Virus record (IMG/VR): IMGVR_UViG_3300030106_006483
Coordinates: 1 to 62,803 of that record
Strand: one strand, 5' to 3'
Length of the DNA stretch: 62,803 nucleotides
From: a virus
Lineage: Duplodnaviria > Caudoviricetes
Below, one piece after another: positions 1 to 62,803 of the stretch. Both the position numbers and the translations under genes were made by a program. The stretch's first letter is position 1. Every line of letters starts with the position of its first letter. Below the pieces are notes generated by a model. It saw nothing but the letters and a program-made list of their open reading frames with translations, was not told where the DNA came from and searched no databases.

Positions 1-1
1 C

Positions 2-99
2 ATGCCTCGCGCTATTCCCTGTACGTCAAGCTGTGACCCCCGCTATGGTAGGGGTAGCCTCGGAGCCTTTGCTCTCCTAGTAGTAAGTGCACTGAACCT
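2..99. repeat. 98-bp terminal direct repeat (left copy); assembly overlap of a circular contig
   Basis: 2-99 is identical to 62706-62803; base 1 (c) differs from 62705 (a). Confidence 0.95.
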
Positions 100-111
100 A
101 GGAGGGTTAGT

Positions 112-195
112 ATGATTTGGAGTGTACTAATTGTAATAGGTATTTATGTGGTGATTGTAGGAATGCTAATAATGTGGAACAATGAAACTCGTTAA
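112..195 (+). CDS. 27-aa hydrophobic membrane peptide (not in ORF track)
   Basis: MIWSVLIVIGIYVVIVGMLIMWNNETR; GGAGG at 101-105; stop overlaps start of def. Confidence 0.6.
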   Translation: MIWSVLIVIGIYVVIVGMLIMWNNETR

Positions 196-622
196 ACATC
201 CAGATACATTTTTAAGAGGACCAACAGAAGAAATAAGTTTTCCTCTGACTGAAGAAAATAAAATTATTATTAAAAATATGATTAATTTAATGTATCAAGA
301 AAGAGGTATTGGTTTAGCTGCTAATCAAGCAGGATATAATCGAAAGATATTCGTAATGGATGTAAGTAATGAAAAGGATAGTCCACAAGTGTTTATTAAT
401 CCTGTCATTACTGCTAAAAATAATATTAAAATGGGAGATATGGAAGGTTGTTTATCTTGTCCTGGTATAACGGTTAAAATTCCTAGATCTTTATCTGTTA
501 ATTTAAAATGGATATGTGAGCATGGTAAGGAGCAACATAAAACATTCTATCATTTGCCAGGAAGAGTAGTGCAACATGAGATGGATCACCTCAATGGAAA
601 GTTAATTATAGATGAAGTATAA
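182..622 (+). CDS. def: peptide deformylase
   Basis: three PDF motifs GIGLAANQ, EGCLS, HEMDH. Confidence 0.95.
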   Translation: MKLVKHPDTFLRGPTEEISFPLTEENKIIIKNMINLMYQERGIGLAANQAGYNRKIFVMDVSNEKDSPQVFINPVITAKNNIKMGDMEGCLSCPGITVKIPRSLSVNLKWICEHGKEQHKTFYHLPGRVVQHEMDHLNGKLIIDEV

Positions 623-794
623 ATTTACAATAACCGAAGATGGAAAAGAAAAAGAAGAAAAGGAAGGAATGTCTTTTAAAAAAATTTTAAAATCTTTAGT
701 AACCCCTAACCCTAAGTGGAGTGGTTCTATTGAATATAGAAATAAAAAAAGTAGAGAGATGTTTCATAAAATATTAAATGGTAAGAAAGTATAA
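612..794 (+). CDS. hypothetical protein
   Basis: overlapping-operon arrangement. Confidence 0.6.
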   Translation: MKYKFTITEDGKEKEEKEGMSFKKILKSLVTPNPKWSGSIEYRNKKSREMFHKILNGKKV

Positions 795-1266
795 ATATTC
801 CAAAGCTGATCATGCATATATTAATTCTGAAAAAGGATTTGTGAACGCTGTAATTGGTAGAATTTATAGACCTTCTGCTTTAAAAAAGAGAAAAGGGAGA
901 AAGGTAACCTGGGCTCCAGCTATTACCCGCGAGGAGATGTGGGCTGAATTGTTTTTACATGTTCAAGAAATGAAGGACCAGTACCCAGAGACAAATGGTA
1001 GAATTTGTGAATATTGTAAGAAGCCGTGGACTTACAGCAGGCGACCAGGAACTAGGGGCTTAGGAATACAACCTAGAGGACCTAATACTCCTACAAATTT
1101 TTCTATTGATAGATTAGATACAACTAAAACTTACGAACGAGGTAACTTAGTTTTTTGTTGTTCTGGTTGTAATAATAGAAAGAATCAAGTGAGACTTGAG
1201 GATATAATAAATATTATAAGAGTATGGACAAAAAGACAGCTAGATGAAACAGAAAAAATTGATTGA
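778..1266 (+). CDS. HNH-like (His-Me finger) endonuclease
   Basis: CEYC ... SIDRLD ... YERGNLVFCCSGCNNRK. Confidence 0.75.
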   Translation: MVRKYKYSKADHAYINSEKGFVNAVIGRIYRPSALKKRKGRKVTWAPAITREEMWAELFLHVQEMKDQYPETNGRICEYCKKPWTYSRRPGTRGLGIQPRGPNTPTNFSIDRLDTTKTYERGNLVFCCSGCNNRKNQVRLEDIINIIRVWTKRQLDETEKID

Positions 1267-1402
1267 ACTACCTAAGTTGAAACAAGACATAATTAAATCT
1301 TTATATACTAAATATAATAAATTTAATGATTTAGTAGATACAATTTTAGATAGAAAAAGAAAGGAGCAGAATGACAAAGGAAAAGACAAAAGACAAGGGT
1401 AG
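1244..1402 (+). CDS. small hypothetical protein (not in ORF track)
   Basis: MKQKKLIELPKLKQDIIKSLY...; fills the operon gap. Confidence 0.4.
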   Translation: MKQKKLIELPKLKQDIIKSLYTKYNKFNDLVDTILDRKRKEQNDKGKDKRQG

Positions 1403-1544
1403 AAAATGGGATGGGAGATCACGGATTCCTACTAAAAAATACAAAGAAAATTATGACCGGATTTTTAAAAAGAAGAAAAAAATAAATGGCTATTATTATG
1501 ATTATGATGGAAAAGAGACAATTCTCTATGAGGATGAAAGGTAG
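1371..1544 (+). CDS. small basic hypothetical protein (not in ORF track)
   Basis: MTKEKTKDKGRKWDGRSRIPTKKYKENYDRIF...; AAGGAG upstream. Confidence 0.65.
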   Translation: MTKEKTKDKGRKWDGRSRIPTKKYKENYDRIFKKKKKINGYYYDYDGKETILYEDER

Positions 1545-1550
1545 TTTAGA

Positions 1551-2249
1551 ATGACTCTAAAGTGGAATAAACTGTATCATTACCCAGCGTCAACGCGTAC
1601 TACAACTGATGGTTTAAGAACTTATGATATTGGTAAACAAAAGTTACCTAGTGTTACAAGTATCTTAGGAAATACTAAGTCAAAAGAGGCTGAAGAATCT
1701 TTAGCCCGGTGGCAGGCGAAAGTAGGCGAGAATGAGGCAACTAGGATCAAGGAACTAGCGGCTTCGCGCGGGACCAACATGCACAAGCACTTGGAAAAAT
1801 ATATTTTAGGAGAAGGTCATTTAGATTTAACGCCCGAAGGCAAAATTGCAAACGACATGGCGACCACGATAATTGATAAAGGATTCAATGATTTACAAGA
1901 AATTTGGGGATCAGAAGTTACTTTACATTATCCAGATTTGTACGCCGGAGCTACAGACTTAGTTGGAGTATACGACTATGAAGATAGTATAATAGATTTT
2001 AAACAATCCAATAAACCAAAGCGTAAAGAATGGATAGATGATTACTTTATGCAACTAGGAGCCTATGCTATGGCCCATAACCATATCTATAGGACAGAGA
2101 TAACTCAAGGTGTTATACTGATGTGCACCCCAGACTGTTACTTTCAAAAGTTTCAAATAAAAGGTCGTGAGTTTATTAAATATCAACATCGGTTTTTAGA
2201 AAGGGTCAATAAGTATTATGAACAAATATCTAATACAGAAAGCAATTAA
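1551..2249 (+). CDS. PD-(D/E)XK exonuclease (MGME1/Cas4-like fold)
   Basis: PSVTSIL, RGTNMH, YAGATDLV, IIDFKQS, QLGAYA motifs. Confidence 0.85.
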   Translation: MTLKWNKLYHYPASTRTTTDGLRTYDIGKQKLPSVTSILGNTKSKEAEESLARWQAKVGENEATRIKELAASRGTNMHKHLEKYILGEGHLDLTPEGKIANDMATTIIDKGFNDLQEIWGSEVTLHYPDLYAGATDLVGVYDYEDSIIDFKQSNKPKRKEWIDDYFMQLGAYAMAHNHIYRTEITQGVILMCTPDCYFQKFQIKGREFIKYQHRFLERVNKYYEQISNTESN

Positions 2250-2466
2250 GAGAGAAATTTCTCAGATGTGGGAAGTAGAAAAAAATCTTAATAAACTTTT
2301 AAGTGTTGAAACAGAAGGTGTTCCTGAAGAAAGGTTGGATGGACTATTTACTAGAATCAGTCAACATTTGAACACAATTGCTTCAGCTCAAGATAGAATT
2401 ATCCTCATTCAAGCAATGGCTGAAGAGTGTGGCATAAATGTCACAGATGAAAATCAAGGAAAATAG
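2218..2466 (+). CDS. hypothetical helical protein
   Basis: ORF track; overlaps exonuclease end. Confidence 0.55.
   Translation: MNKYLIQKAIKREISQMWEVEKNLNKLLSVETEGVPEERLDGLFTRISQHLNTIASAQDRIILIQAMAEECGINVTDENQGK
2428..2445. promoter_or_regulatory. 18-bp imperfect palindrome, candidate operator
   Basis: TGTGGCATAAATGTCACA; reverse complement matches 61482-61499 at 16/18. Confidence 0.45.
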
Positions 2467-2472
2467 CGGTTC

Positions 2473-2558
2473 ATCACCTCCCTATAGGTTTTCTGAGAAT
2501 ACAAAATTACAAAATCAGCACTTTAAAAATAGAGGTGATCAGGTGTTGAGGTGATCAG
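2473..2558. repeat. iteron-like 8-mers, candidate replication origin
   Basis: ATCACCTC (2473-2480) inverted relative to tandem GAGGTGAT-CAGGTGTT-GAGGTGAT (2532-2555); AT-rich spacer; non-coding gap. Confidence 0.45.
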
Positions 2559-2656
2559 CAAGGAATACCAATGGTTTTAGAGAGTATAGGGGTCGCGCGG
2601 TACTTTTGGGTACCTAAATCTAGAAAAAATTCTAGAAAATGTTATAGGGTTAAGAT

Positions 2657-2821
2657 ATGATAGGCCGAAATAAATATTGGACAGGACCATCTCCGTGGAT
2701 GGAAGAGTTTAATAAGAAGCATAACCCCGAGATTTACCATGGCAAGAAAAAAACCAAGAAGAAGAAAACAAGTCGTCCCAAGTCAACCGAACGATATCCC
2801 GTATTCAAAGTACAGGATTGA
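2657..2821 (+). CDS. small basic hypothetical protein (not in ORF track)
   Basis: MIGRNKYWTGPSPWMEEFNKKHNP... Confidence 0.4.
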   Translation: MIGRNKYWTGPSPWMEEFNKKHNPEIYHGKKKTKKKKTSRPKSTERYPVFKVQD

Positions 2822-3044
2822 GTGGGTGGATGCGTTCAGTGATTCAGGCTGGGCCGATGATAGAGAGTTTACTAAAATGAAATTAGCTAAACCTATTAAT
2901 GAAGGTTGGGTGTTTTCAAAAGATGATGACTCAATTAAAATTTTTGCTTCTTATGATTTAGATCCTGCTACAAAAGAAATTACTTTTGGAGATCGTACTA
3001 TGATTCCTAGATCGTGGGTTACTAAAATGGTTAAATTAAGTTAA
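2739..3044 (+). CDS. conserved phage hypothetical protein
   Basis: IEWVDA.SDSGW ... GWV ... IPRSWV pattern common in phage proteins. Confidence 0.7.
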   Translation: MARKKPRRRKQVVPSQPNDIPYSKYRIEWVDAFSDSGWADDREFTKMKLAKPINEGWVFSKDDDSIKIFASYDLDPATKEITFGDRTMIPRSWVTKMVKLS

Positions 3045-3566
3045 CGGAAGCTTTGGTTTTACGTCTTCAGGCTTTACCCCTTTTGGTGGGTCCTTCTTTA
3101 CTAACATTACAGCGTTGTCATCAGTTATTTGGTCAATACGCTTATCTAATTCCTGTTCTGATAAGTCTTCTAATTTCCCGGTTCTAACTATTTTTTGTTC
3201 TACATATAATCCACCAACATGTCCTCTTGCTTTCTCAGCAATGGTAGCTGCAGAAAAAGATTTTGCTTTGATGGCTTCATCTCTAATTCTACCTAGTTCA
3301 GTTAGGTGACCTCCATAAGATACACCATATTTTTTATTACGTTCTTCCCTTAGTAGTCCAATGTATTTATGTACTTCAGGAGATAGTTTAGGGTGTTGTA
3401 GTTCATATGCCTCTTGTCGTGCTCTATTCTTACTGTATCCAGCTTCAATGGCACATTCATAAGCATACTTACGTCCTTCAAAAAATACCAATAGTTCGGC
3501 AAACTTTGCCTGCATAGGTGTAAGTCGTGGTGCGGGTCCTCGTTTTTTCTTCACAATTTCCGTCAT
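3036..3566 (-). CDS. terS: terminase small subunit-like protein
   Basis: LTPMQAKFAELLV...AIEAGYS HTH-type N-terminus, C-terminal LEDLSEQELD; ATG at 3566 preferred over TTG at 3575. Confidence 0.7.
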   Translation of the reverse strand: MTEIVKKKRGPAPRLTPMQAKFAELLVFFEGRKYAYECAIEAGYSKNRARQEAYELQHPKLSPEVHKYIGLLREERNKKYGVSYGGHLTELGRIRDEAIKAKSFSAATIAEKARGHVGGLYVEQKIVRTGKLEDLSEQELDKRIDQITDDNAVMLVKKDPPKGVKPEDVKPKLPLT

Positions 3567-3568
3567 AG

Positions 3569-3602
3569 TTGACAATATAAATAGATTATCTTATAAAGTC
3601 AA
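3569..3602. promoter_or_regulatory. overlapping bidirectional sigma70-type promoters
   Basis: +: TTGACA(3569-74)-17-TATAAA(3592-97); -: TTGACT(3602-3597)-17-TATATT(3579-74). Confidence 0.65.
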
Positions 3603-3604
3603 AT

Positions 3605-3871
3605 ATGAAAGATAAGCGCACATATACTAATATAAAGGAATACAACGAAGAAATGACATATGAAAATGAAGTGAAAATATCACATGATGATAGAGGATCA
3701 GGTGATTTAACTTTTCAAATAGAACAATTAACTAAACAGAAAGAATTTTTACAAGATAAATGCCGACAGGCTGGTGAGACGATTGATGGACTCAGGAAAG
3801 AATTAGATAGATTGTCGGAAGAAAACGGTAACTTAATGACATTGTTGGGAGATAAAAATGTTAAAGGGTAG
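3605..3871 (+). CDS. coiled-coil hypothetical protein
   Basis: heptad-like C-terminal half. Confidence 0.65.
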   Translation: MKDKRTYTNIKEYNEEMTYENEVKISHDDRGSGDLTFQIEQLTKQKEFLQDKCRQAGETIDGLRKELDRLSEENGNLMTLLGDKNVKG

Positions 3872-4094
3872 AGATCTTATTATGATCTTCGAGAGATTCG
3901 TAGGTCCTAAACAGAAAGCAAGTGTTACTCAAGATGCTCGAGTTCAAGTTCGTACGCCGGATGGGCGACATTATGACATCAAAGGTGTAGATTTAGTTGA
4001 AAATAAATTAATTGGTGCTAGAGAGACTCACAGGATTGTAATCTCTACGCACGAAGAAGTCGCTAAAATGGGTAAACCTAAGCTCATTGTGTAA
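3858..4094 (+). CDS. hypothetical protein
   Basis: GGGAG upstream; overlap with previous gene. Confidence 0.65.
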   Translation: MLKGRDLIMIFERFVGPKQKASVTQDARVQVRTPDGRHYDIKGVDLVENKLIGARETHRIVISTHEEVAKMGKPKLIV

Positions 4095-4117
4095 ACATTT
4101 GTAACCTCGGTTTTTTA

Positions 4118-4486
4118 ATGCGTCCAGAAACAAAATTATGGCATGATTTTAAAAAACATACACCGCAAATTAGTTGGACTAGACTTGAAAATTCTTCTGT
4201 ATTGGGCACTCCCGATCTATTGGGTTATAATACTTTTGGTACCTTTTTTACAGTAGAGTTAAAGGTTATTTCGGGTTACAAATTACGCCTCTCCCCACAT
4301 CAAATTGCGTTTCATGTGAAACATCCACAGCACACATTTATACTTGCCTGGAAGGCCTCTCGAAGAGAGTACAAAATGTTTCCAGGCTCTAGTATCTTGA
4401 CACTAGTAAAAGATGGATTTAAGTCACCTGCTGCTTGTGACTATGGGCTTGTAGCTTGCGGGTTATATCTTCAGAATCTTCAGTAG
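4118..4486 (+). CDS. VRR-NUC / Holliday junction resolvase-like nuclease
   Basis: ETKLW, GTPDLL, TVELK, LSPHQIAFH. Confidence 0.8.
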   Translation: MRPETKLWHDFKKHTPQISWTRLENSSVLGTPDLLGYNTFGTFFTVELKVISGYKLRLSPHQIAFHVKHPQHTFILAWKASRREYKMFPGSSILTLVKDGFKSPAACDYGLVACGLYLQNLQ

Positions 4487-4610
4487 CTTGTGGCTTGCAG
4501 CTTGTAGCTGTAGTAGCTGGTGGCTTGTAGCTTGTAACTTTAGTAGCTTGTAGCTTACGTAGTTTCCGGAGCTCCGCATAATACTTAGGATGTCTCCAGA
4601 CGTGAGTCAC
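4419..4610 (-). CDS. possible small protein whose C-terminus is encoded by the repeat array
   Basis: GTG start; non-repetitive N-terminus WRHPKYYAEL. Confidence 0.35.
   Translation of the reverse strand: MTHVWRHPKYYAELRKLRKLQATKVTSYKPPATTATSCKPQATEDSEDITRKLQAHSHKQQVT
4433..4561. repeat. GCTTGnn heptamer array with 9-mer interruptions
   Basis: units GCTTGTG/GCTTGTA/GCTTGCA etc. arranged 9+7+7+7. Confidence 0.9.
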
Positions 4611-4679
4611 TTTTTAATTTTCAGGAATCTTAATAATTTACACATCTTGCAATAACATAACCAGTTATATTCGTATTGC

Positions 4680-5291
4680 TTAATGTTTCGGATAAGCCAC
4701 ATTGTTCACCCCCTTGTCCCAGCATTGTCTACAGCTGCCGCATTCATTGCCCTGATCCTGTGCCGGGCAGGTCTTGCCTGCCTGGACTACAGTCGACGTA
4801 TGAGGCCAAAAGTTAACTGGCCTCTGGTCTATCATATGCGAGGACACACGAATGATTAAATTTTTTGGTACAACCTCAGGTTGTATGCCTTTTAATATTT
4901 TTACTTCTCGCGTTGGCATCCAGTGCTGCACGGCCGGCGTGGCTGTGCATACTTCGAATATATTGTTGAGATGATCAAGCCCCTGCAGGTCACCAGAGTC
5001 ATGCCACCTAAACCATGGAACCTTCCTGCTGTACCAGGCCACCAGCGTGGTCATTGCTTCCACCCATTGTGGATGAGTTAAAGAATTCAACCTACGGGTG
5101 AGCGCGTCTTTTACATTTCTAAATCTATATCTCCCCTTCATGGCATAACAGCCGGCGCAGACTGAGCCCGCCACGGCTTGCAGCTTCACCCCTGTGATAC
5201 ACTTCCAGGCTGGCAGGTTGTAGGCGTAACCAGGCATCTTTGATGGAGCTGACAGGCCGCCGGTTATTTCTTTAGCTTCTTTTAATTTCAT
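4680..5291 (-). CDS. GP88-like (radical-SAM-related Fe-S) protein
   Basis: SKMPG, C-x13-CAGCYA, FRWHDSGD, C-terminal CPA...CGSCRQCW. Confidence 0.7.
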   Translation of the reverse strand: MKLKEAKEITGGLSAPSKMPGYAYNLPAWKCITGVKLQAVAGSVCAGCYAMKGRYRFRNVKDALTRRLNSLTHPQWVEAMTTLVAWYSRKVPWFRWHDSGDLQGLDHLNNIFEVCTATPAVQHWMPTREVKILKGIQPEVVPKNLIIRVSSHMIDQRPVNFWPHTSTVVQAGKTCPAQDQGNECGSCRQCWDKGVNNVAYPKH

Positions 5292-5332
5292 ATTTCTGTA
5301 TCCTATATAATCTTATAATACTAGTTTGTCAA

Positions 5333-5385
5333 GCTTGCAGCTTGTGGCTTCAGTAGCCTGTAGCTTGCGGCTTGTAACTTTAGAA
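5333..5385. repeat. second GCTTGnn heptamer array
   Basis: 7,7,9,7,7,7,9 units; directly upstream of minus-strand TTGACA at 5332-5327. Confidence 0.85.
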
Positions 5386-5395
5386 TCATTCTAAA
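5379..5395. promoter_or_regulatory. 17-bp palindrome, candidate operator
   Basis: TTTAGAAT-C-ATTCTAAA; second copy at 6842-6858. Confidence 0.6.
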
Positions 5396-5400
5396 CTGGC

Positions 5401-5646
5401 CTATTTAACATACTCGCGCATGCTGTAGGCTAGGCCATCAATTTGTTCCCATAACCATTCACCTGAGCTGCCCTGGTGCGGTTCCCATGCCCACTCTTCC
5501 AGATATTTATTTAATTTTTTATCAGTCCACTTGTCAAAGTCCTGAGGCAGGTGCTGCCCCAGGTAATGACCAGATGCCCATATCAAATCCTGTTTACGCT
5601 TTTTCTCTATGGATACCTGATTTTTTTTAGTTTGTTTTTTTTGCAT
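5401..5646 (-). CDS. Trp-rich hypothetical protein
   Basis: ORF track; ATG at 5646 after GGTGG; overlaps upstream gene. Confidence 0.6.
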   Translation of the reverse strand: MQKKQTKKNQVSIEKKRKQDLIWASGHYLGQHLPQDFDKWTDKKLNKYLEEWAWEPHQGSSGEWLWEQIDGLAYSMREYVK

Positions 5647-6193
5647 TTCCACCTTGTATGATTACATTGTCACCATCGAACCCGGCACCCTTCAACATGT
5701 CTCCAATTTTAGAGATCATCTTAACTTCAGCGTGCTTTTCGTGTTTGTCTTTGTATTTAATATATTCCTTGTTCATGATCACAGGCTCAAATTTAGAGTG
5801 GTACCAGATACCACCATCATAAGAGTTTTTTAATTTTTCTGTGGGAATATATTGAGATGATGATACATGCCATTGATCATTTTTAAAGATGTAAATATAT
5901 TCAATATGACAGTCACCTCTCATATTATACATGTACATCCACTCATCTCTGTAGGTTTTGGCTAGATCTTCTTCTCTGTCCCAGTCTCTTCCATAAAAGC
6001 TACATTCATTTATGGTATCTCCCAGGTAGCTGGCATCTCCATAATTAAATAGTTCTTTTGCCAAATCATATTTATTATAATGATCAACCAGGCATTTTCC
6101 TACGCCATATGGATACCCATCACTGTGAACATATATTACTTTTACTTTTTTTGTCTTTGGGTCTTCTATTGCTATATTGCTTCGTGTACTCAT
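5627..6193 (-). CDS. conserved phage early protein, MSTRS...HxDGYP family, function unknown
   Basis: MSTRSNIAI...IYVHSDGYPYGVG...EYIYIF; RBS GAAAGAGAGGA. Confidence 0.75.
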   Translation of the reverse strand: MSTRSNIAIEDPKTKKVKVIYVHSDGYPYGVGKCLVDHYNKYDLAKELFNYGDASYLGDTINECSFYGRDWDREEDLAKTYRDEWMYMYNMRGDCHIEYIYIFKNDQWHVSSSQYIPTEKLKNSYDGGIWYHSKFEPVIMNKEYIKYKDKHEKHAEVKMISKIGDMLKGAGFDGDNVIIQGGNAKKTN

Positions 6194-6214
6194 TTTTCCT
6201 CTCTTTCTATTCCT

Positions 6215-6243
6215 ATCTTATATTATATAGGATCAATTGTCAA
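6215..6243 (-). promoter_or_regulatory. sigma70-type early promoter
   Basis: TTGACA(6243-38)-17-TAAGAT(6220-15). Confidence 0.7.
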
Positions 6244-6272
6244 GTATTATTTTTAAGCTTGCCGCTTGATGC

Positions 6273-6510
6273 TTTGACCAGTAACCGCCCACTACTAGCT
6301 AACGCGGGATTCTGTTACTGATCCCAGATCCACCAGGTGCATGTAAGACATTAAAGATCTGCCTAGTGGATCAGGGATCAGGAGATGAGTATGTAGGTAC
6401 AAATTCATCTCAAGTCCTGATCCCAGACCCTACGTTGCAGTAGTTACTACAAGCTTAGCATACACAGCAGGGTCAGGGATCAGGGGGCATCTAAACAAGT
6501 AGCCCCCAGA
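6273..6510 (-). ncRNA. candidate structured RNA: alternating dual-repeat stem-loop array
   Basis: CTGATCCCAGA at 6318 and 6417, TCAGGGATCAG at 6371 and 6473; 35-45-nt unique self-complementary spacers; strand inferred from flanking genes. Confidence 0.6.
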
Positions 6511-6517
6511 ATTCTAT

Positions 6518-6763
6518 TTAAAATGGCATATCTTCAGTTATATTTACTTCTTTGCCATTCGTTTTGGTTTCAACTTCATTAGTTAAAATCAAAGCTGGGT
6601 TTTCTTGAGCTTGAGTAATAAAGAACATCACATTTTCATTCTCTTCTAAAAGACTTAAAGCTGACAAATATTGATTTGCCTCCTTAATTGTCTTTGCCCA
6701 TTTGGACACAGAATAATCTTCAGAATATTCTGTTTTATATTTTCGTATTATTAAGTATATCAT
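6518..6763 (-). CDS. hypothetical early protein
   Basis: RBS GAAAGAGGA; acidic DMPF C-terminal tip. Confidence 0.7.
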   Translation of the reverse strand: MIYLIIRKYKTEYSEDYSVSKWAKTIKEANQYLSALSLLEENENVMFFITQAQENPALILTNEVETKTNGKEVNITEDMPF

Positions 6764-6791
6764 ATATCCTCTTTCTGTCTAATTAACCCAC

Positions 6792-6820
6792 ATTATATCA
6801 GATTAACCCATAAATAGCAA
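6792..6820 (-). promoter_or_regulatory. sigma70-type early promoter (leftward)
   Basis: TTGCTA-17-TATAAT; TTAACCCA direct repeat at 6783 and 6803. Confidence 0.7.
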
Positions 6821-6841
6821 GTACCAAATTGTCGCACCTAC

Positions 6842-6858
6842 TTTAGAATTATTCTAAA
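6842..6858. promoter_or_regulatory. 17-bp palindrome between divergent promoters
   Basis: TTTAGAAT-T-ATTCTAAA. Confidence 0.6.
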
Positions 6859-6867
6859 AGAAAGTTA

Positions 6868-6896
6868 TTGACAATTATATTAATATAGTATATTAT
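6868..6896 (+). promoter_or_regulatory. sigma70-type early promoter (rightward)
   Basis: TTGACA-17-TATTAT. Confidence 0.75.
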
Positions 6897-6932
6897 CCTA
6901 TATATGCAAATAAAAAAAGAAAGAGAGGACAA

Positions 6933-7910
6933 ATGAGTAGACTACGATTAAATCAAGAGTACAGAAATAAAATCGCAAATCGTATGCGAGTACATCTTGA
7001 ACAAGAAGATACTATTGAAAAACAAAACTATGACAAGTTAAAAGGTGAACAAATTGACTTGAATGACAATGCTTGGAAAATGGCAGAAAAAATAGTTAGA
7101 CGACATTATACCGAAGATGATGTTGCTAAAGCACAATATCTTCAAAACAAGTTTGAAAATGTTGATACTATTGCAAAGGATAGTTGTTTCCATTTTCATT
7201 ATCTTGGAACTAAAGAAACAAGAGATTATGACAACAATGCTAGAGTTGAGGACGCAACAATAGAAAGTCATTTTGATTTTAGATTAAATGGAAGTATTGA
7301 TACTGACAATAATTATTCATCTTCAAGAGATAGTGCTTATGGTTATGCTTTATATCGTGATGAACTAAAAGCACAAGATGATTGCAACCCAGATATTTTG
7401 ATTGAACAAGAGGGCAAAGACAACAACCCACATAAAACAAAATATTGTGATAACAATAATAAATATCTTGGTGATGATGACAAAGGTTATGGCAAACAAT
7501 GGAATGAAAAATATCAATTAGATTTAATTGGTAGAAATTATTGTCGTGATAGGTCTATTGCGTGTACTGAGCAAGAGTATATGTTTTTAATAGATTGGAA
7601 AAAACAAAAATCACAATTTGTTATTGCACATCAAAAATGGATTAAATCTATTTTAGACCAGATGAAAGAAATTAAAGTTGGTTTAAAAGGTTATAAATAT
7701 TTAGACGAGGCGATTGAACTTTCAACAGAACTTGGCTTGAATATTTCTGACGCAGAAATAATCAGAACAAACTCAACTGGCTTAACTATCTACAATCCTA
7801 AAAATCTGGCAGACAGAATAAAAGGAATGAAGAATAAGAGAGTTAAGACCAAAGCAGAAAAAATAGCAGAAAGGTTATTATACGAGCAACAAAAACAAAG
7901 TGTAAATTAA
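6933..7910 (+). CDS. early hypothetical protein (weak Nmad5-like termini)
   Basis: RBS GAAAGAGAGGA; N-terminal RLNQEYRNKI. Confidence 0.75.
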   Translation: MSRLRLNQEYRNKIANRMRVHLEQEDTIEKQNYDKLKGEQIDLNDNAWKMAEKIVRRHYTEDDVAKAQYLQNKFENVDTIAKDSCFHFHYLGTKETRDYDNNARVEDATIESHFDFRLNGSIDTDNNYSSSRDSAYGYALYRDELKAQDDCNPDILIEQEGKDNNPHKTKYCDNNNKYLGDDDKGYGKQWNEKYQLDLIGRNYCRDRSIACTEQEYMFLIDWKKQKSQFVIAHQKWIKSILDQMKEIKVGLKGYKYLDEAIELSTELGLNISDAEIIRTNSTGLTIYNPKNLADRIKGMKNKRVKTKAEKIAERLLYEQQKQSVN

Positions 7911-7913
7911 CAC

Positions 7914-7950
7914 TTGACATTAATGGGATTATATGTTATAATCCCATTAA
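7914..7950 (+). promoter_or_regulatory. consensus sigma70 promoter overlapped by a perfect 14-bp inverted repeat
   Basis: TTGACA(7914-19)-17-TATAAT(7937-42); TTAATGGGATTATA-tgt-TATAATCCCATTAA. Confidence 0.85.
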
Positions 7951-7980
7951 TAATTAAAAAAGAAAGAAAGCGAGGAAAGA

Positions 7981-8214
7981 ATGGCAGACACAACACTATC
8001 AAAAATCCCAGAAAAATTTACTATTACATACTGGGCAAACAAACATAAGAAGTTTATCACTCGACAAGGACAATGGACTAAACCAGATGACATCTTTACT
8101 ACTGGCAAGGCTTTTGTTTCTAACAATGGCAAAGTTTGTTTTATCTATTGGGACTTGGACGCGAATGGCTGGCGAATGGCAACCGAACTAATGACCATTA
8201 AGGCAGTAGTCTAA
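7981..8214 (+). CDS. small SH3/WYL-like (DUF2693-like) protein
   Basis: FTITY..K...ITRQG ... YWDLDANGWR; RBS GAAAGCGAGGA. Confidence 0.55.
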   Translation: MADTTLSKIPEKFTITYWANKHKKFITRQGQWTKPDDIFTTGKAFVSNNGKVCFIYWDLDANGWRMATELMTIKAVV

Positions 8215-8396
8215 TGTGGTTTGATCACATAATTAATTACAATATAGTGCTATACATAGGTATAGCACTAATTGTTGGTGGTTTTATTTTATTTTTAGTA
8301 GCAGCTCATTTTGAGAGAGAGGCTGAAATAAAACTTTTTAAACTAAAACAATTAGAGGAGGCTTTTTACAAAGCTAAAGAAAATGAGCGATTATAA
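8214..8396 (+). CDS. small membrane protein
   Basis: one hydrophobic segment IVLYIGIALIVGGFILFLVAA. Confidence 0.65.
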   Translation: MWFDHIINYNIVLYIGIALIVGGFILFLVAAHFEREAEIKLFKLKQLEEAFYKAKENERL

Positions 8397-8724
8397 CTGG
8401 TGTCATAATCCCAGTTGCCATACAATCCAAACGCAATCAAGGATTCGAGGAACTGGCGACAATAAAGTTTTAAGAACTAGAAGAATTAAAACTTATGGCA
8501 ACGATTGTATATGGACTTATTTTTGTAATCAATCTTGCTTAATGCAATTCTTAAATAATTTTGCGAGAGAAGTTGCTAACATTAGACCAGTACGAGAACC
8601 CAGTGAAAAACCGATAAAAGTTAGAACAGAAAAATATGAAAATTATAGATATAGGTGGAATGGTAACGAACATACAAGAGAGCCTTATCAAGCGACAAGG
8701 AAAATAATTGAAAATAGTTCTTGA
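8383..8724 (+). CDS. putative Zn-binding protein
   Basis: CHNPSC ... FCNQSC. Confidence 0.65.
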   Translation: MSDYNWCHNPSCHTIQTQSRIRGTGDNKVLRTRRIKTYGNDCIWTYFCNQSCLMQFLNNFAREVANIRPVREPSEKPIKVRTEKYENYRYRWNGNEHTREPYQATRKIIENSS

Positions 8725-8749
8725 CAATGCTTGATCTTTCCTATATAAT
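8721..8749 (+). promoter_or_regulatory. consensus sigma70 promoter
   Basis: TTGACA-17-TATAAT followed by CCCA. Confidence 0.8.
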
Positions 8750-8771
8750 CCCAGATATGAAAGCGAGGAAT

Positions 8772-9011
8772 ATGAAAACAGATACAGACAATAGAACAGA
8801 AGAAAGAAGAAACAGATTCAATGGCGAATCTGTTATGCTAACTAAAGAAGAAGCAGACAAACATGACGCGTTGTTTATGCATGAACTAATGGCAACAATA
8901 GAAGATAAGACACTAGGCACAGGTGCGAGCAAGCACTGGCAAGAGATGAGAAATCATCTTGATTGGTTTATGAAGAATAATGCCAAAGCATACATGGTTC
9001 TATTAGATTAA
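8772..9011 (+). CDS. hypothetical early protein
   Basis: start moved to ATG 8772 after RBS GAAAGCGAGGA; ends AYMVLLD. Confidence 0.7.
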   Translation: MKTDTDNRTEERRNRFNGESVMLTKEEADKHDALFMHELMATIEDKTLGTGASKHWQEMRNHLDWFMKNNAKAYMVLLD

Positions 9012-9021
9012 TTCAAACTAT

Positions 9022-9052
9022 TACGAGGCGCTAACGCGCCTCGTATCTTTCT
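9022..9052 (+). terminator. intrinsic terminator closing the early region
   Basis: TACGAGGCGC-TAAC-GCGCCTCGTA then TCTTTCT. Confidence 0.8.
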
Positions 9053-9263
9053 GCTAGTCGCTTAATACTTATATTATTTATTAATGGCTAGTAACTTGGT
9101 ACCTTTATTATTATCATAGAGGTACCAACCTCGATCCTAAAAAAGACAATCTATATTAATGTAAAACCCCCTCTCTCAAAAGGGGTCCCACTGCTTTAGA
9201 CTATGTCGCTTGATTTACATGGTCGTTGGTGGTAAAAACGTTTTGACACCCATAAGAGTACTT

Positions 9264-10754
9264 ATGCCTGATATTAAAAAAATTTTAAAAGAATTAGATA
9301 TAAACAACCTAGAACCTGAGACTCGAAAAGAATTAAAAAAATTAATACTTCAAAAAGACCTCAAACAAAAACATAGTAAAATTCAAAATGATTTTATGCA
9401 TTTTGTAAAACATATGTGGCCTGAGTTTATTGAAGGAGACCATCATAAAATTATTGCAGAAAAATTTAATAATTTAAAAGCTAGAAAGATTAAGAGACTC
9501 ATTGTGAATATGCCCCCAAGGCATACAAAATCTGAGTTTGCATCTTTTCTTCTTCCTGCGTGGATGATTGGTAACAACCCAAAATTAAAAATTATTCAAG
9601 CAACCCACACAGCTGAACTTGCTGTAAGGTTTGGTCGTAAGGCTAAACACTTGATGGATAGTGAAGAGTATAAAGAAGTTTTTCCAACTAGACTTATGGA
9701 AGACAGTAAAGCTGCTGGTCGCTGGGAAACAGCACAAGGCGGCGAGTACTTCGCTGTTGGTGTTGAAGGTGCTGTAACTGGAAGAGGTGCTGATTTGTTA
9801 ATTATTGACGATCCACACTCGGAACAAGATGCTATGAACGATAAAGCATTACTTCGAGCTTATGAATGGTACACATCTGGACCAAGACAACGTCTTCAAC
9901 CTAATGGTGTTATTGTTTTAGTAATGACTAGATGGAACACAAAAGATTTAACAGGACTTTTACAAGCTGCACAAAAAGAACCTAAAGCTGATCAATGGGA
10001 AGTTGTAGAATTTCCAGCTATCTTGCCATCAGGTAAACCTGTGTGGCCAGAGTATTGGGACATAGATCAATTACTATCTGTTAAAGCATCTGTTGCATTA
10101 CCTAAATGGAATTCACAGTATATGCAGAACCCGACTTCTGAAGAAGGAGCTATATTAAAACGGGAGTGGTGGAAAAAATGGCCAGAAGATCAAGGCATTC
10201 CCCACTGTGATCACGTAATTCAAAGTTATGATACGGCTTATTTAAAAAAAGAAACGGCAGACTTTAGTGCCATTACAACTTGGGGTGTTTTTAGGCCCAG
10301 TGAAGATGGTCCGCAGCAATTGATTTTACTTGACGCCGTAAAAGATAGATACGAGTTCCCAGAATTAAGACGCGAGGCACTAAAATTATATAAATATTGG
10401 AAACCTGAGACTGTTTTAATAGAGGCAAAAGCCAGTGGTCTTCCTTTAACTTATGAATTAAGGAATATGGGTATTCCCGTTATCAATTTTACCCCGTCTA
10501 GAGGTAACGATAAACACGCTAGAGTTAACTCAGTGGCCCCTTTATTTCAGTCCGGCCAGGTTTGGGCCCCTACTCATCTTCAATTTGCTCAAGAAGTGGT
10601 AGAAGAGTGCGCAGCATTTCCTTTTGGAGACAATGATGACTTAGTGGATAGCACCACCCAAGCAGTTATGAGGTTTAGACAAGGAGGATTCTTAACCCAT
10701 CCGGAAGATTATAAAGACAAACCCCGTCCACATGTGCTAAAAGAATACTACTGA
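9264..10754 (+). CDS. terL: terminase large subunit
   Basis: Walker A PPRHTKS, Walker B LLIIDDP, nuclease SYDTA and DDLVDS; ATG 9264 preferred. Confidence 0.92.
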   Translation: MPDIKKILKELDINNLEPETRKELKKLILQKDLKQKHSKIQNDFMHFVKHMWPEFIEGDHHKIIAEKFNNLKARKIKRLIVNMPPRHTKSEFASFLLPAWMIGNNPKLKIIQATHTAELAVRFGRKAKHLMDSEEYKEVFPTRLMEDSKAAGRWETAQGGEYFAVGVEGAVTGRGADLLIIDDPHSEQDAMNDKALLRAYEWYTSGPRQRLQPNGVIVLVMTRWNTKDLTGLLQAAQKEPKADQWEVVEFPAILPSGKPVWPEYWDIDQLLSVKASVALPKWNSQYMQNPTSEEGAILKREWWKKWPEDQGIPHCDHVIQSYDTAYLKKETADFSAITTWGVFRPSEDGPQQLILLDAVKDRYEFPELRREALKLYKYWKPETVLIEAKASGLPLTYELRNMGIPVINFTPSRGNDKHARVNSVAPLFQSGQVWAPTHLQFAQEVVEECAAFPFGDNDDLVDSTTQAVMRFRQGGFLTHPEDYKDKPRPHVLKEYY

Positions 10755-11737
10755 TGAAAACTTTAATTGACATATATAAAAATTTAGCAAAATTAGGAAT
10801 TAAGCCTAAAGATATTATAGGTATTGGTGGAAATATTAAAAAATTTGGTAAATCTTTGTTTAATCATCCAATTGGGACAGACATGTTAAGATGGATTAGA
10901 CAAAATGATAAGTTACCTAACAAAGTTATAGAGCAAATTAAAATTCATGCGCGAAGTTTAAAAAATGCTAATGATAAAGACCTTGTTATTTTTAATGAAA
11001 ACATAAAAAGAATTATAACTGCTAAAAATCCCCCAAGTGCCGACATAGTCAAGTTGCCAGTTTCTAGAATCAAGCGACCAGAGACAAAAATTGATGAGTC
11101 AGATCTACCACCACCAGGAAGTAGAGGTGAACCAGACGATATTGCAGCACCATTTCAAGATGCTGAGACAACAATTGCAAATATAACGAGTCAAATGTCT
11201 AAAATTAATAGGACTTCAAAAAACTTAGAGAAGGCAATCAAGGAATACGAAAATATTTATAAACCTAAAGGTGCAGAAGTCGATAAATGGATGAAAGCTA
11301 TTGCTGATAAAGAAAAACAAATGAATTTTCAAACTTCTGACGTTAAAAATATTGATGTTGCTAAAATATTGTTCAATGAAACAAATGAATTCGCTGCCGC
11401 TAAGGGAGAAGCAAGACTTATTTTAAATCATCTGGAAAAAGACGGTTTAATTAGCGGAGTTATAGATAAATTAAACAAAGGAGCCGATCCTTTGTTAATG
11501 TTCCAAAATACTTTTGGAAATAAGGCTCTACTTAACCTTCCAAATCAAGGATCGGTGCAATCTGCAGAATATTATGCTAAATTTTTGAAAAATGCTAGAG
11601 ATGCGAAAGGATTAAGAGTGGATGATCCAAATTTTAACAGAGAGACACTTGATTTAAGTAAATTAAATTTAGATGACATAGATATGGTACCTCCTTATGC
11701 ACGAGGTGGTATTGCTGATCATTTTAGGAGCAGATAA
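10754..11737 (+). CDS. hypothetical protein, possibly internal virion
   Basis: between terL and portal; C-terminal YARGGIADHFR. Confidence 0.7.
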   Translation: MKTLIDIYKNLAKLGIKPKDIIGIGGNIKKFGKSLFNHPIGTDMLRWIRQNDKLPNKVIEQIKIHARSLKNANDKDLVIFNENIKRIITAKNPPSADIVKLPVSRIKRPETKIDESDLPPPGSRGEPDDIAAPFQDAETTIANITSQMSKINRTSKNLEKAIKEYENIYKPKGAEVDKWMKAIADKEKQMNFQTSDVKNIDVAKILFNETNEFAAAKGEARLILNHLEKDGLISGVIDKLNKGADPLLMFQNTFGNKALLNLPNQGSVQSAEYYAKFLKNARDAKGLRVDDPNFNRETLDLSKLNLDDIDMVPPYARGGIADHFRSR

Positions 11738-13662
11738 TGTATACCAATTGGTTACAAAGAAAATATAAACCAAATTTAAGAGAAAGGTTTGATTTAGCAG
11801 ATGGTGGTCGTTTAGGATTCTATGAAGGATCCTTAGTAAAGAAGGGTCCTAACACTGGAAAGTATAGTGTTAAGTTTCCAACTCATACGACCTTAGACGA
11901 AAAATATAAAGGTACTAAATATGGTACTAAAGCTGAAATTGAAGCGCTAATTAAAGAAAGAGCTGTTGTAGCCAAAAAAGCTTATGAAGTAGGATTAGAA
12001 AAAAGTAATATTAAAAAAAAGAACGTTGCCTCTACTAAATTTAAAAATTTAGTAGATGTAATTTTTGAAACAGAAAAATTTGAAGATTTTAAAACCAAAG
12101 TTCCAGAAAAATCTAAAAAATTTGTACTTCCTTCAGGTAATATAAGAATATCTCCAGGTGGGACTATTCCTGAGCACTATATGACCGAATTTAAGACGGC
12201 TATTGATGCGGGAACAGATTCCAAAGAATTTAAGGCTCTTAAAAAGAAATTAAATCGATCTACAGCTGATCTTTTAAAACTGGCTGAAAATTACGGTGCA
12301 ACAGATATTAAAAAACGATCTACCGCTGCTACACTTTCTTGGCCCGAAGATAGAAAATTAACGGCTGAACAGAAAAAGGAAAAAGCTAAATGGACTAAAG
12401 TACTGCGAACCGAGAGAGAAAAACAGTCTTTAAAATATTTAAGTGAACGAGAACTTAAAATTTTAAAATCTCAAAACAATCAAAAGAAAGTACTTAATTA
12501 TTTTTTTAAAAATAACCCTGAAAAGATTCTTACAAAACAGTTTGAGAAAATTCGACAATTAATGGACGTGCGATTAACTCCTGATGGAGAAATAATTTAT
12601 ACTAAAAGACCGGACAAGTATTATATTGATAAAGCTAAAAAAGGAAACATCTTTAGTATTTTTGATATATCACCAGTTAAAAGTGAAAAAAGAAGTATAC
12701 GATTTCCATATAATATTAATCTGGCTCCTTCACAATTTAATTCCGCTTTTATTAGACAACTTGAATCTTATTATCCTAATTTAGATGGAGCTAAACAAAA
12801 AAGTGTACAAAAGTTTTTAGCAGATCTTGGAATAGTTGTTGAAGTAAATGGACAAAGAATTGGATCTACTGAAAAACTTCCCGCAATTGGAAAAAATGGA
12901 CAGCTAACTAATATTTTAAGAACTTTAAATGCATTAAAGATTCCCAATAAATTAAAAACTATTGCATTAGGTGGTGCGGTTACTGTGACAGCTATGTCAA
13001 GCGCTATGGCTGGTGACAATGAAGTCAGTGAAGAAGATAAAAGTTTTGCAGATGAAATTGCAGGAGGTGCTACAATTATTGGAACGGATCTTGCTATTAA
13101 TAAAGCTCGAGTAAGTAAGTGGGCTTTGGATAAATTTGGTAAAGCTATTGCTCCTTTGGCAATGCCAGGAGTGCAAGGTGTGTATGAAACAGGTAAAGCA
13201 ATAGTAAAGGAAGAATTGCCCGATGCACCGGATTTAAGTAATCCGCTGACTTGGATGACTCCAGCATTTTGGAGTTGGGGAGTTAAACAATGGGGTTTTG
13301 ATAAAACACTAGAAAATTTTGGTAAGTCTTTAAGTCATTTGTCTAAAGGAGACAAAGTACGAGTAATAAGAAATCTGGTGGCCAGAGGATTTATGAAACC
13401 GGAACAATTACTTAAGATACGAAATTTTTCTGTTCCTTGGATAGCTGCTACTACAGTTGGAAAAGTATTTAAGCATGCAGAACCAAATCTTTTACGTGAT
13501 GAAAAAGGAGATCCTTTAGTGGAGCCTGATAAGGCACCTTTCTTATTAAGCGAAATGATTAAGGCTCACGATAAAAAATTCTTACCAGCTGACGTATATG
13601 AAAAAGAACATGGAGATTCTGAGCCCGATCTTCCTGATGTGTTTAAAGAACGGATCGAATGA
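11737..13662 (+). CDS. large Lys-rich hypothetical protein, possibly internal virion
   Basis: N-terminal LADGGRLGF motif; translational coupling. Confidence 0.7.
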   Translation: MYTNWLQRKYKPNLRERFDLADGGRLGFYEGSLVKKGPNTGKYSVKFPTHTTLDEKYKGTKYGTKAEIEALIKERAVVAKKAYEVGLEKSNIKKKNVASTKFKNLVDVIFETEKFEDFKTKVPEKSKKFVLPSGNIRISPGGTIPEHYMTEFKTAIDAGTDSKEFKALKKKLNRSTADLLKLAENYGATDIKKRSTAATLSWPEDRKLTAEQKKEKAKWTKVLRTEREKQSLKYLSERELKILKSQNNQKKVLNYFFKNNPEKILTKQFEKIRQLMDVRLTPDGEIIYTKRPDKYYIDKAKKGNIFSIFDISPVKSEKRSIRFPYNINLAPSQFNSAFIRQLESYYPNLDGAKQKSVQKFLADLGIVVEVNGQRIGSTEKLPAIGKNGQLTNILRTLNALKIPNKLKTIALGGAVTVTAMSSAMAGDNEVSEEDKSFADEIAGGATIIGTDLAINKARVSKWALDKFGKAIAPLAMPGVQGVYETGKAIVKEELPDAPDLSNPLTWMTPAFWSWGVKQWGFDKTLENFGKSLSHLSKGDKVRVIRNLVARGFMKPEQLLKIRNFSVPWIAATTVGKVFKHAEPNLLRDEKGDPLVEPDKAPFLLSEMIKAHDKKFLPADVYEKEHGDSEPDLPDVFKERIE

Positions 13663-13820
13663 AAAACCCAACATTAGTTAAAAACATGAAGAATGTTAAA
13701 TGGAAAGCAATTCCTCCTTTAAGAGGACCAGACCCGAAAGGGTTGATTAATAAGCCAAAACAAGATAAACCAGAAAGATTGGAGAAAACAAATGGCAGAT
13801 ATAGACAAATCCTTACCTAA
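13659..13820 (+). CDS. small hypothetical protein (not in ORF track)
   Basis: MKNPTLVKNMKNVKWKAIPPLRGPDPKGL...; ATGA overlap. Confidence 0.6.
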   Translation: MKNPTLVKNMKNVKWKAIPPLRGPDPKGLINKPKQDKPERLEKTNGRYRQILT

Positions 13821-16314
13821 CGTAAGGCAGACTACTACAATTCCCGGACCACAACAAGAAGCAGAAATAGTTTCTCAAATGCAAGAAACTGTTCCTACTC
13901 ACCAAGATACAGAAGTTACAGAAAACGAGGATGGAAGTGTAGACGTTAATTTTTCTCCTGGAGCAGTGGCTCCGGAGCAAGGATCAAATCATTACCAAAA
14001 TTTAGCTGAACTTTTACCTGATTCAATTTTAGAACCTCTTGGATCTGAGTTGATGGGTAACTATACAGATTACAGAGAATCCAGAAGAGAATGGGAAAGA
14101 TCTTATGCAAAAGGTTTAGATCTTTTAGGATTTCAGTTTGAACAAAGAACACAACCATTTCAAGGAGCTTCAGGTGCTACTCACCCCGTTTTAGCTGAAG
14201 CTGTCACACAGTTTCAATCACAAGCTTATAAAGAATTACTTCCTGCGAATGGTCCAATTAGGACTCAAATTTTAGGAATGGCTACTCCTCAAAAACAGGA
14301 CCAAGCGACAAGAGTAAAAGATTTTATGAACTACCAACTTATGGATGTCATGAAAGAGTATGAACCTGAATTTGATCAAATGTTATTCTATTTGCCATTA
14401 GCAGGTTCAACATTTAAAAAAGTTTATTACGACGATTTAATGGGACGAGCTGTATCAAAGTTTGTTCCGGCGGATGACTTAGTGGTTCCGTATTCGGCTA
14501 CCTCATTAGAGGATGCGGAATCCATATGTCATGTATTAAAAATTTCAGAGAACGATTTACGTAAACAGCAGGTTGGAGGATTTTATAGAGATATAGAACT
14601 CTATGCACCTTATGCAGAAGAATCTGAAGTTAAGAAAAAAGAACGAGAGCTAGAAGGTACTTCAGCAACGGGTTATCAAAAAGATAATAAGATATACACG
14701 TTAATTGAATGCCATGTCGATCTAGATCTTGAAGGGTTTGAAGACAGAGGCGAAGATGGAATGCCAACAGGAATTAAGCTTCCATACATTGTCACAATTG
14801 ATAGTAGCTCAAGAAAAGTTTTATCAATTAGAAGAAACTTTAAAGTTGATGATCCCAAGAAATTAAAAACACAATACTTTGTGCATTTTAAGTTTTTGCC
14901 TGGTTTAGGTTTTTATGGATTTGGATTAATTCATATGATTGGCGGTTTAACAAGAGCAGCCACAAGTGCTCTTCGTCAACTTTTAGATGCAGGTACCCTC
15001 TCCAATTTGCCTGCAGGATTTAAGCAGAGAGGAATTCGTGTAAACAACGATGCCCAATCTCTCCAACCTGGTGAATTTCGAGATGTCGATGCACCAGGTG
15101 GAAACCTTAAAGATGCTTTTATGACTTTGCCTTACAAAGAACCTTCAGCGACATTATTACAATTGATGGGAATTTGTGTTACGGCTGGACAGCGATTCGC
15201 GTCAATTGCTGACATGCAGGTAGGTGACGGGAACCAACAGGCTGCTGTTGGAACTACTGTAGCTCTTTTAGAACGTGGTTCGAGAGTCATGTCAGCGATA
15301 CATAAGAGACTGTATGCGTCTATGAAAATTGAGTTTGTTTTATTAGCAGATGTATTTTCAACGTATCTACCTCCAGTGTATCCGTATGATGTGGTGGGTG
15401 GGAATAATCAAATTAAACAACAAGATTTTGACGATAAAATAGATATACTTCCTGTAGCAGATCCAAATATATTTTCTTCTACTCAAAGAGTTTCTATTGC
15501 ACAAACAGAATTACAATTAGCACAATCAAATCCCCAAATGCATAATATGTACGAAGCGTATAGGGATATGTATGAGGCAATAGGTGTTAAAAACATTGAT
15601 CAAGTACTACCGCCTCCTGCACAGCCTCAACCAAAAAATCCAGCATTAGAACACATAGATGCTTTAGGTGGAAAACCTTTTCAAGCATTTACTGGACAAG
15701 ACCATCAATCACACATTACAGCGCACTTAGCTTTTATGGGTACAAACATGGCAATGAATAATCCGGTGATTTTATCAGCTTTAGAAAAAAATATTTTTGA
15801 ACACATGGCATTAATGGCCGATGAACAAGTTCAACTAGAGATGAGAGATAATATTATGCAAATACAACAGATTCAGCAAACAATTCAACAAAATCCACAA
15901 ATGCAAGAGGATCCTCAAATTAAACAAGAGCTAGAAAGACTTCAATTAGAAGTAGAAGCTAGAAAAGCTGTTTTAATTGCAGAAATGATGGAAGAGTTTG
16001 TTAAAGAGCAACAAAAAGTAATGGGAGGTTTTGGTAATGACCCAATTGCTAAATTAAGAGCTAGAGAACTAGATCTTAAGGCTCAAGACAATAAGAGAAA
16101 AGAAAAAGAAGACGAAGCTCGAATTAATTTAGATAAAACTAAAATGTTAATGAATAGAGATCTTCAAGAAGAGAAAATGGATCAAAACGAAGAATTAGCT
16201 ATGCTTAGAGCTGCAACATCTATTGAAAAACAAAAAATGTCAAATCGTGCAAAAGCAAAATCAGATGCAACGAAAAGATTTGATGTTACTAAACTCAAAG
16301 GTCCTAGAAGCTAA
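13792..16314 (+). CDS. portal protein
   Basis: 840 aa after terL; HPVLAEAV, GSTFKKVYYD, FYGFGLIHMIG; helical C-terminal extension. Confidence 0.85.
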   Translation: MADIDKSLPNVRQTTTIPGPQQEAEIVSQMQETVPTHQDTEVTENEDGSVDVNFSPGAVAPEQGSNHYQNLAELLPDSILEPLGSELMGNYTDYRESRREWERSYAKGLDLLGFQFEQRTQPFQGASGATHPVLAEAVTQFQSQAYKELLPANGPIRTQILGMATPQKQDQATRVKDFMNYQLMDVMKEYEPEFDQMLFYLPLAGSTFKKVYYDDLMGRAVSKFVPADDLVVPYSATSLEDAESICHVLKISENDLRKQQVGGFYRDIELYAPYAEESEVKKKERELEGTSATGYQKDNKIYTLIECHVDLDLEGFEDRGEDGMPTGIKLPYIVTIDSSSRKVLSIRRNFKVDDPKKLKTQYFVHFKFLPGLGFYGFGLIHMIGGLTRAATSALRQLLDAGTLSNLPAGFKQRGIRVNNDAQSLQPGEFRDVDAPGGNLKDAFMTLPYKEPSATLLQLMGICVTAGQRFASIADMQVGDGNQQAAVGTTVALLERGSRVMSAIHKRLYASMKIEFVLLADVFSTYLPPVYPYDVVGGNNQIKQQDFDDKIDILPVADPNIFSSTQRVSIAQTELQLAQSNPQMHNMYEAYRDMYEAIGVKNIDQVLPPPAQPQPKNPALEHIDALGGKPFQAFTGQDHQSHITAHLAFMGTNMAMNNPVILSALEKNIFEHMALMADEQVQLEMRDNIMQIQQIQQTIQQNPQMQEDPQIKQELERLQLEVEARKAVLIAEMMEEFVKEQQKVMGGFGNDPIAKLRARELDLKAQDNKRKEKEDEARINLDKTKMLMNRDLQEEKMDQNEELAMLRAATSIEKQKMSNRAKAKSDATKRFDVTKLKGPRS

Positions 16315-17702
16315 TGCCTTTTCAATCTGAAAAGCAACGAAGATTTCTACACGCTAATCATCCACAAATAGCAAAGCGTTGGGAAAAAGAATATGCAGGG
16401 GGTGGAACTGCACATTTAAATTTTGAACTTAATCAACTGCCTGAATATTATTTGCAAGCTAAAAAAGGAGGCATTGCAAATCATTTTAGAAAAAAGTTTG
16501 AAGATGGAACAGAAGATCCTGAATATTTAGGATGGTTAAAAACATATGAAATAAATCCAGATGCAGCAGCCATGCATCCTAATCATGAACACTATTTACA
16601 GATATATAATGAAAGTATGATGCAACAAACATCTAGTAATGGAATTTTAGATACTGAAGAAAGTGAAATGGATGTCACAACCGCAGAAGCTCCAGATGAA
16701 AATACTGGAGGAGAAATGATCAATCTTTTTGCAGAAAATGTTGAAGATCAATCTAATGCTCCTACAACTTTATTTATGAACAGTGGGGGAATATCACAGC
16801 TAGTTAAATCTAGTGGCAATGGTAAACGACCTGGATATAGAGGTAGTGACTGGGGGGATTGGGCAGGTGGAGAATTTGATACTTCAGCACCAAAGAGTTC
16901 AGCTCCTAGTACAGTTAACATAGGAGCGAGTCTCCATGGTGGACCTTCGGTTAAAGAAACTTTTAAAAATTTGGAAGAAAAAAAACATAGAGAAGCAGTT
17001 AATACAGAATTTCAAGGTACTGTGGAAATGCCCTACGCTTTAGATCTGCATGGAATAACACCTTCAAAGAATCAACGAGTAACAATTCATCAGAAGAACG
17101 TAGATAAGAAAAAATTAAACTATGAGAAAACATTAGCCACTCAAAAATCAAAAATGATGAAGACGGGACTAAGCAAACTTGTTATGCCCGCTATTATGAT
17201 AGCCTTCGGAGTTCCACCTAAAACGGCTGTAAAGAGTATTTCATTGGGTAAAGGTGATTTTTATAACATAGTAAAAAACAGCATTCCTGTAATGCAAGCA
17301 AAAAAAGAATATATTAGAGCTCTTGAAAATGCCAAAGGAGTGATATTATCAGATGTTGATTTGAATAATCCGAAGGAAATGAAAAGTCTAGAAGAGACAA
17401 CCAATCTTGTAAAAATAAATGAAGAGATAAAAAATTTAACTAAAAAGAAAGATGATGATGAAGAGACTAGAGATGGTCAACCAGAATTACCTCCTATTTT
17501 AGAGGAACCTGCTGATGAAGAGGACCAGTATGCTTCATTTATAACTGATTATTTAGGAAAAATTCGAGAGAAACAACAATTAAGGGCTTCTTTAAAAGAT
17601 AAAGATATAATTCAAGATAATGAAATTGCAACAGACGATATAACAATGACATTAAATAAGGGTGGACTTGCAAACTTATTTAGAGTAAAAAATCAATATT
17701 AG
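16314..17702 (+). CDS. virion-associated hypothetical protein
   Basis: MPFQSEKQRR N-terminus; several xxGG motifs. Confidence 0.7.
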   Translation: MPFQSEKQRRFLHANHPQIAKRWEKEYAGGGTAHLNFELNQLPEYYLQAKKGGIANHFRKKFEDGTEDPEYLGWLKTYEINPDAAAMHPNHEHYLQIYNESMMQQTSSNGILDTEESEMDVTTAEAPDENTGGEMINLFAENVEDQSNAPTTLFMNSGGISQLVKSSGNGKRPGYRGSDWGDWAGGEFDTSAPKSSAPSTVNIGASLHGGPSVKETFKNLEEKKHREAVNTEFQGTVEMPYALDLHGITPSKNQRVTIHQKNVDKKKLNYEKTLATQKSKMMKTGLSKLVMPAIMIAFGVPPKTAVKSISLGKGDFYNIVKNSIPVMQAKKEYIRALENAKGVILSDVDLNNPKEMKSLEETTNLVKINEEIKNLTKKKDDDEETRDGQPELPPILEEPADEEDQYASFITDYLGKIREKQQLRASLKDKDIIQDNEIATDDITMTLNKGGLANLFRVKNQY

Positions 17703-17711
17703 GAGAAAATT

Positions 17712-17942
17712 ATGAGAAATGATTTTGGAAATAGACCTTATAAACCTAGATTCCCATATTCATCAGATAAGGGATCTAAGAAACAGGGCTATGATGACAG
17801 ACTTGACGAATCTCTAGGAATGAGAGACGGCAAAGAATCAACTAAGTCTCAAAGCTTTAAAGCTAGAAGAGACGAATCAAAAGGCATGGAGAAAGCATCT
17901 GGTAATAGAGCTTATGCTTCTGTCGGAACTATGGATAAATAA
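17712..17942 (+). CDS. small charged hypothetical protein
   Basis: AGGAG RBS; KKQGY...RRDES module. Confidence 0.7.
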   Translation: MRNDFGNRPYKPRFPYSSDKGSKKQGYDDRLDESLGMRDGKESTKSQSFKARRDESKGMEKASGNRAYASVGTMDK

Positions 17943-17943
17943 T

Positions 17944-18294
17944 ATGGCAAATACTAGAAGAATGAATAGACTTGAAGAACTTGGAAGAGTAGATGCAGAA
18001 AAAGCATGGACTAAAAAAGGTAAAAGAAATCTTAAAGACGAGAAAAAAAGAATCGTAAGAGAACTTAAAGCTACCGGTGGCTCTGTTAAAAAACAAGGCT
18101 ACAAAGATAGAGAAGATGAATCTCTAGGTATGAGAACTGGAAAAGAATCCACTAAGAAACAGTCTATGAAAGATCGTAGAGATGAGTCTTATGGAAAATG
18201 GGGTAGTAGACCAAACCAAAGCATTAATAAAAAAGGTGGTGGAATTGCTAAAAGAGGTTTAGGAAAAGCTTTTAGAGGCGGTGGTTTAGTCTAA
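17944..18294 (+). CDS. small basic protein sharing a module with the upstream gene
   Basis: start at ATG 17944; KKQGY...RRDES; C-terminal FRGGGLV. Confidence 0.7.
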   Translation: MANTRRMNRLEELGRVDAEKAWTKKGKRNLKDEKKRIVRELKATGGSVKKQGYKDREDESLGMRTGKESTKKQSMKDRRDESYGKWGSRPNQSINKKGGGIAKRGLGKAFRGGGLV

Positions 18295-18488
18295 TGAAAG
18301 ATTGGCAAAAAGGATCTGGTTACGTTGCAGAACCAAAAATTAAAAAAGACCCTTGGTCTAGCAAAGATGGTTATGCACAAGCTAAAACAATTGAAGCAAC
18401 TGATCCAACAGAATCTCAAACTGTTACAGTAAAAGGTAATAGAGCAATCAGAAAAGATAAGAAGCCAGTTAAAGCTACTTGGTACTAA
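18294..18488 (+). CDS. hypothetical protein
   Basis: coupled; ends ATWY. Confidence 0.65.
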   Translation: MKDWQKGSGYVAEPKIKKDPWSSKDGYAQAKTIEATDPTESQTVTVKGNRAIRKDKKPVKATWY

Positions 18489-18491
18489 TTT

Positions 18492-18878
18492 ATGGCTTGG
18501 TTCAGCTTAGCTAAAATCGCATTACAAGCTGGCGGTAAAATTTACGCTAATAGACAAAAAGCAAAAGTTGCTATGTCTGATGCACAACTTTTACACGCAG
18601 AGCGTCAAGCTCGTGGTGAGGAAGCTTACCAGGGAAAATTATTAGAAGCGCGTCAATCAGACTACAAGGACGAATTTGTCCTCGTGATTATTTCGGCGCC
18701 CATAATTGTGTTAATGTGGGCAGTGATGTCGGACGATCCGGCAGCAATGGAGAAAGTAAAGCTTTTCTTCGAATATTTCCAGTCATTGCCGTCATGGTTC
18801 ACCAATTTGTGGATACTTGTAGTTGCGTCGATTTTTGGTATAAAGGGAACACAAATTTTTAGAGGAGGCAAAAAATAA
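18492..18878 (+). CDS. putative holin (GTA 3TM-holin-like)
   Basis: SDYKDEF followed by two TM segments, LPSWF, ASIFGIKG, basic tail. Confidence 0.6.
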   Translation: MAWFSLAKIALQAGGKIYANRQKAKVAMSDAQLLHAERQARGEEAYQGKLLEARQSDYKDEFVLVIISAPIIVLMWAVMSDDPAAMEKVKLFFEYFQSLPSWFTNLWILVVASIFGIKGTQIFRGGKK

Positions 18879-19225
18879 TGCCAGAATATTTTAGAAGTAC
18901 AGCAAAGAAACCAGCATCTACTAAAGTCCGTAAAGGATATAAAAAAGGTGATTGGATTCAAGATGCAATTAAAAGACCGGGAGCATTTACCAAAAAAGCC
19001 AAAGCCGCAGGAATGTCTGTAGGGGCATATGCTAATAAGGTTTTAAAGAAAGGAAGCGACGCTTCAACTAGAACCAAGAGACAAGCTAATCTTGCAAAAA
19101 CTTTAAGAAGTTTTCATGCAGATGGTGGTTTAACTAAAGTTGGTGGTTACAAACCAGTTTTAGGAAGTAATAAATTTGGATATCCAAGTGGTGGGGTACC
19201 CGTTAAAAAAGGTGGAAAAGTATAA
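18878..19225 (+). CDS. basic hypothetical protein
   Basis: WIQDAIKRPGAF...KRQANLAKTL; xxGG motifs. Confidence 0.7.
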   Translation: MPEYFRSTAKKPASTKVRKGYKKGDWIQDAIKRPGAFTKKAKAAGMSVGAYANKVLKKGSDASTRTKRQANLAKTLRSFHADGGLTKVGGYKPVLGSNKFGYPSGGVPVKKGGKV

Positions 19226-19461
19226 TGGAAGGAATGCATTTACTTTTTAAGTTACAGAAAGAAATTAAAACTGTTCAAGATAATTTGTCAGGTGTTCTGT
19301 TAAATGGACAGGTTGACAAATGGGAAAAATATCAATATATGGTAGGACAGCTAAAAGCGTATCAAATAGTATTACAGGAAATCTCTAACCTGCTAAAAGA
19401 TAAGGAGCATGAAAATGAAGACACAACAACCAATATCCACAAACTCAAACCAAAAGATTAA
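19225..19461 (+). CDS. hypothetical helical protein
   Basis: coupled; precedes groES. Confidence 0.7.
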   Translation: MEGMHLLFKLQKEIKTVQDNLSGVLLNGQVDKWEKYQYMVGQLKAYQIVLQEISNLLKDKEHENEDTTTNIHKLKPKD

Positions 19462-19861
19462 ATTACCCGATACATCTTTAGTAGGTTTAAAAAAATCAGA
19501 AGAACAAAAAGAAGTTACCAACGAAAGCTCCAAATTACCTCAACCAACTGGTTGGAGAATTTTAGTTTTACCATTTAAAATGAGTGAAAAAACTAAAGGT
19601 GGAGTAATTATGAATGAGTCTACGTTAGAACGACAACAAGTAGGTTCACAAGTAGGAAACGTTTTAGCTATGGGACCAGAAGCTTACACAGGTAAGCGAT
19701 TTGAAAATTCTGGACCGTGGTGTAAAAAAGGAGACTGGGTAGTGTTCGCACGATACGCAGGATCTAGAATACAAATAGAGGGTGGTGAAGTGCGTTTGCT
19801 GAACGATGATGAAGTTTTAGCAACAGTCAAGGATCCAATGGATATCTTGCATCAATACTAA
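19409..19861 (+). CDS. groES: co-chaperonin GroES (Cpn10)
   Basis: PTGWRILV, KTKGGVIM, VLAMGP, GDWVVFARYAG, LLNDDEVLA. Confidence 0.9.
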   Translation: MKMKTQQPISTNSNQKIKLPDTSLVGLKKSEEQKEVTNESSKLPQPTGWRILVLPFKMSEKTKGGVIMNESTLERQQVGSQVGNVLAMGPEAYTGKRFENSGPWCKKGDWVVFARYAGSRIQIEGGEVRLLNDDEVLATVKDPMDILHQY

Positions 19862-19876
19862 TATAAGGAGAAAACT

Positions 19877-20866
19877 ATGCCAGAAACAGAAAAAAAAGAT
19901 GATAAGATCATAGACTTACCAACAGATGGTCCAGGAGCCGAAGTTACATTACCAGAAGAAACGGTAAAAACTGATATTGACGTTCCTGAAAAAAAACCCG
20001 AGGGAGAAGTAGAAATTAAAGAGACTCCTCCTAAGGAAGAAAAACCTTCCGAGTTAATTAAGGAAGAAGAACCTAAAAAAGAAGAGCCTAAAAAAGAATT
20101 AGAAGAGTATAGCGAAGGAGTTAAGAAAAGAATCGCTAAACTTACTAAACGTATGCGTGAATCAGAACGTCAAAGGGATGAGGCAACGAAATACGCAAGA
20201 ACGGTTCTTCAAGATAATACTAGTCTTAAAAGTAGGTTATCTAAATTAGATACAGGTTATGTATCTGAAATGGAAAATAGAATTTCGTCTTCACTTAGTG
20301 CCGCTCAATCTAAATTAGCTGCAGCGAGAGAAGAAGGAAGTATAGCCAAAGAAGTAGAGGCCCAAAAGGAAATTGCTAAACTAGGTTATGAAGAAGCAAG
20401 ATTAGCTGAAATGAAGACAAGACAAGCTAATAGTGCAAAAAAAGAGGAAAGTGTATTAAAACAACCTGATATTCAACAAGATATTCAGCCATCTCAAAGA
20501 CCAAAACCTGATGCAAGAGCAACAGAATGGGCAGAAAACAACGAATGGTTTGGTAAAGATAGTGCCATGACCTACACAGCGTTTGATTTGCACAAAAAAT
20601 TGGTTGAAGATGAAGGGTATGACCCCCAATCTGAAGATTATTATGGAGAACTCGATAGAAGAATAAAGCTTGAGTTTCCCCATAAATTTGGTAAGAATAC
20701 AGAACAATCGACTAAGCCGACTCAAACTGTAGCATCTGCTACGCGAGCCGTAAATAAAGCTGGTCGCAGAACTGTGAAACTCACATCATCGCAGGTAGCA
20801 ATTGCTAAAAAATTGAATGTGCCACTTGAAGAATATGCTAAACAATTAAGTAACGTAGAGGAGTAG
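19877..20866 (+). CDS. putative capsid scaffolding protein
   Basis: acidic disordered N-terminus, coiled coil, C-terminal AKKLNVPLEEYAK; upstream of capsid. Confidence 0.6.
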   Translation: MPETEKKDDKIIDLPTDGPGAEVTLPEETVKTDIDVPEKKPEGEVEIKETPPKEEKPSELIKEEEPKKEEPKKELEEYSEGVKKRIAKLTKRMRESERQRDEATKYARTVLQDNTSLKSRLSKLDTGYVSEMENRISSSLSAAQSKLAAAREEGSIAKEVEAQKEIAKLGYEEARLAEMKTRQANSAKKEESVLKQPDIQQDIQPSQRPKPDARATEWAENNEWFGKDSAMTYTAFDLHKKLVEDEGYDPQSEDYYGELDRRIKLEFPHKFGKNTEQSTKPTQTVASATRAVNKAGRRTVKLTSSQVAIAKKLNVPLEEYAKQLSNVEE

Positions 20867-20870
20867 AAGC

Positions 20871-21365
20871 ATGAAAAAAAATAAAACTAAAGTGACTGAA
20901 ACTGCTGAAGCAGTAGAGGTTAAAGAAGACTCTCGCGCATCCACAACTAGAGAAGCTGAAAAGCGTCCTGTTGAATGGAAAGAACCAAATGCTTTGGATT
21001 CACCCCCTGCGCCGGATGGATTTCGACACAGATGGATAAGAGCCGAAAGCTTAGGATTCGATGACACTAAAAATATTGCTGGTAAATTAAGATCAGGATA
21101 TGAATTAGTTAGAGCAGACGAATATGAAGCACAGGGTTATCCAGTCGTTGCAACTGGCAAACATAAGGGAATAATCGGAGTAGGAGGTCTGTTGCTGGCC
21201 AGAATACCTAATGAGATCGCCGACGCACGAAGTCGTTTTTATAGCCAAAAAGCTCAAGAGCGAAACGATGCAGTCAAGAACGATCTGCTGAAGGATCAGC
21301 ACCCGAGTATGCCTATCAGTTATGATAGTACAAGTACTCGTAGCAAATCTTTCGGTGGTAAGTAA
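20871..21365 (+). CDS. conserved head-module hypothetical protein
   Basis: position; RHRWIR...GVGGLLLARIP. Confidence 0.7.
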   Translation: MKKNKTKVTETAEAVEVKEDSRASTTREAEKRPVEWKEPNALDSPPAPDGFRHRWIRAESLGFDDTKNIAGKLRSGYELVRADEYEAQGYPVVATGKHKGIIGVGGLLLARIPNEIADARSRFYSQKAQERNDAVKNDLLKDQHPSMPISYDSTSTRSKSFGGK

Positions 21366-21403
21366 AAGTTTTTTAACAATTACGACCAACGGAAATAATT
21401 AAC

Positions 21404-21432
21404 CGTGACTGGAGGTCCGCAAGGACAGGTCA
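21404..21432 (+). promoter_or_regulatory. GNRA-capped leader hairpin before capsid operon genes
   Basis: GTGAC..GTCC-GCAA-GGAC..GTCAC just upstream of GGAGG. Confidence 0.45.
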
Positions 21433-21450
21433 CACACGGAGGAAACAACT

Positions 21451-22047
21451 ATGGCTAATCAAGATGCCGCTTTCGGTCTAAGACCGTTAAAAACTGTTGG
21501 TCAACAAGATGATTCCACTGGAATGGGACAACATTGGATAGACGCTGGAGAAGCTAGTGCTATGTATCAAGGTTCTTTGGTGAGTTCACCAGGAACAGGA
21601 ACTGGATACATTGATATCGCTGGTTTAACTGATGTCTTAAATGTTGGAGCATTTTGGGGATGTTTCTATGATGATCCAACTACAAGAAAACCTACGTTCA
21701 AAAACTACTACCCTGGAGGAATAACTCCTCCTCAGAGTCAAGATATTGAAGCTTTTGTTTATGACAGCCCGTATCAGATGTTTGAAATTCAATCAGCTGC
21801 TACAGGTGCTTCTGCTCAGGCAGACATCTACAAATGTTGCGATCTTGCTTCTAATAGTGGAAGTACTTCGAACGGAGTATCAAGCGCTGAATCTGCAGAC
21901 ACTTTTGGAGCAGGTCCAGCCCAATTAAAAGTAATGGGAGTTTCTAGAGATCCAAAAAATAACGAGATAGGTTCAGCTAATGTAAATTGGCGTGTTCAGA
22001 TCTGTGAACATTTATTTGGTTCTGGAACTGCCGGCGCAGCCAACTAA
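21451..22047 (+). CDS. putative capsid decoration/cement protein
   Basis: MANQDAAFGLRP; directly upstream of major capsid gene. Confidence 0.55.
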   Translation: MANQDAAFGLRPLKTVGQQDDSTGMGQHWIDAGEASAMYQGSLVSSPGTGTGYIDIAGLTDVLNVGAFWGCFYDDPTTRKPTFKNYYPGGITPPQSQDIEAFVYDSPYQMFEIQSAATGASAQADIYKCCDLASNSGSTSNGVSSAESADTFGAGPAQLKVMGVSRDPKNNEIGSANVNWRVQICEHLFGSGTAGAAN

Positions 22048-22065
22048 TAGGGAAGGAGATAACTA

Positions 22066-22986
22066 ATGGCAATATCACGACAACAACTAGTTAAAGAACT
22101 AGAGCCAGGTTTGAACGCCCTGTTCGGCTTGGAATATAAAAGATATGATTCAGAGCATGAAGAAATTTATGCAAAAGAATCTTCTGACAGAGCTTTTGAA
22201 GAAGAAGTAATGTTATCTGGCTTTGCTAATGCATATGTTAAACCTGAGGGTTCAGCGGTTGCATTTGACAACGCACAAGAAACATTTACTGCAAGATATA
22301 CTAATGAAACAGTAGCTCTTGCATTCGCTTTAACTGAAGAAGCTATGGAAGACAACCTGTATGACAGACTTGCGTCTCGTTATACAAAAGCACTAGCAAG
22401 ATCAATGGCTAACGCTAAACAGATCAAGGCAGCAACACCTTTGAACCAAGGACTACCGTCAGTAGCGGCAGCTTCTTCGTTTCAATCAGGTGACAATGTT
22501 AACTTGTTCAACACAGCGCACCCAACGATTGCTGGTTCTTTCCAAAACACGTTAACAACTCAGGCAGACCTTAACGAAACTTCATTGGAGCAAGCTTTAA
22601 TAGACATTGCAGCAATGACAGATGAGAGAGGGTTAAAAATTGCAGCTAGAGGAATGAAAATGATCGTTCCACCTGAAAATCAATTTAATTCTGACAGATT
22701 GTTAAAATCTCAAGGAAGAACTGGTACTGCAGATAATGATATCAATGCAATCAAAAACATGGGAATGATCCCTGAAGGTTACAGAGTAAATCATTATTTA
22801 ACAGATACTGATTCTTGGTATATCATCACTGATGTGCCGAATGGGATGAAGTACTTTGAAAGATTACCTATCCAAACTAAAATGGAAGGTGATTTCTCAA
22901 CTGGAAACGTGAGATACAAAGCTAGAGAAAGATACGTCTTCGGATGTTCTGACCCTAGAGGTATCTTCGGAGTTGAAGGTAACTAA
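22066..22986 (+). CDS. major capsid protein
   Basis: MAISRQQLVKELEPGLNALFG; strong RBS; followed by terminator. Confidence 0.88.
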   Translation: MAISRQQLVKELEPGLNALFGLEYKRYDSEHEEIYAKESSDRAFEEEVMLSGFANAYVKPEGSAVAFDNAQETFTARYTNETVALAFALTEEAMEDNLYDRLASRYTKALARSMANAKQIKAATPLNQGLPSVAAASSFQSGDNVNLFNTAHPTIAGSFQNTLTTQADLNETSLEQALIDIAAMTDERGLKIAARGMKMIVPPENQFNSDRLLKSQGRTGTADNDINAIKNMGMIPEGYRVNHYLTDTDSWYIITDVPNGMKYFERLPIQTKMEGDFSTGNVRYKARERYVFGCSDPRGIFGVEGN

Positions 22987-22996
22987 TCAATAAATT

Positions 22997-23026
22997 AAGA
23001 GGCCGCCTAAAAACGGCCTCTTTCTT
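22997..23026 (+). terminator. intrinsic terminator after capsid gene
   Basis: AAGAGGCCG-loop-CGGCCTCTT-TCTT. Confidence 0.8.
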
Positions 23027-23045
23027 AATTATAACAGGTGTGTTC

Positions 23046-23300
23046 ATGAAAAAATTCCTAGTACAGATATGGGCTTACGATTATCACGCTAAATTTGAAG
23101 TTTTAGCGGAAGATAGCGTTGATTCTATTGAACAATCAATCCTTGACAAAATAGGAGAAAAGACTATAAAATGGGAATACATGGGGGAGAATGTTTATTC
23201 TACCCAAGTTAACAGAATAACTTATGAGGAAGTTATCTATGATACAAGACCTATACAAACACAAAAGGTCCTTGGAGTTGAGGTGGCAACTAGAGTATGA
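23046..23300 (+). CDS. hypothetical protein
   Basis: ATG 23046 after AGGTG. Confidence 0.6.
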   Translation: MKKFLVQIWAYDYHAKFEVLAEDSVDSIEQSILDKIGEKTIKWEYMGENVYSTQVNRITYEEVIYDTRPIQTQKVLGVEVATRV

Positions 23301-23448
23301 ACAGTTTGGTAAATATACTCTGGATATGGTCAGAATTGATGACAAAATTAAAGAAGTCATCACTGAGATCAAACTCGAAGAAAATAAGATTGCTGATAGA
23401 CAAAATGCAATCGAACAGGCTGCTGCCCAAGTTTCTGTGGCTACTTAA
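23239..23448 (+). CDS. small coiled-coil protein
   Basis: ATG 23239 after GAGG; helical pattern. Confidence 0.6.
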   Translation: MIQDLYKHKRSLELRWQLEYEQFGKYTLDMVRIDDKIKEVITEIKLEENKIADRQNAIEQAAAQVSVAT

Positions 23449-23492
23449 ATAAACGCCACATCGCTGAAATCGTACATTTCCTGTAGGATCTC

Positions 23493-23521
23493 TTGCACTC
23501 TACTCAAATCTAATATATAAA
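23493..23521 (+). promoter_or_regulatory. sigma70-type promoter
   Basis: TTGCAC-17-TATAAA. Confidence 0.5.
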
Positions 23522-23527
23522 TTACTC

Positions 23528-23600
23528 ACTATACATTTTAAAACGATATATAGACGCGTATAGTCGACGGCCTAGAGACTATATATCAGAAACTAGGAGG
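23528..23600 (+). ncRNA. candidate double-pseudoknot cis-regulatory RNA
   Basis: P1 23528-34/23558-64, P2 23545-53/23579-87, P3 23571-75/23593-97 overlapping SD AGGAGG. Confidence 0.55.
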
Positions 23601-23608
23601 ATAAAATT

Positions 23609-24616
23609 ATGGCAAGAACAAACTTTTCTGGACCTATCAATGAAGGTAATGTCCAGCAAAACAATCAAAGTAACACGACAACTTACAAACCAGGGTTAAC
23701 AAGAAACGTAGGGTTTGTAGTAGCAGGTCAATCTTTTTGGCTTGATCACAATGCGTTTACTTTAACAGCAGCAGGCGTTGCTAACGTAGCAGCGGCAGCA
23801 CAACCAACAGATGGTAATATGGTTTTAACTGGTGATGCAGCTACAATCGGAACTACTATTATGCCGTCAATTAACGGTTATGGTGGAGCAGCACAAGTTA
23901 CTATAACTTCTGCAGCAGACGATAGTGGAAACGAAATGGTGTTAACAGGAACTGATATTTACGGTTTACCGCAAACAGAAACTGTTCAACCTATGGCTAA
24001 TGCTGGAGTAGTACAATCTACTAAAACTTTTGCATCTATTTCAAGTGCACAAGTTAACTTAACATCTAGTGGAGCGGCTCAACAACCAGCAGGTAACGTT
24101 TCAATTGGTGTTTTAGCAACAGATAAAATGACGGTGCTTTGTCAATCAACTTACAATGGTTTTCCAGGAGTTGGTTTTGGTACTGCAGGTTATCAACCAA
24201 GTGGAACTTATGGGGAAACTGTCCAAAGTAACTTAGCAAATAATATTGTAATTCCAAAAAATTCAAGAATTATGAATATTTCGTTAATCACTGTTGAAGA
24301 CCCAGGTCAAACAGCAGCGTTTGAATTTGGAGCTAACATCGGTCAATCAAGCACTACTGATACACACGACCTAAACTACTTTACAACTACATCAGCTAGT
24401 TTAAGAGCAGTTGGTCAGTATAATTTAGGTGGAGCTGGTGGAGCTGGTGGTTTAGTTCCTGATCATGCTAATTGTTACAACACTTCATATGGAGACACTA
24501 ATCCATTTGCAGCTGATAAATTAGTAACAGTTACATGTGACTTTGGTGCAGCTATCACTGCAGGTGAGTGGATGATTAATTTCACTTACTTACAAGGTGT
24601 TAACGGTACTAACTAA
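23609..24616 (+). CDS. structural protein (head fibre/decoration-like)
   Basis: MARTNFSGP N-terminus; Thr/Ala/Gly-rich. Confidence 0.6.
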   Translation: MARTNFSGPINEGNVQQNNQSNTTTYKPGLTRNVGFVVAGQSFWLDHNAFTLTAAGVANVAAAAQPTDGNMVLTGDAATIGTTIMPSINGYGGAAQVTITSAADDSGNEMVLTGTDIYGLPQTETVQPMANAGVVQSTKTFASISSAQVNLTSSGAAQQPAGNVSIGVLATDKMTVLCQSTYNGFPGVGFGTAGYQPSGTYGETVQSNLANNIVIPKNSRIMNISLITVEDPGQTAAFEFGANIGQSSTTDTHDLNYFTTTSASLRAVGQYNLGGAGGAGGLVPDHANCYNTSYGDTNPFAADKLVTVTCDFGAAITAGEWMINFTYLQGVNGTN

Positions 24617-24625
24617 TAATTAATT

Positions 24626-24651
24626 AAAGTGCTCCTTCGGGAGCACTTTTT
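24626..24651 (+). terminator. intrinsic terminator with UUCG loop
   Basis: AAAGTGCTCC-TTCG-GGAGCACTTTTT. Confidence 0.85.
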
Positions 24652-24666
24652 AAGGAGAAAAAAATT

Positions 24667-25275
24667 ATGAGTAATGTAACAGCGATAAAGTCACTTTATA
24701 TGGCACCTTTAAGTGCTAGTACAAATAATGTTGTAAATAATGAAACTTCTGCAGGTACTGCCGATCTTACGTTAGAATCCACAGCAGCTGGATTTGCTGA
24801 ATGGGGTAATGTAGCAGCTACATTAAAATTTACATCTGGTAGTGCTACAACTAATGCTATTGTTTTTACAATTGTAGGAACAGATAAAGATGGAAAAGCT
24901 GTGACTCACGAACACACTGGTCCAGGAGGAAGTTCTAATAATGACACAAGTATTACTTTTACTTCAGTCACAAGTATTTCAAAACCTTCAACAGCTACAA
25001 GTTTATCTATAGGTACAAACGCTTCTGGCGCAGGACCTATTTTTGCTGGTAGAACAAGATTAAGAGGAATGCACGTTCATGCTGGTGCAGGCGCAGTAGG
25101 TTTAATTGTGAGAGACGCATCCACTACAGGAACAATCGGTTTGCATATGGGAATTCCGGCAGGAGCTACAATTCAAACAGATCCTTATATTCCAGATAAT
25201 GGAATATTATTTCCAAATGGTGCATATACTGATGTCACAGGATTAGGTTCGGCTACATTCTTCTATGATGGATAG
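24667..25275 (+). CDS. structural protein
   Basis: Thr/Ser/Gly-rich; shares TITS/VLTGTD-like module with upstream gene. Confidence 0.6.
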   Translation: MSNVTAIKSLYMAPLSASTNNVVNNETSAGTADLTLESTAAGFAEWGNVAATLKFTSGSATTNAIVFTIVGTDKDGKAVTHEHTGPGGSSNNDTSITFTSVTSISKPSTATSLSIGTNASGAGPIFAGRTRLRGMHVHAGAGAVGLIVRDASTTGTIGLHMGIPAGATIQTDPYIPDNGILFPNGAYTDVTGLGSATFFYDG

Positions 25276-25283
25276 GAGGGTAG

Positions 25284-26039
25284 ATGGCAAACACTACTTC
25301 AGGTACTACAACATTTGATAAAAACCTTTTCATTGATGATATTATAGAAGAGGCTTATGAAAGATGTGGACTTAGAGGAGTTGCTGGTTACCAGCTTAAA
25401 ACTGCTCGAAGATCATTAAATATTCTTTTTCAAGAATGGGCTAATAGAGGAATACACCTTTGGCAAATTGCTGATGGTTACTGTACACTAGTGGCCGATA
25501 CAAATGAATATATTGCCTATCGTTCTAGTGGCGATGGAACATCTACATTATTAGATAATGCAGGTGCGCAATTATTTAGTGTAGACGATATTTTTGAAGC
25601 TTCATACAGAAATAATGCTGGGACTACTAGTCAATCAGATAGTCCATTAACAAAAATTTCAAGATCAACTTATTCTTCTTTATCTAATAAATTAGCTACA
25701 GGACAACCCTCACAATATTGGGTTCAAAGATTTATTGATAGAGTTACAATTACTTTATACACTACTCCAAGTTCAAGTCAGGCTGGAGATAGAGTTTTCT
25801 TTTACTACATGAAAAGAATTGATGATGTTGGGGATTATACAAATGCAACTGATGTTCCCTATTATTATGTTCCATGTATGTGCGCAGGCTTAGCTTATTA
25901 TTTAAGTTTAAAATATGCTCCTGATAGAACACAAAATTTAAAATTACTTTACGAAGATGAATTATTAAGAGCGGAGGCAGCGGATGGTTCGGAAGCAAGT
26001 ACTTACATTACACCGAAAACGTACTATCCTAGTATTTAA
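25284..26039 (+). CDS. head-tail adaptor-like protein
   Basis: IIEEAYERCG...ARRSLN..WANRG; GLAYYLS. Confidence 0.55.
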   Translation: MANTTSGTTTFDKNLFIDDIIEEAYERCGLRGVAGYQLKTARRSLNILFQEWANRGIHLWQIADGYCTLVADTNEYIAYRSSGDGTSTLLDNAGAQLFSVDDIFEASYRNNAGTTSQSDSPLTKISRSTYSSLSNKLATGQPSQYWVQRFIDRVTITLYTTPSSSQAGDRVFFYYMKRIDDVGDYTNATDVPYYYVPCMCAGLAYYLSLKYAPDRTQNLKLLYEDELLRAEAADGSEASTYITPKTYYPSI

Positions 26040-26041
26040 TT

Positions 26042-26884
26042 ATGGCTCGTTTTGCAAAAGGGAAATATGCTTTAGCAGTTTCTGATATTAGTGGACAATC
26101 ATTTCCATGGAATGAGATGGTTACACAATGGAATGGTTTATTTGTACACTATTCTGAATTTGAATCTAAACAACCTCAATTAGACCCTAAACCAAGTGCT
26201 GCAGATCCAACAGCTTTACCTACAACAAGACCACAACAACCCCCTTCAGAGGCTTTAAGGTTTTTAAGTTTTAATCCTATTACAACTTTTGCAGCGGGAA
26301 GCCCTATAGTAAATGTTTTTGAGGAAAATCATGGAAGAAATCATGCGAGTTATGTTAGATTTAGAGGACCACCAGGAGTAGCTGGAGCATTTAATAATAT
26401 AGCTACTATTGATGGAATCACGGGAGCTCAGATTTGTGATGCTTCAGGACATAAACTTATTCCTGGAATATGGACAAGTACTACAACTACCCTTGTTGGA
26501 ACGATTAATGCTACTCAAACCACTGGAATAACTTTAACAAGTTCTACAGGATTTGAAGTGGAGAGTCCTCGTACTCCTGGAAGCGTGAATTTTTTTTCAG
26601 ATGGAACACCTATCAATGCAGTAATTATTGCAGCAGAATTAATTGCTTATACTGGCATTACTAATAACGTATTAGATGGCGTAGTAAGAGGATCTTTTTC
26701 TTCTACTGCTACAGCACATACTGCGGGCGATGCCATTAGATGTCTTCCAGATCCATTAAATAATTATAGAGTGGATACTTCAGATCAAGGTGGTACAGAT
26801 ACAGCAACCACTGGACAAATCGGTGGAGGAGGATATAATACATCCTCAGGACCAGTAACATTAAAAACGATAGGACCACAATAA
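26042..26884 (+). CDS. structural/tail protein
   Basis: position; beta-rich insert similar to that in 37955..40162. Confidence 0.55.
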   Translation: MARFAKGKYALAVSDISGQSFPWNEMVTQWNGLFVHYSEFESKQPQLDPKPSAADPTALPTTRPQQPPSEALRFLSFNPITTFAAGSPIVNVFEENHGRNHASYVRFRGPPGVAGAFNNIATIDGITGAQICDASGHKLIPGIWTSTTTTLVGTINATQTTGITLTSSTGFEVESPRTPGSVNFFSDGTPINAVIIAAELIAYTGITNNVLDGVVRGSFSSTATAHTAGDAIRCLPDPLNNYRVDTSDQGGTDTATTGQIGGGGYNTSSGPVTLKTIGPQ

Positions 26885-26885
26885 T

Positions 26886-27632
26886 ATGGCATTTGTAGAC
26901 GATGGATTCACATACGCAACTTTAACAACAGCAATTCAAAATTACTGTGAAGTAGATACTTCTGTATTTACCGCTGCTATTACAGATGAATTTATTGGAA
27001 ATGCAAGTTTAAGATGTTTAAGAGATTTAAATATAGATGCGTATAGAGCTTCACAAGTAGGGTCTCTTGTAATTGGACAACAATATATTAATGCTCCTGC
27101 AGGATGCTTATTTGTAAGATCTATTCAAATAACAGAAGATGATACGACTCCTGATACTACTAAGTACTTAGAAAAAAGAGATGTTACTTTTATAAATGAG
27201 TATAATAAATTTGCAGATCAAGGAAGCGGCGTTACTACAGGTAGAGATATACCTAAATATTATGCAATGTTTGGAGGAACTACGACTATGACCGGGGTTA
27301 CAGATAGTTCTTCAGGGACAATTATGTTTGCTCCATGCCCAGATAAAACATACAGTTTTCAAGTGAATTTTTCAAAAAGACCTCCAGGTCTTACAGGAAG
27401 TAATACAACTACTTATTTAAGTATGAATTTTCCAAATGGACTCTTATATGCCTGTTTGGTAGAGGCTTTTGGATATTTAAAAGGCCCTATGGACATGTTG
27501 ACATATTATGAACAAAGATATAATAATGAGATTGAAAAGTTCGCAATGGAACAAATAGGTCGAAGAAGAAGAGACGATTATGATGATGGAACACTTAGAT
27601 TATATATTGACTCGCCTTCACCTTCAAAGTAA
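26886..27632 (+). CDS. tail adaptor/tubular-like protein
   Basis: TYATLTTAIQNY, LLYACLVEA.GYLKG. Confidence 0.55.
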   Translation: MAFVDDGFTYATLTTAIQNYCEVDTSVFTAAITDEFIGNASLRCLRDLNIDAYRASQVGSLVIGQQYINAPAGCLFVRSIQITEDDTTPDTTKYLEKRDVTFINEYNKFADQGSGVTTGRDIPKYYAMFGGTTTMTGVTDSSSGTIMFAPCPDKTYSFQVNFSKRPPGLTGSNTTTYLSMNFPNGLLYACLVEAFGYLKGPMDMLTYYEQRYNNEIEKFAMEQIGRRRRDDYDDGTLRLYIDSPSPSK

Positions 27633-27654
27633 AAGGGATTAGGAGAAAAAAATT

Positions 27655-28176
27655 ATGGCTATAACTTCAGCAGTATGTAATACTTTCAAAGCAGAATTAA
27701 TGAAAGGTGGACATAACTTTAATACATCAGTTCAAACACCAGCTGGACATGCATTTAAATTAGCTTTGTATTCATCAGCCTCGGCAAACTTAGATGGTAC
27801 AACAAGTCAATGGACAGTAGCGTCTGATCCAACAGCAGATCCAACAAATACATATGAAGTAACAACAACTTCATCTGGTTATGCTTCTGGCGGAAAAGCT
27901 TTAACTAACCTTGGTGTAACTGGAACTTCTTCAACAACAACAAGTTATACAGATTTTGCAGACCTATCTACAGCAAACGGTACATCTTGGACTTCAGCAA
28001 CTTTTACAACACATGGTTGTTTAATTTATAATACAAATGTAACGAGTGGATTTACAACTAACAGATCAGTATGTGTTGTTTCATTTGGCGGAGCTAAAAC
28101 AGTTTCTAATGGAACTTTTTCTATTGAGTTTCCAACAGCAAGTACATCAGCAGCGATTCTGAGAATAACATCATAA
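27655..28176 (+). CDS. tail structural protein
   Basis: FKAEL..G.HNF, FKLALY, DFAD, GCLIYN. Confidence 0.55.
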   Translation: MAITSAVCNTFKAELMKGGHNFNTSVQTPAGHAFKLALYSSASANLDGTTSQWTVASDPTADPTNTYEVTTTSSGYASGGKALTNLGVTGTSSTTTSYTDFADLSTANGTSWTSATFTTHGCLIYNTNVTSGFTTNRSVCVVSFGGAKTVSNGTFSIEFPTASTSAAILRITS

Positions 28177-28190
28177 GGAGTTAAGTCCTT

Positions 28191-29390
28191 ATGGCTGATT
28201 CTACAATCACAGTCACAGTCGGCACAGGTACACAGTATCTTGTAGGCGGTTCAGGTAATGTATTTAAATTTGATGGTGCACAACCTTCAAGTTTTACTTT
28301 TCCTTGGGTTGAAACAGCCACTGTAAGATTAGATCAATCAGCTGCTTCAAACGATAATCATCCTTTAATTTTTACTACTTCTAATAGTACCGACACGGTT
28401 ACGATGAGAAGTGGAATTATTTCATCTAATGTAACTTATTATTTAGATGGATCATCTAATCAATCCGATTACACTAATACAACTACTTTTAACGCAGCCA
28501 CAACAAGATATATAGAAATTGCTCCGGCAACATCCAGTGATTTTTATTTTGCATGTTGGGTACATGGAATTTCTATGGGAGGAATTGTAGATATTACAGG
28601 TAATACTTGGGGTGCACTTACATGGGGAGAAAATGAATGGAATGATCAAGGTGATGAAACTGTAACTTTAACTGGTCAAGCTATGACTGTAGTTGCAAAT
28701 ACAGCTGGAGTTGTTGCTACACAATTCCCTGGTTGGGGTACTTTAGACTGGGGTGAAAACGGTTGGGGTAGTGTTAATGAAGCTAAAGAAGTTTTACCGG
28801 GTCAAGCGGCAAGTATGTCGGTAGGCACATTAACTCCAGTTATAGGAGAAGTATTAACTGGTTTCCAAATTCAAACAGTAGTGGGCACTCCTACAACTAG
28901 TTTTGATTTTGCACTTTCCATAACAGGTCAAGAAATGAGTGTAGCTCAAGGTGTTCTAGGTATTAACTCTGATGAAGATACAGAAGTAGGAATGCCTAGT
29001 AATTTAAACACTATGTCTGTAGGTGCTTTAACTGTTAATCAAAATTCAGATGTAAATGTAGGACTTTCTGGTTTTTCAATGTCTACAGACGTTGGAAATT
29101 TAATAGAAGCAACACAGGTAAAAGTTACCCTTACTGGTCAAGCTATGACAGGAGCTGTAGGTTCTATTAGTCCAGACGATATGGCTGTAGGAGCTGTTTC
29201 TCCAGGTGCTATGACAACTACTGTTAATCCTGCTGTAACTGTTCCCAATTATGACACTCGGGTATCATTGACTGGATTTGAAATAACTGTTAATATAGGA
29301 ACGCAGTTTGGTATTTTACACTATGGAGATGTTGACACGGGAACCAATACATCATATACAGATGTAGATACAACGCAAGCAGCGGCTTAA
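28191..29390 (+). CDS. tail fibre-like structural protein
   Basis: WG..xWG repeats and LTGQAM-type repeats. Confidence 0.55.
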   Translation: MADSTITVTVGTGTQYLVGGSGNVFKFDGAQPSSFTFPWVETATVRLDQSAASNDNHPLIFTTSNSTDTVTMRSGIISSNVTYYLDGSSNQSDYTNTTTFNAATTRYIEIAPATSSDFYFACWVHGISMGGIVDITGNTWGALTWGENEWNDQGDETVTLTGQAMTVVANTAGVVATQFPGWGTLDWGENGWGSVNEAKEVLPGQAASMSVGTLTPVIGEVLTGFQIQTVVGTPTTSFDFALSITGQEMSVAQGVLGINSDEDTEVGMPSNLNTMSVGALTVNQNSDVNVGLSGFSMSTDVGNLIEATQVKVTLTGQAMTGAVGSISPDDMAVGAVSPGAMTTTVNPAVTVPNYDTRVSLTGFEITVNIGTQFGILHYGDVDTGTNTSYTDVDTTQAAA

Positions 29391-29400
29391 GGAGAAAACT

Positions 29401-29985
29401 ATGGCATCGACATATAATAGTCTAGGTATTCAATTAATGGCAACCGGAGAAAATGCCGGTACATGGGGTACTAATACAAATAATAATTTAAATTTCATCA
29501 TGAATACCCTTGGGTATATTGATGTTGCATTAACGGCTGATAGAACTTTAACAATTCCAGATGGATCTACAGGAACTTATGATGGTAGAGCTATGTGGAT
29601 TAATTTATCGGGAACTACCGGTGGGTCTAGAGTTTTAGATATAGCAGCACAAGCAGGAGATCCTGCAGCAAATATTGAAAAACCTTTTATCATAGTCGAT
29701 AATACAACAAGAAGTGCACCAGCTAATACAATTACATTTAAAGTAACAGGTCAAACAGGAATTTTAATACCTACTGGGGGAACAGTTTTATGTTTTCACA
29801 ATGGAACAGATATTATTTCTTCTGGTTTCCCTAGCACTACAGGTACTCAACCTACTTATACCTTACCATCAGCAGATGGGACAGCGAATCAGGCTTTAGT
29901 TACTAATGGTTCAGGGGTAGTTAGCTTTGGAGACGCAGGAATATCAACAGGAAAAGCTATTGCAATGGCAATGATTTTCGGTTAA
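29401..29985 (+). CDS. tail fibre-associated protein
   Basis: GENAGTWG..TN.NL; LPSADGTANQALVTNGSG; GKAIAMAMIFG. Confidence 0.6.
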   Translation: MASTYNSLGIQLMATGENAGTWGTNTNNNLNFIMNTLGYIDVALTADRTLTIPDGSTGTYDGRAMWINLSGTTGGSRVLDIAAQAGDPAANIEKPFIIVDNTTRSAPANTITFKVTGQTGILIPTGGTVLCFHNGTDIISSGFPSTTGTQPTYTLPSADGTANQALVTNGSGVVSFGDAGISTGKAIAMAMIFG

Positions 29986-30006
29986 AAAACAAAAGGAAAT
30001 TAAATT

Positions 30007-30399
30007 ATGGCAAACCCAAATATAGTAGCAGTAGCAAGTATTTACGGTGAATCGCAAGGATTCAATTTAAGTAATACAACAACTACAACTTTGATCGCAG
30101 CAGTGAGTTCAGGCAAATTAATGAAAGTTAACAGAATTACAGTCGCTAATGTTGATGGAACAAATGCAGCTGATGTAGATGTTTCAATTGTTAAAGCAGG
30201 ATTTACTTCTGCAGCTAATGGTGCTTCCATTGGTACGTCAACATCATTTTTGGCAAAAACAATTTCAGTCCCAGCAGATGCGTCTTTGGTTTTATTAGAC
30301 ACACCAATTTATTTACAAGAGGGTGACGTACTTAGAGGTGGAGCAAGTGCTGCGAGTGATTTAGATTTATTCATATCGTACGACGTCATTGCGGTCTAG
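30007..30399 (+). CDS. tail fibre-associated protein
   Basis: MANPNIV, VANVDG, VPADASL. Confidence 0.6.
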   Translation: MANPNIVAVASIYGESQGFNLSNTTTTTLIAAVSSGKLMKVNRITVANVDGTNAADVDVSIVKAGFTSAANGASIGTSTSFLAKTISVPADASLVLLDTPIYLQEGDVLRGGASAASDLDLFISYDVIAV

Positions 30400-30412
30400 G
30401 AGGTAATTAGCT

Positions 30413-33058
30413 ATGGCAAATGGCGGAATTATCGGACCTGTTAATACAGTCGCAGGCAAACCAGCACAATTAACAACTCAGATTAATTCTACTGGATCTC
30501 ATACACTTCAATCAACAACATCAACTGTAGATTTTATAGCAGTCGCTGCCGGAGGTGGTGGAGGCGGTAACTATGGTGGCGGTGGTGGAGCAGGTGGAGT
30601 TTTAAAAAGTTTTTGTAATGCATGTTTAGCAGCAATTCCAGTTTGTGGAGGAGCAAGTGTCCCAGTAACAATTAATGGTGGTGGATCGGGTGGAGTAAAT
30701 AGTGGACCTGGTCAAGGAGGAGATGGTGGTACTTCAGTAGTAATATTAGGTGGAACAACTTACACAGCAACCGGTGGCGGTGGCGGTGGTGGTCGTGGTA
30801 TGACAGGTGGTAGAGATGGTGGATCTGGTGGTGGTAAATCTGCGGGATCTGCAGGATCAGGAAATACACCGGCGATCGCGGCACCCTTAGGAGGACCTCA
30901 AGGAAACGCAGGTGGTGGAACTGCTTGTGGTGCTGGGGGTGGTGGCCGTGGCGAAGCTGGTTGTACCGATGGAACAAGAGCAGGTGGTGATGGAATTGCA
31001 TTAACAATTGGTGGAACACCTTATACACTCGCAGGTGGTGGTGGAGGTGGTGGACCAACAGGTTGTCCAGGAACTTCTCCAGGTGGAGATGGAGGTGGTG
31101 GAAATGGATCATTAACTGCTGAAGGATCGGCAGGAACTACAAACACTGGCGGTGGCGGTGGCGGTGGAAATAGTACACCTTTCGTTAATGGTAAAACTGG
31201 TGGTTCAGGAACAGTAATTCTTCAAGAAAATTATACATGCGGCCAACAGGCCCCAGGTGTTTGGCAACTGAACACCGTATATGATTTCGTAAAAAATGAT
31301 AATTGGATTTATAATCAAGCAGATGTAGATTATTTAGTAGTAGCCGGAGGTGGTGGAGGTGGTTATCAATCAACTGGAGGTGGTGGAGCTGGAGGTTATA
31401 GAGCTTCTGGTTACGGACCTTCTCCATTACAAGGATGTTCATTAAAGCTAAAATGGGGAACTTATCCTGTCACAGTTGGAGGCGGCGGTGCCGGTGCAAC
31501 TGGATCTGGATGTAGAGGAACAAGCGGACAAAATTCAGTTTTTGAAACAATTACTTCAAGCGGCGGTGGTGGCGGTGGAGGAGATGGTTCAATGACCGGT
31601 AATCCAGGAGGTTCTGGTGGTGGAGGAGCAAATGGTGGTGCTGGAGGATCAGGTAATGCAGGTGGATTTCCAAAAGCAGAAGGTCAAGATGGAGGTACGG
31701 CAACCCCTAGTTCTCCTTCAGGAGCAGGTGGTGGTGGAGCACTTGTAGCTGGTGCTGCAAATTCAGGACCCTCTGGAGGTGATGGTGGTGCAGGAGCACC
31801 AAATGCCATTACCGGATCAGCACTTTTTTATGCTGGTGGAGGTGGTGGAGGAAGTAGACCAGGTACTACCCCAGCCGCATCATCAGGTGGAGCTGGTGGA
31901 GGTGGACTCGGTGGAACTTGTGATGCAACAGGAACGGTTGGAACCGCAAATACTGGTGGTGGCGGTGGTAATGGAAGATCTAATGGAACGGGATGTTGTG
32001 CACCAGGTAGAACAGGTGGTCCAGGAGTCGTAATTTTAAGGTCATGTGCCTTTTTAAAAACAGATAGTAATTGTGCACCAGTTAGTTCACCTGATGGTGG
32101 TACAGGTACATTTATAGCAGAATTTAAAGCGTCAGCTAATGTAACCATTGGAGGCAGTGCTCCTTCTAATGGTTTTGATTATCTAGTAGTTGCTGGCGGT
32201 GGTGGCGGAGGTGGAATTTGTGGATCTGTTGCTTCTGGTGGTGGCGGAGGTGGAGCTGGTGGTTATAGAACTTCTTTTCCAGGCGGAACAAAAGTATTTT
32301 TAGAAACAGGATCTAATCAAGTAGTAGTAGGTGCTGGTGGAGCAGGTGGTATGGGTACCGCTTGTGGTCAAATTTCAACAATAGGAAAACCAGGTACTGA
32401 TTCTTATGTAGGATACATTACTTCTTTTGGTGGTGGAGGAGGTGGAGGAACCGCTTGTAATAGTATTGGATTCGGTACTGATAATGGACAACCAGGAGGA
32501 TCAGGTGGTGGTGCTGGAGCATGGGCTGGAAATAATGCCCCAGGTGGAACTGGAAATATTCCTGCCGTTAGTTCACCAGGCGCTCCTGTTCAAGGAAATA
32601 ATGGTGCCCCAAGTAATTCAGCAGGTGCATCAGGTTATGGATCTGCCGGAGGTGGTGGAGCATGTGCTGCCGGTAGTTCAGGAACCCCAACAGATGGTGG
32701 AGATGGTGGTGCAGGAAAAGCAAATTCAATTACAGGAGGCTCAGTTACCTATGCAGGTGGTGGTGGAGGATCTACTTATTCTGGTGGAAGTGGTGGAAGT
32801 GGAGGTGCCGGTGGTGGTGGAGCTGGAGCTACAGGTCCAGGTGTAGGAACTAATGGAACCGCAAATACTGGTGGTGGTGCAGGGGGAAGTAATAATAACG
32901 CATCTAGTGCAACAGGAGGCTCAGGAATCATTATTTTAAGAATACCAACAGCTTGTGCACCAGGTAGTTTAGCAGCTGCTCCAGGTACTAATACAATAAC
33001 AGTAGATGGGTCTTGTAAAGTAGCAACATTTACAGTAACTGGGACATTGACAGTATAG
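30413..33058 (+). CDS. glycine-rich (polyglycine) fibre/receptor-binding protein, three domains
   Basis: three DYLVVAGGGG...GxVIL modules; about 20 Cys. Confidence 0.7.
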   Translation: MANGGIIGPVNTVAGKPAQLTTQINSTGSHTLQSTTSTVDFIAVAAGGGGGGNYGGGGGAGGVLKSFCNACLAAIPVCGGASVPVTINGGGSGGVNSGPGQGGDGGTSVVILGGTTYTATGGGGGGGRGMTGGRDGGSGGGKSAGSAGSGNTPAIAAPLGGPQGNAGGGTACGAGGGGRGEAGCTDGTRAGGDGIALTIGGTPYTLAGGGGGGGPTGCPGTSPGGDGGGGNGSLTAEGSAGTTNTGGGGGGGNSTPFVNGKTGGSGTVILQENYTCGQQAPGVWQLNTVYDFVKNDNWIYNQADVDYLVVAGGGGGGYQSTGGGGAGGYRASGYGPSPLQGCSLKLKWGTYPVTVGGGGAGATGSGCRGTSGQNSVFETITSSGGGGGGGDGSMTGNPGGSGGGGANGGAGGSGNAGGFPKAEGQDGGTATPSSPSGAGGGGALVAGAANSGPSGGDGGAGAPNAITGSALFYAGGGGGGSRPGTTPAASSGGAGGGGLGGTCDATGTVGTANTGGGGGNGRSNGTGCCAPGRTGGPGVVILRSCAFLKTDSNCAPVSSPDGGTGTFIAEFKASANVTIGGSAPSNGFDYLVVAGGGGGGGICGSVASGGGGGGAGGYRTSFPGGTKVFLETGSNQVVVGAGGAGGMGTACGQISTIGKPGTDSYVGYITSFGGGGGGGTACNSIGFGTDNGQPGGSGGGAGAWAGNNAPGGTGNIPAVSSPGAPVQGNNGAPSNSAGASGYGSAGGGGACAAGSSGTPTDGGDGGAGKANSITGGSVTYAGGGGGSTYSGGSGGSGGAGGGGAGATGPGVGTNGTANTGGGAGGSNNNASSATGGSGIIILRIPTACAPGSLAAAPGTNTITVDGSCKVATFTVTGTLTV

Positions 33059-33098
33059 AAAAATTAAATTATAAATATAACTTTTAAGGAGTAAAAAT

Positions 33099-33566
33099 AT
33101 GGCACATTTCGCAGAACTTAAAGCAATGACAGATCCTACTGGATTTACGTCAGATTCACATCAAGTAGTACAAAGAGTTGTCGTTGTAGGCAATGATATT
33201 TCTACAGCAGCCGGTGATTTAGGAAATAATGACATGCATGTTGATGGAGAAAATTGGTGCGTTAATTTTTTTAAAGGTGGTATCTGGAAACAAACTTCTT
33301 ATAATCATAATTTTAGAAAACAATATTGTGGTAAAGGATATGTTTACGATCCATTAAAAGATAAATTCTTAGCCCCACAACCATATCAATCTTGGTCATT
33401 AGACGGTAATGATGATTGGCAAGCGCCAGTTACATATCCAACTGATACTACAGATAAGTTTATTAGTTGGGACGAACCTAATCTAAGATGGATCGCACAA
33501 GATAACTCAGATCCAGTAAATAATTTTAATTGGGATGCATCAGCGCTAGCTTGGGTATCCGCATAA
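33099..33566 (+). CDS. fibre-associated conserved protein (possible chaperone)
   Basis: MAHFAEL...WKQTSYN..FRKQY; between two Gly-rich genes. Confidence 0.6.
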   Translation: MAHFAELKAMTDPTGFTSDSHQVVQRVVVVGNDISTAAGDLGNNDMHVDGENWCVNFFKGGIWKQTSYNHNFRKQYCGKGYVYDPLKDKFLAPQPYQSWSLDGNDDWQAPVTYPTDTTDKFISWDEPNLRWIAQDNSDPVNNFNWDASALAWVSA

Positions 33567-33576
33567 GGAGACTCAT

Positions 33577-35307
33577 ATGGCTAGTCCTTCAGGATCAGCA
33601 AACGGCGGTATTATAGGACAAACGAATAACTCTTCGTTTGGTAAGTGTACTATTACTACTAAAACAGCAACAGGTTGTTTTACAACACAACCAGGAACAA
33701 GAGTTGTTCAAGCTTTATTAGTCGCTGGCGGTGGATCAGGTGGATCTGGAGCTGCTGGTGGTGGCGGTGGAGCTGGTGGTTATCTATGCACTCAAGTAAA
33801 CGTCTGTGCATCAACAGCATACAAATTAACTATAGGGGGCGGAGGAGCAGCCACACCTGCAACAGGTGCTTGTGCTTGTGATTCATTAGGAAAAGGAACT
33901 TCTGGAGAATCTACAATATTATCTCCTGCACCTAGCGTGCCAACGGCTTTAGCAACGGCTGTTGGTGGAGGAGCAGCAGGTGGATTTAGAGATACACCGG
34001 GAGTACCTGGTGGATCAGGCGGAGGTGGTGGAGCTTTTAATCCTAGCGGTTGTCCAGGACCTAATCCAGGTGGAACTGGAACAGCTTGTCAAGGTAGTAA
34101 CGGAGGACTAGGTTTTAGAGCATGTGGAGTTGACGCTGGCGGTGGTGGCGGTGGTGCATCAGCTGTAGGAGCAAATGGTTGTGGTGGAGCCGGTGCTGGA
34201 AATGGTGGTGCTGGAAGTTCTGCATCTCCTTTATCTCCGTGCACATTTGGTGGTGGTGGCGGAGGTGGAGCTGATAGTACTGTGCCCGCAGCTGGAAGTG
34301 GTGGATCTGGCGGTGGTGGAGCCGGTGCAAAAGGACCCTCAGGTAATGGAACTGCAGGAACTGCAAACACTGGCGGTGGTGGCGGTGGAGGTGGTAATCC
34401 TGGAACGTCAGCAGGTGGAGCAGGTGGTTCTGGTAGAGCCGTAGTAAAAGAATTAACTAAAGCAAGTGGTGTGTGGTCACTGCAATCACAGTTTGAATCG
34501 CAAACAGCAGGAACATGGCCTAGATTTATAGCAACTTATCCAAGTGTAGATTATTTAGTAGTAGCCGGTGGTGGAGGAACTTTAGCGTGTACTCCCGCAT
34601 CAGCGGGTGGAGGTGGAGCTGGAGGTTATAGAGCTTCTGGTTATGGCCCTGCACCTTTACAAGGAACAGCTTTAACAGTGGAAGAAGGATGTCACGCAGT
34701 AGTAATTGGAGGTGGGGGAACAGGCCCTGCTGCTTGTAGTAGCGGACAAAATTCAAGTTTTGCTGCCGCAGAATCTTTTGGAATAACTTCAAGTGGTGGT
34801 GGTAGAGGTGGAGGTGGTCCTTCATGTACAGGAACAAATGCTGCGGGAGTACCCGGAGGTTCTGGAGGTGGTGGAGTTGGTTATGGAGGTTATGCTGGCG
34901 GTAGTGGTAATGCTGGAGGTTATACTCCTCCAGAAGGAAATCCAGGTGGTCAAGGTGGTGGATCATTTAATGGTGGTGGCGGTGGAGGCGCTGGTGGAGC
35001 AGGTTCTAATGGACCTCCAAGTGCTGCTGGAGCAGGAGTACCAAACGATATTTCAGGAAGTGGAGTAACATATGCTGCAGGTGGAGCAGGTCAACCTGGT
35101 GGACCAGGTGCAGCCGGAGGTAATAATACAGGAGATGGCGGTAATGCTCATCCAGCTGCAAAAGCTGGTGGTTCAGGAATTGTTATATTAAGATTTCCAG
35201 ATAGTGCAGGTTTAAGTGCCAGCCCAGGAACAAATACTGTAGCACCTGCGCCAGGTTCTACAAAAATTGCTACCTTTACTGTTACAGGGACTTTAACTGT
35301 TTCATAA
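33577..35307 (+). CDS. glycine-rich (polyglycine) fibre/receptor-binding protein, two domains
   Basis: paralogous modules; C-terminus IATFTVTGTLTV shared with 30413 gene. Confidence 0.7.
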   Translation: MASPSGSANGGIIGQTNNSSFGKCTITTKTATGCFTTQPGTRVVQALLVAGGGSGGSGAAGGGGGAGGYLCTQVNVCASTAYKLTIGGGGAATPATGACACDSLGKGTSGESTILSPAPSVPTALATAVGGGAAGGFRDTPGVPGGSGGGGGAFNPSGCPGPNPGGTGTACQGSNGGLGFRACGVDAGGGGGGASAVGANGCGGAGAGNGGAGSSASPLSPCTFGGGGGGGADSTVPAAGSGGSGGGGAGAKGPSGNGTAGTANTGGGGGGGGNPGTSAGGAGGSGRAVVKELTKASGVWSLQSQFESQTAGTWPRFIATYPSVDYLVVAGGGGTLACTPASAGGGGAGGYRASGYGPAPLQGTALTVEEGCHAVVIGGGGTGPAACSSGQNSSFAAAESFGITSSGGGRGGGGPSCTGTNAAGVPGGSGGGGVGYGGYAGGSGNAGGYTPPEGNPGGQGGGSFNGGGGGGAGGAGSNGPPSAAGAGVPNDISGSGVTYAAGGAGQPGGPGAAGGNNTGDGGNAHPAAKAGGSGIVILRFPDSAGLSASPGTNTVAPAPGSTKIATFTVTGTLTVS

Positions 35308-35361
35308 TTTTTAATCTTTACTTTTTCTTTAACGTAATATAAAACATATGTATAAAGACAT

Positions 35362-35991
35362 ATGAACTTAAGTAATTATTATTGGTATTTTCAATCAGCC
35401 ATTCCTCATCGCATCTGTGATGATATTGTACGCTATGGAAAACAATTACAAGATGGTTTAGCTACTACAGGTGGTTATGGCGATGTTAAAAAATTAAACC
35501 AATCTCAAATTAAAGATTTAAAAAAGAAAAGAGATTCAAATATAGTTTGGATGTCTGATCGGTGGATTTATAAAGAAATACAACCTTATATTCATCAAGC
35601 TAATCAATCTGCAGGATGGAATTTTCAATGGGATTTTTCAGAGTCTTGTCAATTCACTAAATATAATAAAGGTCAATATTACGATTGGCATTGTGATGGA
35701 TGGGATAGACCGTATCAAAGACAACAAGGGGATCCTTCAAATGGTAAAATAAGAAAGCTATCCGTAACTGTTACATTATCGGATCCTAAAGAATATAAAG
35801 GTGGAGAATTAGAATTTGATTTTAGAAATTTAGATCCCGATAAAAAACCTAATGTACATAAATGCAAAGAAATATTACCTAAAGGATCTTTAGTAGTGTT
35901 TCCTGGCTTTGTGTGGCATAGAGTATGCCCAGTTAAAAAAGGATCAAGACATAGTTTAGTAATATGGAATTTAGGATGGCCTTATAAATGA
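35362..35991 (+). CDS. 2OG-Fe(II) oxygenase, PKHD/prolyl-hydroxylase-like
   Basis: WHCD, RKLS, YKGGEL, HRVCPV..G.RHSLV.W. Confidence 0.88.
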   Translation: MNLSNYYWYFQSAIPHRICDDIVRYGKQLQDGLATTGGYGDVKKLNQSQIKDLKKKRDSNIVWMSDRWIYKEIQPYIHQANQSAGWNFQWDFSESCQFTKYNKGQYYDWHCDGWDRPYQRQQGDPSNGKIRKLSVTVTLSDPKEYKGGELEFDFRNLDPDKKPNVHKCKEILPKGSLVVFPGFVWHRVCPVKKGSRHSLVIWNLGWPYK

Positions 35992-36731
35992 AAAAGAAAC
36001 AAAAGAAAGCAAGAAAAGTAAAGATTCAAAAAGAATTGGATAAGATATCCTGTGGAAGTGCCAAATCATTTCCTAAACAATTAACTCGAGAAGATTTATT
36101 TAGATGTCCTATATGGTTTGCTGATGAACCTGCATTCGTAGATGATTTAAATAAAGCGTCTGATAAATATATAGAAGATTCTAAAAAGAATTTAAAAAAA
36201 GATATTGATAAAAGGAATAAGGAATTTGGAGATAAAGGAGATATGGGTAACGTGTTTCATTCTACATCATTAATCGGTGATCCTAATTTTAAACAATTAC
36301 AAGATTATATAGGTGCTACAGCCCATAATTTATTGGTAGAAATGGGTTTTGACTTAACCAATTATCAATTGTTTACTACAGAAATGTGGGTACAAGAGTT
36401 TGCTAAAAGAGGTGGTGGACACCATACTTTACATACTCATTGGAATGGTCACATATCCGGTTTTTATTTTTTAAAAGCTAGTGAGAAAACCTCTCGGCCT
36501 TTATTTGAAGATCCTCGGCCAGGAAACATAATGAATCTTTTACCAGAAAAAGATAAAACACAAGTAACCTATGCAAGTTCTCAAATTAATTATGATGTAA
36601 GACCAGGTCGTCTGATATTCTTCCCGTCTTATATGCCCCATCAATATATAGTAGATATGGGATATGAGCCATTTAGGTTTATTCACTGGAACTGTCAAGC
36701 TATACCGAAAGGAGTATTAAATGTCACCTAA
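35988..36731 (+). CDS. putative 2OG-Fe(II) oxygenase (TIGR02466-like)
   Basis: HTH..ISGFYFL, FEDPR, FFPSYMPH. Confidence 0.75.
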   Translation: MKKKQKKARKVKIQKELDKISCGSAKSFPKQLTREDLFRCPIWFADEPAFVDDLNKASDKYIEDSKKNLKKDIDKRNKEFGDKGDMGNVFHSTSLIGDPNFKQLQDYIGATAHNLLVEMGFDLTNYQLFTTEMWVQEFAKRGGGHHTLHTHWNGHISGFYFLKASEKTSRPLFEDPRPGNIMNLLPEKDKTQVTYASSQINYDVRPGRLIFFPSYMPHQYIVDMGYEPFRFIHWNCQAIPKGVLNVT

Positions 36732-37218
36732 AGTTGTAGAAAATTTTTTATCTCCTTCGAATTATAATGCTTTATACAGTGCCCTTACGAATGAATATTT
36801 TCCCTGGTATTATAATAATTATAAAGTTAAAGAAGTATCTGATAAATTATTTCACTATCAATTTACTCATGTTTTTTTTGAAAATAATAAAATTAATTCT
36901 AGTTATTTTACTATTTTACAATCTTTACTTGAAAAATTAAAACTTAAAACTTTAAAAAAAGTTAAAGCTAATTTAAACCCTATTAGTGACAAGTTAATAG
37001 AATTTAGTGAACATCAAGATGCTTTCAAAGAATTACAATGTACGAGCATGATATATTATCTTAACACTAATAACGGCTATACTAAAATAAAAAATAAAAA
37101 AATAAAATCTAAAGCAAATAAAGCTGTTTTTTTTCCATCTCACGCTTTTCATTTTGGAACAAATTCAACGGATTGTAATAACAGAATGGTGATAAATATA
37201 ATATATAAGGAGGATTAA
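36721..37218 (+). CDS. 2OG-Fe(II) oxygenase
   Basis: FPWY, HQD, IYYLNTNNGYT, H.G...RMVINI. Confidence 0.75.
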   Translation: MSPKVVENFLSPSNYNALYSALTNEYFPWYYNNYKVKEVSDKLFHYQFTHVFFENNKINSSYFTILQSLLEKLKLKTLKKVKANLNPISDKLIEFSEHQDAFKELQCTSMIYYLNTNNGYTKIKNKKIKSKANKAVFFPSHAFHFGTNSTDCNNRMVINIIYKED

Positions 37219-37854
37219 ATGTCATTCAAAAAGAATAAATATACAGTGTTAAAGGGAGTTATCAATAGAGAGATGGCTGATTTTTGTTTTGCTTATTTCT
37301 TAAATAAAAGAAAGGTAGCAAGATTTTTATTTGATCAAAAATATATATCCCCTTTTACTGAGTACTGGGGTGTATGGAATGATCAACAAGTCCCTAATAC
37401 TTATTCTCATTATGGAGATTTAGTCATGGAAACTTTATTACAAAAAGTTCAACCCGTTATGGAAAAACATACCGCGCTTAAGTTATGTCCTACATATTCC
37501 TATGCAAGAATTTATAAAAAAGGGGATGTGTTAGCTAGACATAAAGATAGATATTCGTGTGAAATTTCTACTACCTTAAATTTAGGAGGAGATGATTGGC
37601 CTATTTATTTAGAACCTTCTGGAAGAACGGGTCAAGCAGGTATTAAAGTAGATCTTAAACCTGGTGATATGTTAATATATTCAGGATGTGATCTTGAACA
37701 TTGGAGAGAAGAATTTACAGGCAAAGATTGTGCTCAAGTATTTTTACATTACAATAAAAAAGGTTCTAAACTAGCTAAAGAAAATGAGTTTGATAAGCGT
37801 CCATTTTTAGGACTTCCCGCTTGGTATAAAGGCTTTACATTACCTAAAAAATAA
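37219..37854 (+). CDS. 2OG-Fe(II) oxygenase
   Basis: YARIY, RHKDR.SCEIS, GDMLIYSG..LEHWR, QVFLHY. Confidence 0.75.
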   Translation: MSFKKNKYTVLKGVINREMADFCFAYFLNKRKVARFLFDQKYISPFTEYWGVWNDQQVPNTYSHYGDLVMETLLQKVQPVMEKHTALKLCPTYSYARIYKKGDVLARHKDRYSCEISTTLNLGGDDWPIYLEPSGRTGQAGIKVDLKPGDMLIYSGCDLEHWREEFTGKDCAQVFLHYNKKGSKLAKENEFDKRPFLGLPAWYKGFTLPKK

Positions 37855-37870
37855 ATTATAATAAAATCTG

Positions 37871-37905
37871 GTTGGGGGAACTCCACCACAATTCCCCCGA
37901 CTTTA
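37871..37905 (+). terminator. hairpin after oxygenase cluster
   Basis: GTTGGGGGAA ... TTCCCCCGAC-TTT. Confidence 0.5.
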
Positions 37906-37954
37906 TCATATTGATAAATCATTCGATCTAGTATAATTTCAATCAGGAGATTAT

Positions 37955-40162
37955 ATGTTAACAAAAATCACATTAAAACCGGGGTTAGATAAACAATCCT
38001 CAGATACAGGAGCAGAAGGTCGTTGGGTAAATGGCGATTATATGCGATTTAGATATAGTTATCCTGAGAAGATAGGAGGCTGGCAACAGCTTACGTCTAG
38101 TAATTTAGTAGGAGCTGGAAGAGATCAACATGCTTGGGTAGATAGAGCCGGAAATAAATATGTAGCAATTGGAACTAATAAAATGCTTTATGTTTATTTT
38201 GAAGGAGCAGTTTATGATATTACTCCATTAGATACTACAAAATCTCAAGCCGGGGTAGGAATTGGAACTTCGAATGGTTCCGATATAATTACTCTTACCT
38301 TTGCATCTGCTCACAATTTAGAGGTGGGAGACATTATATTATGTAGAAATGGTACCACAGTTTTTACTGCTCCACCTTCAAGTTCTTTTATAGCAGCTGA
38401 TTTTGATAATGATTTATTTGAAGTTTTAACTACTCCAAGTACTAAAACTTTAACTATTAAGATGACTCTTCTAGCTAATAATAATGAAACCGGAACTGGA
38501 GGAGCAGTAGCCACAACCACAATTGATCCTTATTATGCAATAGGGCCAGTTACTCAAGGTTATGGTTATGGATGGGGAACTAATACTTTTGGTGGTAGAG
38601 TTATTCCCCCTACACTAACTACTTTGAATGGAGCTCTAGCTGATGATGCTAATGGTAATAATGGTTCGGCTACAGAAATTACTTTAACATCAACTTCAGG
38701 ATTTACAGTTCCTTCTTCATCAACAGAAATTATTCAAGTAGGAAATGAGTTAATTGGATATACAGGAATTACAGGAAATAAAGTAACAGGAATTACAAGA
38801 GCATACAGCGGAAGTGCAAGATCTTCTCACTTGAATGGAGCTACGGTTTATGATGCCAGTAGCTATGTGGGTTGGGGCAGTGCAAGTACATCAGCTCAAG
38901 TTGTATTAGAACCAGGACAATGGAGATTAACTAACTATGGAGAAAACTTATTGGCTTTAGTACATAATAAAAAAGTATTTGAATGGGATCCAGATAGTGG
39001 ATCTGGTTTAACTGTTAGAGCAACTGTTTTAGCAAATGCACCAACTTCTTCAAGAGACATGGCTGTTTCTACTCCTGATAGACATTTAGTGTTTATTGGA
39101 ACCGAAACAACAATAGGTAGTTCAGGAACACAAGATGATATGTTTGTAAGATTTTCGGATCAAGAAAGTATTAACGCAACAGACTCTTATACTCCTAGTG
39201 CAACTAACACCGCGGGATCTCAAAGATTACCTGATGGATCTAAATTAATGGCAGTTATTGCGGGTAAAACAGCTTTATATGTTTGGTCGGATACAGCGAT
39301 GTATACTATGAAGTTTGTAGGTCAACCATTTACTTTTGGTTTTGAACAGGTTGGAACTAATTGCGGTATATCTAGTCAGCATGCACCTGTTGAAATAGAT
39401 GGTGTAGCTTATTGGATGGGACCAAATGGATTCTTTAAATATACTGGAGGTAGGGTTTACAGTATGCCTTGTCTAGTAGAAGATTACGTATTTGAAAATA
39501 TAAATGTTAATGCCAACCAACAAATTCATGGAGCAGTTAATAATTTATTTGGTGAAGTAACTTGGTTTTATTGTAGCAAAGGATCCGATGAAGTGGATCG
39601 TTCAGTAAGTTATAATTATATAGAATCTACAGACAGAGACCCTATTTGGACTACATCTTCTTTAGCAAGAACTACTTGGACTCCAGAAGGAGTTTACGGA
39701 AAACCTTATGCTACACAATACAAAACAGCTGTTGCTCCTACTGCTCCTGAAGTTAACGGAGTTACAAATGGGGCAAGTTATTTTTGGCAACATGAAATTG
39801 GAACTGATGAAGTTTTTGCTAGTGGTACCACTAATGCAATTACAGCAAGTATTGAATCAGGAGATTACGATATAAGTAAGGATCAGGGGCTACCAGGAGA
39901 AGGAGAATATATAATGAGAATTAGTAGATTTATACCTGACTTTGGAGCTCAAACAGGTGATGCTCAAGTAAGACTGACAACTAAAGCTTTTCCTAATAGT
40001 GTTGCGGTAGCTAATAACTATACCGCTACTACTTCAACAACCCAACTTAACACTAGGGTGAGAGCAAGACAAATTGCATTTAGAGTAGCAAATACAGGAA
40101 CCGGTGAAAACTGGCGACTAGGAACTTTTAGATTAGACATACACGCAGGAGGTAGAAGATAA
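37955..40162 (+). CDS. tail nozzle / tubular protein B-like (P22 gp10-like)
   Basis: PEKIGGW, VRFSDQE, beta-propeller-like pattern, GRR end; precedes ejection genes. Confidence 0.6.
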   Translation: MLTKITLKPGLDKQSSDTGAEGRWVNGDYMRFRYSYPEKIGGWQQLTSSNLVGAGRDQHAWVDRAGNKYVAIGTNKMLYVYFEGAVYDITPLDTTKSQAGVGIGTSNGSDIITLTFASAHNLEVGDIILCRNGTTVFTAPPSSSFIAADFDNDLFEVLTTPSTKTLTIKMTLLANNNETGTGGAVATTTIDPYYAIGPVTQGYGYGWGTNTFGGRVIPPTLTTLNGALADDANGNNGSATEITLTSTSGFTVPSSSTEIIQVGNELIGYTGITGNKVTGITRAYSGSARSSHLNGATVYDASSYVGWGSASTSAQVVLEPGQWRLTNYGENLLALVHNKKVFEWDPDSGSGLTVRATVLANAPTSSRDMAVSTPDRHLVFIGTETTIGSSGTQDDMFVRFSDQESINATDSYTPSATNTAGSQRLPDGSKLMAVIAGKTALYVWSDTAMYTMKFVGQPFTFGFEQVGTNCGISSQHAPVEIDGVAYWMGPNGFFKYTGGRVYSMPCLVEDYVFENINVNANQQIHGAVNNLFGEVTWFYCSKGSDEVDRSVSYNYIESTDRDPIWTTSSLARTTWTPEGVYGKPYATQYKTAVAPTAPEVNGVTNGASYFWQHEIGTDEVFASGTTNAITASIESGDYDISKDQGLPGEGEYIMRISRFIPDFGAQTGDAQVRLTTKAFPNSVAVANNYTATTSTTQLNTRVRARQIAFRVANTGTGENWRLGTFRLDIHAGGRR

Positions 40163-40329
40163 TGGCTAAAATATCAGAAGTGGTTGCAACAATTGAAGGA
40201 CCAGAATTTGATCAACAAAATGTTCAGAACTTGGCTAACAATGTTATTTCCATTGTACAAAAAATGAATACTACATATCAACAACAATTAAAGGACGAAC
40301 TAGAAGCCTTTACTTTATTTGTAGATTAA
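40162..40329 (+). CDS. small helical protein (not in ORF track)
   Basis: MAKISEVVATIEGPEFDQQNVQ...; TAATG coupling, AGGAGG upstream. Confidence 0.65.
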   Translation: MAKISEVVATIEGPEFDQQNVQNLANNVISIVQKMNTTYQQQLKDELEAFTLFVD

Positions 40330-40348
40330 GTTAGGATAAGAAAAAGAC

Positions 40349-40693
40349 ATGGCGAATGCATATAAAAATAGCATCTATACTACTACAGGAACAGGAGCGG
40401 AAACTATTTATACCGTACCATCTGCAACCGTAGGAATTGTTAAATCCCTTTCTATATTTAATGGAGTGGCAGGTACTACTAATCTAACTATTTCAATACT
40501 AGATAGCAGTGCAGGGACAACTACTTTTTATGCTAAAAACTCCAGTGTAGCAGCGGATGCTAAGGTAGAAATATTTGAAGGCGAAGCTAGCACTGTATTA
40601 GTTTTAGAAGAAGCAGACGCTATTAAAGTAACATCAAGCGGAGGTGCAGGAGTAGTCTGTACTTTAAGCGTATTACAACAGGATAGAGCATAA
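40349..40693 (+). CDS. structural protein
   Basis: IYTVPSAT, LVLEEADAIKV; resembles 30007 protein. Confidence 0.6.
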   Translation: MANAYKNSIYTTTGTGAETIYTVPSATVGIVKSLSIFNGVAGTTNLTISILDSSAGTTTFYAKNSSVAADAKVEIFEGEASTVLVLEEADAIKVTSSGGAGVVCTLSVLQQDRA

Positions 40694-40893
40694 TGACAAA
40701 AACAGTAAAAGTAGATGGCCAAGATGTGCCATTAATTGAACCAACAGAAATAATAGAAACCTTTACCAATATTAAAACAGGAGAAGTTTATAAGGATGAA
40801 GCAGCCTATAAAGCAGCTAATATTCCCCCAGAAGACTTAAGAAAAGATGTCAAAGTAATCATGCCTCCTCTTGATTTATTTGGTAAAAGCTAG
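40693..40893 (+). CDS. hypothetical protein
   Basis: coupled; NIKTGEVY. Confidence 0.65.
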   Translation: MTKTVKVDGQDVPLIEPTEIIETFTNIKTGEVYKDEAAYKAANIPPEDLRKDVKVIMPPLDLFGKS

Positions 40894-40962
40894 TAATAGT
40901 ATATATTCAGGCAAAATACCTGCACTCAAAGAGTATAACATTTTCAAGGAGAATTAAAAATT

Positions 40963-42720
40963 ATGGCCGATTGGTGGGATATAGTAAAAACAGGAGCTGA
41001 TATAGTCCTTTCAGGCGGAAAGGCTTACTTAGATTACAAGAGCAAAAAGAAACAAAATGAGATGATTCAAAAGTCTTATGATGATTATATGGCTCAACAA
41101 AAAGAAGCAGCTAAAGTTGCACAGAGAGCTGTTTCAACTAATCTTACCCCCATGACCGTTTTTAATAAACCCTCTACTAAAGCAGATGTAACAGACTTTA
41201 CTGCTGTTAAAGATGGCGGAATTATGAATTTAAAAAATGGATCTCGTCCAACATACCAAGAAGGAATTGGTCCATTGGTTGAACAAGTTTCTATGCAAGA
41301 AGATGTATCTGAAGTACCAGCAGGCGGAGATATGCCACCTGAACTTGCAGAATTAATTAGAAGTTTACACGCAGAACATTATGAAAGATTAAAAGCTATG
41401 GGTAAAACCGACGAAGAAATTATGAAAATTCTTATGGACATGGCTATGAGTATGATTCAAGCAGACGCACAAGGTAAAACTCCTGAAGGAATGGGAGTAG
41501 AGGTTCAAGCTGAAGAAATGATTGATGTAAAAAATGGTGGTATTATGGGACTAAGAAAAGGTGGTAGAAGTAATTATAGATCTCAAGGAATTGTAACAGA
41601 ATCGATAACTCAAGAAAATGAAATAGAGTCTCCACCTCAAGATGAAGTTAGGGTAAATGACATGCTTCTTGGAAGCCCAGATTATCAAGGAGGAATTACA
41701 ACCAGCGATATTATTAATCCAACAAGAACAGATGAAGACGTCCAAGCTGCAAGAGCAGATATAGAAAAATCTAACCAAGCAAATCAAATTCAAGAAACAG
41801 CTACAGTTCTTATAGAAGAACTGATACTGCCTCCAGAGGAAGCTCTAGAAGGAGCCCACAAGATAAACGCAGTTGAAAAAGCGGTTCCTGGTGCTAGTCG
41901 TATTGCTCTAATGTTAATAAAAAATCAGCTAATGGATGTAGACTCAGCTATAGACGCAGCTGTAAGGATGGTAAAGAGCTCTCAAATTGATCAATCATTA
42001 GCTCAAGGTGGTATCATAGGACTAAGAAAAGGTGGTAGAAGTAATTATAGATCTCAAGGTTTTGTAGATGAAGATGAAGATATAGAAGTAATGGACCCTG
42101 AATCACTAGGAGACTATGAACTTAAAATGGAAGAAGGAGTTGACATTGGTCCAATGGCTACTGGCCCGAGTGATAAATATGAAGCACAAATTCAAAAACT
42201 TATGCAAGAAATGAATATTAGTAGAGAATTAGCTGAAGCATTAATACTTGGTTCTGATCCTGCTTCAGTAGATTTCTTAAAAAATTTAAGAAAAGGTGGT
42301 ATTGCAGGTTTAAGACAAGGCGGAAGAATTGGGTATTCTGAAGGTAGTTGGGAAGCAGAATGGGACAGGCTTTATAACGACTACAAAGCAAAACAGATTG
42401 AATTAGGAAAAGAATTTGTATCTAAAGAAGAGTTTATAGATATGCATAGAGATAACAATGCTCAAGGCGGAAGAGTTCAAAGATACGGTGGGGGTGTGAT
42501 GGATCTTGGGGGAATAGAAAAAGATTATAGAACAACTGGGGGCTTTGTTGACATTGGTGGTAGAGAAAGAGCGGATGATGTTCCAGCTCGATTAAGTAGA
42601 AATGAATTTGTAATGACAGCCGATGCAGTAAGAGCTGCCGGCGGTGGTAGTATTAATAAAGGTGCACAAAGAATGTATAATGTAATGAAACATTTAGAAA
42701 CAAAAGGAGCTGCAGCTTAA
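40963..42720 (+). CDS. putative internal virion protein with many xxGG motifs
   Basis: C-terminal DDVPARLSRNEFVMTADAVR; repeated GGIMGLRKGG. Confidence 0.6.
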   Translation: MADWWDIVKTGADIVLSGGKAYLDYKSKKKQNEMIQKSYDDYMAQQKEAAKVAQRAVSTNLTPMTVFNKPSTKADVTDFTAVKDGGIMNLKNGSRPTYQEGIGPLVEQVSMQEDVSEVPAGGDMPPELAELIRSLHAEHYERLKAMGKTDEEIMKILMDMAMSMIQADAQGKTPEGMGVEVQAEEMIDVKNGGIMGLRKGGRSNYRSQGIVTESITQENEIESPPQDEVRVNDMLLGSPDYQGGITTSDIINPTRTDEDVQAARADIEKSNQANQIQETATVLIEELILPPEEALEGAHKINAVEKAVPGASRIALMLIKNQLMDVDSAIDAAVRMVKSSQIDQSLAQGGIIGLRKGGRSNYRSQGFVDEDEDIEVMDPESLGDYELKMEEGVDIGPMATGPSDKYEAQIQKLMQEMNISRELAEALILGSDPASVDFLKNLRKGGIAGLRQGGRIGYSEGSWEAEWDRLYNDYKAKQIELGKEFVSKEEFIDMHRDNNAQGGRVQRYGGGVMDLGGIEKDYRTTGGFVDIGGRERADDVPARLSRNEFVMTADAVRAAGGGSINKGAQRMYNVMKHLETKGAAA

Positions 42721-43637
42721 TGGCACAACAATTTGATACATCGGGAATGGGGTTACTCCCTTCTGGGGTTCTTCAACCGTACGGTGAAAATATTCTTAAA
42801 TATGGTATCGGGCAACTAGGATCTCCTATCGATGTAGGAGGATTAACTCCTAAAGTTGCAGGACAAACTGCTTTTCAACAACAAGCAGCTCAGGGAATTG
42901 CTGACCTTGCTGGTTTAGGTCAAGTTCAAAGAGACGCTAGTGGCCAGGTTACAGGGTTTACAGGCGGTACAGGTGTTGCATCTTATCAACCTTACTTAGA
43001 TCAAATTTCTCAACAACAGTTAATGGATCCTTCTCAAAGCTATCAACAATTTATGTCACCTTATCAGACAGCTGTAATAGATGAAACTTTAAAAGAATTT
43101 GACAAACAAGCAGCTATTCAAAAACAACAAATTGGAGGAGATGCCTATACTGCAGGAGCTTATGGAGGAGCTAGACAAGGTGTGGCAGAAGCAGAATACC
43201 AAACAGGCTCCGATAGAAACAGAGCAGCTTTAGTGGCAGGATTACAAAGTGATGCATATAACCAAGCTTTAACAAGAAGAGACCAACAGTTAGCTGATCT
43301 ACAAAATATGGCAACTTTTGTTCCCGGATTACAACAAACAAATATTGCAGCAATGGATGCATTAGGTGCACAAGATCAAGCATTAGAACAACAAAAATTA
43401 AACCAATTAGCAGCAGCTAATCAAACTGCATATCAATTACCACTGGATAGAATTACAGATGTTGCAAACGTTTACGGTACAGTATCTGGAGCAATGCCTG
43501 GATCACCAACACAGAAATTTACACAGGACCCAATACTTTCTGGTATTGGAGGATTTTCACAAATGTATTCAATGTTAAATCCAGCTGAAGGTAAAGGTGC
43601 AACGCAATCGTTAATAGATATGATTAGAGGAGCATAA
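42720..43637 (+). CDS. putative DNA ejection/pilot protein
   Basis: Gln/Ala-rich; FMSPYQ..VID, AGAYGGARQG. Confidence 0.55.
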   Translation: MAQQFDTSGMGLLPSGVLQPYGENILKYGIGQLGSPIDVGGLTPKVAGQTAFQQQAAQGIADLAGLGQVQRDASGQVTGFTGGTGVASYQPYLDQISQQQLMDPSQSYQQFMSPYQTAVIDETLKEFDKQAAIQKQQIGGDAYTAGAYGGARQGVAEAEYQTGSDRNRAALVAGLQSDAYNQALTRRDQQLADLQNMATFVPGLQQTNIAAMDALGAQDQALEQQKLNQLAAANQTAYQLPLDRITDVANVYGTVSGAMPGSPTQKFTQDPILSGIGGFSQMYSMLNPAEGKGATQSLIDMIRGA

Positions 43638-44785
43638 TGTTTAATAGAATTTTAAAAAGACCCATGTTTAGAAGAGGAGGAGCTAGCTTTTCTGTTCAAG
43701 GAACGGGAATTACTTCAGGGTTAGATACACCTAGAAGAGGATATAAAAGAGGACTGGTAGTTGAACCAGGAGGTTATCAAGGAGACATAGAGGTAGCTAC
43801 TATCAATAAACTTGAAGCCAAAGACAAATATAAGAAAGCGATAGAAGATCAGGGAAAAACTATTACTGAATCAATTAAAGCACCTAGTGGAGACATATTA
43901 GATTACTTTGCATCATTTTCTGATGTTCAAAAAGATCAATATGGTAATGACGAGACTGCGGGTCAAACAAGTTATCGAGGATACGAAAAGGTAATGGATA
44001 AAAGAAGAGAATACCAAGACAAAAAAGCTGCCGCACAAATAGCAGCAGGAGAAGCAGGTGTTGAAGGTGCTAAAACTATTTATGAAGCCACAACAGATGC
44101 AGAGATTAAAATGTTAACTCAAAAGTTAGCTAACGAAGGAGCAATTAACGTAGCAGAAATTGCAAACGCTTTTGAAAATACAGCTACAGGTGGAATGATT
44201 CAAGAAATTAAATCTAGAACAGATATTGATGAAAAGACAAAAAATAAAATGATTCAAGAAATAATAATGAAAAGTAATAAGCCAAAACTAATTGCTAATC
44301 TTACGCAAGCTATTCTAGATAATGCTAGTGCTAATATGATTAAAATGGATCCAGAAAAAGCTGCGCAACAAGCTGCTTCAATTGTAGGAAACATATATCT
44401 AATGATAGGTCTGGGGCAAACTTTTGCTAAAGGTGGCAGAGTTGGATTGCAACAATCTTATCCAGGAACTGTAGGACAAGCTCAAGTAGCTGCACCTCAA
44501 CAAGCTAGTTTTACAGAAACCGAGAATATTATGACTCCTAACCAAGACGTTCAAATTTCAGAAACTGAAACTGTTACTGGACAAAGACCAGTAGTTCAAA
44601 TGCCTTATGAAGAATTTAGAGCAGCCATCCCTGCTGAGGTTAGTGATGAAGTGGTACAATTAATCTATTATAATGAAGACGCCTTTGCAGATTTTTCTTC
44701 CATAAGTACTCAAGCGGATATCTATGCTTTCAACAACAAATACGGAGTGACTCTCGTGTTACCTATGGACACGGAGACAGTGTAG
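43637..44785 (+). CDS. putative internal virion protein
   Basis: LKRPMFRRGG N-terminus; FAKGGRVG. Confidence 0.55.
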   Translation: MFNRILKRPMFRRGGASFSVQGTGITSGLDTPRRGYKRGLVVEPGGYQGDIEVATINKLEAKDKYKKAIEDQGKTITESIKAPSGDILDYFASFSDVQKDQYGNDETAGQTSYRGYEKVMDKRREYQDKKAAAQIAAGEAGVEGAKTIYEATTDAEIKMLTQKLANEGAINVAEIANAFENTATGGMIQEIKSRTDIDEKTKNKMIQEIIMKSNKPKLIANLTQAILDNASANMIKMDPEKAAQQAASIVGNIYLMIGLGQTFAKGGRVGLQQSYPGTVGQAQVAAPQQASFTETENIMTPNQDVQISETETVTGQRPVVQMPYEEFRAAIPAEVSDEVVQLIYYNEDAFADFSSISTQADIYAFNNKYGVTLVLPMDTETV

Positions 44786-44790
44786 GATGA

Positions 44791-47700
44791 ATGGCAGATC
44801 AAAACACATTTCCCAATAGCGAACTAGAAAACGAAAATAAGAAAATTGAGAAAAAAATTTTCGATATCAATGCTATTATTAAAAAAAGATTAGAAGAAAA
44901 TAAAAACAGTGACAACGCGGTTGATATTAATAAACTTATAGAGGAAAGATTAAAAGGAAACACTTCCGATACTGAAGCCTCAGACGTTAATAAAAAAATT
45001 TCTGAAAGATTAGGTATAGACGTTTCGACCTTAGGGAAAACTAATGACATTATCTCCGACGAAGATCGTTCTTATGTAAACACTTTAGGAACGAAAGATC
45101 ATGAAAAAGTTTTATTATACCTAGATATTTTTAGAGACAATCCTGAGATTGTAACAGACTATTTACAAACTATTAAAAAATGGGGATCAGAAAAAGCTGC
45201 TAAAGAAGCAGGTTCCGATAGCCTATTGCTTTATCCTAAAAAGATAAGCAAAGTAATTAAAGAAAACCCCGAACAATTTACAGAAGCAAGCGCAAAAAGA
45301 TTTAGTTTTTATAATGATTTAGGCGAGCATCTTTATAATATTCAAATAAGAGAAGACCAATGGGGAAGAAAATATCAAAAAGAATGGCTTGGTAAAAAAC
45401 GAACTAAAGCTGGACTAGCAGTTGCAGAAGCGCTCGGAGATAGTGCGAGAGGTCTAACACTAACTCTTTCTGGTCTTATTGATAGGGTGGGACCTGAGAA
45501 TGCAGTCAGCGCTGTTGAGTGGATAGAAGCGAACTGGCCTAAAGCAGACGATATTAAATATCCAAATAAACTTTCACCTTTTGCACAAGAAAGTCTGTTT
45601 GCAGACTTAGTACAAGGGTTAGCTCAGTTTGGAATAGATGTTTATCTCGGGGGGAGAATACTTAAAGCATTTAAATGGAGTATTGGAAAAGTTGCCCCGG
45701 GATGGGTTAGCCAAACTACTAAAGAACTTTCAAAGAAAAAACCTAAACTAGATAAATACGGAAAAGAAATAGCCGATGAGTTTGGTAATATTAAATACGC
45801 TTCAAGCATTGCACAGAGGATGGGTTTCTGGGGATTACCTGTTAAGTATGGAATAGGATCAGCACTTACTGATGACCGTCCTCAAGATATGTTAATTAGT
45901 GAAGTAGCTACTCAGGCTGCTCATCAATATGGTCTTACTGAAGAAAATTTAATTCCTTTAAAAGATAAAGAGTGGTACGAAAAACTTACTAAAAAAGAAA
46001 AAGCTTCTTATATTTTAAAAAGAAAATTACTTCATGGAGTAGAAGGTGTTGCTTTATTTGCAGGGTTAACTAAAGCAATTCCTATAGCCGGTAAAGGTAT
46101 ATGGGGAACAACGAAATGGGTGGGTAGAGGAGTGTCAAAGCCAGTTAGCATAGTAATGAATCCTATATCTCAAATAATGGCAAGTAGAAAAACAGGACTT
46201 CCCCAACTTGTAAAAGGAATTAGAAATGCTGGAGGATTTATTGGAAGTAAGGTTTTAAAAATTCCTCCTTATAAAAACTGGGCATTTTTTTCTACTAGCA
46301 TGGGACCATGGAGAGAAAGATTAGCAGCCACAATTGAAGAAAAAATTCTTCCTAGTTTAAGAGTGAGAGGTCCTTGGACTAAAGAAGCATCTCAAATACT
46401 TCAAAAAGGTGACGAGATGGTAAGAAGATATAAAAGAGAAGTGGGACTTCTAATAGGCCAAATAGATAGAGCTGTTTATACTATGCTAAACAAAGGATTA
46501 GCTAATAGAATTATGACTACATCCAGCTCTCAAAGTGGAAAACAATATTGGGATGATGTCATTGCTTATCTTAGAGGAGATATAAAACTTGAGGCTTTAC
46601 CAGCAGTTCTAAGACAACCAGCTAAAGATATTCAAAAGTTAATAGAAAAATTAAGTCAAAAAATTAAACCGTTTGTAAAGAACCAAGAAATTAAAAAAGA
46701 AATTGTAGATGGAATGGGAAAATATTTAACTACTTCTTACAAAATATTTCAAGGAACTTTTAAACCTAATAAAGCTGAGATAGAAGCAGCTCAAAAATAC
46801 TTTGTAGACTTAATTAAAAGAACAGACCCTGCATTTAAAAATGTTAGAGCCGGATCTAAGAAATGGAGTTTATTAAATAGACTAGCTTCTCAAAAAGTAG
46901 ATGATATTTTACAATTTGGTAAAGAAGGAAGTAGTCCTATTGGAAGATTAAATGAAATTAAAAAATTAGTTAGTCCCGATGGAATTTTAAAACCAAAACA
47001 ACAACTTCCAAAAGTAATTGAAGATTTAATGGGTAAAGTTGATGATGGCACTGCCATTATTATGGACACCGTATCCTCTCAAGCCGAACTGTTATCACAC
47101 TTATTTGTTCACAAAAGTATTTTAAGAGAAGGTTTAAAATCAGGGTGGATTGTAACGGACCCTAAAAAATTTGCTATAGAAGGAGTTCAAGAATGGGTAG
47201 CTAAATCTTTAGTTCCTATTTCACAAATAGCTCGAACCTCTAATATTGATATAGCAAAAATATATGCTCATAAAGGTGGCAACTACTACACAACTACAGC
47301 TATTGCTAATGCAATTAGAACGGACGCATTGGCTTCTGATGCAGTATTACAATGGTGGTGGTACCAACCATTCCTAGCCGCGAAGACTGCTTCTCAATTA
47401 AGTAAAACAGTTTTATCTTTAATGACTCAATCAAGGAACTTTGAAACAGCCATGTTCTTTTCTATTATGCAAGGACATATTGGTCCGCAAGCGAGTGTAA
47501 TGGAAGCAATGAAATTTGTTTTTGGAGATGTAGTAGGATCAGGAAAAGTTAATCCTCTTGCTATGAGAAAAAAATTAACCGAATGGACTGAGGTTGGAAT
47601 TTTAGATACTTCTATTGTGGCAGGAGAAATGGAAGCAGTCATAGGGGACATAGTTAAAGGACGATTTGCTAACACGGGTCAGTTGTTTAAATATTTATTA

Positions 47701-49650
47701 AAAAATCCTATCTTTAGAAAAGCTACAGAGTTTTATCAAGGTTCAGACAGTGTATGGAAAGCTTACGGCTATGAGTTTACAAAATCTCAATTGCTGGCAG
47801 CTATTCCTATTAGAGGATTAACTGTAGCAAATGCTAAACGTCTAGGTTTTATTGTAGATAAAGGTAGAACCGTCCCTTACAATTGGAAAGACCTAGTCTC
47901 TACTCAAATGAGAGAAATTTTTGGTATGAAATGGAACCCTTTAAGAATTGATGGAACTGAAAAAACATATGGGGATGCTTTAAAAGAAATTGCAGGGAAA
48001 TATATTAAAGATGTTTATCCTAACTATAATATTGTACCCACGTTAGTTAAAAACTGGAGACGTTTTCCACTAGGAAATTTCATAGCGTTTAGATCAGAAA
48101 ACATTAGAAATACCTTCAATACTATGGCCTATGCTATGAGAGAAATGAGTTCAAGTAACCCTTTCCTAAGACAAATGGGTGCTAAAAGATTAATGGGATT
48201 ATCAGCTACGTTTTATGGTATTGAAAAAGGATTAAGTTTATTTACCAGTACGCTTACGGGTCTTGATGAAGAGTGGATGGGAAAATATAAAAGATGGTTT
48301 GTTCCTTACTACGATAAGACGTCAACCTTATTTGCAGTCAGTAAACCAGATAAAGACTTTAAATTTTGGACTTTAAACTGGACCAGAGAAAACCCTTATG
48401 AAGGAATGCAAGATGCTTTTGCAGTAATGTTTACCGAACTATTTAACCCTGTAAATGATGACTGGGGTATGGGAAAAAGATTTTACAATGCATTCTTCTA
48501 CAACGTAGAAGAAGATACTCCAGGATCTATCTACTTAATGTTTGAACCTTTTATAACTCCAGGTTTATTTTTCAAAGCAGTTGTGGACATCGCTCCAGCG
48601 GAATGGACAGGAGGACTGGGAAAGAATGGAGTTACAGACACTGGAAAAGTTATATACGATATAAGAAATGATTCTCCAGGAGAAATTTTAGCTAAAATCT
48701 ATGGCCATATATGGGAGGATCTTGAGCCAACTACAGCTAAGAACGCAGGTGAAGTATTAGGGGCAGCTGAAGGAGAACTAACTAGGTCAGGTAAAGAAAT
48801 TAACACTATCAACAAACTTTTTAAAACAGTTCTTGGAATAGGTCTCGAGAAACAAGATCCTAAGGCAGGTATTACATATGTTATAAGTCAATTTACTGAC
48901 AGAATTACTTCAACACAGACAGATTTTATTAGAGAAGCAACAAATATTAATCAACTTCTTTTGGATCCATTTTTATTTCCTAAAAAATTTGAAGAGCTTC
49001 AGCAAAATAGATACCGAGAGTATAGTAGACTGTATGATTTTATAACATTTTTAAAAGATGATTTAAAAATGACTAACGCCGAGATTTGGGCACAGGTTAA
49101 GAATAGAAAAGGATTTTCAAGACAGACTCTTAACCTAATGTATCAAGGAGTATTTGATCCAGCTAACCTACCACCTTTTGAATATACATCTATCTTCCCA
49201 GGTATATTAAGAAGAATAAACAATACGGATCGTTATAAAGATAATCAATTAGAGTTAAGAGATATTTATGACATTGAAAAAATAAGAGACATTAAAAGAA
49301 AATGGTTAAGAGTTCCACTTGGATTAAGTGACTCTGAATTACAAGAATATTTTATTACAGGTAAAGATCCTAGAGTAGAAGAAGAAGACAAAGAAGTAGA
49401 AGATGACAAAACATCTATGGTGTTACCAAATATTACAGAACAACAACCTAAAAAAATAGTGAGTAGACAGCTCCCTCAAATAGTTCCTAATCAGACACTA
49501 AAAACAACAGAAGTAGCAGACAATGTATTACAAGCTTCTGCTCAACCAGTTAATGTTGATCAAAAAACTGGCTTGACAAGAGTAGAGGATGCATTACTAT
49601 CTAACGAAGAAAAAGCTATTAAGCTTAGAAACAAAGGAGTGAGGGTATAA
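44791..49650 (+). CDS. large internal virion (ejectosome-like) protein
   Basis: 1619 aa at end of virion module; PNY..VP..VK..RR.PLGNFIAF. Confidence 0.6.
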   Translation: MADQNTFPNSELENENKKIEKKIFDINAIIKKRLEENKNSDNAVDINKLIEERLKGNTSDTEASDVNKKISERLGIDVSTLGKTNDIISDEDRSYVNTLGTKDHEKVLLYLDIFRDNPEIVTDYLQTIKKWGSEKAAKEAGSDSLLLYPKKISKVIKENPEQFTEASAKRFSFYNDLGEHLYNIQIREDQWGRKYQKEWLGKKRTKAGLAVAEALGDSARGLTLTLSGLIDRVGPENAVSAVEWIEANWPKADDIKYPNKLSPFAQESLFADLVQGLAQFGIDVYLGGRILKAFKWSIGKVAPGWVSQTTKELSKKKPKLDKYGKEIADEFGNIKYASSIAQRMGFWGLPVKYGIGSALTDDRPQDMLISEVATQAAHQYGLTEENLIPLKDKEWYEKLTKKEKASYILKRKLLHGVEGVALFAGLTKAIPIAGKGIWGTTKWVGRGVSKPVSIVMNPISQIMASRKTGLPQLVKGIRNAGGFIGSKVLKIPPYKNWAFFSTSMGPWRERLAATIEEKILPSLRVRGPWTKEASQILQKGDEMVRRYKREVGLLIGQIDRAVYTMLNKGLANRIMTTSSSQSGKQYWDDVIAYLRGDIKLEALPAVLRQPAKDIQKLIEKLSQKIKPFVKNQEIKKEIVDGMGKYLTTSYKIFQGTFKPNKAEIEAAQKYFVDLIKRTDPAFKNVRAGSKKWSLLNRLASQKVDDILQFGKEGSSPIGRLNEIKKLVSPDGILKPKQQLPKVIEDLMGKVDDGTAIIMDTVSSQAELLSHLFVHKSILREGLKSGWIVTDPKKFAIEGVQEWVAKSLVPISQIARTSNIDIAKIYAHKGGNYYTTTAIANAIRTDALASDAVLQWWWYQPFLAAKTASQLSKTVLSLMTQSRNFETAMFFSIMQGHIGPQASVMEAMKFVFGDVVGSGKVNPLAMRKKLTEWTEVGILDTSIVAGEMEAVIGDIVKGRFANTGQLFKYLLKNPIFRKATEFYQGSDSVWKAYGYEFTKSQLLAAIPIRGLTVANAKRLGFIVDKGRTVPYNWKDLVSTQMREIFGMKWNPLRIDGTEKTYGDALKEIAGKYIKDVYPNYNIVPTLVKNWRRFPLGNFIAFRSENIRNTFNTMAYAMREMSSSNPFLRQMGAKRLMGLSATFYGIEKGLSLFTSTLTGLDEEWMGKYKRWFVPYYDKTSTLFAVSKPDKDFKFWTLNWTRENPYEGMQDAFAVMFTELFNPVNDDWGMGKRFYNAFFYNVEEDTPGSIYLMFEPFITPGLFFKAVVDIAPAEWTGGLGKNGVTDTGKVIYDIRNDSPGEILAKIYGHIWEDLEPTTAKNAGEVLGAAEGELTRSGKEINTINKLFKTVLGIGLEKQDPKAGITYVISQFTDRITSTQTDFIREATNINQLLLDPFLFPKKFEELQQNRYREYSRLYDFITFLKDDLKMTNAEIWAQVKNRKGFSRQTLNLMYQGVFDPANLPPFEYTSIFPGILRRINNTDRYKDNQLELRDIYDIEKIRDIKRKWLRVPLGLSDSELQEYFITGKDPRVEEEDKEVEDDKTSMVLPNITEQQPKKIVSRQLPQIVPNQTLKTTEVADNVLQASAQPVNVDQKTGLTRVEDALLSNEEKAIKLRNKGVRV

Positions 49651-49841
49651 TGGCTAAAGATAACGCATTACAAAGAATAGATTCCCATGAGAAGTTATGT
49701 AGAATTATGCAAAAGCAAACTCATGAAAGAATTTCTAGAATAAAAAAACAAATCGATAGAATTGAAAGTATTCTATTAGTGTCTGTAGGTGCATTGATTA
49801 CAGGCATGGCTTATGTTATCTTCGCATTAATTCCACAATAA
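49650..49841 (+). CDS. small coiled-coil plus TM protein (XhlA/holin-like)
   Basis: HEKLC...RIE then hydrophobic C-terminus; upstream of endolysin. Confidence 0.5.
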   Translation: MAKDNALQRIDSHEKLCRIMQKQTHERISRIKKQIDRIESILLVSVGALITGMAYVIFALIPQ

Positions 49842-49845
49842 AATC

Positions 49846-50340
49846 ATGAAACTTTCCAAAAATTTTAGCTTGGCAGAGCTTACTAAATCGCAAACAGCCG
49901 AACGTATGGGCTTGGACAATAACCCTAATGAAGATGAAACAGAAAACTTAAGATTGCTCTGTGAGAGGGTCCTACAGCCCGTTAGGGACCATTTTGACGA
50001 CGTAGTTACCATCAGCTCGGGCTATCGAAACGAAATTTTAAGCCAAAAAATAGGCAGCTCAAGCAAGAGCCAACATTGCAAGGGGATGGCGGCGGATTTT
50101 GAGATCTTTGGTGTTGATAATAATAAGGTCAGCGATTGGATCAAAGAGAACCTTATGTTTGACCAGCTGATCCTTGAGTACTATGAACCGGGCCAACCAA
50201 ACTCAGGCTGGATCCACGTGTCCTATAATAGAGATGTTAATCTGAACCGAAAAGAATATCTCATGGCTGTCAAAAATAGTTCTGGCAAAACGGAGTATAA
50301 ACCTATACTAGGTCTGTCTACGGACAGATATGCAAAATAG
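49846..50340 (+). CDS. endolysin, peptidase M15A
   Basis: LSKNFSLAEL, SSGYR, SQHCKGMAAD, WIHVSY. Confidence 0.85.
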   Translation: MKLSKNFSLAELTKSQTAERMGLDNNPNEDETENLRLLCERVLQPVRDHFDDVVTISSGYRNEILSQKIGSSSKSQHCKGMAADFEIFGVDNNKVSDWIKENLMFDQLILEYYEPGQPNSGWIHVSYNRDVNLNRKEYLMAVKNSSGKTEYKPILGLSTDRYAK

Positions 50341-50716
50341 GTTATTAGTACATAAACATTTAATTATAAGAGCAGAAGCAATAAAGCCCCCTGTGGACGA
50401 AAAGCTATTAAAAGAATGGTTTCTGGAGTTTGTTAAAGCTATCAACATGAAACTATTCATGGGGCCTTATGTAAAGTACTGTGAAATGAAAGGTAATAGA
50501 GGTATTACAGCTGTTGCCATTATAGAAACTTCACATATAGCAATGCATATATGGGATGAAGTAAGCCCTGCTTTAATGCAGTTTGATGTCTATTCTTGTG
50601 GTGATTTAAATGTTGAGGATATCTGTAGGAAAATTGAAAACGATTTTGAAATCCGGAAAATGGAGTTTAAATTTTTGAACCGCGAGGCCGGCCTTCAAGA
50701 AATTTCTAAAAAATAA
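50330..50716 (+). CDS. speD: pyruvoyl-dependent AdoMetDC/SpeD-family decarboxylase
   Basis: GITAVAIIETSHIAMHIWDE, FDVYSCG. Confidence 0.8.
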   Translation: MQNRLLVHKHLIIRAEAIKPPVDEKLLKEWFLEFVKAINMKLFMGPYVKYCEMKGNRGITAVAIIETSHIAMHIWDEVSPALMQFDVYSCGDLNVEDICRKIENDFEIRKMEFKFLNREAGLQEISKK

Positions 50717-50752
50717 AATTCCAGCGCGCCCACACGTATATCCTACATTTTC

Positions 50753-52183
50753 TTATATCCATTCTTTTAATTGTTCCCCTAATATCTCTGATGCTATATT
50801 TATTTTTTTACGTAAAGCTTTAACTATTCTTTCATCAACTGTATCTTCACATATAATATCTATATACGTCATAGGTTTTTCTTGTCCTATTCGGTCAATT
50901 CTCGCTTCTGACTGTTGACGCTTCTCTAGGTCATATCCGTTAGAATAGTAAATCATGGTGTTTGCAGCCGTCAAAGTTATCCCATAGCCGCCCGTAGAAG
51001 GGGTTCCAACAAGAAACCGGCACTTAGGGTCGGACTGAAATTTCTTGATATTATCTTGTCTGTCTTCATTTGGGGTTTTACCATAATAGTCCACAACCGA
51101 GTCATCACCATATTCTTTTTTAATTGAGTCAATAATTGTTTGGACGTCATATTGGTAATGGGCCCATATAACAGCCTTACCCTCTACTTCATCCAATAAT
51201 TCTAGTAATTCATTTAATCTATTATTTTTAACGAGCTGTGTAGAGCCATCGTCGGCTTTAAAATGTCCACACGTAATTTGATGCAATCGCATTAACTGAG
51301 TTAATGCACTAGCCGTAGTAATAACTTTACCATTCAATTGAGCCAAAGCCATTTGTTTCATTTGTTTATAGACTTTATCTTGTTCTGCGCTTAGACTAAT
51401 AACCCTTTTCATAAAAGTTTTTTTAGGTAAATCTAAGCAATCGTCTTTTAATACTCTATAGGAAAAAGGTTTTAATTTATCGGAAAGCTCTCCTAAATTT
51501 TTATAACCTACTACAATCTCTACGGATCTCCCATTAAAATGAGCTTTACGCATAATGGCATATCGAGTTCTAAAAGTATAATAAGAAGAGTGGTCTAATA
51601 AGTATTCATCTAAGAATTCACATTGTTTAAAAAGATCTAATGGGGATTTAGTTACAGGAGAACCTGTCATTATCCTACGAAATTTTGCGTATTTACCAAG
51701 TCCTACAATATTTTTTGTTCGTTTGGCCCCGGGATTTTTAATCGTTGTGGATTCATCAATTGCCATAAAAGTATTATGGCAATTTAAAAATTTACCAGCA
51801 AATTCTACACCTTTTTGAGTACTAAAAGCTTCCACATTCATAATAAGGATATGAAGATCTTCACCAGGTTCAAATAAAGTGTCTAATAATTTTTGTTGTT
51901 TTTTATTAATAGTCGCTTGCCATAGAACTGTTCTATGTTCTACATGTTTTGCTAAGTGAGTGGGAAGCTCTTCGGAATACCAGTTTTTATAAACACCTTT
52001 AGGTGCTATAATTAAAGCACCGTTAATTTTACCTTTATCATAAAGCATAGAGATATTATCAATGGCTACTTTAGTTTTACCAGTTCCCATTTCCATAAAA
52101 TAGGCAAATACTTTTTTATCCCATGAAAGCTCTAAAGCTTTTAATTGATGGGCATACGGTTTTGTTTTAAATTTATATTTCAT
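50753..52183 (-). CDS. SNF2-family (SF2) helicase
   Basis: MEMGTGKT, DEST, TGSP, GITLT, QSEARIDRIGQ. Confidence 0.9.
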   Translation of the reverse strand: MKYKFKTKPYAHQLKALELSWDKKVFAYFMEMGTGKTKVAIDNISMLYDKGKINGALIIAPKGVYKNWYSEELPTHLAKHVEHRTVLWQATINKKQQKLLDTLFEPGEDLHILIMNVEAFSTQKGVEFAGKFLNCHNTFMAIDESTTIKNPGAKRTKNIVGLGKYAKFRRIMTGSPVTKSPLDLFKQCEFLDEYLLDHSSYYTFRTRYAIMRKAHFNGRSVEIVVGYKNLGELSDKLKPFSYRVLKDDCLDLPKKTFMKRVISLSAEQDKVYKQMKQMALAQLNGKVITTASALTQLMRLHQITCGHFKADDGSTQLVKNNRLNELLELLDEVEGKAVIWAHYQYDVQTIIDSIKKEYGDDSVVDYYGKTPNEDRQDNIKKFQSDPKCRFLVGTPSTGGYGITLTAANTMIYYSNGYDLEKRQQSEARIDRIGQEKPMTYIDIICEDTVDERIVKALRKKINIASEILGEQLKEWI

Positions 52184-52201
52184 AATTTATTCTTCTTTCT
52201 A

Positions 52202-52237
52202 TTGACAAGCTCTATATTATAAAGTAGACAATGTCAA
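52202..52237. promoter_or_regulatory. divergent promoter region with inverted TTGACA boxes
   Basis: TTGACA 52202-07 and TGTCAA 52232-37; -10 boxes weak. Confidence 0.45.
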
Positions 52238-52614
52238 TGAAAGAAAATATTGAGGATAAAGAACCTATAGTATATGTACTCCAGGAAGTACCAGGAACCC
52301 GAGCAGGGCGACCTAAATTTAATATTATAGGGGCTCAAAAATATGGTAAACTTAAAGTTCTTTTAAGAGAAGATAGTCAAGTTGTAATGAGTCCTGGTCC
52401 TATTAAACATAAACTGGAGAGACTTTTAAAAGATTTTTCTGATAAAGATTATTTATTATTATCAGGAGACCCACAAATAATTTTTATGGTTGGAGCTGTT
52501 ATTGCAAAAGTAAATAATGGTAGAGCCAAAAGTTTAAAATGGGATAGACAAGAGCAAACCTATTATCCTCTTGAGTTTGATTTATACGAGAAAGGAGAAA
52601 TAGATGTCGATTAA
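52231..52614 (+). CDS. conserved phage hypothetical protein
   Basis: VYVLQE...GAQKYG...DYLLLSGDP...LKWDRQ. Confidence 0.7.
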   Translation: MSMKENIEDKEPIVYVLQEVPGTRAGRPKFNIIGAQKYGKLKVLLREDSQVVMSPGPIKHKLERLLKDFSDKDYLLLSGDPQIIFMVGAVIAKVNNGRAKSLKWDRQEQTYYPLEFDLYEKGEIDVD

Positions 52615-53194
52615 ACAAACAATAAAGTTCAAAGAAGAGAACTTAGAAAAAATGTTTGTGGAGGATGCTCCACAACAAGTTGATGAACTTGAAAATGTTA
52701 GAAGTCTTTCTAACTATGTAATAGATCTTCAACGTTTAGAAAACGAAATAGAAACTGCAGAGGCAAATTTAAAAATGAAAAAAGAAAGAGCTGATAAAAT
52801 TTCTGCAGAAGTGATTCCTGAAATAATGGAACAAATGAAACTAAAAACTCTTAAACTTCAAGATGGTTCTGCCATAGAAGTTAAAGAAGTTTATAGCGCA
52901 ACTATTCCTGTTGCAAATAGGGAGGGCGCTTTTAAATGGCTTCGAGATAACGACCTGGGTGATCTTATTAAAAATGAGATTACTGTTTCCTTTGGTCGTG
53001 GCGAAGATAACAAGGCGAACGATTACGCTAGCCTTGCTGAGAAGAATGGGTATCAACCTACACAAAAGTTGAAGGTAGAACCAATGACTCTCAAAGCACT
53101 GTACAGAGAGCGAGTTGAAGCAAAGCAAGACTTGCCTTCTGAACATTTTAATCTGTTTAAGGGAAACAAAACAAAAATAACAAGGAGCAAATAA
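52604..53194 (+). CDS. conserved replication-module protein
   Basis: AFKWLRDNDLGDLIKN, VEPMTLKA. Confidence 0.7.
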   Translation: MSIKQTIKFKEENLEKMFVEDAPQQVDELENVRSLSNYVIDLQRLENEIETAEANLKMKKERADKISAEVIPEIMEQMKLKTLKLQDGSAIEVKEVYSATIPVANREGAFKWLRDNDLGDLIKNEITVSFGRGEDNKANDYASLAEKNGYQPTQKLKVEPMTLKALYRERVEAKQDLPSEHFNLFKGNKTKITRSK

Positions 53195-53195
53195 C

Positions 53196-53954
53196 ATGTC
53201 ACAAGAGACAAGCGACCTAACGGTCAAAAAAGAAGGTAACTTACCAGCGGAAATGAATTTCGTTCAAGATGCTGGAGCTGGACTTGAGAATATAGATAAA
53301 GACGATATGGCTTTACCATTTCTTAAGTTATTACAAACAAGTTCGGATGAAACTAAAAAGAAACATGCGAACTATGTTGAAGGAGCAGAAGCTGGAATGT
53401 TTTATAATACGGTTACAAAAAAACTGTATAATGGTGAGAAAGGTATTGAAGTAATACCTGTTTTCTACAAGTTAACATTTCCAGAGTGGGCACCTTTCGA
53501 ACGTAAGGAAGGTAGACCAATTAGCCCTGATAGAGGTCCAGAAATTTTAGCTAAAACTAAAAAGAACTCTTCAGGAAAAGATTGTTTAGATAATGGTAAT
53601 GAAATTATCAAAACAGCTAATCATTTTGTTATCATCAATGGAGAAAAACCAGAAAAAGCTTTAATGGCTATGAAATCTACTCAGTTAAAAGTGAGTAGAG
53701 GCTGGAACTCATTGATGCAAGATCAATTTGAAACTGATCCTAAAACAAATAAAAATGTACCAGCACCGATGTTTTCTAGAATTTATACTTTAAAGTCTGT
53801 TGAAAACACAGGTAGTTTTACTTGGCACGGATACAGAGTATCTTTGGCAAGGAAAGTGGATAATGCATCGCTATATCAAATGGCGAAAGAATTCCATAAT
53901 TCTTTAAAGAAAAGTAACGCTGCAGCTGACGCACAAGAAGAATCTAATTATTAG
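53196..53954 (+). CDS. putative single-stranded DNA-binding protein
   Basis: AGAGLEN...LPFLKLLQ, MKSTQLKVSR.WN; acidic tip; position in replication module. Confidence 0.55.
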   Translation: MSQETSDLTVKKEGNLPAEMNFVQDAGAGLENIDKDDMALPFLKLLQTSSDETKKKHANYVEGAEAGMFYNTVTKKLYNGEKGIEVIPVFYKLTFPEWAPFERKEGRPISPDRGPEILAKTKKNSSGKDCLDNGNEIIKTANHFVIINGEKPEKALMAMKSTQLKVSRGWNSLMQDQFETDPKTNKNVPAPMFSRIYTLKSVENTGSFTWHGYRVSLARKVDNASLYQMAKEFHNSLKKSNAAADAQEESNY

Positions 53955-54002
53955 ATTCCTCTAACGAGGATAGGGGCAGTGAAGCGAGAGTGGACCTGCC
54001 CC
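53940..54002 (+). promoter_or_regulatory. hairpin cluster in primase leader
   Basis: GAATCTAAT-T-ATTAGATTC; TCCTC-TAAC-GAGGA; GGGGCAG...GC-GAGA-GT...CTGCCCC. Confidence 0.45.
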
Positions 54003-54016
54003 GACCCGGGATCATT

Positions 54017-55588
54017 ATGGAAAATGAATTTATAGAACTATTTACTGGTTATCAGGGAGATTTTGGCATAGCTGACATGTCAAGGACTTCGATTGACTCA
54101 GACAAAAATAAAATTAAACCGAATTATGAATGGGCCGGTCGTCCCCTTACAATAGCCGACTACAAAGATCACTTACTTGGTAAAATTTCAATTGGGATTC
54201 AACCATGCAGACTAAATAAAACAGCACAGTTTGGATGTATTGATATTGATCCGCCAAATTACGGCGAATTTAAAATAGAAAAATATTTAGGACTATTTCA
54301 ACAATTTAAATTACCTTTAGTACCTATCTTATCTAAAAGCGGAGGACTACATTGTTATTTGTTTTTAAAAGAACCAATACCGGCTATCGATTTAATCGAT
54401 GGTTTAAAAGCTTTTCTGCTCCCATTAGGATTAAAACCTACCACAGAAATTTTTCCTAAACAGAAAGAACTAAAAGAAGATGAAAAAGGAGATATTAAAC
54501 CAGGAAACTTTATTAACCTACCTTACTATAATAATGGAGACACTAATCGCTACGCAATAGATAAGAATAATTCTAAACTCGATATTCACCAATTTCTTAA
54601 AACTGCACAAGAATCTAAAATTAGTAAAGAAGAATTAGATAATCTTGTTGAACAGACACATCATAATATTTTATTAGGCACAGATCCAGAATTTTCAGAC
54701 GGACCTCCATGTTTAGCTCTATGTTCTAAACATAAATTAGAAGATGGAAGAGATAGATTTATGTATAATTATATGGTCTTTGCTAAGAAAAAATACAAAG
54801 AACAGTGGCCTGATCAAGTTTCAAAAGCAAACTATAGCTACTTACAAACCCCGTGGGACAAAGCTAAATTAGATACTAAAATTAAAGCATGGAAAGGAGA
54901 GACAGCAGGACATACATGCTACGAAGAACCTATTAAAGATAAATGTATGCGGAGCCTTTGCTACAAAAAACCTTTTGGGATAGCCTCTGATACTATCTCC
55001 GTCTTTCCTAGTATAACTAATTTTCAAATTATTAAGTACATCGAACCTGAATACAGATTTAATGTTGTTATGCCTAACGACGATAAAATAGAAGTAATTG
55101 TGGCTAACACTAAATTAATGACAACTCAAAAAGAAGTTTTAAATTTAATTTGGGAACAAACCGGTGTTTATTTTGAACCTTTAAAACCAAAAGATTATAG
55201 AGCAAAATTAAATGAATGGAGAGGACCTGGGTGCACCGTTATTAAACCACCTGCGGGAACTCAAATTGGAGATAGATTAAAAGATGAACTCTATCAATAC
55301 TGTGTGAATGGTCCCCAAGCTAAACAAAGAACACAAATTAAAAACGGTGCATGTTGGACCGAAGAAGGATTTCATTTTTTTAAGTTTAGATCTTTTATTG
55401 AACACTTAGGAAACAGTTGGAAGATATCCGAAGAACGAATTGCACGACAGTTAGAAAAAGACTGCAAAGTTGAATTTAATCATTCTTTAAATGTTGATGG
55501 CAAGACATTAAAAGTTTGCCGTGTTCCACAGCTCCACGTGGATCAGATAGCTTATAAACCTGTGGAGAGAAAAGAGAATAACTACTAA
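54017..55588 (+). CDS. AEP-superfamily primase-like protein
   Basis: GCIDID, SKSGGLH, EIFPKQ, GNFINLPY, GPPCL; ATG 54017 preferred. Confidence 0.75.
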   Translation: MENEFIELFTGYQGDFGIADMSRTSIDSDKNKIKPNYEWAGRPLTIADYKDHLLGKISIGIQPCRLNKTAQFGCIDIDPPNYGEFKIEKYLGLFQQFKLPLVPILSKSGGLHCYLFLKEPIPAIDLIDGLKAFLLPLGLKPTTEIFPKQKELKEDEKGDIKPGNFINLPYYNNGDTNRYAIDKNNSKLDIHQFLKTAQESKISKEELDNLVEQTHHNILLGTDPEFSDGPPCLALCSKHKLEDGRDRFMYNYMVFAKKKYKEQWPDQVSKANYSYLQTPWDKAKLDTKIKAWKGETAGHTCYEEPIKDKCMRSLCYKKPFGIASDTISVFPSITNFQIIKYIEPEYRFNVVMPNDDKIEVIVANTKLMTTQKEVLNLIWEQTGVYFEPLKPKDYRAKLNEWRGPGCTVIKPPAGTQIGDRLKDELYQYCVNGPQAKQRTQIKNGACWTEEGFHFFKFRSFIEHLGNSWKISEERIARQLEKDCKVEFNHSLNVDGKTLKVCRVPQLHVDQIAYKPVERKENNY

Positions 55589-57042
55589 TGAAAAAATATA
55601 GAGTAATAGGACCCCCGGGAACAGGTAAAACACGCAGTTTATTGGAAACTGTACAACAATATAGAGATAAAGGAATTGCTTTAGATGATATTGGATATTT
55701 TGCTTTTACCAGAAAAGCGGCCGGAGAAGCTAGAGATAGATTCTTAAAAGCAAATACAGAACTGACAAAAAAAGATATTAAATATTTTCAAACTCTTCAC
55801 TCGTTTGCATTTAATCAACTAGGATTAAAAGAAGAAAACGTAATGCAGGAAGCACACTATCAAAAGATTGGCGAGACATGTGGAATTCAGATTAAGTATG
55901 CCTCTCATGAAAAGAATCAATGGAATGGAATTTTTACATCTGACAGTGAGTACTTAAGTCTTATTAATTTAGCACGACTCCAACAGATTAGTCCTCTTGA
56001 ACAGTTTGATAAAAACGAACATTTGACATGGATTGAAAGATTTAAATTAGAAGCAATCGCTGCAGAAATAAATAACTATAAAAAAACCTACGGTCTTATT
56101 GACTATAATGATATGATTGAAAAATTTTTAAAGGCAGAAAGTAGTAAAGCTTTTAAAGTTATTATAGTAGATGAAGCGCAGGATCTTTCTAAACTACAGT
56201 GGAAAATGCTCGACGTTCTTATAAAAAACAGCGAAGAAAAATTTCAACCACATGTATGGGTGGCAGGAGATGATGATCAAGCTATTTTTGGATGGGCTGG
56301 AGCTGACGTTAGATCTTTTATTAATTTTAAAGGCAATGATATTAGATTAACTAAATCTCGAAGAGTTCCTATTAATGTACAAACAAAGGCTTTAGATATA
56401 ATAACTCGCGTAGGAGTACATAGACTTCAAAAAGATTATCTGCCAAGAGATGAAAAAGGTGAAATTATAGAACGTTTTAAATTAAGTGACATAGATCTTA
56501 CGCAAGGAGACTGGCTAATTTTAGCAAGGACTAATTCCTTATTACAACCAGTTCTTCCTTTTTTAAAAAGACAGGGTCTATTTTTTCAAACCGCTCAAGG
56601 AAACAGCATTGGCAAAACTTTACATGAAGATATAAAAATTTGGAATGAATTTGTTCAAGGATTAAATCCTCCAGATATAAAAAGACAAAGACTTGAAGAA
56701 TTAACAGGAGAAACTAATCTCAATGCTCATCTTACATGGTATGAAGCTTTTAAAAATGTACCTGTTACTAAAAAAGAATATATGAAAGCTATGTTAGTTA
56801 ATGGTGAAGACTTAAGTAAAGATCCCAGAATAAAAGTTTCAACAATTCATGGAGCAAAAGGTGGGGAAGCTACTAATGTAGTTCTATTTTTAAATCAAAC
56901 GGCGAATACTATCAAAGGAGCAAAAAAATCTCAAGAAAAACAAGATGAGGAATATCGTGTATGGTATGTAGGAGTTACTCGAACCAAACAAAATTTATAT
57001 TTAATAAAATCAAACAATAAAGGAAAAGAATTTAAAATATGA
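55588..57042 (+). CDS. UvrD/Rep-family SF1 helicase
   Basis: GPPGTGKT, DEAQD, GDDDQAIF, STIHGAKGGE, YVGVTR. Confidence 0.9.
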   Translation: MKKYRVIGPPGTGKTRSLLETVQQYRDKGIALDDIGYFAFTRKAAGEARDRFLKANTELTKKDIKYFQTLHSFAFNQLGLKEENVMQEAHYQKIGETCGIQIKYASHEKNQWNGIFTSDSEYLSLINLARLQQISPLEQFDKNEHLTWIERFKLEAIAAEINNYKKTYGLIDYNDMIEKFLKAESSKAFKVIIVDEAQDLSKLQWKMLDVLIKNSEEKFQPHVWVAGDDDQAIFGWAGADVRSFINFKGNDIRLTKSRRVPINVQTKALDIITRVGVHRLQKDYLPRDEKGEIIERFKLSDIDLTQGDWLILARTNSLLQPVLPFLKRQGLFFQTAQGNSIGKTLHEDIKIWNEFVQGLNPPDIKRQRLEELTGETNLNAHLTWYEAFKNVPVTKKEYMKAMLVNGEDLSKDPRIKVSTIHGAKGGEATNVVLFLNQTANTIKGAKKSQEKQDEEYRVWYVGVTRTKQNLYLIKSNNKGKEFKI

Positions 57043-57305
57043 AAAATCCATATGATAAACAAATTGGCGGATCACATTATCAGAAATTTAAAATTCAGCC
57101 AAGTAAATTCGTAATCGAAAATGAGTTGCTTTATCCTGAAGGTTGCGTTATAAAATATATCTTGAGACACAGACTGAAAGGAAAAAAACAAGATTTAGAA
57201 AAAGCAATTCACTTTATAGAAATGATTATTGAAAGAGATTACGCTACTAAAGAAATTAAAAAAGAAACTAAACCAACACCTAACTCCTGGGGGATAAATA
57301 AATGA
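57039..57305 (+). CDS. DUF3310 (T7 gp1.7-like nucleotide kinase family) protein
   Basis: QIGGSHY, GCVIKYILR, KQDLEKAIHF. Confidence 0.8.
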   Translation: MKNPYDKQIGGSHYQKFKIQPSKFVIENELLYPEGCVIKYILRHRLKGKKQDLEKAIHFIEMIIERDYATKEIKKETKPTPNSWGINK

Positions 57306-59143
57306 TGTTTGAAGCACAAACAGAATGGGTTAAGCCTGATGAATTTCCAGACTTAAGACAAGCAGATACAATTGCAATAGATTTAGAAACATATGATCCA
57401 GATTTAAAATCAATGGGATCAGGTTCTGTAATTGGTAAGGGTAAAGTTGTAGGGATTGCTGTAGCTGTTGATGGCTACTCAGGATACTTTCCTTTCGATC
57501 ATGAAGGTGGTGGGAACCTTGAAAAAAGTAAGGTAATTCAATGGTTTACGGACATTTGTCAATCCCCTTCAGATAAAATTTTTCACAATGCAATGTATGA
57601 TGTGTGTTGGATTCGATCGATGGGAATAAAAATAAATGGAAATATTTATGACACCATGATTGCAGCGTCACTCGTCAATGAAAATAGATTTAGATATGAT
57701 CTTAATAGTTTAGGTTGGGATTATGTTGGTAAAGGTAAAAACGAAACAGAATTAAGAGCTGCTGCTAATGAATGGGGAGTTGATCCTAAAGCAGACATGT
57801 GGAAGCTACCATCAATGTATGTTGGAACTTACGCAGAACGTGACGCAGAAATAACTTTAGCTTTATGGAAAGTCTTGCAAAAAGAATTAAGCGACCAGGA
57901 TCTAGGAGCTATTTTTGAATTAGAGACTGATCTTTTTCCTTGTCTGGTTGACATGCGATTTCTTGGTGTGAAAGTGGACGTGAGCAAAGCTCATGAAGTG
58001 AAGCGACAGTTAACATTACAAGAAGAAATGTTACTCCACAAAATAAAAAAAGACACAGGAATAGAACCTCAAATATGGGCAGCACGATCGATTGCCAAAG
58101 TTTTTGAAAAATTAAATTTACCTTTCGAACGAACTGCGAAAACACAAGCTCCATCATTTACAAAAAATTTCCTTTCGTCTCATGAACATCCTTTAGTTAA
58201 GATGATAGCAGAAGCGAGAGAAGTTAACAAGGCTCATACAACATTTATTGATACAATTATTCGCTATGAACATTGTGGGAGAATCCATGCAGATATTAAT
58301 CAAATTAGATCTGACAATGGAGGAACAGTAACTGGTAGATTTAGTTACTCTAACCCAAATTTACAACAAATTCCCGCTCGTAACAAAGACCTGGGTCCAT
58401 TGATCCGATCCCTCTTTATACCTGAGTCTGGTTGCGACTGGGGATGCTTTGACTACAATCAACAAGAGCCACGATTAGTAGTTCACTATGCATCCCTGGA
58501 TCAAGACGCAAGCGTCTTTAATGTAAAAAATGCCTACCAAGAAGGAGACGCAGACTTTCATACTATTGTTGCAAAGATGGCAGACATTCCTAGAAGTCAA
58601 GCTAAAACAATTAATCTAGGATTATTTTATGGAATGGGAAAAGCAAAACTTCAAGCAGAACTTGGGGTGAGTAAGGAAAAAGCAGAGGAACTTTTTTCTA
58701 TTTATCATAACAAAGTTCCATTTGTTAAGTCTTTAATGAAAGGCGTTTCTAACAGAGCCCAACAAAGAGGACAAATTAGAACATTGGGAGGGAGACTATG
58801 TCGTTTCCATTTATGGGAACCAAACACTTTTGGTATGCATAAAGCGTTACCATTTGAACAAGCAGTACAAGAACATGGTCCAGGTATTAGAAGGGCATAT
58901 ACATACAAGGCTTTAAATAAATTAATTCAAGGATCCGCTGCTGATATGACTAAAAAATCTATGTTAGAGTTATATAAAGAAGGAATTGTTCCTCATATAC
59001 AGATACATGATGAACTGGATATTTCTGTAGAAAGTGATAAACAAGCTAAATTAATTAAAGAAGTTATGGAATCAGCAGTTGACTTAGAGATACCAAACAA
59101 GGTAGACTATGAGTCCGGTAAAAACTGGGGAGACATACATTAA
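57302..59143 (+). CDS. polA: family A DNA polymerase with 3'-5' exonuclease
   Basis: DLET, FHNAMYD, TGRFS...PNLQQIP, DYNQQEPR, AKTINLGLFYG, QIHDEL. Confidence 0.95.
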   Translation: MMFEAQTEWVKPDEFPDLRQADTIAIDLETYDPDLKSMGSGSVIGKGKVVGIAVAVDGYSGYFPFDHEGGGNLEKSKVIQWFTDICQSPSDKIFHNAMYDVCWIRSMGIKINGNIYDTMIAASLVNENRFRYDLNSLGWDYVGKGKNETELRAAANEWGVDPKADMWKLPSMYVGTYAERDAEITLALWKVLQKELSDQDLGAIFELETDLFPCLVDMRFLGVKVDVSKAHEVKRQLTLQEEMLLHKIKKDTGIEPQIWAARSIAKVFEKLNLPFERTAKTQAPSFTKNFLSSHEHPLVKMIAEAREVNKAHTTFIDTIIRYEHCGRIHADINQIRSDNGGTVTGRFSYSNPNLQQIPARNKDLGPLIRSLFIPESGCDWGCFDYNQQEPRLVVHYASLDQDASVFNVKNAYQEGDADFHTIVAKMADIPRSQAKTINLGLFYGMGKAKLQAELGVSKEKAEELFSIYHNKVPFVKSLMKGVSNRAQQRGQIRTLGGRLCRFHLWEPNTFGMHKALPFEQAVQEHGPGIRRAYTYKALNKLIQGSAADMTKKSMLELYKEGIVPHIQIHDELDISVESDKQAKLIKEVMESAVDLEIPNKVDYESGKNWGDIH

Positions 59144-59152
59144 GGAGAAACT

Positions 59153-59254
59153 ATGGAAAAAATAAAAGTTCAAGTTCAAAAATTATGGCTAGATCATAAA
59201 ATTACTGCAGCGGCGGTAATTGTTGGTATTGTAATTGGCTCTATAATATTCTAA
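59153..59254 (+). CDS. 33-aa membrane peptide (not in ORF track)
   Basis: AAGGAG RBS; MEKIKVQVQKLWLDHKITAAAVIVGIVIGSIIF. Confidence 0.7.
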   Translation: MEKIKVQVQKLWLDHKITAAAVIVGIVIGSIIF

Positions 59255-59277
59255 ACTAATCTAACAGCGAGGGATCT

Positions 59278-59433
59278 ATGGAAGATAAAGCACAGAATAG
59301 GTGTAAGAATTGTAATTGTCTATGTCATTGTAGCAAAGATGCTCACAGTGATTTATATGGTTCTTGCAGTTGCGCAGATTGTGCATGTAATGATCCTAAA
59401 AATGATGGAGAAGAGTGTCTGTCATGTCAATAA
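59278..59433 (+). CDS. 51-aa Cys-rich metallothionein-like protein (not in ORF track)
   Basis: 11 Cys; GAGGG upstream. Confidence 0.7.
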   Translation: MEDKAQNRCKNCNCLCHCSKDAHSDLYGSCSCADCACNDPKNDGEECLSCQ

Positions 59434-59462
59434 AGTTAAAGGAACAACTATGAGGGTATTAA

Positions 59463-59675
59463 ATGAATACGAATCAGAAGTTGAGGATCCTGTTAGCACA
59501 AAAAAAGATTCTTAAGCTCCAAAGAGTAAAAAAATATTATATTGCATTGCTTTGGGGTGCATTAATCCTTTTAGCTCTATATGGGTCACCAGGGCATACT
59601 CCAAAGCCCTTATTGAAAATAGACCAAAAAGACTATATACTTCCTAAGCCAAAACCAAAGGTAAATAATGATTGA
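59463..59675 (+). CDS. small membrane protein
   Basis: basic N-terminus plus TM segment. Confidence 0.6.
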   Translation: MNTNQKLRILLAQKKILKLQRVKKYYIALLWGALILLALYGSPGHTPKPLLKIDQKDYILPKPKPKVNND

Positions 59676-59919
59676 AAAATTAATGACATTATTAGTCGGA
59701 ATTTTACTAGCCCTAGCTGGCTGGAGTCTGACTCGTACGTTCGAGCTGTCTACTCAACAAGCAGTGGTCTTAGATAAAGTAGATAAACTTGAAAGAACAG
59801 TAGAAAAGTTAGAAGATAAAATGGATCGTATGATGGATTCAGATGAAGAAATCATGGAACAACACGAAAAGTTATTTAAAAAATTAGAACAAGGCAACAC
59901 AGGGTATAGTTATAACTAA
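59668..59919 (+). CDS. N-terminal TM plus coiled-coil protein
   Basis: LMTLLVGILLALAGW then heptads. Confidence 0.65.
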   Translation: MIEKLMTLLVGILLALAGWSLTRTFELSTQQAVVLDKVDKLERTVEKLEDKMDRMMDSDEEIMEQHEKLFKKLEQGNTGYSYN

Positions 59920-60329
59920 TGGCACTCAAGATTTCAGAAGAAGCTAAAGTACAAATGCCGATGAAGACGGTTGCCAGCCTGATCGCGCTGGTCGCAATCG
60001 GCACATGGGCATATTTTGGGATCATTGAGACCCAAAACCGACTTTCCACGCAAGTAGAATTAATGTCTAAAGATTTAATTGAAAATACAGAATTTAGAAT
60101 CAAATGGCCGCGGGGCCAACTTGGTTCGCTTCCTGCAGATAGCGAACAATTTATGCTTATAGAACATATGAGTGGACAAGTAGAAAAAATAGAAACAGCA
60201 ATGCAGGATATGATGTCAAATACAGTTAACATAGAACGTTTACAAAAAGATGTAGAAAAGATATTATCTGATATTGAAAAATTAAAAGACAAGCAAAGAA
60301 CTTTTGCTAATGGAAACGGAACTCACTAA
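59919..60329 (+). CDS. N-terminal TM plus coiled-coil protein
   Basis: VASLIALVAIGTWAYFGI then heptads. Confidence 0.7.
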   Translation: MALKISEEAKVQMPMKTVASLIALVAIGTWAYFGIIETQNRLSTQVELMSKDLIENTEFRIKWPRGQLGSLPADSEQFMLIEHMSGQVEKIETAMQDMMSNTVNIERLQKDVEKILSDIEKLKDKQRTFANGNGTH

Positions 60330-60544
60330 TGGTTGAAATAGTTTTTGCATTATTAATGATAGTGGACCATGAAATTAAGGAACACTTACATATGGACAGC
60401 CTCTCAAAATGCCTTAAAGGGAAGCGTATCGCGGAGAGACAGTTAAAAGCTGAAAGTAGAGTGCAGTATAAATGCATTAAATCTAAAGCTAACACTGAAA
60501 TATATATGGGAGAGAAGAAAATTCTTTCTTTAATCCTTGAATAA
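60329..60544 (+). CDS. small two-Cys hypothetical protein
   Basis: VFALLM...SKCLKGKR...YKC. Confidence 0.65.
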   Translation: MVEIVFALLMIVDHEIKEHLHMDSLSKCLKGKRIAERQLKAESRVQYKCIKSKANTEIYMGEKKILSLILE

Positions 60545-60698
60545 AAAATCATACGCATTTTTCCTTAAAAAGAATAGACCAAGAAATAGGGTGGCTCAAC
60601 AATTAAGTGATGGACGTTACCAACCCCGTGTGGTAAAGAATAAAAAGGTATATAATAGAAAAAATAAATATGACGAAGATCAGGGATATAACGAGTGA
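60537..60698 (+). CDS. basic ArfA-like peptide (not in ORF track)
   Basis: TTG start; RNRVAQQLSDGRYQPRVVKNKKVYNRK. Confidence 0.45.
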   Translation: MNKKSYAFFLKKNRPRNRVAQQLSDGRYQPRVVKNKKVYNRKNKYDEDQGYNE

Positions 60699-60894
60699 AG
60701 TCATAGTACCAAGGCCAGTTAAAAAGACTCAAAACGATGAATCTTTTTTTATTGGACAAGTACCAATGGACACGCCACCAGAAACTACAGACATAGAAGT
60801 ATCTGGAAAGCAACCCATTAAACAACCTCACTTGGATTATTCGGAATCAACGGACATAGATACAAGATGGAAATCTATTAAGGATATATATTAA
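60670..60894 (+). CDS. hypothetical protein
   Basis: ORF track; coupled to next gene. Confidence 0.55.
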   Translation: MTKIRDITSEVIVPRPVKKTQNDESFFIGQVPMDTPPETTDIEVSGKQPIKQPHLDYSESTDIDTRWKSIKDIY

Positions 60895-61091
60895 TGATTA
60901 CAAAATTTTTAAATTGGATAAAAGGTTTATTCACGCCAACAAAAATAGAAAAAGATCCACACTTAGAACTATACGAAGATACTCCGGAGCCAGAAATTCC
61001 AGTATATGTTCCGTTTGTTTGCTCAACTCACGCGCGATTTAAAAAATCATGCGCAGACTGTCAAAAACAAGCTCAAGAACATGGCCGATAA
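60894..61091 (+). CDS. small protein with C-x2-H...C-x2-C motif
   Basis: CSTHARFKKSCADC. Confidence 0.6.
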   Translation: MITKFLNWIKGLFTPTKIEKDPHLELYEDTPEPEIPVYVPFVCSTHARFKKSCADCQKQAQEHGR

Positions 61092-61320
61092 AAAATTAAA
61101 ACTACTTCAAGAAGGTACTAAAATAGAAGCTGAAATAGTAAATGGAGATTGTCCTAATTGTAAGTCTCATACAGTTCTTGTATCAATATATGAATGTATT
61201 TTTAGGTGTATGACTTGTGGTTTTGATCTTGAACAAAAAGTTAATGGAAAAATAAGTTATATTCCTCATGGTGCAAGCAAGGGTGATATTAAATTAGAGT
61301 CTCCACATGGCCAGGATTAA
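61081..61320 (+). CDS. Zn-ribbon protein
   Basis: CPNC...CMTC; start moved to ATG 61081. Confidence 0.65.
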   Translation: MADKKLKLLQEGTKIEAEIVNGDCPNCKSHTVLVSIYECIFRCMTCGFDLEQKVNGKISYIPHGASKGDIKLESPHGQD

Positions 61321-61435
61321 ATTTACTAGCTTTACACCTAGAGACAAACCTCCAAAGCGTCCTAGAGTTCACAAAAAACGAAAAAATAAATCAGAAAAAA
61401 GAAGTTTTAAACCATACAACCGTCAGGGGAGATAA
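61307..61435 (+). CDS. 42-aa very basic peptide (not in ORF track)
   Basis: MARIKFTSFTPRDKPPKRPRVHKKRKNKSEKRSFKPYNRQGR. Confidence 0.65.
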   Translation: MARIKFTSFTPRDKPPKRPRVHKKRKNKSEKRSFKPYNRQGR

Positions 61436-61439
61436 CTTC

Positions 61440-61463
61440 CTGCCTTTAAAGAAATAAAGGCAG
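61440..61463. terminator. hairpin between convergent transcription units
   Basis: CTGCCTTTA-AAGAAA-TAAAGGCAG; U-rich run follows on minus strand. Confidence 0.55.
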
Positions 61464-61480
61464 AAAGAAAAAGGTGTGTG

Positions 61481-61500
61481 GTGTGACATTTATATCACAC
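61481..61500. promoter_or_regulatory. 20-bp imperfect palindrome, candidate operator
   Basis: GTGTGACATTTATATCACAC. Confidence 0.5.
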
Positions 61501-61506
61501 TCTATA

Positions 61507-61746
61507 TTAAGTCAAGCTTCCTTTTTTCTCAGGAGGATAATCCTTTTCCGGCATACAGAAAAATTTTATAATAGTTCCATATTCATTAATATCTTTTGGA
61601 CCAATTTCTTTTGCTTTATCTATAGCTTCATTGTAGCCGGCTAACATGCAGTCATAATGACTATCGTATCTCTCTGTCATGGGAAAGGGCTCCAAACATT
61701 GTTGGTAAACACTTGTACATATAATCATTGTTAAAATAAATTTCAT
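61507..61746 (-). CDS. small secreted/membrane Cys-containing protein
   Basis: MKFILTMIICTS...C...C...FFC; AGGGG RBS. Confidence 0.65.
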   Translation of the reverse strand: MKFILTMIICTSVYQQCLEPFPMTERYDSHYDCMLAGYNEAIDKAKEIGPKDINEYGTIIKFFCMPEKDYPPEKKGSLT

Positions 61747-61753
61747 AATCCCC

Positions 61754-61781
61754 TTGACATCTTTTAGAAGTTGTATATTAT
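61754..61781 (+). promoter_or_regulatory. sigma70-type promoter
   Basis: TTGACA-16-TATTAT followed by CCTA, as at 6891. Confidence 0.6.
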
Positions 61782-61807
61782 CCTATACTATATAACAAAA
61801 AGGAAAT

Positions 61808-61990
61808 ATGACAGACACAACTAAATTTAAAAACATTTGCGTTAATAAACCAACTTATAATAACGTAATTGTATTGAGTAAAGAAATATTTGAGGTGCCT
61901 TTGTCTTTGTCAAAGACTCTTGAATACATAGTAGAGAAAGAAATGAAAAGATTAAAAAAAGGTAAACCAAATGGAAACACCAAAGACTAA
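61808..61990 (+). CDS. putative ribbon-helix-helix DNA-binding protein
   Basis: FKNICV strand followed by two helices (LSLSKTLEYIV). Confidence 0.5.
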   Translation: MTDTTKFKNICVNKPTYNNVIVLSKEIFEVPLSLSKTLEYIVEKEMKRLKKGKPNGNTKD

Positions 61991-62153
61991 AATTTGTCCC
62001 AAGTGTAAAGGTAATGGGTATTTAAAAGCATTGATCGAAGAAGGACGTGAAGAAATTGTCCTTCAATGTTCTTTGTGTGAATCAGAAGGGGAAGTAAGTG
62101 AAACTAATAATCACTTGTATATTACTGCTGATGGTATGCACAAGTTGCAGTAA
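61971..62153 (+). CDS. DnaJ-type Zn-finger small protein
   Basis: CPKCKGNG ... CSLCESEG. Confidence 0.7.
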   Translation: METPKTKICPKCKGNGYLKALIEEGREEIVLQCSLCESEGEVSETNNHLYITADGMHKLQ

Positions 62154-62200
62154 AGACTTTGACCTTAACCCTTGGACAACTGTTTTAAAAAAAACACTTA

Positions 62201-62386
62201 ATGGTAAAGAAAGTAGTAATAAAAAGTAGTAACATAACTCCTAAACAATGGTCTGTACTATTGTTAGAGTTAAACTTAATAAAACAAGCATGGCGCCCAT
62301 ATGCTAAACTAGAACTTGAAGCGCCAGGTTTGAAAAAAATAATATCCTGGGGGACAAGAAAACATGATGACAAAGAAGATAAATGA
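62201..62386 (+). CDS. hypothetical protein
   Basis: ITPKQWSVLLLELNL..AW. Confidence 0.6.
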   Translation: MVKKVVIKSSNITPKQWSVLLLELNLIKQAWRPYAKLELEAPGLKKIISWGTRKHDDKEDK

Positions 62387-62570
62387 AATGGCCCAGCTTT
62401 GGGAAAAAACTAAAGATCCTAAATACAAAGATCTCTGGTATAAATACATAAAGGAGTTTGCAGATGGAATTAATAATTCTAACGGACGGGTTATACCATT
62501 TAGTCCCCGTAACAAAAGAAATGTTAAAGGGATTAAGTTTGATAAAACAAGTTGGTATAACTTGCTTTGA
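62364..62570 (+). CDS. hypothetical protein
   Basis: LWEKTKDPKYKDLWYK; overlaps neighbours. Confidence 0.5.
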   Translation: MMTKKINEMAQLWEKTKDPKYKDLWYKYIKEFADGINNSNGRVIPFSPRNKRNVKGIKFDKTSWYNLL

Positions 62571-62679
62571 TATGTGTGATATTTTGAGATTAAAACTAAC
62601 TACCTATTACGGTGAGCCGATAAATGCTCACGTGATGAATGATGGTAGTGGTGATTTTTTTGGATGTATATGCAGATAG
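62464..62679 (+). CDS. hypothetical protein
   Basis: AAGGAG upstream; C-x3-C ... GCIC. Confidence 0.55.
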   Translation: MELIILTDGLYHLVPVTKEMLKGLSLIKQVGITCFDMCDILRLKLTTYYGEPINAHVMNDGSGDFFGCICR

Positions 62680-62705
62680 ATTTGAAAAGGACCGGCGTCC
62701 AAATA

Positions 62706-62803
62706 ATGCCTCGCGCTATTCCCTGTACGTCAAGCTGTGACCCCCGCTATGGTAGGGGTAGCCTCGGAGCCTTTGCTCTCCTAGTAGTAAGTGCACTGAA
62801 CCT
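62706..62803. repeat. 98-bp terminal direct repeat (right copy)
   Basis: identical to 2-99. Confidence 0.95.

Follow-up and report, generated by a model that had tools for sequence, protein, structure and literature searches.

Structured RNAs assembled from conserved hairpin stems and diverse, exchanged tips in HTVC023P/027P-type pelagiphages

Results

Genomic context of the array region

The window analyzed here, 62,803 nucleotides (62.8 kb), is a complete pelagiphage genome of the HTVC023P/027P type, and the array region within it is intergenic. Positions 6194–6517 contain no credible ORF and are flanked by two minus-strand ORFs in the ORF list; GC content rises to 47% in the array region versus 25–36% in the adjoining windows on either side. 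Annotation with Pfam and PHROG placed the array between the genes for the small and large terminase subunits, and the features of the locus are collected in Table 1. Two neighboring genes are conserved among the related loci: p203, which lies downstream of the array on the same strand in 111 of 126 loci, and p325, which lies upstream and divergent in 95 of 126, with both arranged in this way in 88 of 126. The other two neighbors are optional, p188 being found downstream in 16 of the 126 loci and a homologue of the 81-aa ORF upstream in five; homologous DNA for the latter occurs in loci L100, L050, and L020.

Searches with the neighboring proteins returned little. The AF2 model of p203 (pLDDT 91.5) gave no Foldseek match at E ≤ 0.001, and a likeness to QueE and other radical-SAM enzymes was set aside, as the best VIA-align scores (Z 6.6 and 6.4) fell under the tool's noise guide of Z 8. 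The p325 model (pLDDT 80) likewise gave no PDB fold match with Foldseek at E ≤ 0.001, and a Colicin D fragment found by PDB sequence search at E ∼0.07 only was treated as noise. For p188 there was no Pfam match, a best E of 0.08 in the PDB sequence search, and only unnamed viral clusters in the Atlas; the 81-aa ORF had no match in Pfam or PHROG. No RNase III, dsRBD, RT, Cas, or RNA polymerase domain was recognized in a Pfam scan of 58 ORFs, mostly confined to those of at least 100 aa, and ARAGORN reported no tRNA or tmRNA gene in the whole window.

Two leftward sigma70-like promoter candidates bracket the array. The original prediction had placed the array downstream of a leftward promoter, and a candidate matching the consensus at 10 of 12 positions was indeed found upstream of the 81-aa ORF and the array; the second, with the same score, precedes p188. 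A promoter-like site within 500 nt downstream of the array was present in 85 of 116 related loci examined, and in 69 of these 85 at least two AAGC motifs lie within 45 nt before the −35 element. In the window, the second candidate is directly preceded by three heptad repeats containing CAAGC. A known terminator had been named as an alternative identity for the locus; no terminator-like site was found within 6194–6517 on either strand. Three RNA-library runs contain ∼5% of the sampled words; only one covers part of the array, with a single contig, and the rest of 6194–6517 was uncovered. A 222-nt Logan contig from an RNA library (run X20, record 17) carries the identical 64-nt hairpin of 6318–6381 between the flanks of another phage, although it may reflect DNA carry-over; the runs speak neither for nor against expression. 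In the cultured relative HTVC027P, gp34 and gp33 sit just downstream of the RNA locus, and according to PMC12753301 they form a temporal cluster of their own, high at 6–9 hpi.

Table 1. Features of the array locus in the window, with the corresponding locus of HTVC027P
Feature	Position	Strand	Remarks
p203 (Pfam GP88)	4680–5291	−	PF17338, E 4e-29; conserved downstream gene
p188, 188-aa gene (phrog_1987)	5627–6193	−	downstream of array; optional in family
Second sigma70-like promoter candidate	6215–6243	−	TTGACA-17-TAAGAT; for 188-aa gene
Three CAAGC heptad repeats	6255–6274	−	
3′ module	6275–6317	−	UAAC...GUUA around CCCGC...GUGGG; ends in orphan arm CUGGUCA (6275–6281)
Handle hairpin, second in sense direction	6318–6381	−	CUGAUCCC-U-GAUCCAC...GUGGAUC-U-GGGAUCAG
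Inter-hairpin small hairpin	6382–6416	−	GAGAUGA...UCAUCUC; inverted repeat I5 and folds
Handle hairpin, first in sense direction	6417–6483	−	CUGAUCCC-U-GACCC...GGGUC-U-GGGAUCAG
First small hairpin	6484–6516	−	sense UUCU-GGGGGC-UACUUGUUUAGAU-GCCCCC (folds)
81-aa ORF	6518–6763	−	between promoter candidate and array; optional in family (ORF list)
Leftward sigma70-like promoter candidate	6792–6820	−	TTGCTA-17-TATAAT, TG-extended
p325	6933–7910	+	conserved divergent gene
RNA locus of HTVC027P	MN698241, about 17.67–18.22 kb	−	

Repeat arms and hairpins in the window

Two 11-nt arms alternate along the array, arm A (CTGATCCCAGA) at 6318 and 6417 and arm B (TCAGGGATCAG) at 6371 and 6473, with B matching the reverse complement of A at every position but 9. 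Partial copies lie at 6503–6510 (CCCCCAGA) and 6275–6281 (TGACCAG), the arms are separated by 36, 42, 35, 45, and 19 nt, and the stems are extended by TAAC/GTTA, TCCAC/GTGGA, GAGATGA/TCATCTC, CCCT/AGGG, and GGGGC/GCCCC; in all of these particulars, including the single mismatch between the arms, the original prediction was correct. The motif CTGATCCCWGA, with up to one mismatch allowed, was matched six times in the window versus a mean of 1.59 in shuffled sequences, and since none of 100 shuffles reached six, the repetition exceeds chance. All four exact arm copies are confined to the array region, and these together with both matches to covariance model R1 lie at one place in the complete 62.8-kb genome, which thus has a single locus.

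Folding of the 291-nt region gave z = −5.70 for the minus and −6.59 for the plus strand relative to shuffled sequences, none of 200 shuffles being as good. The predicted structure contains two ∼19-bp handle hairpins that share a stem, in sense CUGAUCCC-U-GAUCC.../...GGAUC-U-GGGAUCAG with a U·U mismatch, flanked by two smaller hairpins and a 3′ module. With model R1 the handle hairpins scored 49.1 bits (E 1.3e-10; 6417–6483) and 59.9 bits (E 2.2e-13; 6318–6381). The first of them in the sense direction (67 nt) is 100% identical to hairpins of two related loci, L003 and L104, whose p203 is 54% identical. The 5′ UUCUG of the 6484–6516 hairpin is predicted to pair with CAGAA at 6303–6307, which would close the whole array; its loop, UACUNGUUUAGAU, was found in 11 unique contexts, carried by different stems, among them GGGGGC/GCCCCC, GGUGU/ACACC, AGUAAGUU/AACUUACU, and AAUUAAUU/AAUUAAUU. 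No relative carrying the 6382–6416 module was found, and a homologous 3′ module is present in locus L007 with a compensatory GGAC/GUCC. The orphan arm that ends the 3′ module, the TGACCAG copy above, resembles a 5′ arm and can pair with GAUCAG of the last hairpin.

Distribution of the family among relatives

The exact handle pattern (class 1) was found in at least 120 IMG/VR contigs, in every case at an equivalent syntenic position, whereas a search of 185,579 prokaryote genomes turned it up in just four small MAG/SAG contigs. A sister pattern, CUUGAGCCC...GGGGUCAAG (class 2), was found in at least 120 further contigs. A single hairpin copy is carried by Pelagibacter phage HTVC027P, and likewise by phage 023Pt_psg01. 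As proposed for homologous loci, the repeats recur in relatives and the number of units varies, from one to four hairpins per locus. Among GenBank phages, blastn of the 324-nt region returned only a chance 35-nt match, the sole match of a typical class 1 architecture was a weak one to the promoter region of HTVC027P, and a class 2 array gave none.

Handle classes were mixed in none of 262 loci, 98 of which hold two or more hairpins. On FastTree phylogenies the class changed five times along the p325 tree and 10 times along the p203 tree, versus 32–56 times in shuffles (five shuffle values per tree), a clustering that names no partner since kinship alone can yield it. The orphan arm, noted originally only as a partial copy, proved to be conserved and to track the handle class: CTGGTC was found in 35 class 1 versus eight class 2 tails, and CTTGGC in two versus 39. 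The four nucleotides beside the arm and the four beside the orphan arm are also complementary, at 2.55 and 2.85 of 4 versus 1.5 in controls, with complete four-base pairing in 9 of 38 and 12 of 40 cases versus 1–2% of controls. Beyond the handle hairpins, relatives have conserved multi-helix domains with covariation, namely a P2 helix, a ∼100-nt “domain 2,” and the Rfam family Flavobacterium-1; the window contains neither domain 2 nor Flavobacterium-1.

Stem covariation and the folded strand

Across 106 distinct hairpins, 96.3% of cells were paired, whereas slid controls gave 24–49%. Changes on both sides were seen at 9 of 18 stem pairs, and the observed values were reached by none of 500 shuffles; the features first described for the window, a constant handle with stems that covary and loops that vary, are real. 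Contiguous helix length has its median at 19 bp and falls within 17–21 bp in 96 of the 106 hairpins. With a stem of about two helical turns and an internal mismatch, a frequent trait of RNase III sites, the handle hairpins would qualify as candidate sites for that enzyme.

The signature of the family is this ∼19-bp hairpin with the near-invariant core CCC-U-GAUCC/GGAUC-U-GGG, in which the mismatch is usually U·U. Class 1 had U·U in 182 hairpin occurrences versus six with a Watson–Crick pair; invariance of the outer handle in this class is partly by construction, because its loci were collected with the handle pattern itself. In class 2, U·U was present in 104 of 136 hairpins and replaced by a Watson–Crick pair in 28, so the mismatch is not strictly required. 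Read in the opposite orientation, stem positions 1–8 would hold ∼98 C·A or A·C cells, with no G·T among the pair types listed, and class 2 has 58 G·U versus 17 A·C. These one-sided wobbles and the compensatory changes identify the minus strand of the window as the folded strand, as had been proposed, an assignment that agrees with the direction of the sigma70-like promoters and flanking genes and with the strand of Flavobacterium-1 in some relatives. Conservation of the stem could stem from recurrent recombination as much as from a binding partner.

Diversity, reuse, and exchange of the tips

The tips, with a median length of 25 nt, form a highly diverse and horizontally exchanged pool: 147 unique hairpins gave 119 tip clusters. 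The loops had been taken for unique spacers; instead they form families, some with internal compensatory changes (e.g. cluster 0), and reappear on stems of other kinds and with either handle class. Of 46 recurrences of tips outside canonical hairpins in 125 related loci, 45 kept the orientation, and an invertible segment or shufflon was rejected on this ground. Identical hairpins of 58–67 nt were shared despite p203 identity below 60% in 15 of 44 pairs, and by the equivalent measure for p325 in nine of 35, and the flanking proteins of phages with identical hairpins can be only 36–54% identical. From these patterns, the stem core evidently serves as a crossover site for recombination. Tips alone fold only weakly better than shuffles (mean z −0.34, 24% below −1).

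A guide role for the array was examined through matches to the tips. For 134 tips, the window genome yielded no more matches than shuffled controls did, and all matches to the flanks of 125 related loci lay in array contexts, none being target-like. Searched as exact 20–22-mers, two tips matched 20 and six IMG/VR contigs and one tip matched 37 contigs of JGI metagenomes, every match again in a helix-tip context; a 23-mer from the tip of the 6318–6381 hairpin had no exact match in IMG/VR. These comparisons, which covered phage and metagenome sequences and would miss short imperfect seed pairing, yielded nothing target-like for any tip and lend no support to a guide role of the CRISPR kind.

Comparison with described RNA families

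No match to Rfam 15 was obtained at the gathering threshold in the whole window, and at E ≤ 10 the best sub-threshold matches in 6150–6600 were miRNA precursor models, i.e. generic hairpins; the core of locus L049 was also without a match. In six related loci, Flavobacterium-1 (RF02976; 90–115 bits) shares the strand of the handle hairpins and lies either between them or downstream. These loci include HTVC027P and a Flavobacterium SAG scaffold, which presumably gave the motif its name. A literature search for the “Flavobacterium-1” RNA motif found nothing, and the name does not occur in the main text of PMC5737381. The handle strings retrieved only an unrelated salmon miRNA paper, searches for pelagiphage noncoding RNA only unrelated papers, and PMC9599517 is silent on promoters, hairpins, and intergenic elements. 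Judged by Rfam 15 and the literature searched, the family is undescribed; the supplements of PMC5737381 and of PMC10690425, the latter with more than ten thousand candidate structured RNAs of viruses from IMG/VR, may list the motif as an uncharacterized candidate.

Discussion

On its minus strand, the array region encodes a portion of a structured RNA. The family of this RNA is large, confined to HTVC023P/027P-type pelagiphages, and built from interchangeable helices. We consider the best reading, with a probability of roughly 40%, to be a modular, cassette-exchanging structured phage RNA in which the stem would be a scaffold for recognition or processing and the tips a functional payload. Host RNA polymerase would transcribe the array from the sigma70-type leftward promoter in early to mid infection, and the constant stem would be recognized by a dsRNA-specific factor that processes or stabilizes the individual hairpins as separate small RNAs. 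The leading candidate for this factor would be host RNase III, given a helix length kept near two turns and the lack of any recognizable phage dsRNA-binding protein. The tips may then act as payload modules that bind or titrate proteins or RNAs of the host, or of a competitor, with their turnover reflecting an arms race and the shared stem core doubling as the crossover site for tip swaps between co-infecting phages. A bolder version is tentative and rather doubtful: a new RNA cassette system of “display hairpins,” whose stem is read by a dedicated factor and whose more than 100 kinds of exchangeable tip constitute a traded effector pool of decoys, sponges, or seeds directed against host defense or physiology.

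The array may alternatively be the 5′ leader of a leftward operon comprising p188, p203, and the small terminase subunit, acting in cis in a manner resembling antitermination or attenuation. Because each 3′ arm can pair with its own or the next 5′ arm, in a series that ends in the orphan, such a leader could toggle between two registers and could control read-through, stability, or translation of the downstream genes. Its position upstream of p203, the covariation of the orphan arm with handle class, the complementary extensions, and the lack of an intrinsic terminator within 6194–6517 all fit this proposal. It is nonetheless unlikely, as a promoter-like site of its own separates the array from the next gene in most loci (85/116), the array is preceded by an ORF in the window, and the diverse exchanged tips and the copy number of one to four are left unexplained.

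A guide-RNA array with an unrecognized effector, in which a dedicated protein would bind and process the handles while the tips pair with nucleic acids of the host or of competing phages, is quite improbable. The constant handle with variable ∼25-nt tips, the uniformity of handle class within a genome and its few changes along neighbor gene trees, and the weak folding of isolated tips are what such a system might display, but tip matches to the window genome are at the level of shuffled controls, those in related loci and in IMG/VR and JGI data recur in array or helix-tip contexts with one prevailing orientation, distant phages share identical tips on unrelated stems, and no nuclease or RNA-binding effector was recognizable among the 58 ORFs scanned. 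Of the guide or decoy array originally envisaged, the handle, stems, loops, and folded strand have held up and the guide role has not; the tips may act as a decoy, sponge, or payload, and processing into ∼50–100-nt units is putative.

Still less probable is a large ornate RNA that folds or self-assembles as one particle, with the arms making intra- or intermolecular helices and the tips at the periphery. GOLLD and ROOL are multi-helix RNAs of this kind, often phage-borne and with a conserved core, variable periphery, and a function described as unknown in PMC5737381 and 10.1101/2024.12.08.627333. Relatives do have covarying multi-helix domains (P2, domain 2, and Flavobacterium-1), their arrays reach several hundred nucleotides, any arm can pair with any opposite arm, and the phage location is one shared with many GOLLD and ROOL RNAs (PMC5737381). 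The array differs in having no covariance-model match to either family and a variable content of modules rather than a fixed architecture; domain 2 and Flavobacterium-1 are missing from the window, and because hairpin number (one to four) and modules vary, one defined three-dimensional particle is hard to reconcile with the data.

An element acting as DNA, i.e. protein-binding inverted repeats or an extruded hairpin for packaging (pac), replication priming, or site-specific recombination, is very unlikely: it would suit the position between the terminase genes, the clustered inverted repeats containing GATC, and the evident crossover at the stem core, and single-stranded DNA would also tolerate G·T wobbles, but a duplex-DNA site needs neither compensatory changes at ∼10 further stem positions nor one-sided wobbles, tips keep one orientation rather than being inverted, and a curated RNA family lies among the neighboring modules on the same strand. 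Clustering of GATC (Dam) sites as the point of the element was dropped, GATC being ordinary genome-wide (248 observed versus 204 expected) and absent from many class 2 arms, and a P1-pac-like reading was dropped with it.

Where phage genomes are hypervariable, the sequence concerned usually codes for protein, as with tail fibers and anti-defense genes. Here, one fixed, GC-rich, non-coding locus combines near-invariant stems with diverse, horizontally exchanged RNA tips; a non-coding cassette locus would suggest that SAR11 and its phages engage in warfare at the RNA level or that the phages manipulate their host in this way. If true, the display-hairpin pool would be an RNA-level counterpart of anti-defense gene islands. 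Its carriers belong to what bioRxiv 10.1101/2019.12.14.876532 calls the most abundant marine viral group known. The matter lends itself to direct testing: HTVC027P is cultured on HTCC1062, and infection RNA-seq has already been generated (PMC12753301).

Several known systems share individual traits with the array. Flavobacterium-1, an orphan Rfam family, is re-homed by these results as one module of the pelagiphage locus; it occupies the same syntenic locus and strand and is likewise without an assigned function, and it differs in being a separate ∼121-nt module whose model excludes the handle hairpins. CRISPR arrays, and the solitary repeat units of phages that act as RNA anti-CRISPRs, combine a constant repeat with variable inserts, and the array resembles them in this and in having one repeat class per genome. 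CRISPR arrays are also recognized by direct repeats in one orientation, protospacer matches in foreign targets, and adjacent cas genes; the array instead has inverted, alternating repeats, inserts without protospacer-like matches in the phage and metagenome sequences compared, and no cas genes found among the 58 ORFs scanned, and the original statement that it is not CRISPR stands. In IS10 RNA-OUT, a long imperfect stabilizing stem presents the loop domain that carries specificity. The array hairpins similarly present a tip on a long imperfect stem, although they are arrayed and exchanged among genomes and no complementary target was found. REP/BIME elements and MITE hairpins (Correia/ERIC) are short, alternating inverted repeats with variable linkers that fold in transcripts, an organization also seen in the array; they are dispersed genome-wide, whereas the array occupies one syntenic locus per genome. 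The R sites of phage T7 are conserved ∼20-bp hairpins with an internal mismatch, repeated along an early phage transcript that host machinery makes or takes over, and processed by RNase III. They separate mRNAs and have no diverse, exchanged tips, in contrast to the array, in which tips are diverse and exchanged and nothing coding lies upstream in most relatives. The resemblance lies in the repeated mismatch hairpins with a helix held near 19 bp, at which the array would be cleaved in the same manner if its putative processing occurs.

The array in the window and its relatives

The window (62,803 bases) represents a complete virus record and is related to the Pelagibacter phages HTVC027P and HTVC023P. 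Its array occupies an intergenic stretch with a minus-strand ORF on either side and a G+C content far above that of its surroundings. All elements of the original prediction, which described two alternating 11-nt arms in a chain of stem-loops, were found in place. Exact 11-mer arms occur four times in the whole genome, all within the array; allowing up to one mismatch gave six matches against 1.59 expected, a count reached in 0 of 100 shuffles. The predicted fold is a row of neighbouring hairpins shut by a closing helix (folding z: minus strand −5.7, plus strand −6.6).

At least 120 IMG/VR contigs match the two-arm pattern exactly, with 15–45 nt between the arms. In 185,579 prokaryote genomes only four small contigs match, one of them a "Flavobacterium sp. 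SCGC AAA160-P02" scaffold; passages of the pelagiphage literature already regard this single-cell genome as a carrier of HTVC023P-type sequence. Cultured HTVC027P has one handle hairpin (the unit with the constant stem) and phage 023Pt_psg01 has one of a U.G variant; none was found in the examined HTVC023P segment. The array always lies at the same syntenic site, with one locus per genome: the divergent gene p325 (~330 aa) is upstream in 95/126 loci, the GP88-family gene p203 downstream in 111/126, and both are present in 88/126, with p188 or small ORFs as optional insertions between them. Loci carry one (61), two (51), three (11) or four (2) handle hairpins. Relatives keep the constant handle and the covarying stems that had been proposed, and their unit number varies from 1 to 4.

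Coordinates of features in the window and in related loci
Feature	Sequence	Positions	Strand
Array, intergenic	window	6194–6517	−
Handle hairpins	window	6318–6381; 6417–6483	−
Orphan arm, TGACCAG	window	6275–6281	
p203 (Pfam GP88)	window	4680–5291	−
p188, optional downstream gene	window	5627–6193	−
p325	window	6933–7910	+
CAAGCTT/ACAAGCT-type 7-nt tandem repeats	window	6255–6274; 4487–4610	−
CAAGCTT/ACAAGCT-type 7-nt tandem repeats	L001	4150–4200; 4480–4510	
Perfect 11-bp palindromic hairpin, TAGTGCTATAC-ATAG-GTATAGCACTA	window	8245–8270	
Auxiliary genes	window	182–622; 19409–19861; 35362–37218; 50330–50716	
Handle hairpin	L123 (KB911123.1)	362–425	
Flavobacterium-1 match	L123 (KB911123.1)	652–771	

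Handle classes and the folded strand

The contiguous helix of the handle hairpin has a median of 19 bp (17–21 bp in 96/106), and the variable tip beyond it measures 13–37 nt (median 25). At position 9, class 1 loci have U.U in 182 hairpin occurrences and a Watson–Crick pair in 6, a count biased by retrieval of these loci with the mismatch itself. A second class, discovered through a tip common to both, has the handle CUUGAGCCC-U-GAUCC.../...GGAUC-U-GGGGUCAAG, with U.U at position 9 in 104/136 hairpins, A-U in 20 and other Watson–Crick pairs in 8. Its less specific 18-base pattern occurs in at least 120 contigs; on validation, 133/150 hairpins had eight or more of the 10 inner positions paired, and 101 lie in loci bearing p203 or p325. 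The core CCC-U-GAUCC / GGAUC-U-GGG is common to both classes, all differences being confined to the 5–6 outermost pairs, and none of 262 loci (98 with at least two hairpins) mixes them.

Covariation was assessed on an alignment of 106 distinct hairpins, in which the 10 outermost positions of either arm were invariant by construction. Each of the nine pairs inside these positions was variable with both sides changed, and 96.3% of cells were paired; the observed values were reached in 0/500 shuffles, and slid controls gave 24–49% pairing. Non-Watson–Crick pairs were one-sided, reading as C.A/A.C on the plus strand (~98 cells at stem positions 1–8, with G.T absent from the listed pair types) and as G.U on the minus strand. 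Class 2 hairpins gave 58 G.U against 17 A.C, an independent count because class 2 arms are not self-similar between strands. The Flavobacterium-1 RNA module (RF02976) lies on the folded strand, after or between hairpins, in 6/6 loci where it was found; these loci were partly picked for the expected motif, so that 6/32 is not a frequency. The minus strand, which had been suggested as the likely transcript, is the folded strand by the one-sided G.U pairs, the Flavobacterium-1 strand and promoter-like sites. The array is a strand-specific, covarying, modular RNA-type structure.

Tip exchange

The tips of 147 unique hairpins fell into 119 clusters, with compensatory changes inside clusters (e.g. 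CUCC-GUAC-GGGAG versus CUCA-CUAG-UGGAG). Outside canonical hairpins tips recur in the same orientation in 45/46 cases, capping the P2 stem or stems beside Flavobacterium-1, or filling the gap that separates a 3′ arm from the following 5′ arm. A 20-mer from one tip was located in 20 IMG/VR contigs, on stems of class 1, of class 2 and of other kinds; a 22-mer from another was located in 6 IMG/VR and 37 JGI metagenome contigs, always at helix tips with covarying closing pairs and never coding or antisense. Whole hairpins of 58–67 nt are identical across loci with distant flanking proteins: among locus pairs with identical hairpins, p203 is <60% identical in 15/44 and p325 in 9/35, and the second handle hairpin of the table is that of L003 and L104, whose p203 is 54% identical. 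Tips undergo cassette exchange. The simplest account of this sharing is frequent recombination inside the common stem core; a crossover there keeps the resident outer arms, so that classes stay unmixed while tips swap.

The loops had been proposed to act as guides, a role that was not supported in its protospacer-type, phage-targeting form. In similarity and in complementarity to the window genome the tips did not exceed controls: the longest exact matches of window modules were 10–11 nt (shuffled means 9.8–11.2), and the blast scores of 134 tips were distributed as for shuffled tips. In the collections, the two tips searched matched only helix tips. The window-genome null and the collection scans argue, at the level of sequence, against protospacer-type targeting of phages. 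Isolated tips are G+C-rich (0.47) with weak self-structure (mean z −0.34).

Wider architecture and Flavobacterium-1

Many class 1 loci run in the order promoter, AT-rich hairpin, GGGACAAC, covarying helix P2 (UUCUGGUUG...CAACCAGAA), handle hairpin, domain 2 (~100 nt, conserved, its hairpins covarying in 18 distinct sequences), another handle hairpin, 3′ modules that vary between loci, heptad repeats of the CAAGCTT type and the next TTGACA promoter. Domain 2 (UGUUGUAGCUGUGGG...CCCACUAUAGUUCAGGUCGCGAU...CGCCUGCRCAGGACAACAA), located between two handle hairpins in, e.g., L005, L033 and L049, has no Rfam match and is absent from the window, whose array is a reduced form of this layout. The first window hairpin is a P2 helix bearing the conserved loop UACUUGUUUAGAU, which was seen in 11 contexts on at least four different stems. 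The P2 3′ CAGAA is missing from the window P2 and is found instead after the second handle hairpin, from which a single helix closing the whole array is predicted.

L123, the Flavobacterium sp. SCGC AAA160-P02 scaffold, is the namesake-type source of Flavobacterium-1 and seems to come from an HTVC023P-type phage, as a fragment of its genome. Because it carries both a handle hairpin and Flavobacterium-1, the latter is probably a pelagiphage-group RNA module, not a Flavobacterium RNA.

Promoters and neighbouring genes

The array is promoter-proximal: sigma70-like sites were found upstream in 49/109 loci (strict regex) and downstream in 85/116, and on both sides in the window. No phage RNA polymerase was recognisable among 58 ORFs scanned against Pfam. 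According to sections of PMC12753301, the two HTVC027P genes directly downstream of the RNA locus have their own temporal profile, high at 6–9 hpi; intergenic RNA was not part of the analysis described there.

The CAAGCTT-type repeats mostly adjoin the −35 of leftward genes' TTGACA promoters: of 116 loci examined, 85 have a promoter-like site downstream, and 69 of these 85 carry the repeats. A long tract fills the convergent gap after p203. HTVC027P gp33 and gp34, both preceded by such repeats, belong to a common unusual temporal expression cluster in the same sections of PMC12753301. The repeats could bind a regulator or serve in Rho loading. The divergent promoter region upstream of arrays (e.g. 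L005, L017, L026) contains a palindrome, TTGACA-N8-10-TGTCAA/GTCAAG, so that back-to-back −35 elements overlap; it could serve as an operator.

The protein collection includes at least 7498 relatives of p203, whose invariant cysteines are C31, C45 and C48 (Cx13CxxC), then C175, C184, C187 and C190. Its confident AF2 model (pLDDT 91.5) has QueE and other radical-SAM enzymes as best structural neighbours, at a Z of only 6.6, and by this model p203 may be a radical-SAM-like enzyme. The p325 gene invariably diverges from the RNA locus. Its product is very abundant in the ocean, the collection including at least 8000 relatives, all unnamed, and the AF2 model (pLDDT 80) matched no PDB fold at E ≤ 0.001. 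The palindromic hairpin beyond it is inside or adjoining small plus-strand ORFs, and a terminator scan flags it on both strands. Auxiliary genes of the window encode peptide deformylase, a Cpn10/GroES-like protein, three successive proteins with 2OG-Fe(II) oxygenase domains and an AdoMet decarboxylase-like protein; with ArfA, which HTVC027P is reported to carry near the same leftward block (PMC12753301), the surroundings of the RNA locus seem rich in translation-related take-over genes.

Possible function and comparison with known systems

Tests against known classes ruled out a terminator, a REP/BIME-type dispersed repeat and an invertible segment and also set the array apart from CRISPR, as originally proposed; Rfam membership was rejected, the window array matching no Rfam family, tRNA or tmRNA.

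The main rival reading is that the array is a switch or leader. Every 3′ arm is able to pair with the following 5′ arm, and the terminal "partial copy" of an arm (the orphan arm, sense CUGGUCA) proved conserved and class-specific in the 120-nt tail that follows the last hairpin: CTGGTC is present in 35/106 class 1 and 8/100 class 2 tails, CTTGGC in 2 and 39 of the same tails. In each class the orphan arm is predicted to pair, through one G.U, with the terminal part of that class's 3′ arm. The four bases adjoining the 3′ arm and the four adjoining the orphan arm are complementary at 2.55 and 2.85 of 4 positions (slid controls ~1.5), and all four pair in 9/38 and 12/40 cases against 1–2% of controls; the extension is UAAC/GUUA in the window and GGAC/GUCC in the same module of L007. 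A helix in competition with the outer pairs of the last hairpin is therefore probably real, and with it a switch or leader role stays in contention.

We favour recognition of the stem by a host RNase III-type factor. The host polymerase would transcribe the array, a dsRNA-specific factor would recognise the roughly two-turn stem, and the tips would be the functional payload. This proposal is preferred because helix length is constrained near the minimum size for bacterial RNase III, because the stem core is kept across phages with proteins <50% identical, and because no phage dsRNA-binding protein is visible. Core conservation could also be maintained by recombination itself.

The abundance of the carrier phages makes the array of high interest. 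The literature yielded no system combining a stem-loop array with exchangeable inserts, though two catalogues of motifs may include the element, in their supplements, as an unnamed candidate, and we know of no described system that joins such an array to integron-like insert exchange. In its working the element would be most like RNase III-type or RNA-OUT-type stem-loop arrays, and its exchangeable inserts would be an integron-like feature.

Follow-up and report, generated by a model that had tools for sequence, protein, structure and literature searches.

Between a small open reading frame (ORF) that ends at position 23448 and a 335-residue ORF that starts at 23609, both lying 3' of the major capsid gene, the phage analysed here carries a leader for which an original prediction, made from the sequence, proposed three interleaved helices that occlude the Shine-Dalgarno (SD) sequence of a structural gene. 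The question raised by this locus is whether such a knotted RNA exists and, if so, what it does for the gene that it precedes. The window, that is, the whole 62,803-nucleotide (62.8-kb) stretch of DNA that was analysed, is a complete virus record, and the nearest named relatives of the phage are Pelagibacter phage HTVC027P and phage 023Pt_psg01. HTVC023P-type phages, which include HTVC027P, reportedly rank with the most abundant phages of SAR11 in the natural environment, and the type is reported to take in vSAG 37-F6 (PMC9599517). The leader is set among the following features.

22066–22986, plus strand: major capsid gene (context).
22997–23022, plus strand: terminator-like hairpin after the major capsid gene (context).
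23437–23459, plus strand: upstream hairpin GUGGC/GCCAC, whose loop contains the stop codon of the small ORF (23446–23448); context only.
23493–23521, plus strand: sigma-70-like promoter, as read from the sequence, with -35 box TTGCAC (23493–23498), a 17-nt spacer and -10 box TATAAA (23516–23521).
23595–23600, plus strand: SD sequence AGGAGG, 8 nt before the ATG at 23609.
23609–24616, plus strand: downstream gene of 335 aa, one member of a hypervariable slot, without Pfam or PHROG family and predicted to be all-beta.
24626–24651, plus strand: GC-rich UUCG-loop hairpin plus T-run, immediately 3' of the gene; it probably acts as a terminator or stabilises the 3' end.

A search with the promoter motif alone returned at least 120 IMG/VR contigs. 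Of 123 records compared at this stage, 118 were long enough downstream, and these comprised 93 distinct versions, nearly all of which carry the same leader. The exceptions are L048, which lies in an unrelated context, L111, in which the promoter runs directly into an SD without a leader, and L023, L038, L074, L075 and L097, which have a second leader type. Eighty-three distinct leaders were aligned with MAFFT (alignment A1), and a covariance model, R1, was built on one of the helices, P2, alone. R1 detects a single copy in the window, which scores 103 bits against 23 bits for the runner-up. On 80 loci fetched via the window's capsid protein it recovers the leader, with a score of at least 35 bits, in 54; of the remaining loci, many end too early to contain it. 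Alignment A2, also built with MAFFT, holds 129 distinct leaders, 46 of them new. A replicate set was fetched via the capsid protein of a divergent member, L195; it consisted of 80 loci, of which 59 were searched (contigs of the earlier sets being excluded), and 37 matches were obtained. The window together with 32 further distinct leaders from this set forms the 33 rows of alignment A4. It should be emphasized that for loci L003–L122 the -35 box and spacer belonged to the fetching pattern, the sets fetched via the capsid protein being the independent ones. Contigs that contain the leader number at least 120 in IMG/VR and at least 118 in metagenomes, and it is also present in Pelagibacteraceae single-cell assemblies; as judged from sequence comparison, it is conserved over hundreds of relatives of SAR11 phages.

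The TTGCAC-17-TATAAA promoter that had been placed ahead of the leader is present, occurs once in the window even when up to three mismatches are allowed, and keeps its geometry in relatives. Like a sigma-70-type promoter it consists of two hexamers 17 ± 1 nt apart that are retained while the spacer drifts. Indeed, in distant relatives with a diverged spacer (L173, L188, L189 and L195) both hexamers and spacing are kept, TTGC(A/T)C and TATATT standing in the same register on either side of a different spacer of 16–17 nt. Among 127 leaders the -10 box reads TATAAA in 68, TATATT in 13, TATAAT in 12 and TATACT in 9, with other variants besides; because the box in the window ends in A, an automated promoter scan misses this promoter. 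The gap between the -10 box and the first helix, P1, is 6 nt in 107 of the 127 leaders, and the bases at -1/+1 are CA in 80, TA in 41 and AA in 6, giving pyrimidine-A in 121 of 127. This geometry predicts that A23528, the first base of P1, is the first transcribed base and, provided that the start is indeed there, the transcript would carry no more than about one unpaired base at its 5' end. In HTVC027P the first A of the P1 arm, computed from L001, falls at about base 35,511 of MN698241.1. Metatranscriptome contigs from four RNA runs, which cannot show RNA ends, include none that spans 23492–23532, and those upstream stop near 23470–23484. Eight contigs from three RNA runs begin at 23550–23562, breaks that are explained by graph branching at the conserved core.

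The proposed helices, P1, P2 and P3, and the linkers L1 and AGAAA are arranged in the leader as follows.

23528–23534, plus strand: P1 5' arm, ACTATAC (ACUAUAC); compensatory changes in five of its seven pairs in A2.
23535–23544, plus strand: L1, an A/U-rich linker variable in length and sequence in A1, A2 and A4, with indels that are not multiples of three.
23545–23553, plus strand: P2 5' arm, GATATATAG (RNA GAUAUAUAG); compensatory changes in all nine pairs.
23558–23564, plus strand: P1 3' arm, GTATAGT (GUAUAGU); covariation in A2 and A4.
23571–23575, plus strand: P3 5' arm, CCTAG (CCUAG); covariation in A2 and A4.
23579–23587, plus strand: P2 3' arm, CTATATATC (RNA CUAUAUAUC); covariation in A2 and A4.
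23588–23592, plus strand: A-rich linker AGAAA, 4–8 nt long in relatives (A2).
23593–23597, plus strand: P3 3' arm, CTAGG (CUAGG); overlaps the SD sequence by 3 nt.

The arms follow one another in the crossing order a b a' c b' c'. A set of 7, 9 and 5 bp with this topology arose in none of 20,000 dinucleotide-preserving shuffles of 23528–23600, and a relaxed 5/6/4 arrangement in 252 of the 20,000. The nested-only minimum free energy of 23528–23625 is unremarkable (z = -0.29), but nested folding is uninformative here because the helices cross. Covariation in homologues, by which the original prediction had proposed to judge the fold, was found in A2 and again in the replicate A4. In A1 97.8% of cells pair, compared with 87.6% for shuffled and 17–38% for slid partners, and shifting the structure by one column, which can serve as a negative control, reduces pairing to 38.8%. 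The corresponding values for the three helices in A2 are 97.9%, 86.8% (with 0 of 500 shuffles reaching the observed level) and 17–38%, and compensatory changes occur in 16 of the 21 pairs (P1 5/7, P2 9/9, P3 2/5); P2 alone is represented by 51 distinct arm pairs among the 129 leaders. The changes in P3 convert G-C to A-U in five sequences and C-G to G-C in one. In A4, P3 is 100% paired, with G-C to A-U in four rows and C-G to G-C in five, and compensatory pairs number four of seven in P1, nine of nine in P2 and two of five in P3; the P1 pairing of 91.7% in this alignment is conservative, since MAFFT misplaces a few divergent P1 arms. The interleaved structure that had been proposed is thus real: three mutually crossing helices, each with compensatory change, make up a double pseudoknot of the kissing-hairpin (a b a' c b' c') kind.

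Individual leaders illustrate how P1 is rebuilt. It reads CCAAG/CUUGG in L362 and L367, CUGAG/CUCAG in L350, ACUAUAG/CUAUAGU in L375 and ACCAUAC/GUAUGGU in L403, and in the L195 clade CUAGG/CCUAG occurs together with a P3 of CGUAG/CUACG. In this clade P1 has taken the usual P3 sequence and P3 has changed too, which would avoid cross-pairing and is what would be expected if both helices form in one molecule. Inside the helices, G.U is found in 62 cells and A.C in three, which identifies the functional molecule as plus-strand RNA and not duplex DNA or the opposite strand. A conserved coding frame is excluded by stop codons within the helices and by indels that are not triplets; the stop-to-stop frames across the leader are either short or without conservation.

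Very little variation is seen in the bases that separate the helices, and the few changes that they contain are paired. These bases lie on three strands.

23554–23557, plus strand: junction strand ACGC; A23554 is unpaired, C23555 pairs with G23566 and G23556 with C23565, and C23557 is a one-base bridge.
23565–23570, plus strand: junction strand CGACGG; C23565 and G23566 pair back to G23556 and C23555, A23567 is unpaired, and C23568 pairs with G23577.
23576–23578, plus strand: junction strand AGA; G23577 pairs with C23568, and A23578 is unpaired.

The recurrence of GAC at 23553, 23566 and 23577, from which a pseudo-threefold arrangement had been read, is borne out, as covarying pairs indicate that the GACs are the corners of a three-way junction in which the G of each pairs with one neighbouring GAC and the C with the other. 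The closing pairs are G23553-C23579, C23568-G23577 and, putatively, C23555-G23566, with G23556-C23565 stacked alongside, and three of these four junction pairs covary. Thus G23553-C23579, which closes P2, is GC in 124 leaders, AU in four and UA in one; G23556-C23565 is GC in 120, CG in five and UA in one in A2, and GC in 26 and UA in seven in A4; and C23568-G23577, which is 100% paired, is CG in 126 and UA in three (L002, L098 and the distant L173). C23555-G23566 is essentially invariant (CG 127), the one UA coming from an ambiguously aligned, rearranged row (L044). The unpaired adenines A23554, A23567 and A23578 are conserved in 128, 129 and 129 of the 129 A2 leaders, respectively, and are invariant in A4. 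Of the three arms, A is the 9-bp P2; B is the two-pair stem C23555-G23566/G23556-C23565, whose loop (C23557 and the P1 3' arm) is joined by base pairs to the seven 5'-most bases of the leader; and C is the single pair C23568-G23577, whose loop (GG, the P3 5' arm and A) pairs with the SD strand. When the junction is included, the model comprises 24 pairs, of which 19 show compensatory change in A2 and 16 in A4; 98.0% of cells pair in A2 (87.9% when shuffled, 0/500; 20–36% when slid) and 95.8% in A4 (80.3% when shuffled, 0/500).

The contact with the SD strand was stated by the original prediction as an overlap of P3 with AGGAGG, and in the window this overlap is 3 nt. Of the 129 A2 leaders, 128 have P3 paired to the SD strand (the exception is L189), as have 33 of 33 A4 rows, and covariation in this helix extends over at least three genomic contexts (L173, L360/L375 and the L004 group). 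Occlusion of the SD sequence, which had been put forward as the outcome of this pairing, would apply to the window and to most leaders, where three of the six SD bases lie in P3; it would not extend to all of them, as the overlap shrinks to 1 nt in the L195 clade and to 0 nt in L027, L044 and L176, which have a separate SD downstream. No SD lies further than 4 nt from the knot. The variable overlap of the SD with P3 suggests that occlusion itself may not be the selected feature. A second leader type (class 2) occurs behind the same promoter, in at least 120 contigs, and here too the SD is part of a local hairpin, which is preceded by a pseudoknot-like fold at the 5' end; the class-2 helix P2' covaries, the core of P1' is invariant and the edge pairs of P1' are often mismatched, so that the class-2 pseudoknot is only a lead.

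It could be argued that the leader toggles between structures. The helix TATAGTC (23559–23565)/GACTATA (23577–23583), which had been proposed to compete with P1 and P2, is present in the window, but as a conserved anti-sequestering pairing it fails, with no compensatory change among 129 leaders. In A2 90.5% of its cells pair, 500 of 500 shuffles do as well, and the helix is broken at two positions in 28–35 of the 129 leaders. Nor was a terminator-like site with a U-run, as a transcription attenuator would possess, found inside the leader (23528–23608). The combination of P1 and P3, at -7.9 ± 0.7 kcal/mol over the 129 leaders, is nearly isoenergetic with P2 alone, at -7.0 ± 1.6 kcal/mol. A two-state switch is thus still a rival, as covariation cannot separate one compact fold from two alternating states.

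The gene that the leader precedes contrasts with it. The 104 complete downstream ORFs range from 16 to 346 aa and include many dissimilar bodies that have in common an N-terminal peptide of about ten residues, of the form MA-x-TTF-x-GP. Pfam returned no match for the downstream protein, only a PHROG of unknown function is assigned in some relatives, and all homologues are unnamed. An AlphaFold2 model of the 335-aa protein is all-beta, with low confidence (mean pLDDT 60), and the resemblances to beta-sandwich or jelly-roll folds that Foldseek found for it are all weak (query-normalised TM no higher than 0.45); position is what suggests the label 'structural gene'. Feedback by the downstream protein, for example a trimeric fibre protein, had been offered as the purpose of the fold. 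This is unlikely, as the protein is hypervariable and the RNA core near-invariant: a variable protein behind an invariant core cannot be the core's partner, which does not conform to autogenous control. Of the 102 relatives examined, 40 were viewed behind the variable gene, and nearly all of these have a GC hairpin there, usually with a UUCG loop, that is comparable to the one at 24626–24651, although a strict T-run terminator rule is satisfied in only 11 of the 102. With this hairpin the unit looks like a self-contained cassette consisting of promoter, knot, variable gene and 3' hairpin. The leader heads the one hypervariable slot beside the capsid gene and thereby bears on the expression of swappable virion parts.

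That the leader could not be assigned to a known Rfam family was upheld by a cmscan-type check against Rfam 15, in which nothing reached the gathering score. The whole window gave no match at gathering thresholds; in the region 23000–24000 at E ≤ 10 the best match over the leader was Clostridium-PBP, with 20.2 bits against a gathering score of 94.4; and in seven divergent loci searched at E ≤ 1 nothing fell on the leader, the models including those for xrRNAs, ribozymes, riboswitches and ribosomal-protein leaders. The element is not described in the literature consulted on structured RNA in marine phages, pelagiphage pseudoknots and phage xrRNA, and the main text of the HTVC027P transcriptome paper does not contain the words 'promoter', 'gp62' or 'capsid' (PMC12753301).

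Comparison with characterized systems leads to the same view. In the double pseudoknot of the Escherichia coli alpha operon, bound by S4, and the pseudoknot of rpsO, bound by S15, crossing helices surround the ribosome-binding site of a leader, as they do here, and control translation initiation. These leaders, however, have a known ribosomal protein as ligand and different architectures, and their Rfam models do not match the phage leader. The leader of gene 32 of phages T4 and T2 is likewise a 5' pseudoknot in a phage mRNA, of the H type, and exerts autogenous translational control through its own product; it has a one-base loop spanning a 7-bp helix, as proposed here for C23557. Its product is conserved, whereas the protein considered here is hypervariable, and the present fold contains three crossing helices and a junction. 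The riboswitches SAM-II, SAM-V, preQ1-II and preQ1-III resemble the leader in being small and pseudoknotted, in having a last helix that involves the SD strand and in a core of conserved, unpaired bases, and mask the SD in this way; they differ in topology, none matches in Rfam, and the leader has no link to a ligand-pathway gene. The stem-loop at the 5' end of ompA-type mRNAs, in which pairing of the first transcribed bases protects E. coli mRNA from 5'-end-dependent decay, would have this terminal pairing in common with the leader if transcription starts at A23528. Such stabilisers are simple hairpins, however, in contrast to a knotted fold with an invariant junction and an SD contact.

The flavivirus xrRNAs offer similar topological ingredients. 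They are reported to be built on a three-way junction, with one pseudoknot that reaches the 5' end and another that reaches a strand downstream, and to stop bacterial RNase J1 in vitro (PMC5760640). The leader shares the three-way junction and the two pseudoknots, one holding the 5' end and the other joining a hairpin loop to a downstream strand. In contrast, an xrRNA lies in a 3' UTR and stops an enzyme that arrives from upstream, whereas the leader starts at the predicted 5' end and runs into the SD; the 5' bases of the leader pair with a hairpin loop over 7 bp, those of the xrRNA with two junction bases; and there is neither sequence likeness nor an Rfam match, although the topological ingredients of an xrRNA are present in the leader. 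On the comparative evidence, therefore, the element is a member of none of the systems considered and is an uncatalogued, widespread cis-acting RNA with an unusual fold.

The fold is about as well supported as comparative analysis permits; the mechanism is what we infer from it. The likely role of the leader is post-transcriptional control via partial masking of the SD and burial of the 5' end. Transcription would start at A23528, leaving the triphosphate end at a nick in a quasi-continuous helix beside G23556; this base would take the '-1' place opposite C23565, and C23557 would bridge the 7-bp P1. A one-base bridge over a helix of this length is reportedly the geometry of the T2 gene 32 pseudoknot. 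The fold would act in cis, after transcription: binding of the 30S subunit may be limited or gated because the SD is part-paired and its remainder abuts a compact knot, and the same fold may shield the 5' end from 5'-end-dependent decay. The near-invariant junction with its three unpaired adenines could serve as a tertiary core or as a docking site for a conserved factor, which would be something other than the variable downstream protein. Translational control is favoured by the retention of CUAGG, the first half of the SD, in P3 in most leaders, by the location of the SD at most 4 nt from the knot, and by the SD hairpin of the class-2 leader; end protection is favoured by the 5' geometry, the 3' hairpin, the RNase J of the host and the published stop of RNase J1. 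It is on balance probable that the element is the 5' leader (about 23528–23608) of the mRNA for the hypervariable gene behind the capsid gene of HTVC023P/HTVC027P-like SAR11 phages and that it exerts control in cis in this manner.

It is possible, but rather unlikely, that the knot is mainly an mRNA stabiliser, which buries the 5' triphosphate or, as viral xrRNAs do, halts a 5'-to-3' exonuclease while the hairpin after the gene guards the 3' end and the SD contact is incidental. Consistent with such a function, almost every leader has the first base of P1 at the predicted +1, the covarying G23556-C23565 stacks beside the terminal base, and the GC-rich, mostly UUCG-loop hairpin lies behind the variable gene in almost every one of the 40 relatives viewed (102 examined). 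RNase J is encoded, above the curated cut-off, in two of three single-cell assemblies with such phage contigs, both labelled Pelagibacteraceae, and it is the bacterial RNase J1 that xrRNAs stop in vitro (PMC5760640). An incidental SD contact is, however, difficult to reconcile with a P3 that is conserved, covarying and always at or within 4 nt of the SD; a ring or threading cannot be inferred from sequence, and the Rfam searches, xrRNA families included, returned no match. Furthermore, a plain 5' hairpin is sufficient for end protection, which does not call for an invariant junction, and the elaborate one found here hints at a more specific job. A true switch is a possibility that we regard as doubtful to a similar degree. 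The invariant junction and its three adenines would then be the binding site for a small ligand, an ion, or a conserved protein of phage or host, as in a riboswitch or protein operator, and binding would either shift the leader between P2 only (SD free) and P1 with P3 (SD masked) or lock all three helices. In favour of a switch, variation is found in every helix and hardly at all in the junction bases, the alternative states of the 129 leaders differ little in energy, P3 involves the SD, and the element occurs in a single copy per genome at a regulatory position. The leader is linked, however, only to a hypervariable phage gene and not to a metabolic or transport gene, the downstream protein varies too much to act as ligand, no known aptamer family in Rfam matches, and no covarying alternative helix was found, the one proposed having failed.

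Two further explanations take the element away from translation and decay. The compact structure of the leader and its place immediately behind a promoter, ahead of a series of genes on the same strand, would also suit an RNA that modifies RNA polymerase in cis, bringing about processive antitermination as put of phage HK022 does, or a small self-cleaving ribozyme. The leader is, however, joined to an SD and a start codon, the gene that it heads has its own terminator-like hairpin behind it, and no ribozyme or put-like Rfam model matches, making this reading highly improbable. The promoter and spacer are unusually conserved and the conserved block borders a hypervariable cassette, from which it might be supposed that the repeats act as duplex DNA, either as operator sites of the promoter or as a recombination hot spot for swapping the variable gene. 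This is scarcely credible, as the compensatory changes preserve pairing and not sequence, the tolerance of G.U but not A.C (62 versus 3) is an asymmetry meaningless for duplex DNA, and palindromes bound by protein do not need crossing helices.

If post-transcriptional control in cis operates as inferred, one knot that holds both the 5' end and the ribosome-binding site would constitute a compact, portable module for the control of expression. Orphan RNAs with complex folds and covariation of this kind have repeatedly proved to be new riboswitches, ribozymes or protein-recruiting RNAs. It may tentatively be suggested, at a level short of an expectation, that the leader represents a new class of phage sensor or shield RNA, with a junction that resembles a riboswitch in its adenine pocket or that is a bacterial counterpart of the xrRNAs. 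A sensor would bind, in this pocket, either a signal of the state of the host or a phage factor that is conserved, and would time the synthesis of a swappable virion protein; a shield would defeat RNase J or RNase E at the 5' end of the mRNA; and either would be a first for viruses of SAR11.

Several other candidates were considered and set aside. A T7-type promoter core was dropped because only CACTATA is conserved and it covaries as RNA, guanidine-II ACGR loops because there are no closing stems and no Rfam match, and hammerhead and HDV-like cores because their motifs are absent; a resemblance to phi29 pRNA was also dropped. Upstream of the promoter, the hairpin that encloses the stop codon of the small ORF recurs in relatives, its arms reading GTAGC/GCTAC in 83 of 95 distinct upstream regions, GTGGC/GCCAC, as in the window, in six and GTAGC/GCTAT in four.

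The gene headed by the leader, the knotted 5' RNA at about 23528-23608 (+), lies in a slot (23609-24616 in the window) that is hypervariable across the window and its relatives, encoding products of 16 to 346 amino acids that have dissimilar bodies and a common N-terminal peptide of around 10 residues. Judged from these sequences, the pattern suggests swappable modules that would be docked through the common anchor. The DNA of the gene could not be aligned with HTVC027P or 023Pt_psg01, the nearest named relatives of the virus, in contrast with positions 23040-23448, which display 69-73% identity with both phages. The features that flank the leader and its gene in the window are as follows:

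23040-23300 and 23224/23326-23448, two small overlapping ORFs, 3' of the capsid terminator and 5' of the promoter
23143-23172, a strong promoter-like site (TTGACA-18-TAAAAT) found by sequence scan
23437-23459, a GUGGC/GCCAC hairpin, with the small upstream ORF ending at a stop codon inside the 13-nt loop
24626-24651, a GC-rich hairpin with a UUCG loop, directly 3' of the variable gene

Of 102 relatives examined, 40 had their tail sequences inspected, and nearly all of these 40 carry a comparable GC-rich hairpin, usually with a UUCG loop, directly after the variable gene; a clear T-run was evident in only 11 of the 102. The hairpin at the end of the small upstream ORF is not followed by a U-run. 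Among 95 distinct upstream regions its arms are GTAGC/GCTAC in 83 and GTAGC/GCTAT in four, while the GTGGC/GCCAC pair, present in six, represents a compensatory change relative to GTAGC/GCTAC.

Within the leader itself, the relatives L177 and L189 have identical P2 arms (TGATGTAG/CTACATTG) and the same P3 5' arm, CCUAA. The 3' arm of P3 is the compensating UUAGG in L177, whereas L189 retains CUAGG, generating an A.C mismatch; from its sequence, L189 looks like an intermediate in which one arm of a compensatory change has been made and the other has yet to follow.

The same promoter also precedes a second class of leader, identified in L023, L038, L074, L075, L146 and at least 120 IMG/VR contigs (L217-L331), which heads a gene of a different family with the N-terminus MTTHF. 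This RNA contains a covarying hairpin, GGUUAUCUU/AAGAUAACU, whose loop is predicted to pair with the 5' arm ACUAAGA, and 3' of it a small GGCGC/GCGCU hairpin that bears the SD. Covariation occurs in helix P2' of this class and the core of P1' is invariant; a shorter version lacks P1'. One relative, L111, lacks a structured leader altogether, its conserved promoter running straight into an SD and a start codon, and thus the leader is dispensable in some genomes. In L360 and L375 the small ORFs are missing and the leader lies directly 3' of the capsid gene's terminator, with a TATAAT box 6 nt upstream of P1 and no recognizable -35 box.

The leader is also present on contigs from Pelagibacteraceae and alphaproteobacterial single-cell assemblies (L206, a 59.5-kb contig, L216 and L204), which is consistent with SAR11 cells caught during infection. 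It turns up in bins assigned to unrelated phyla as well, probably because phage DNA was mis-binned there.
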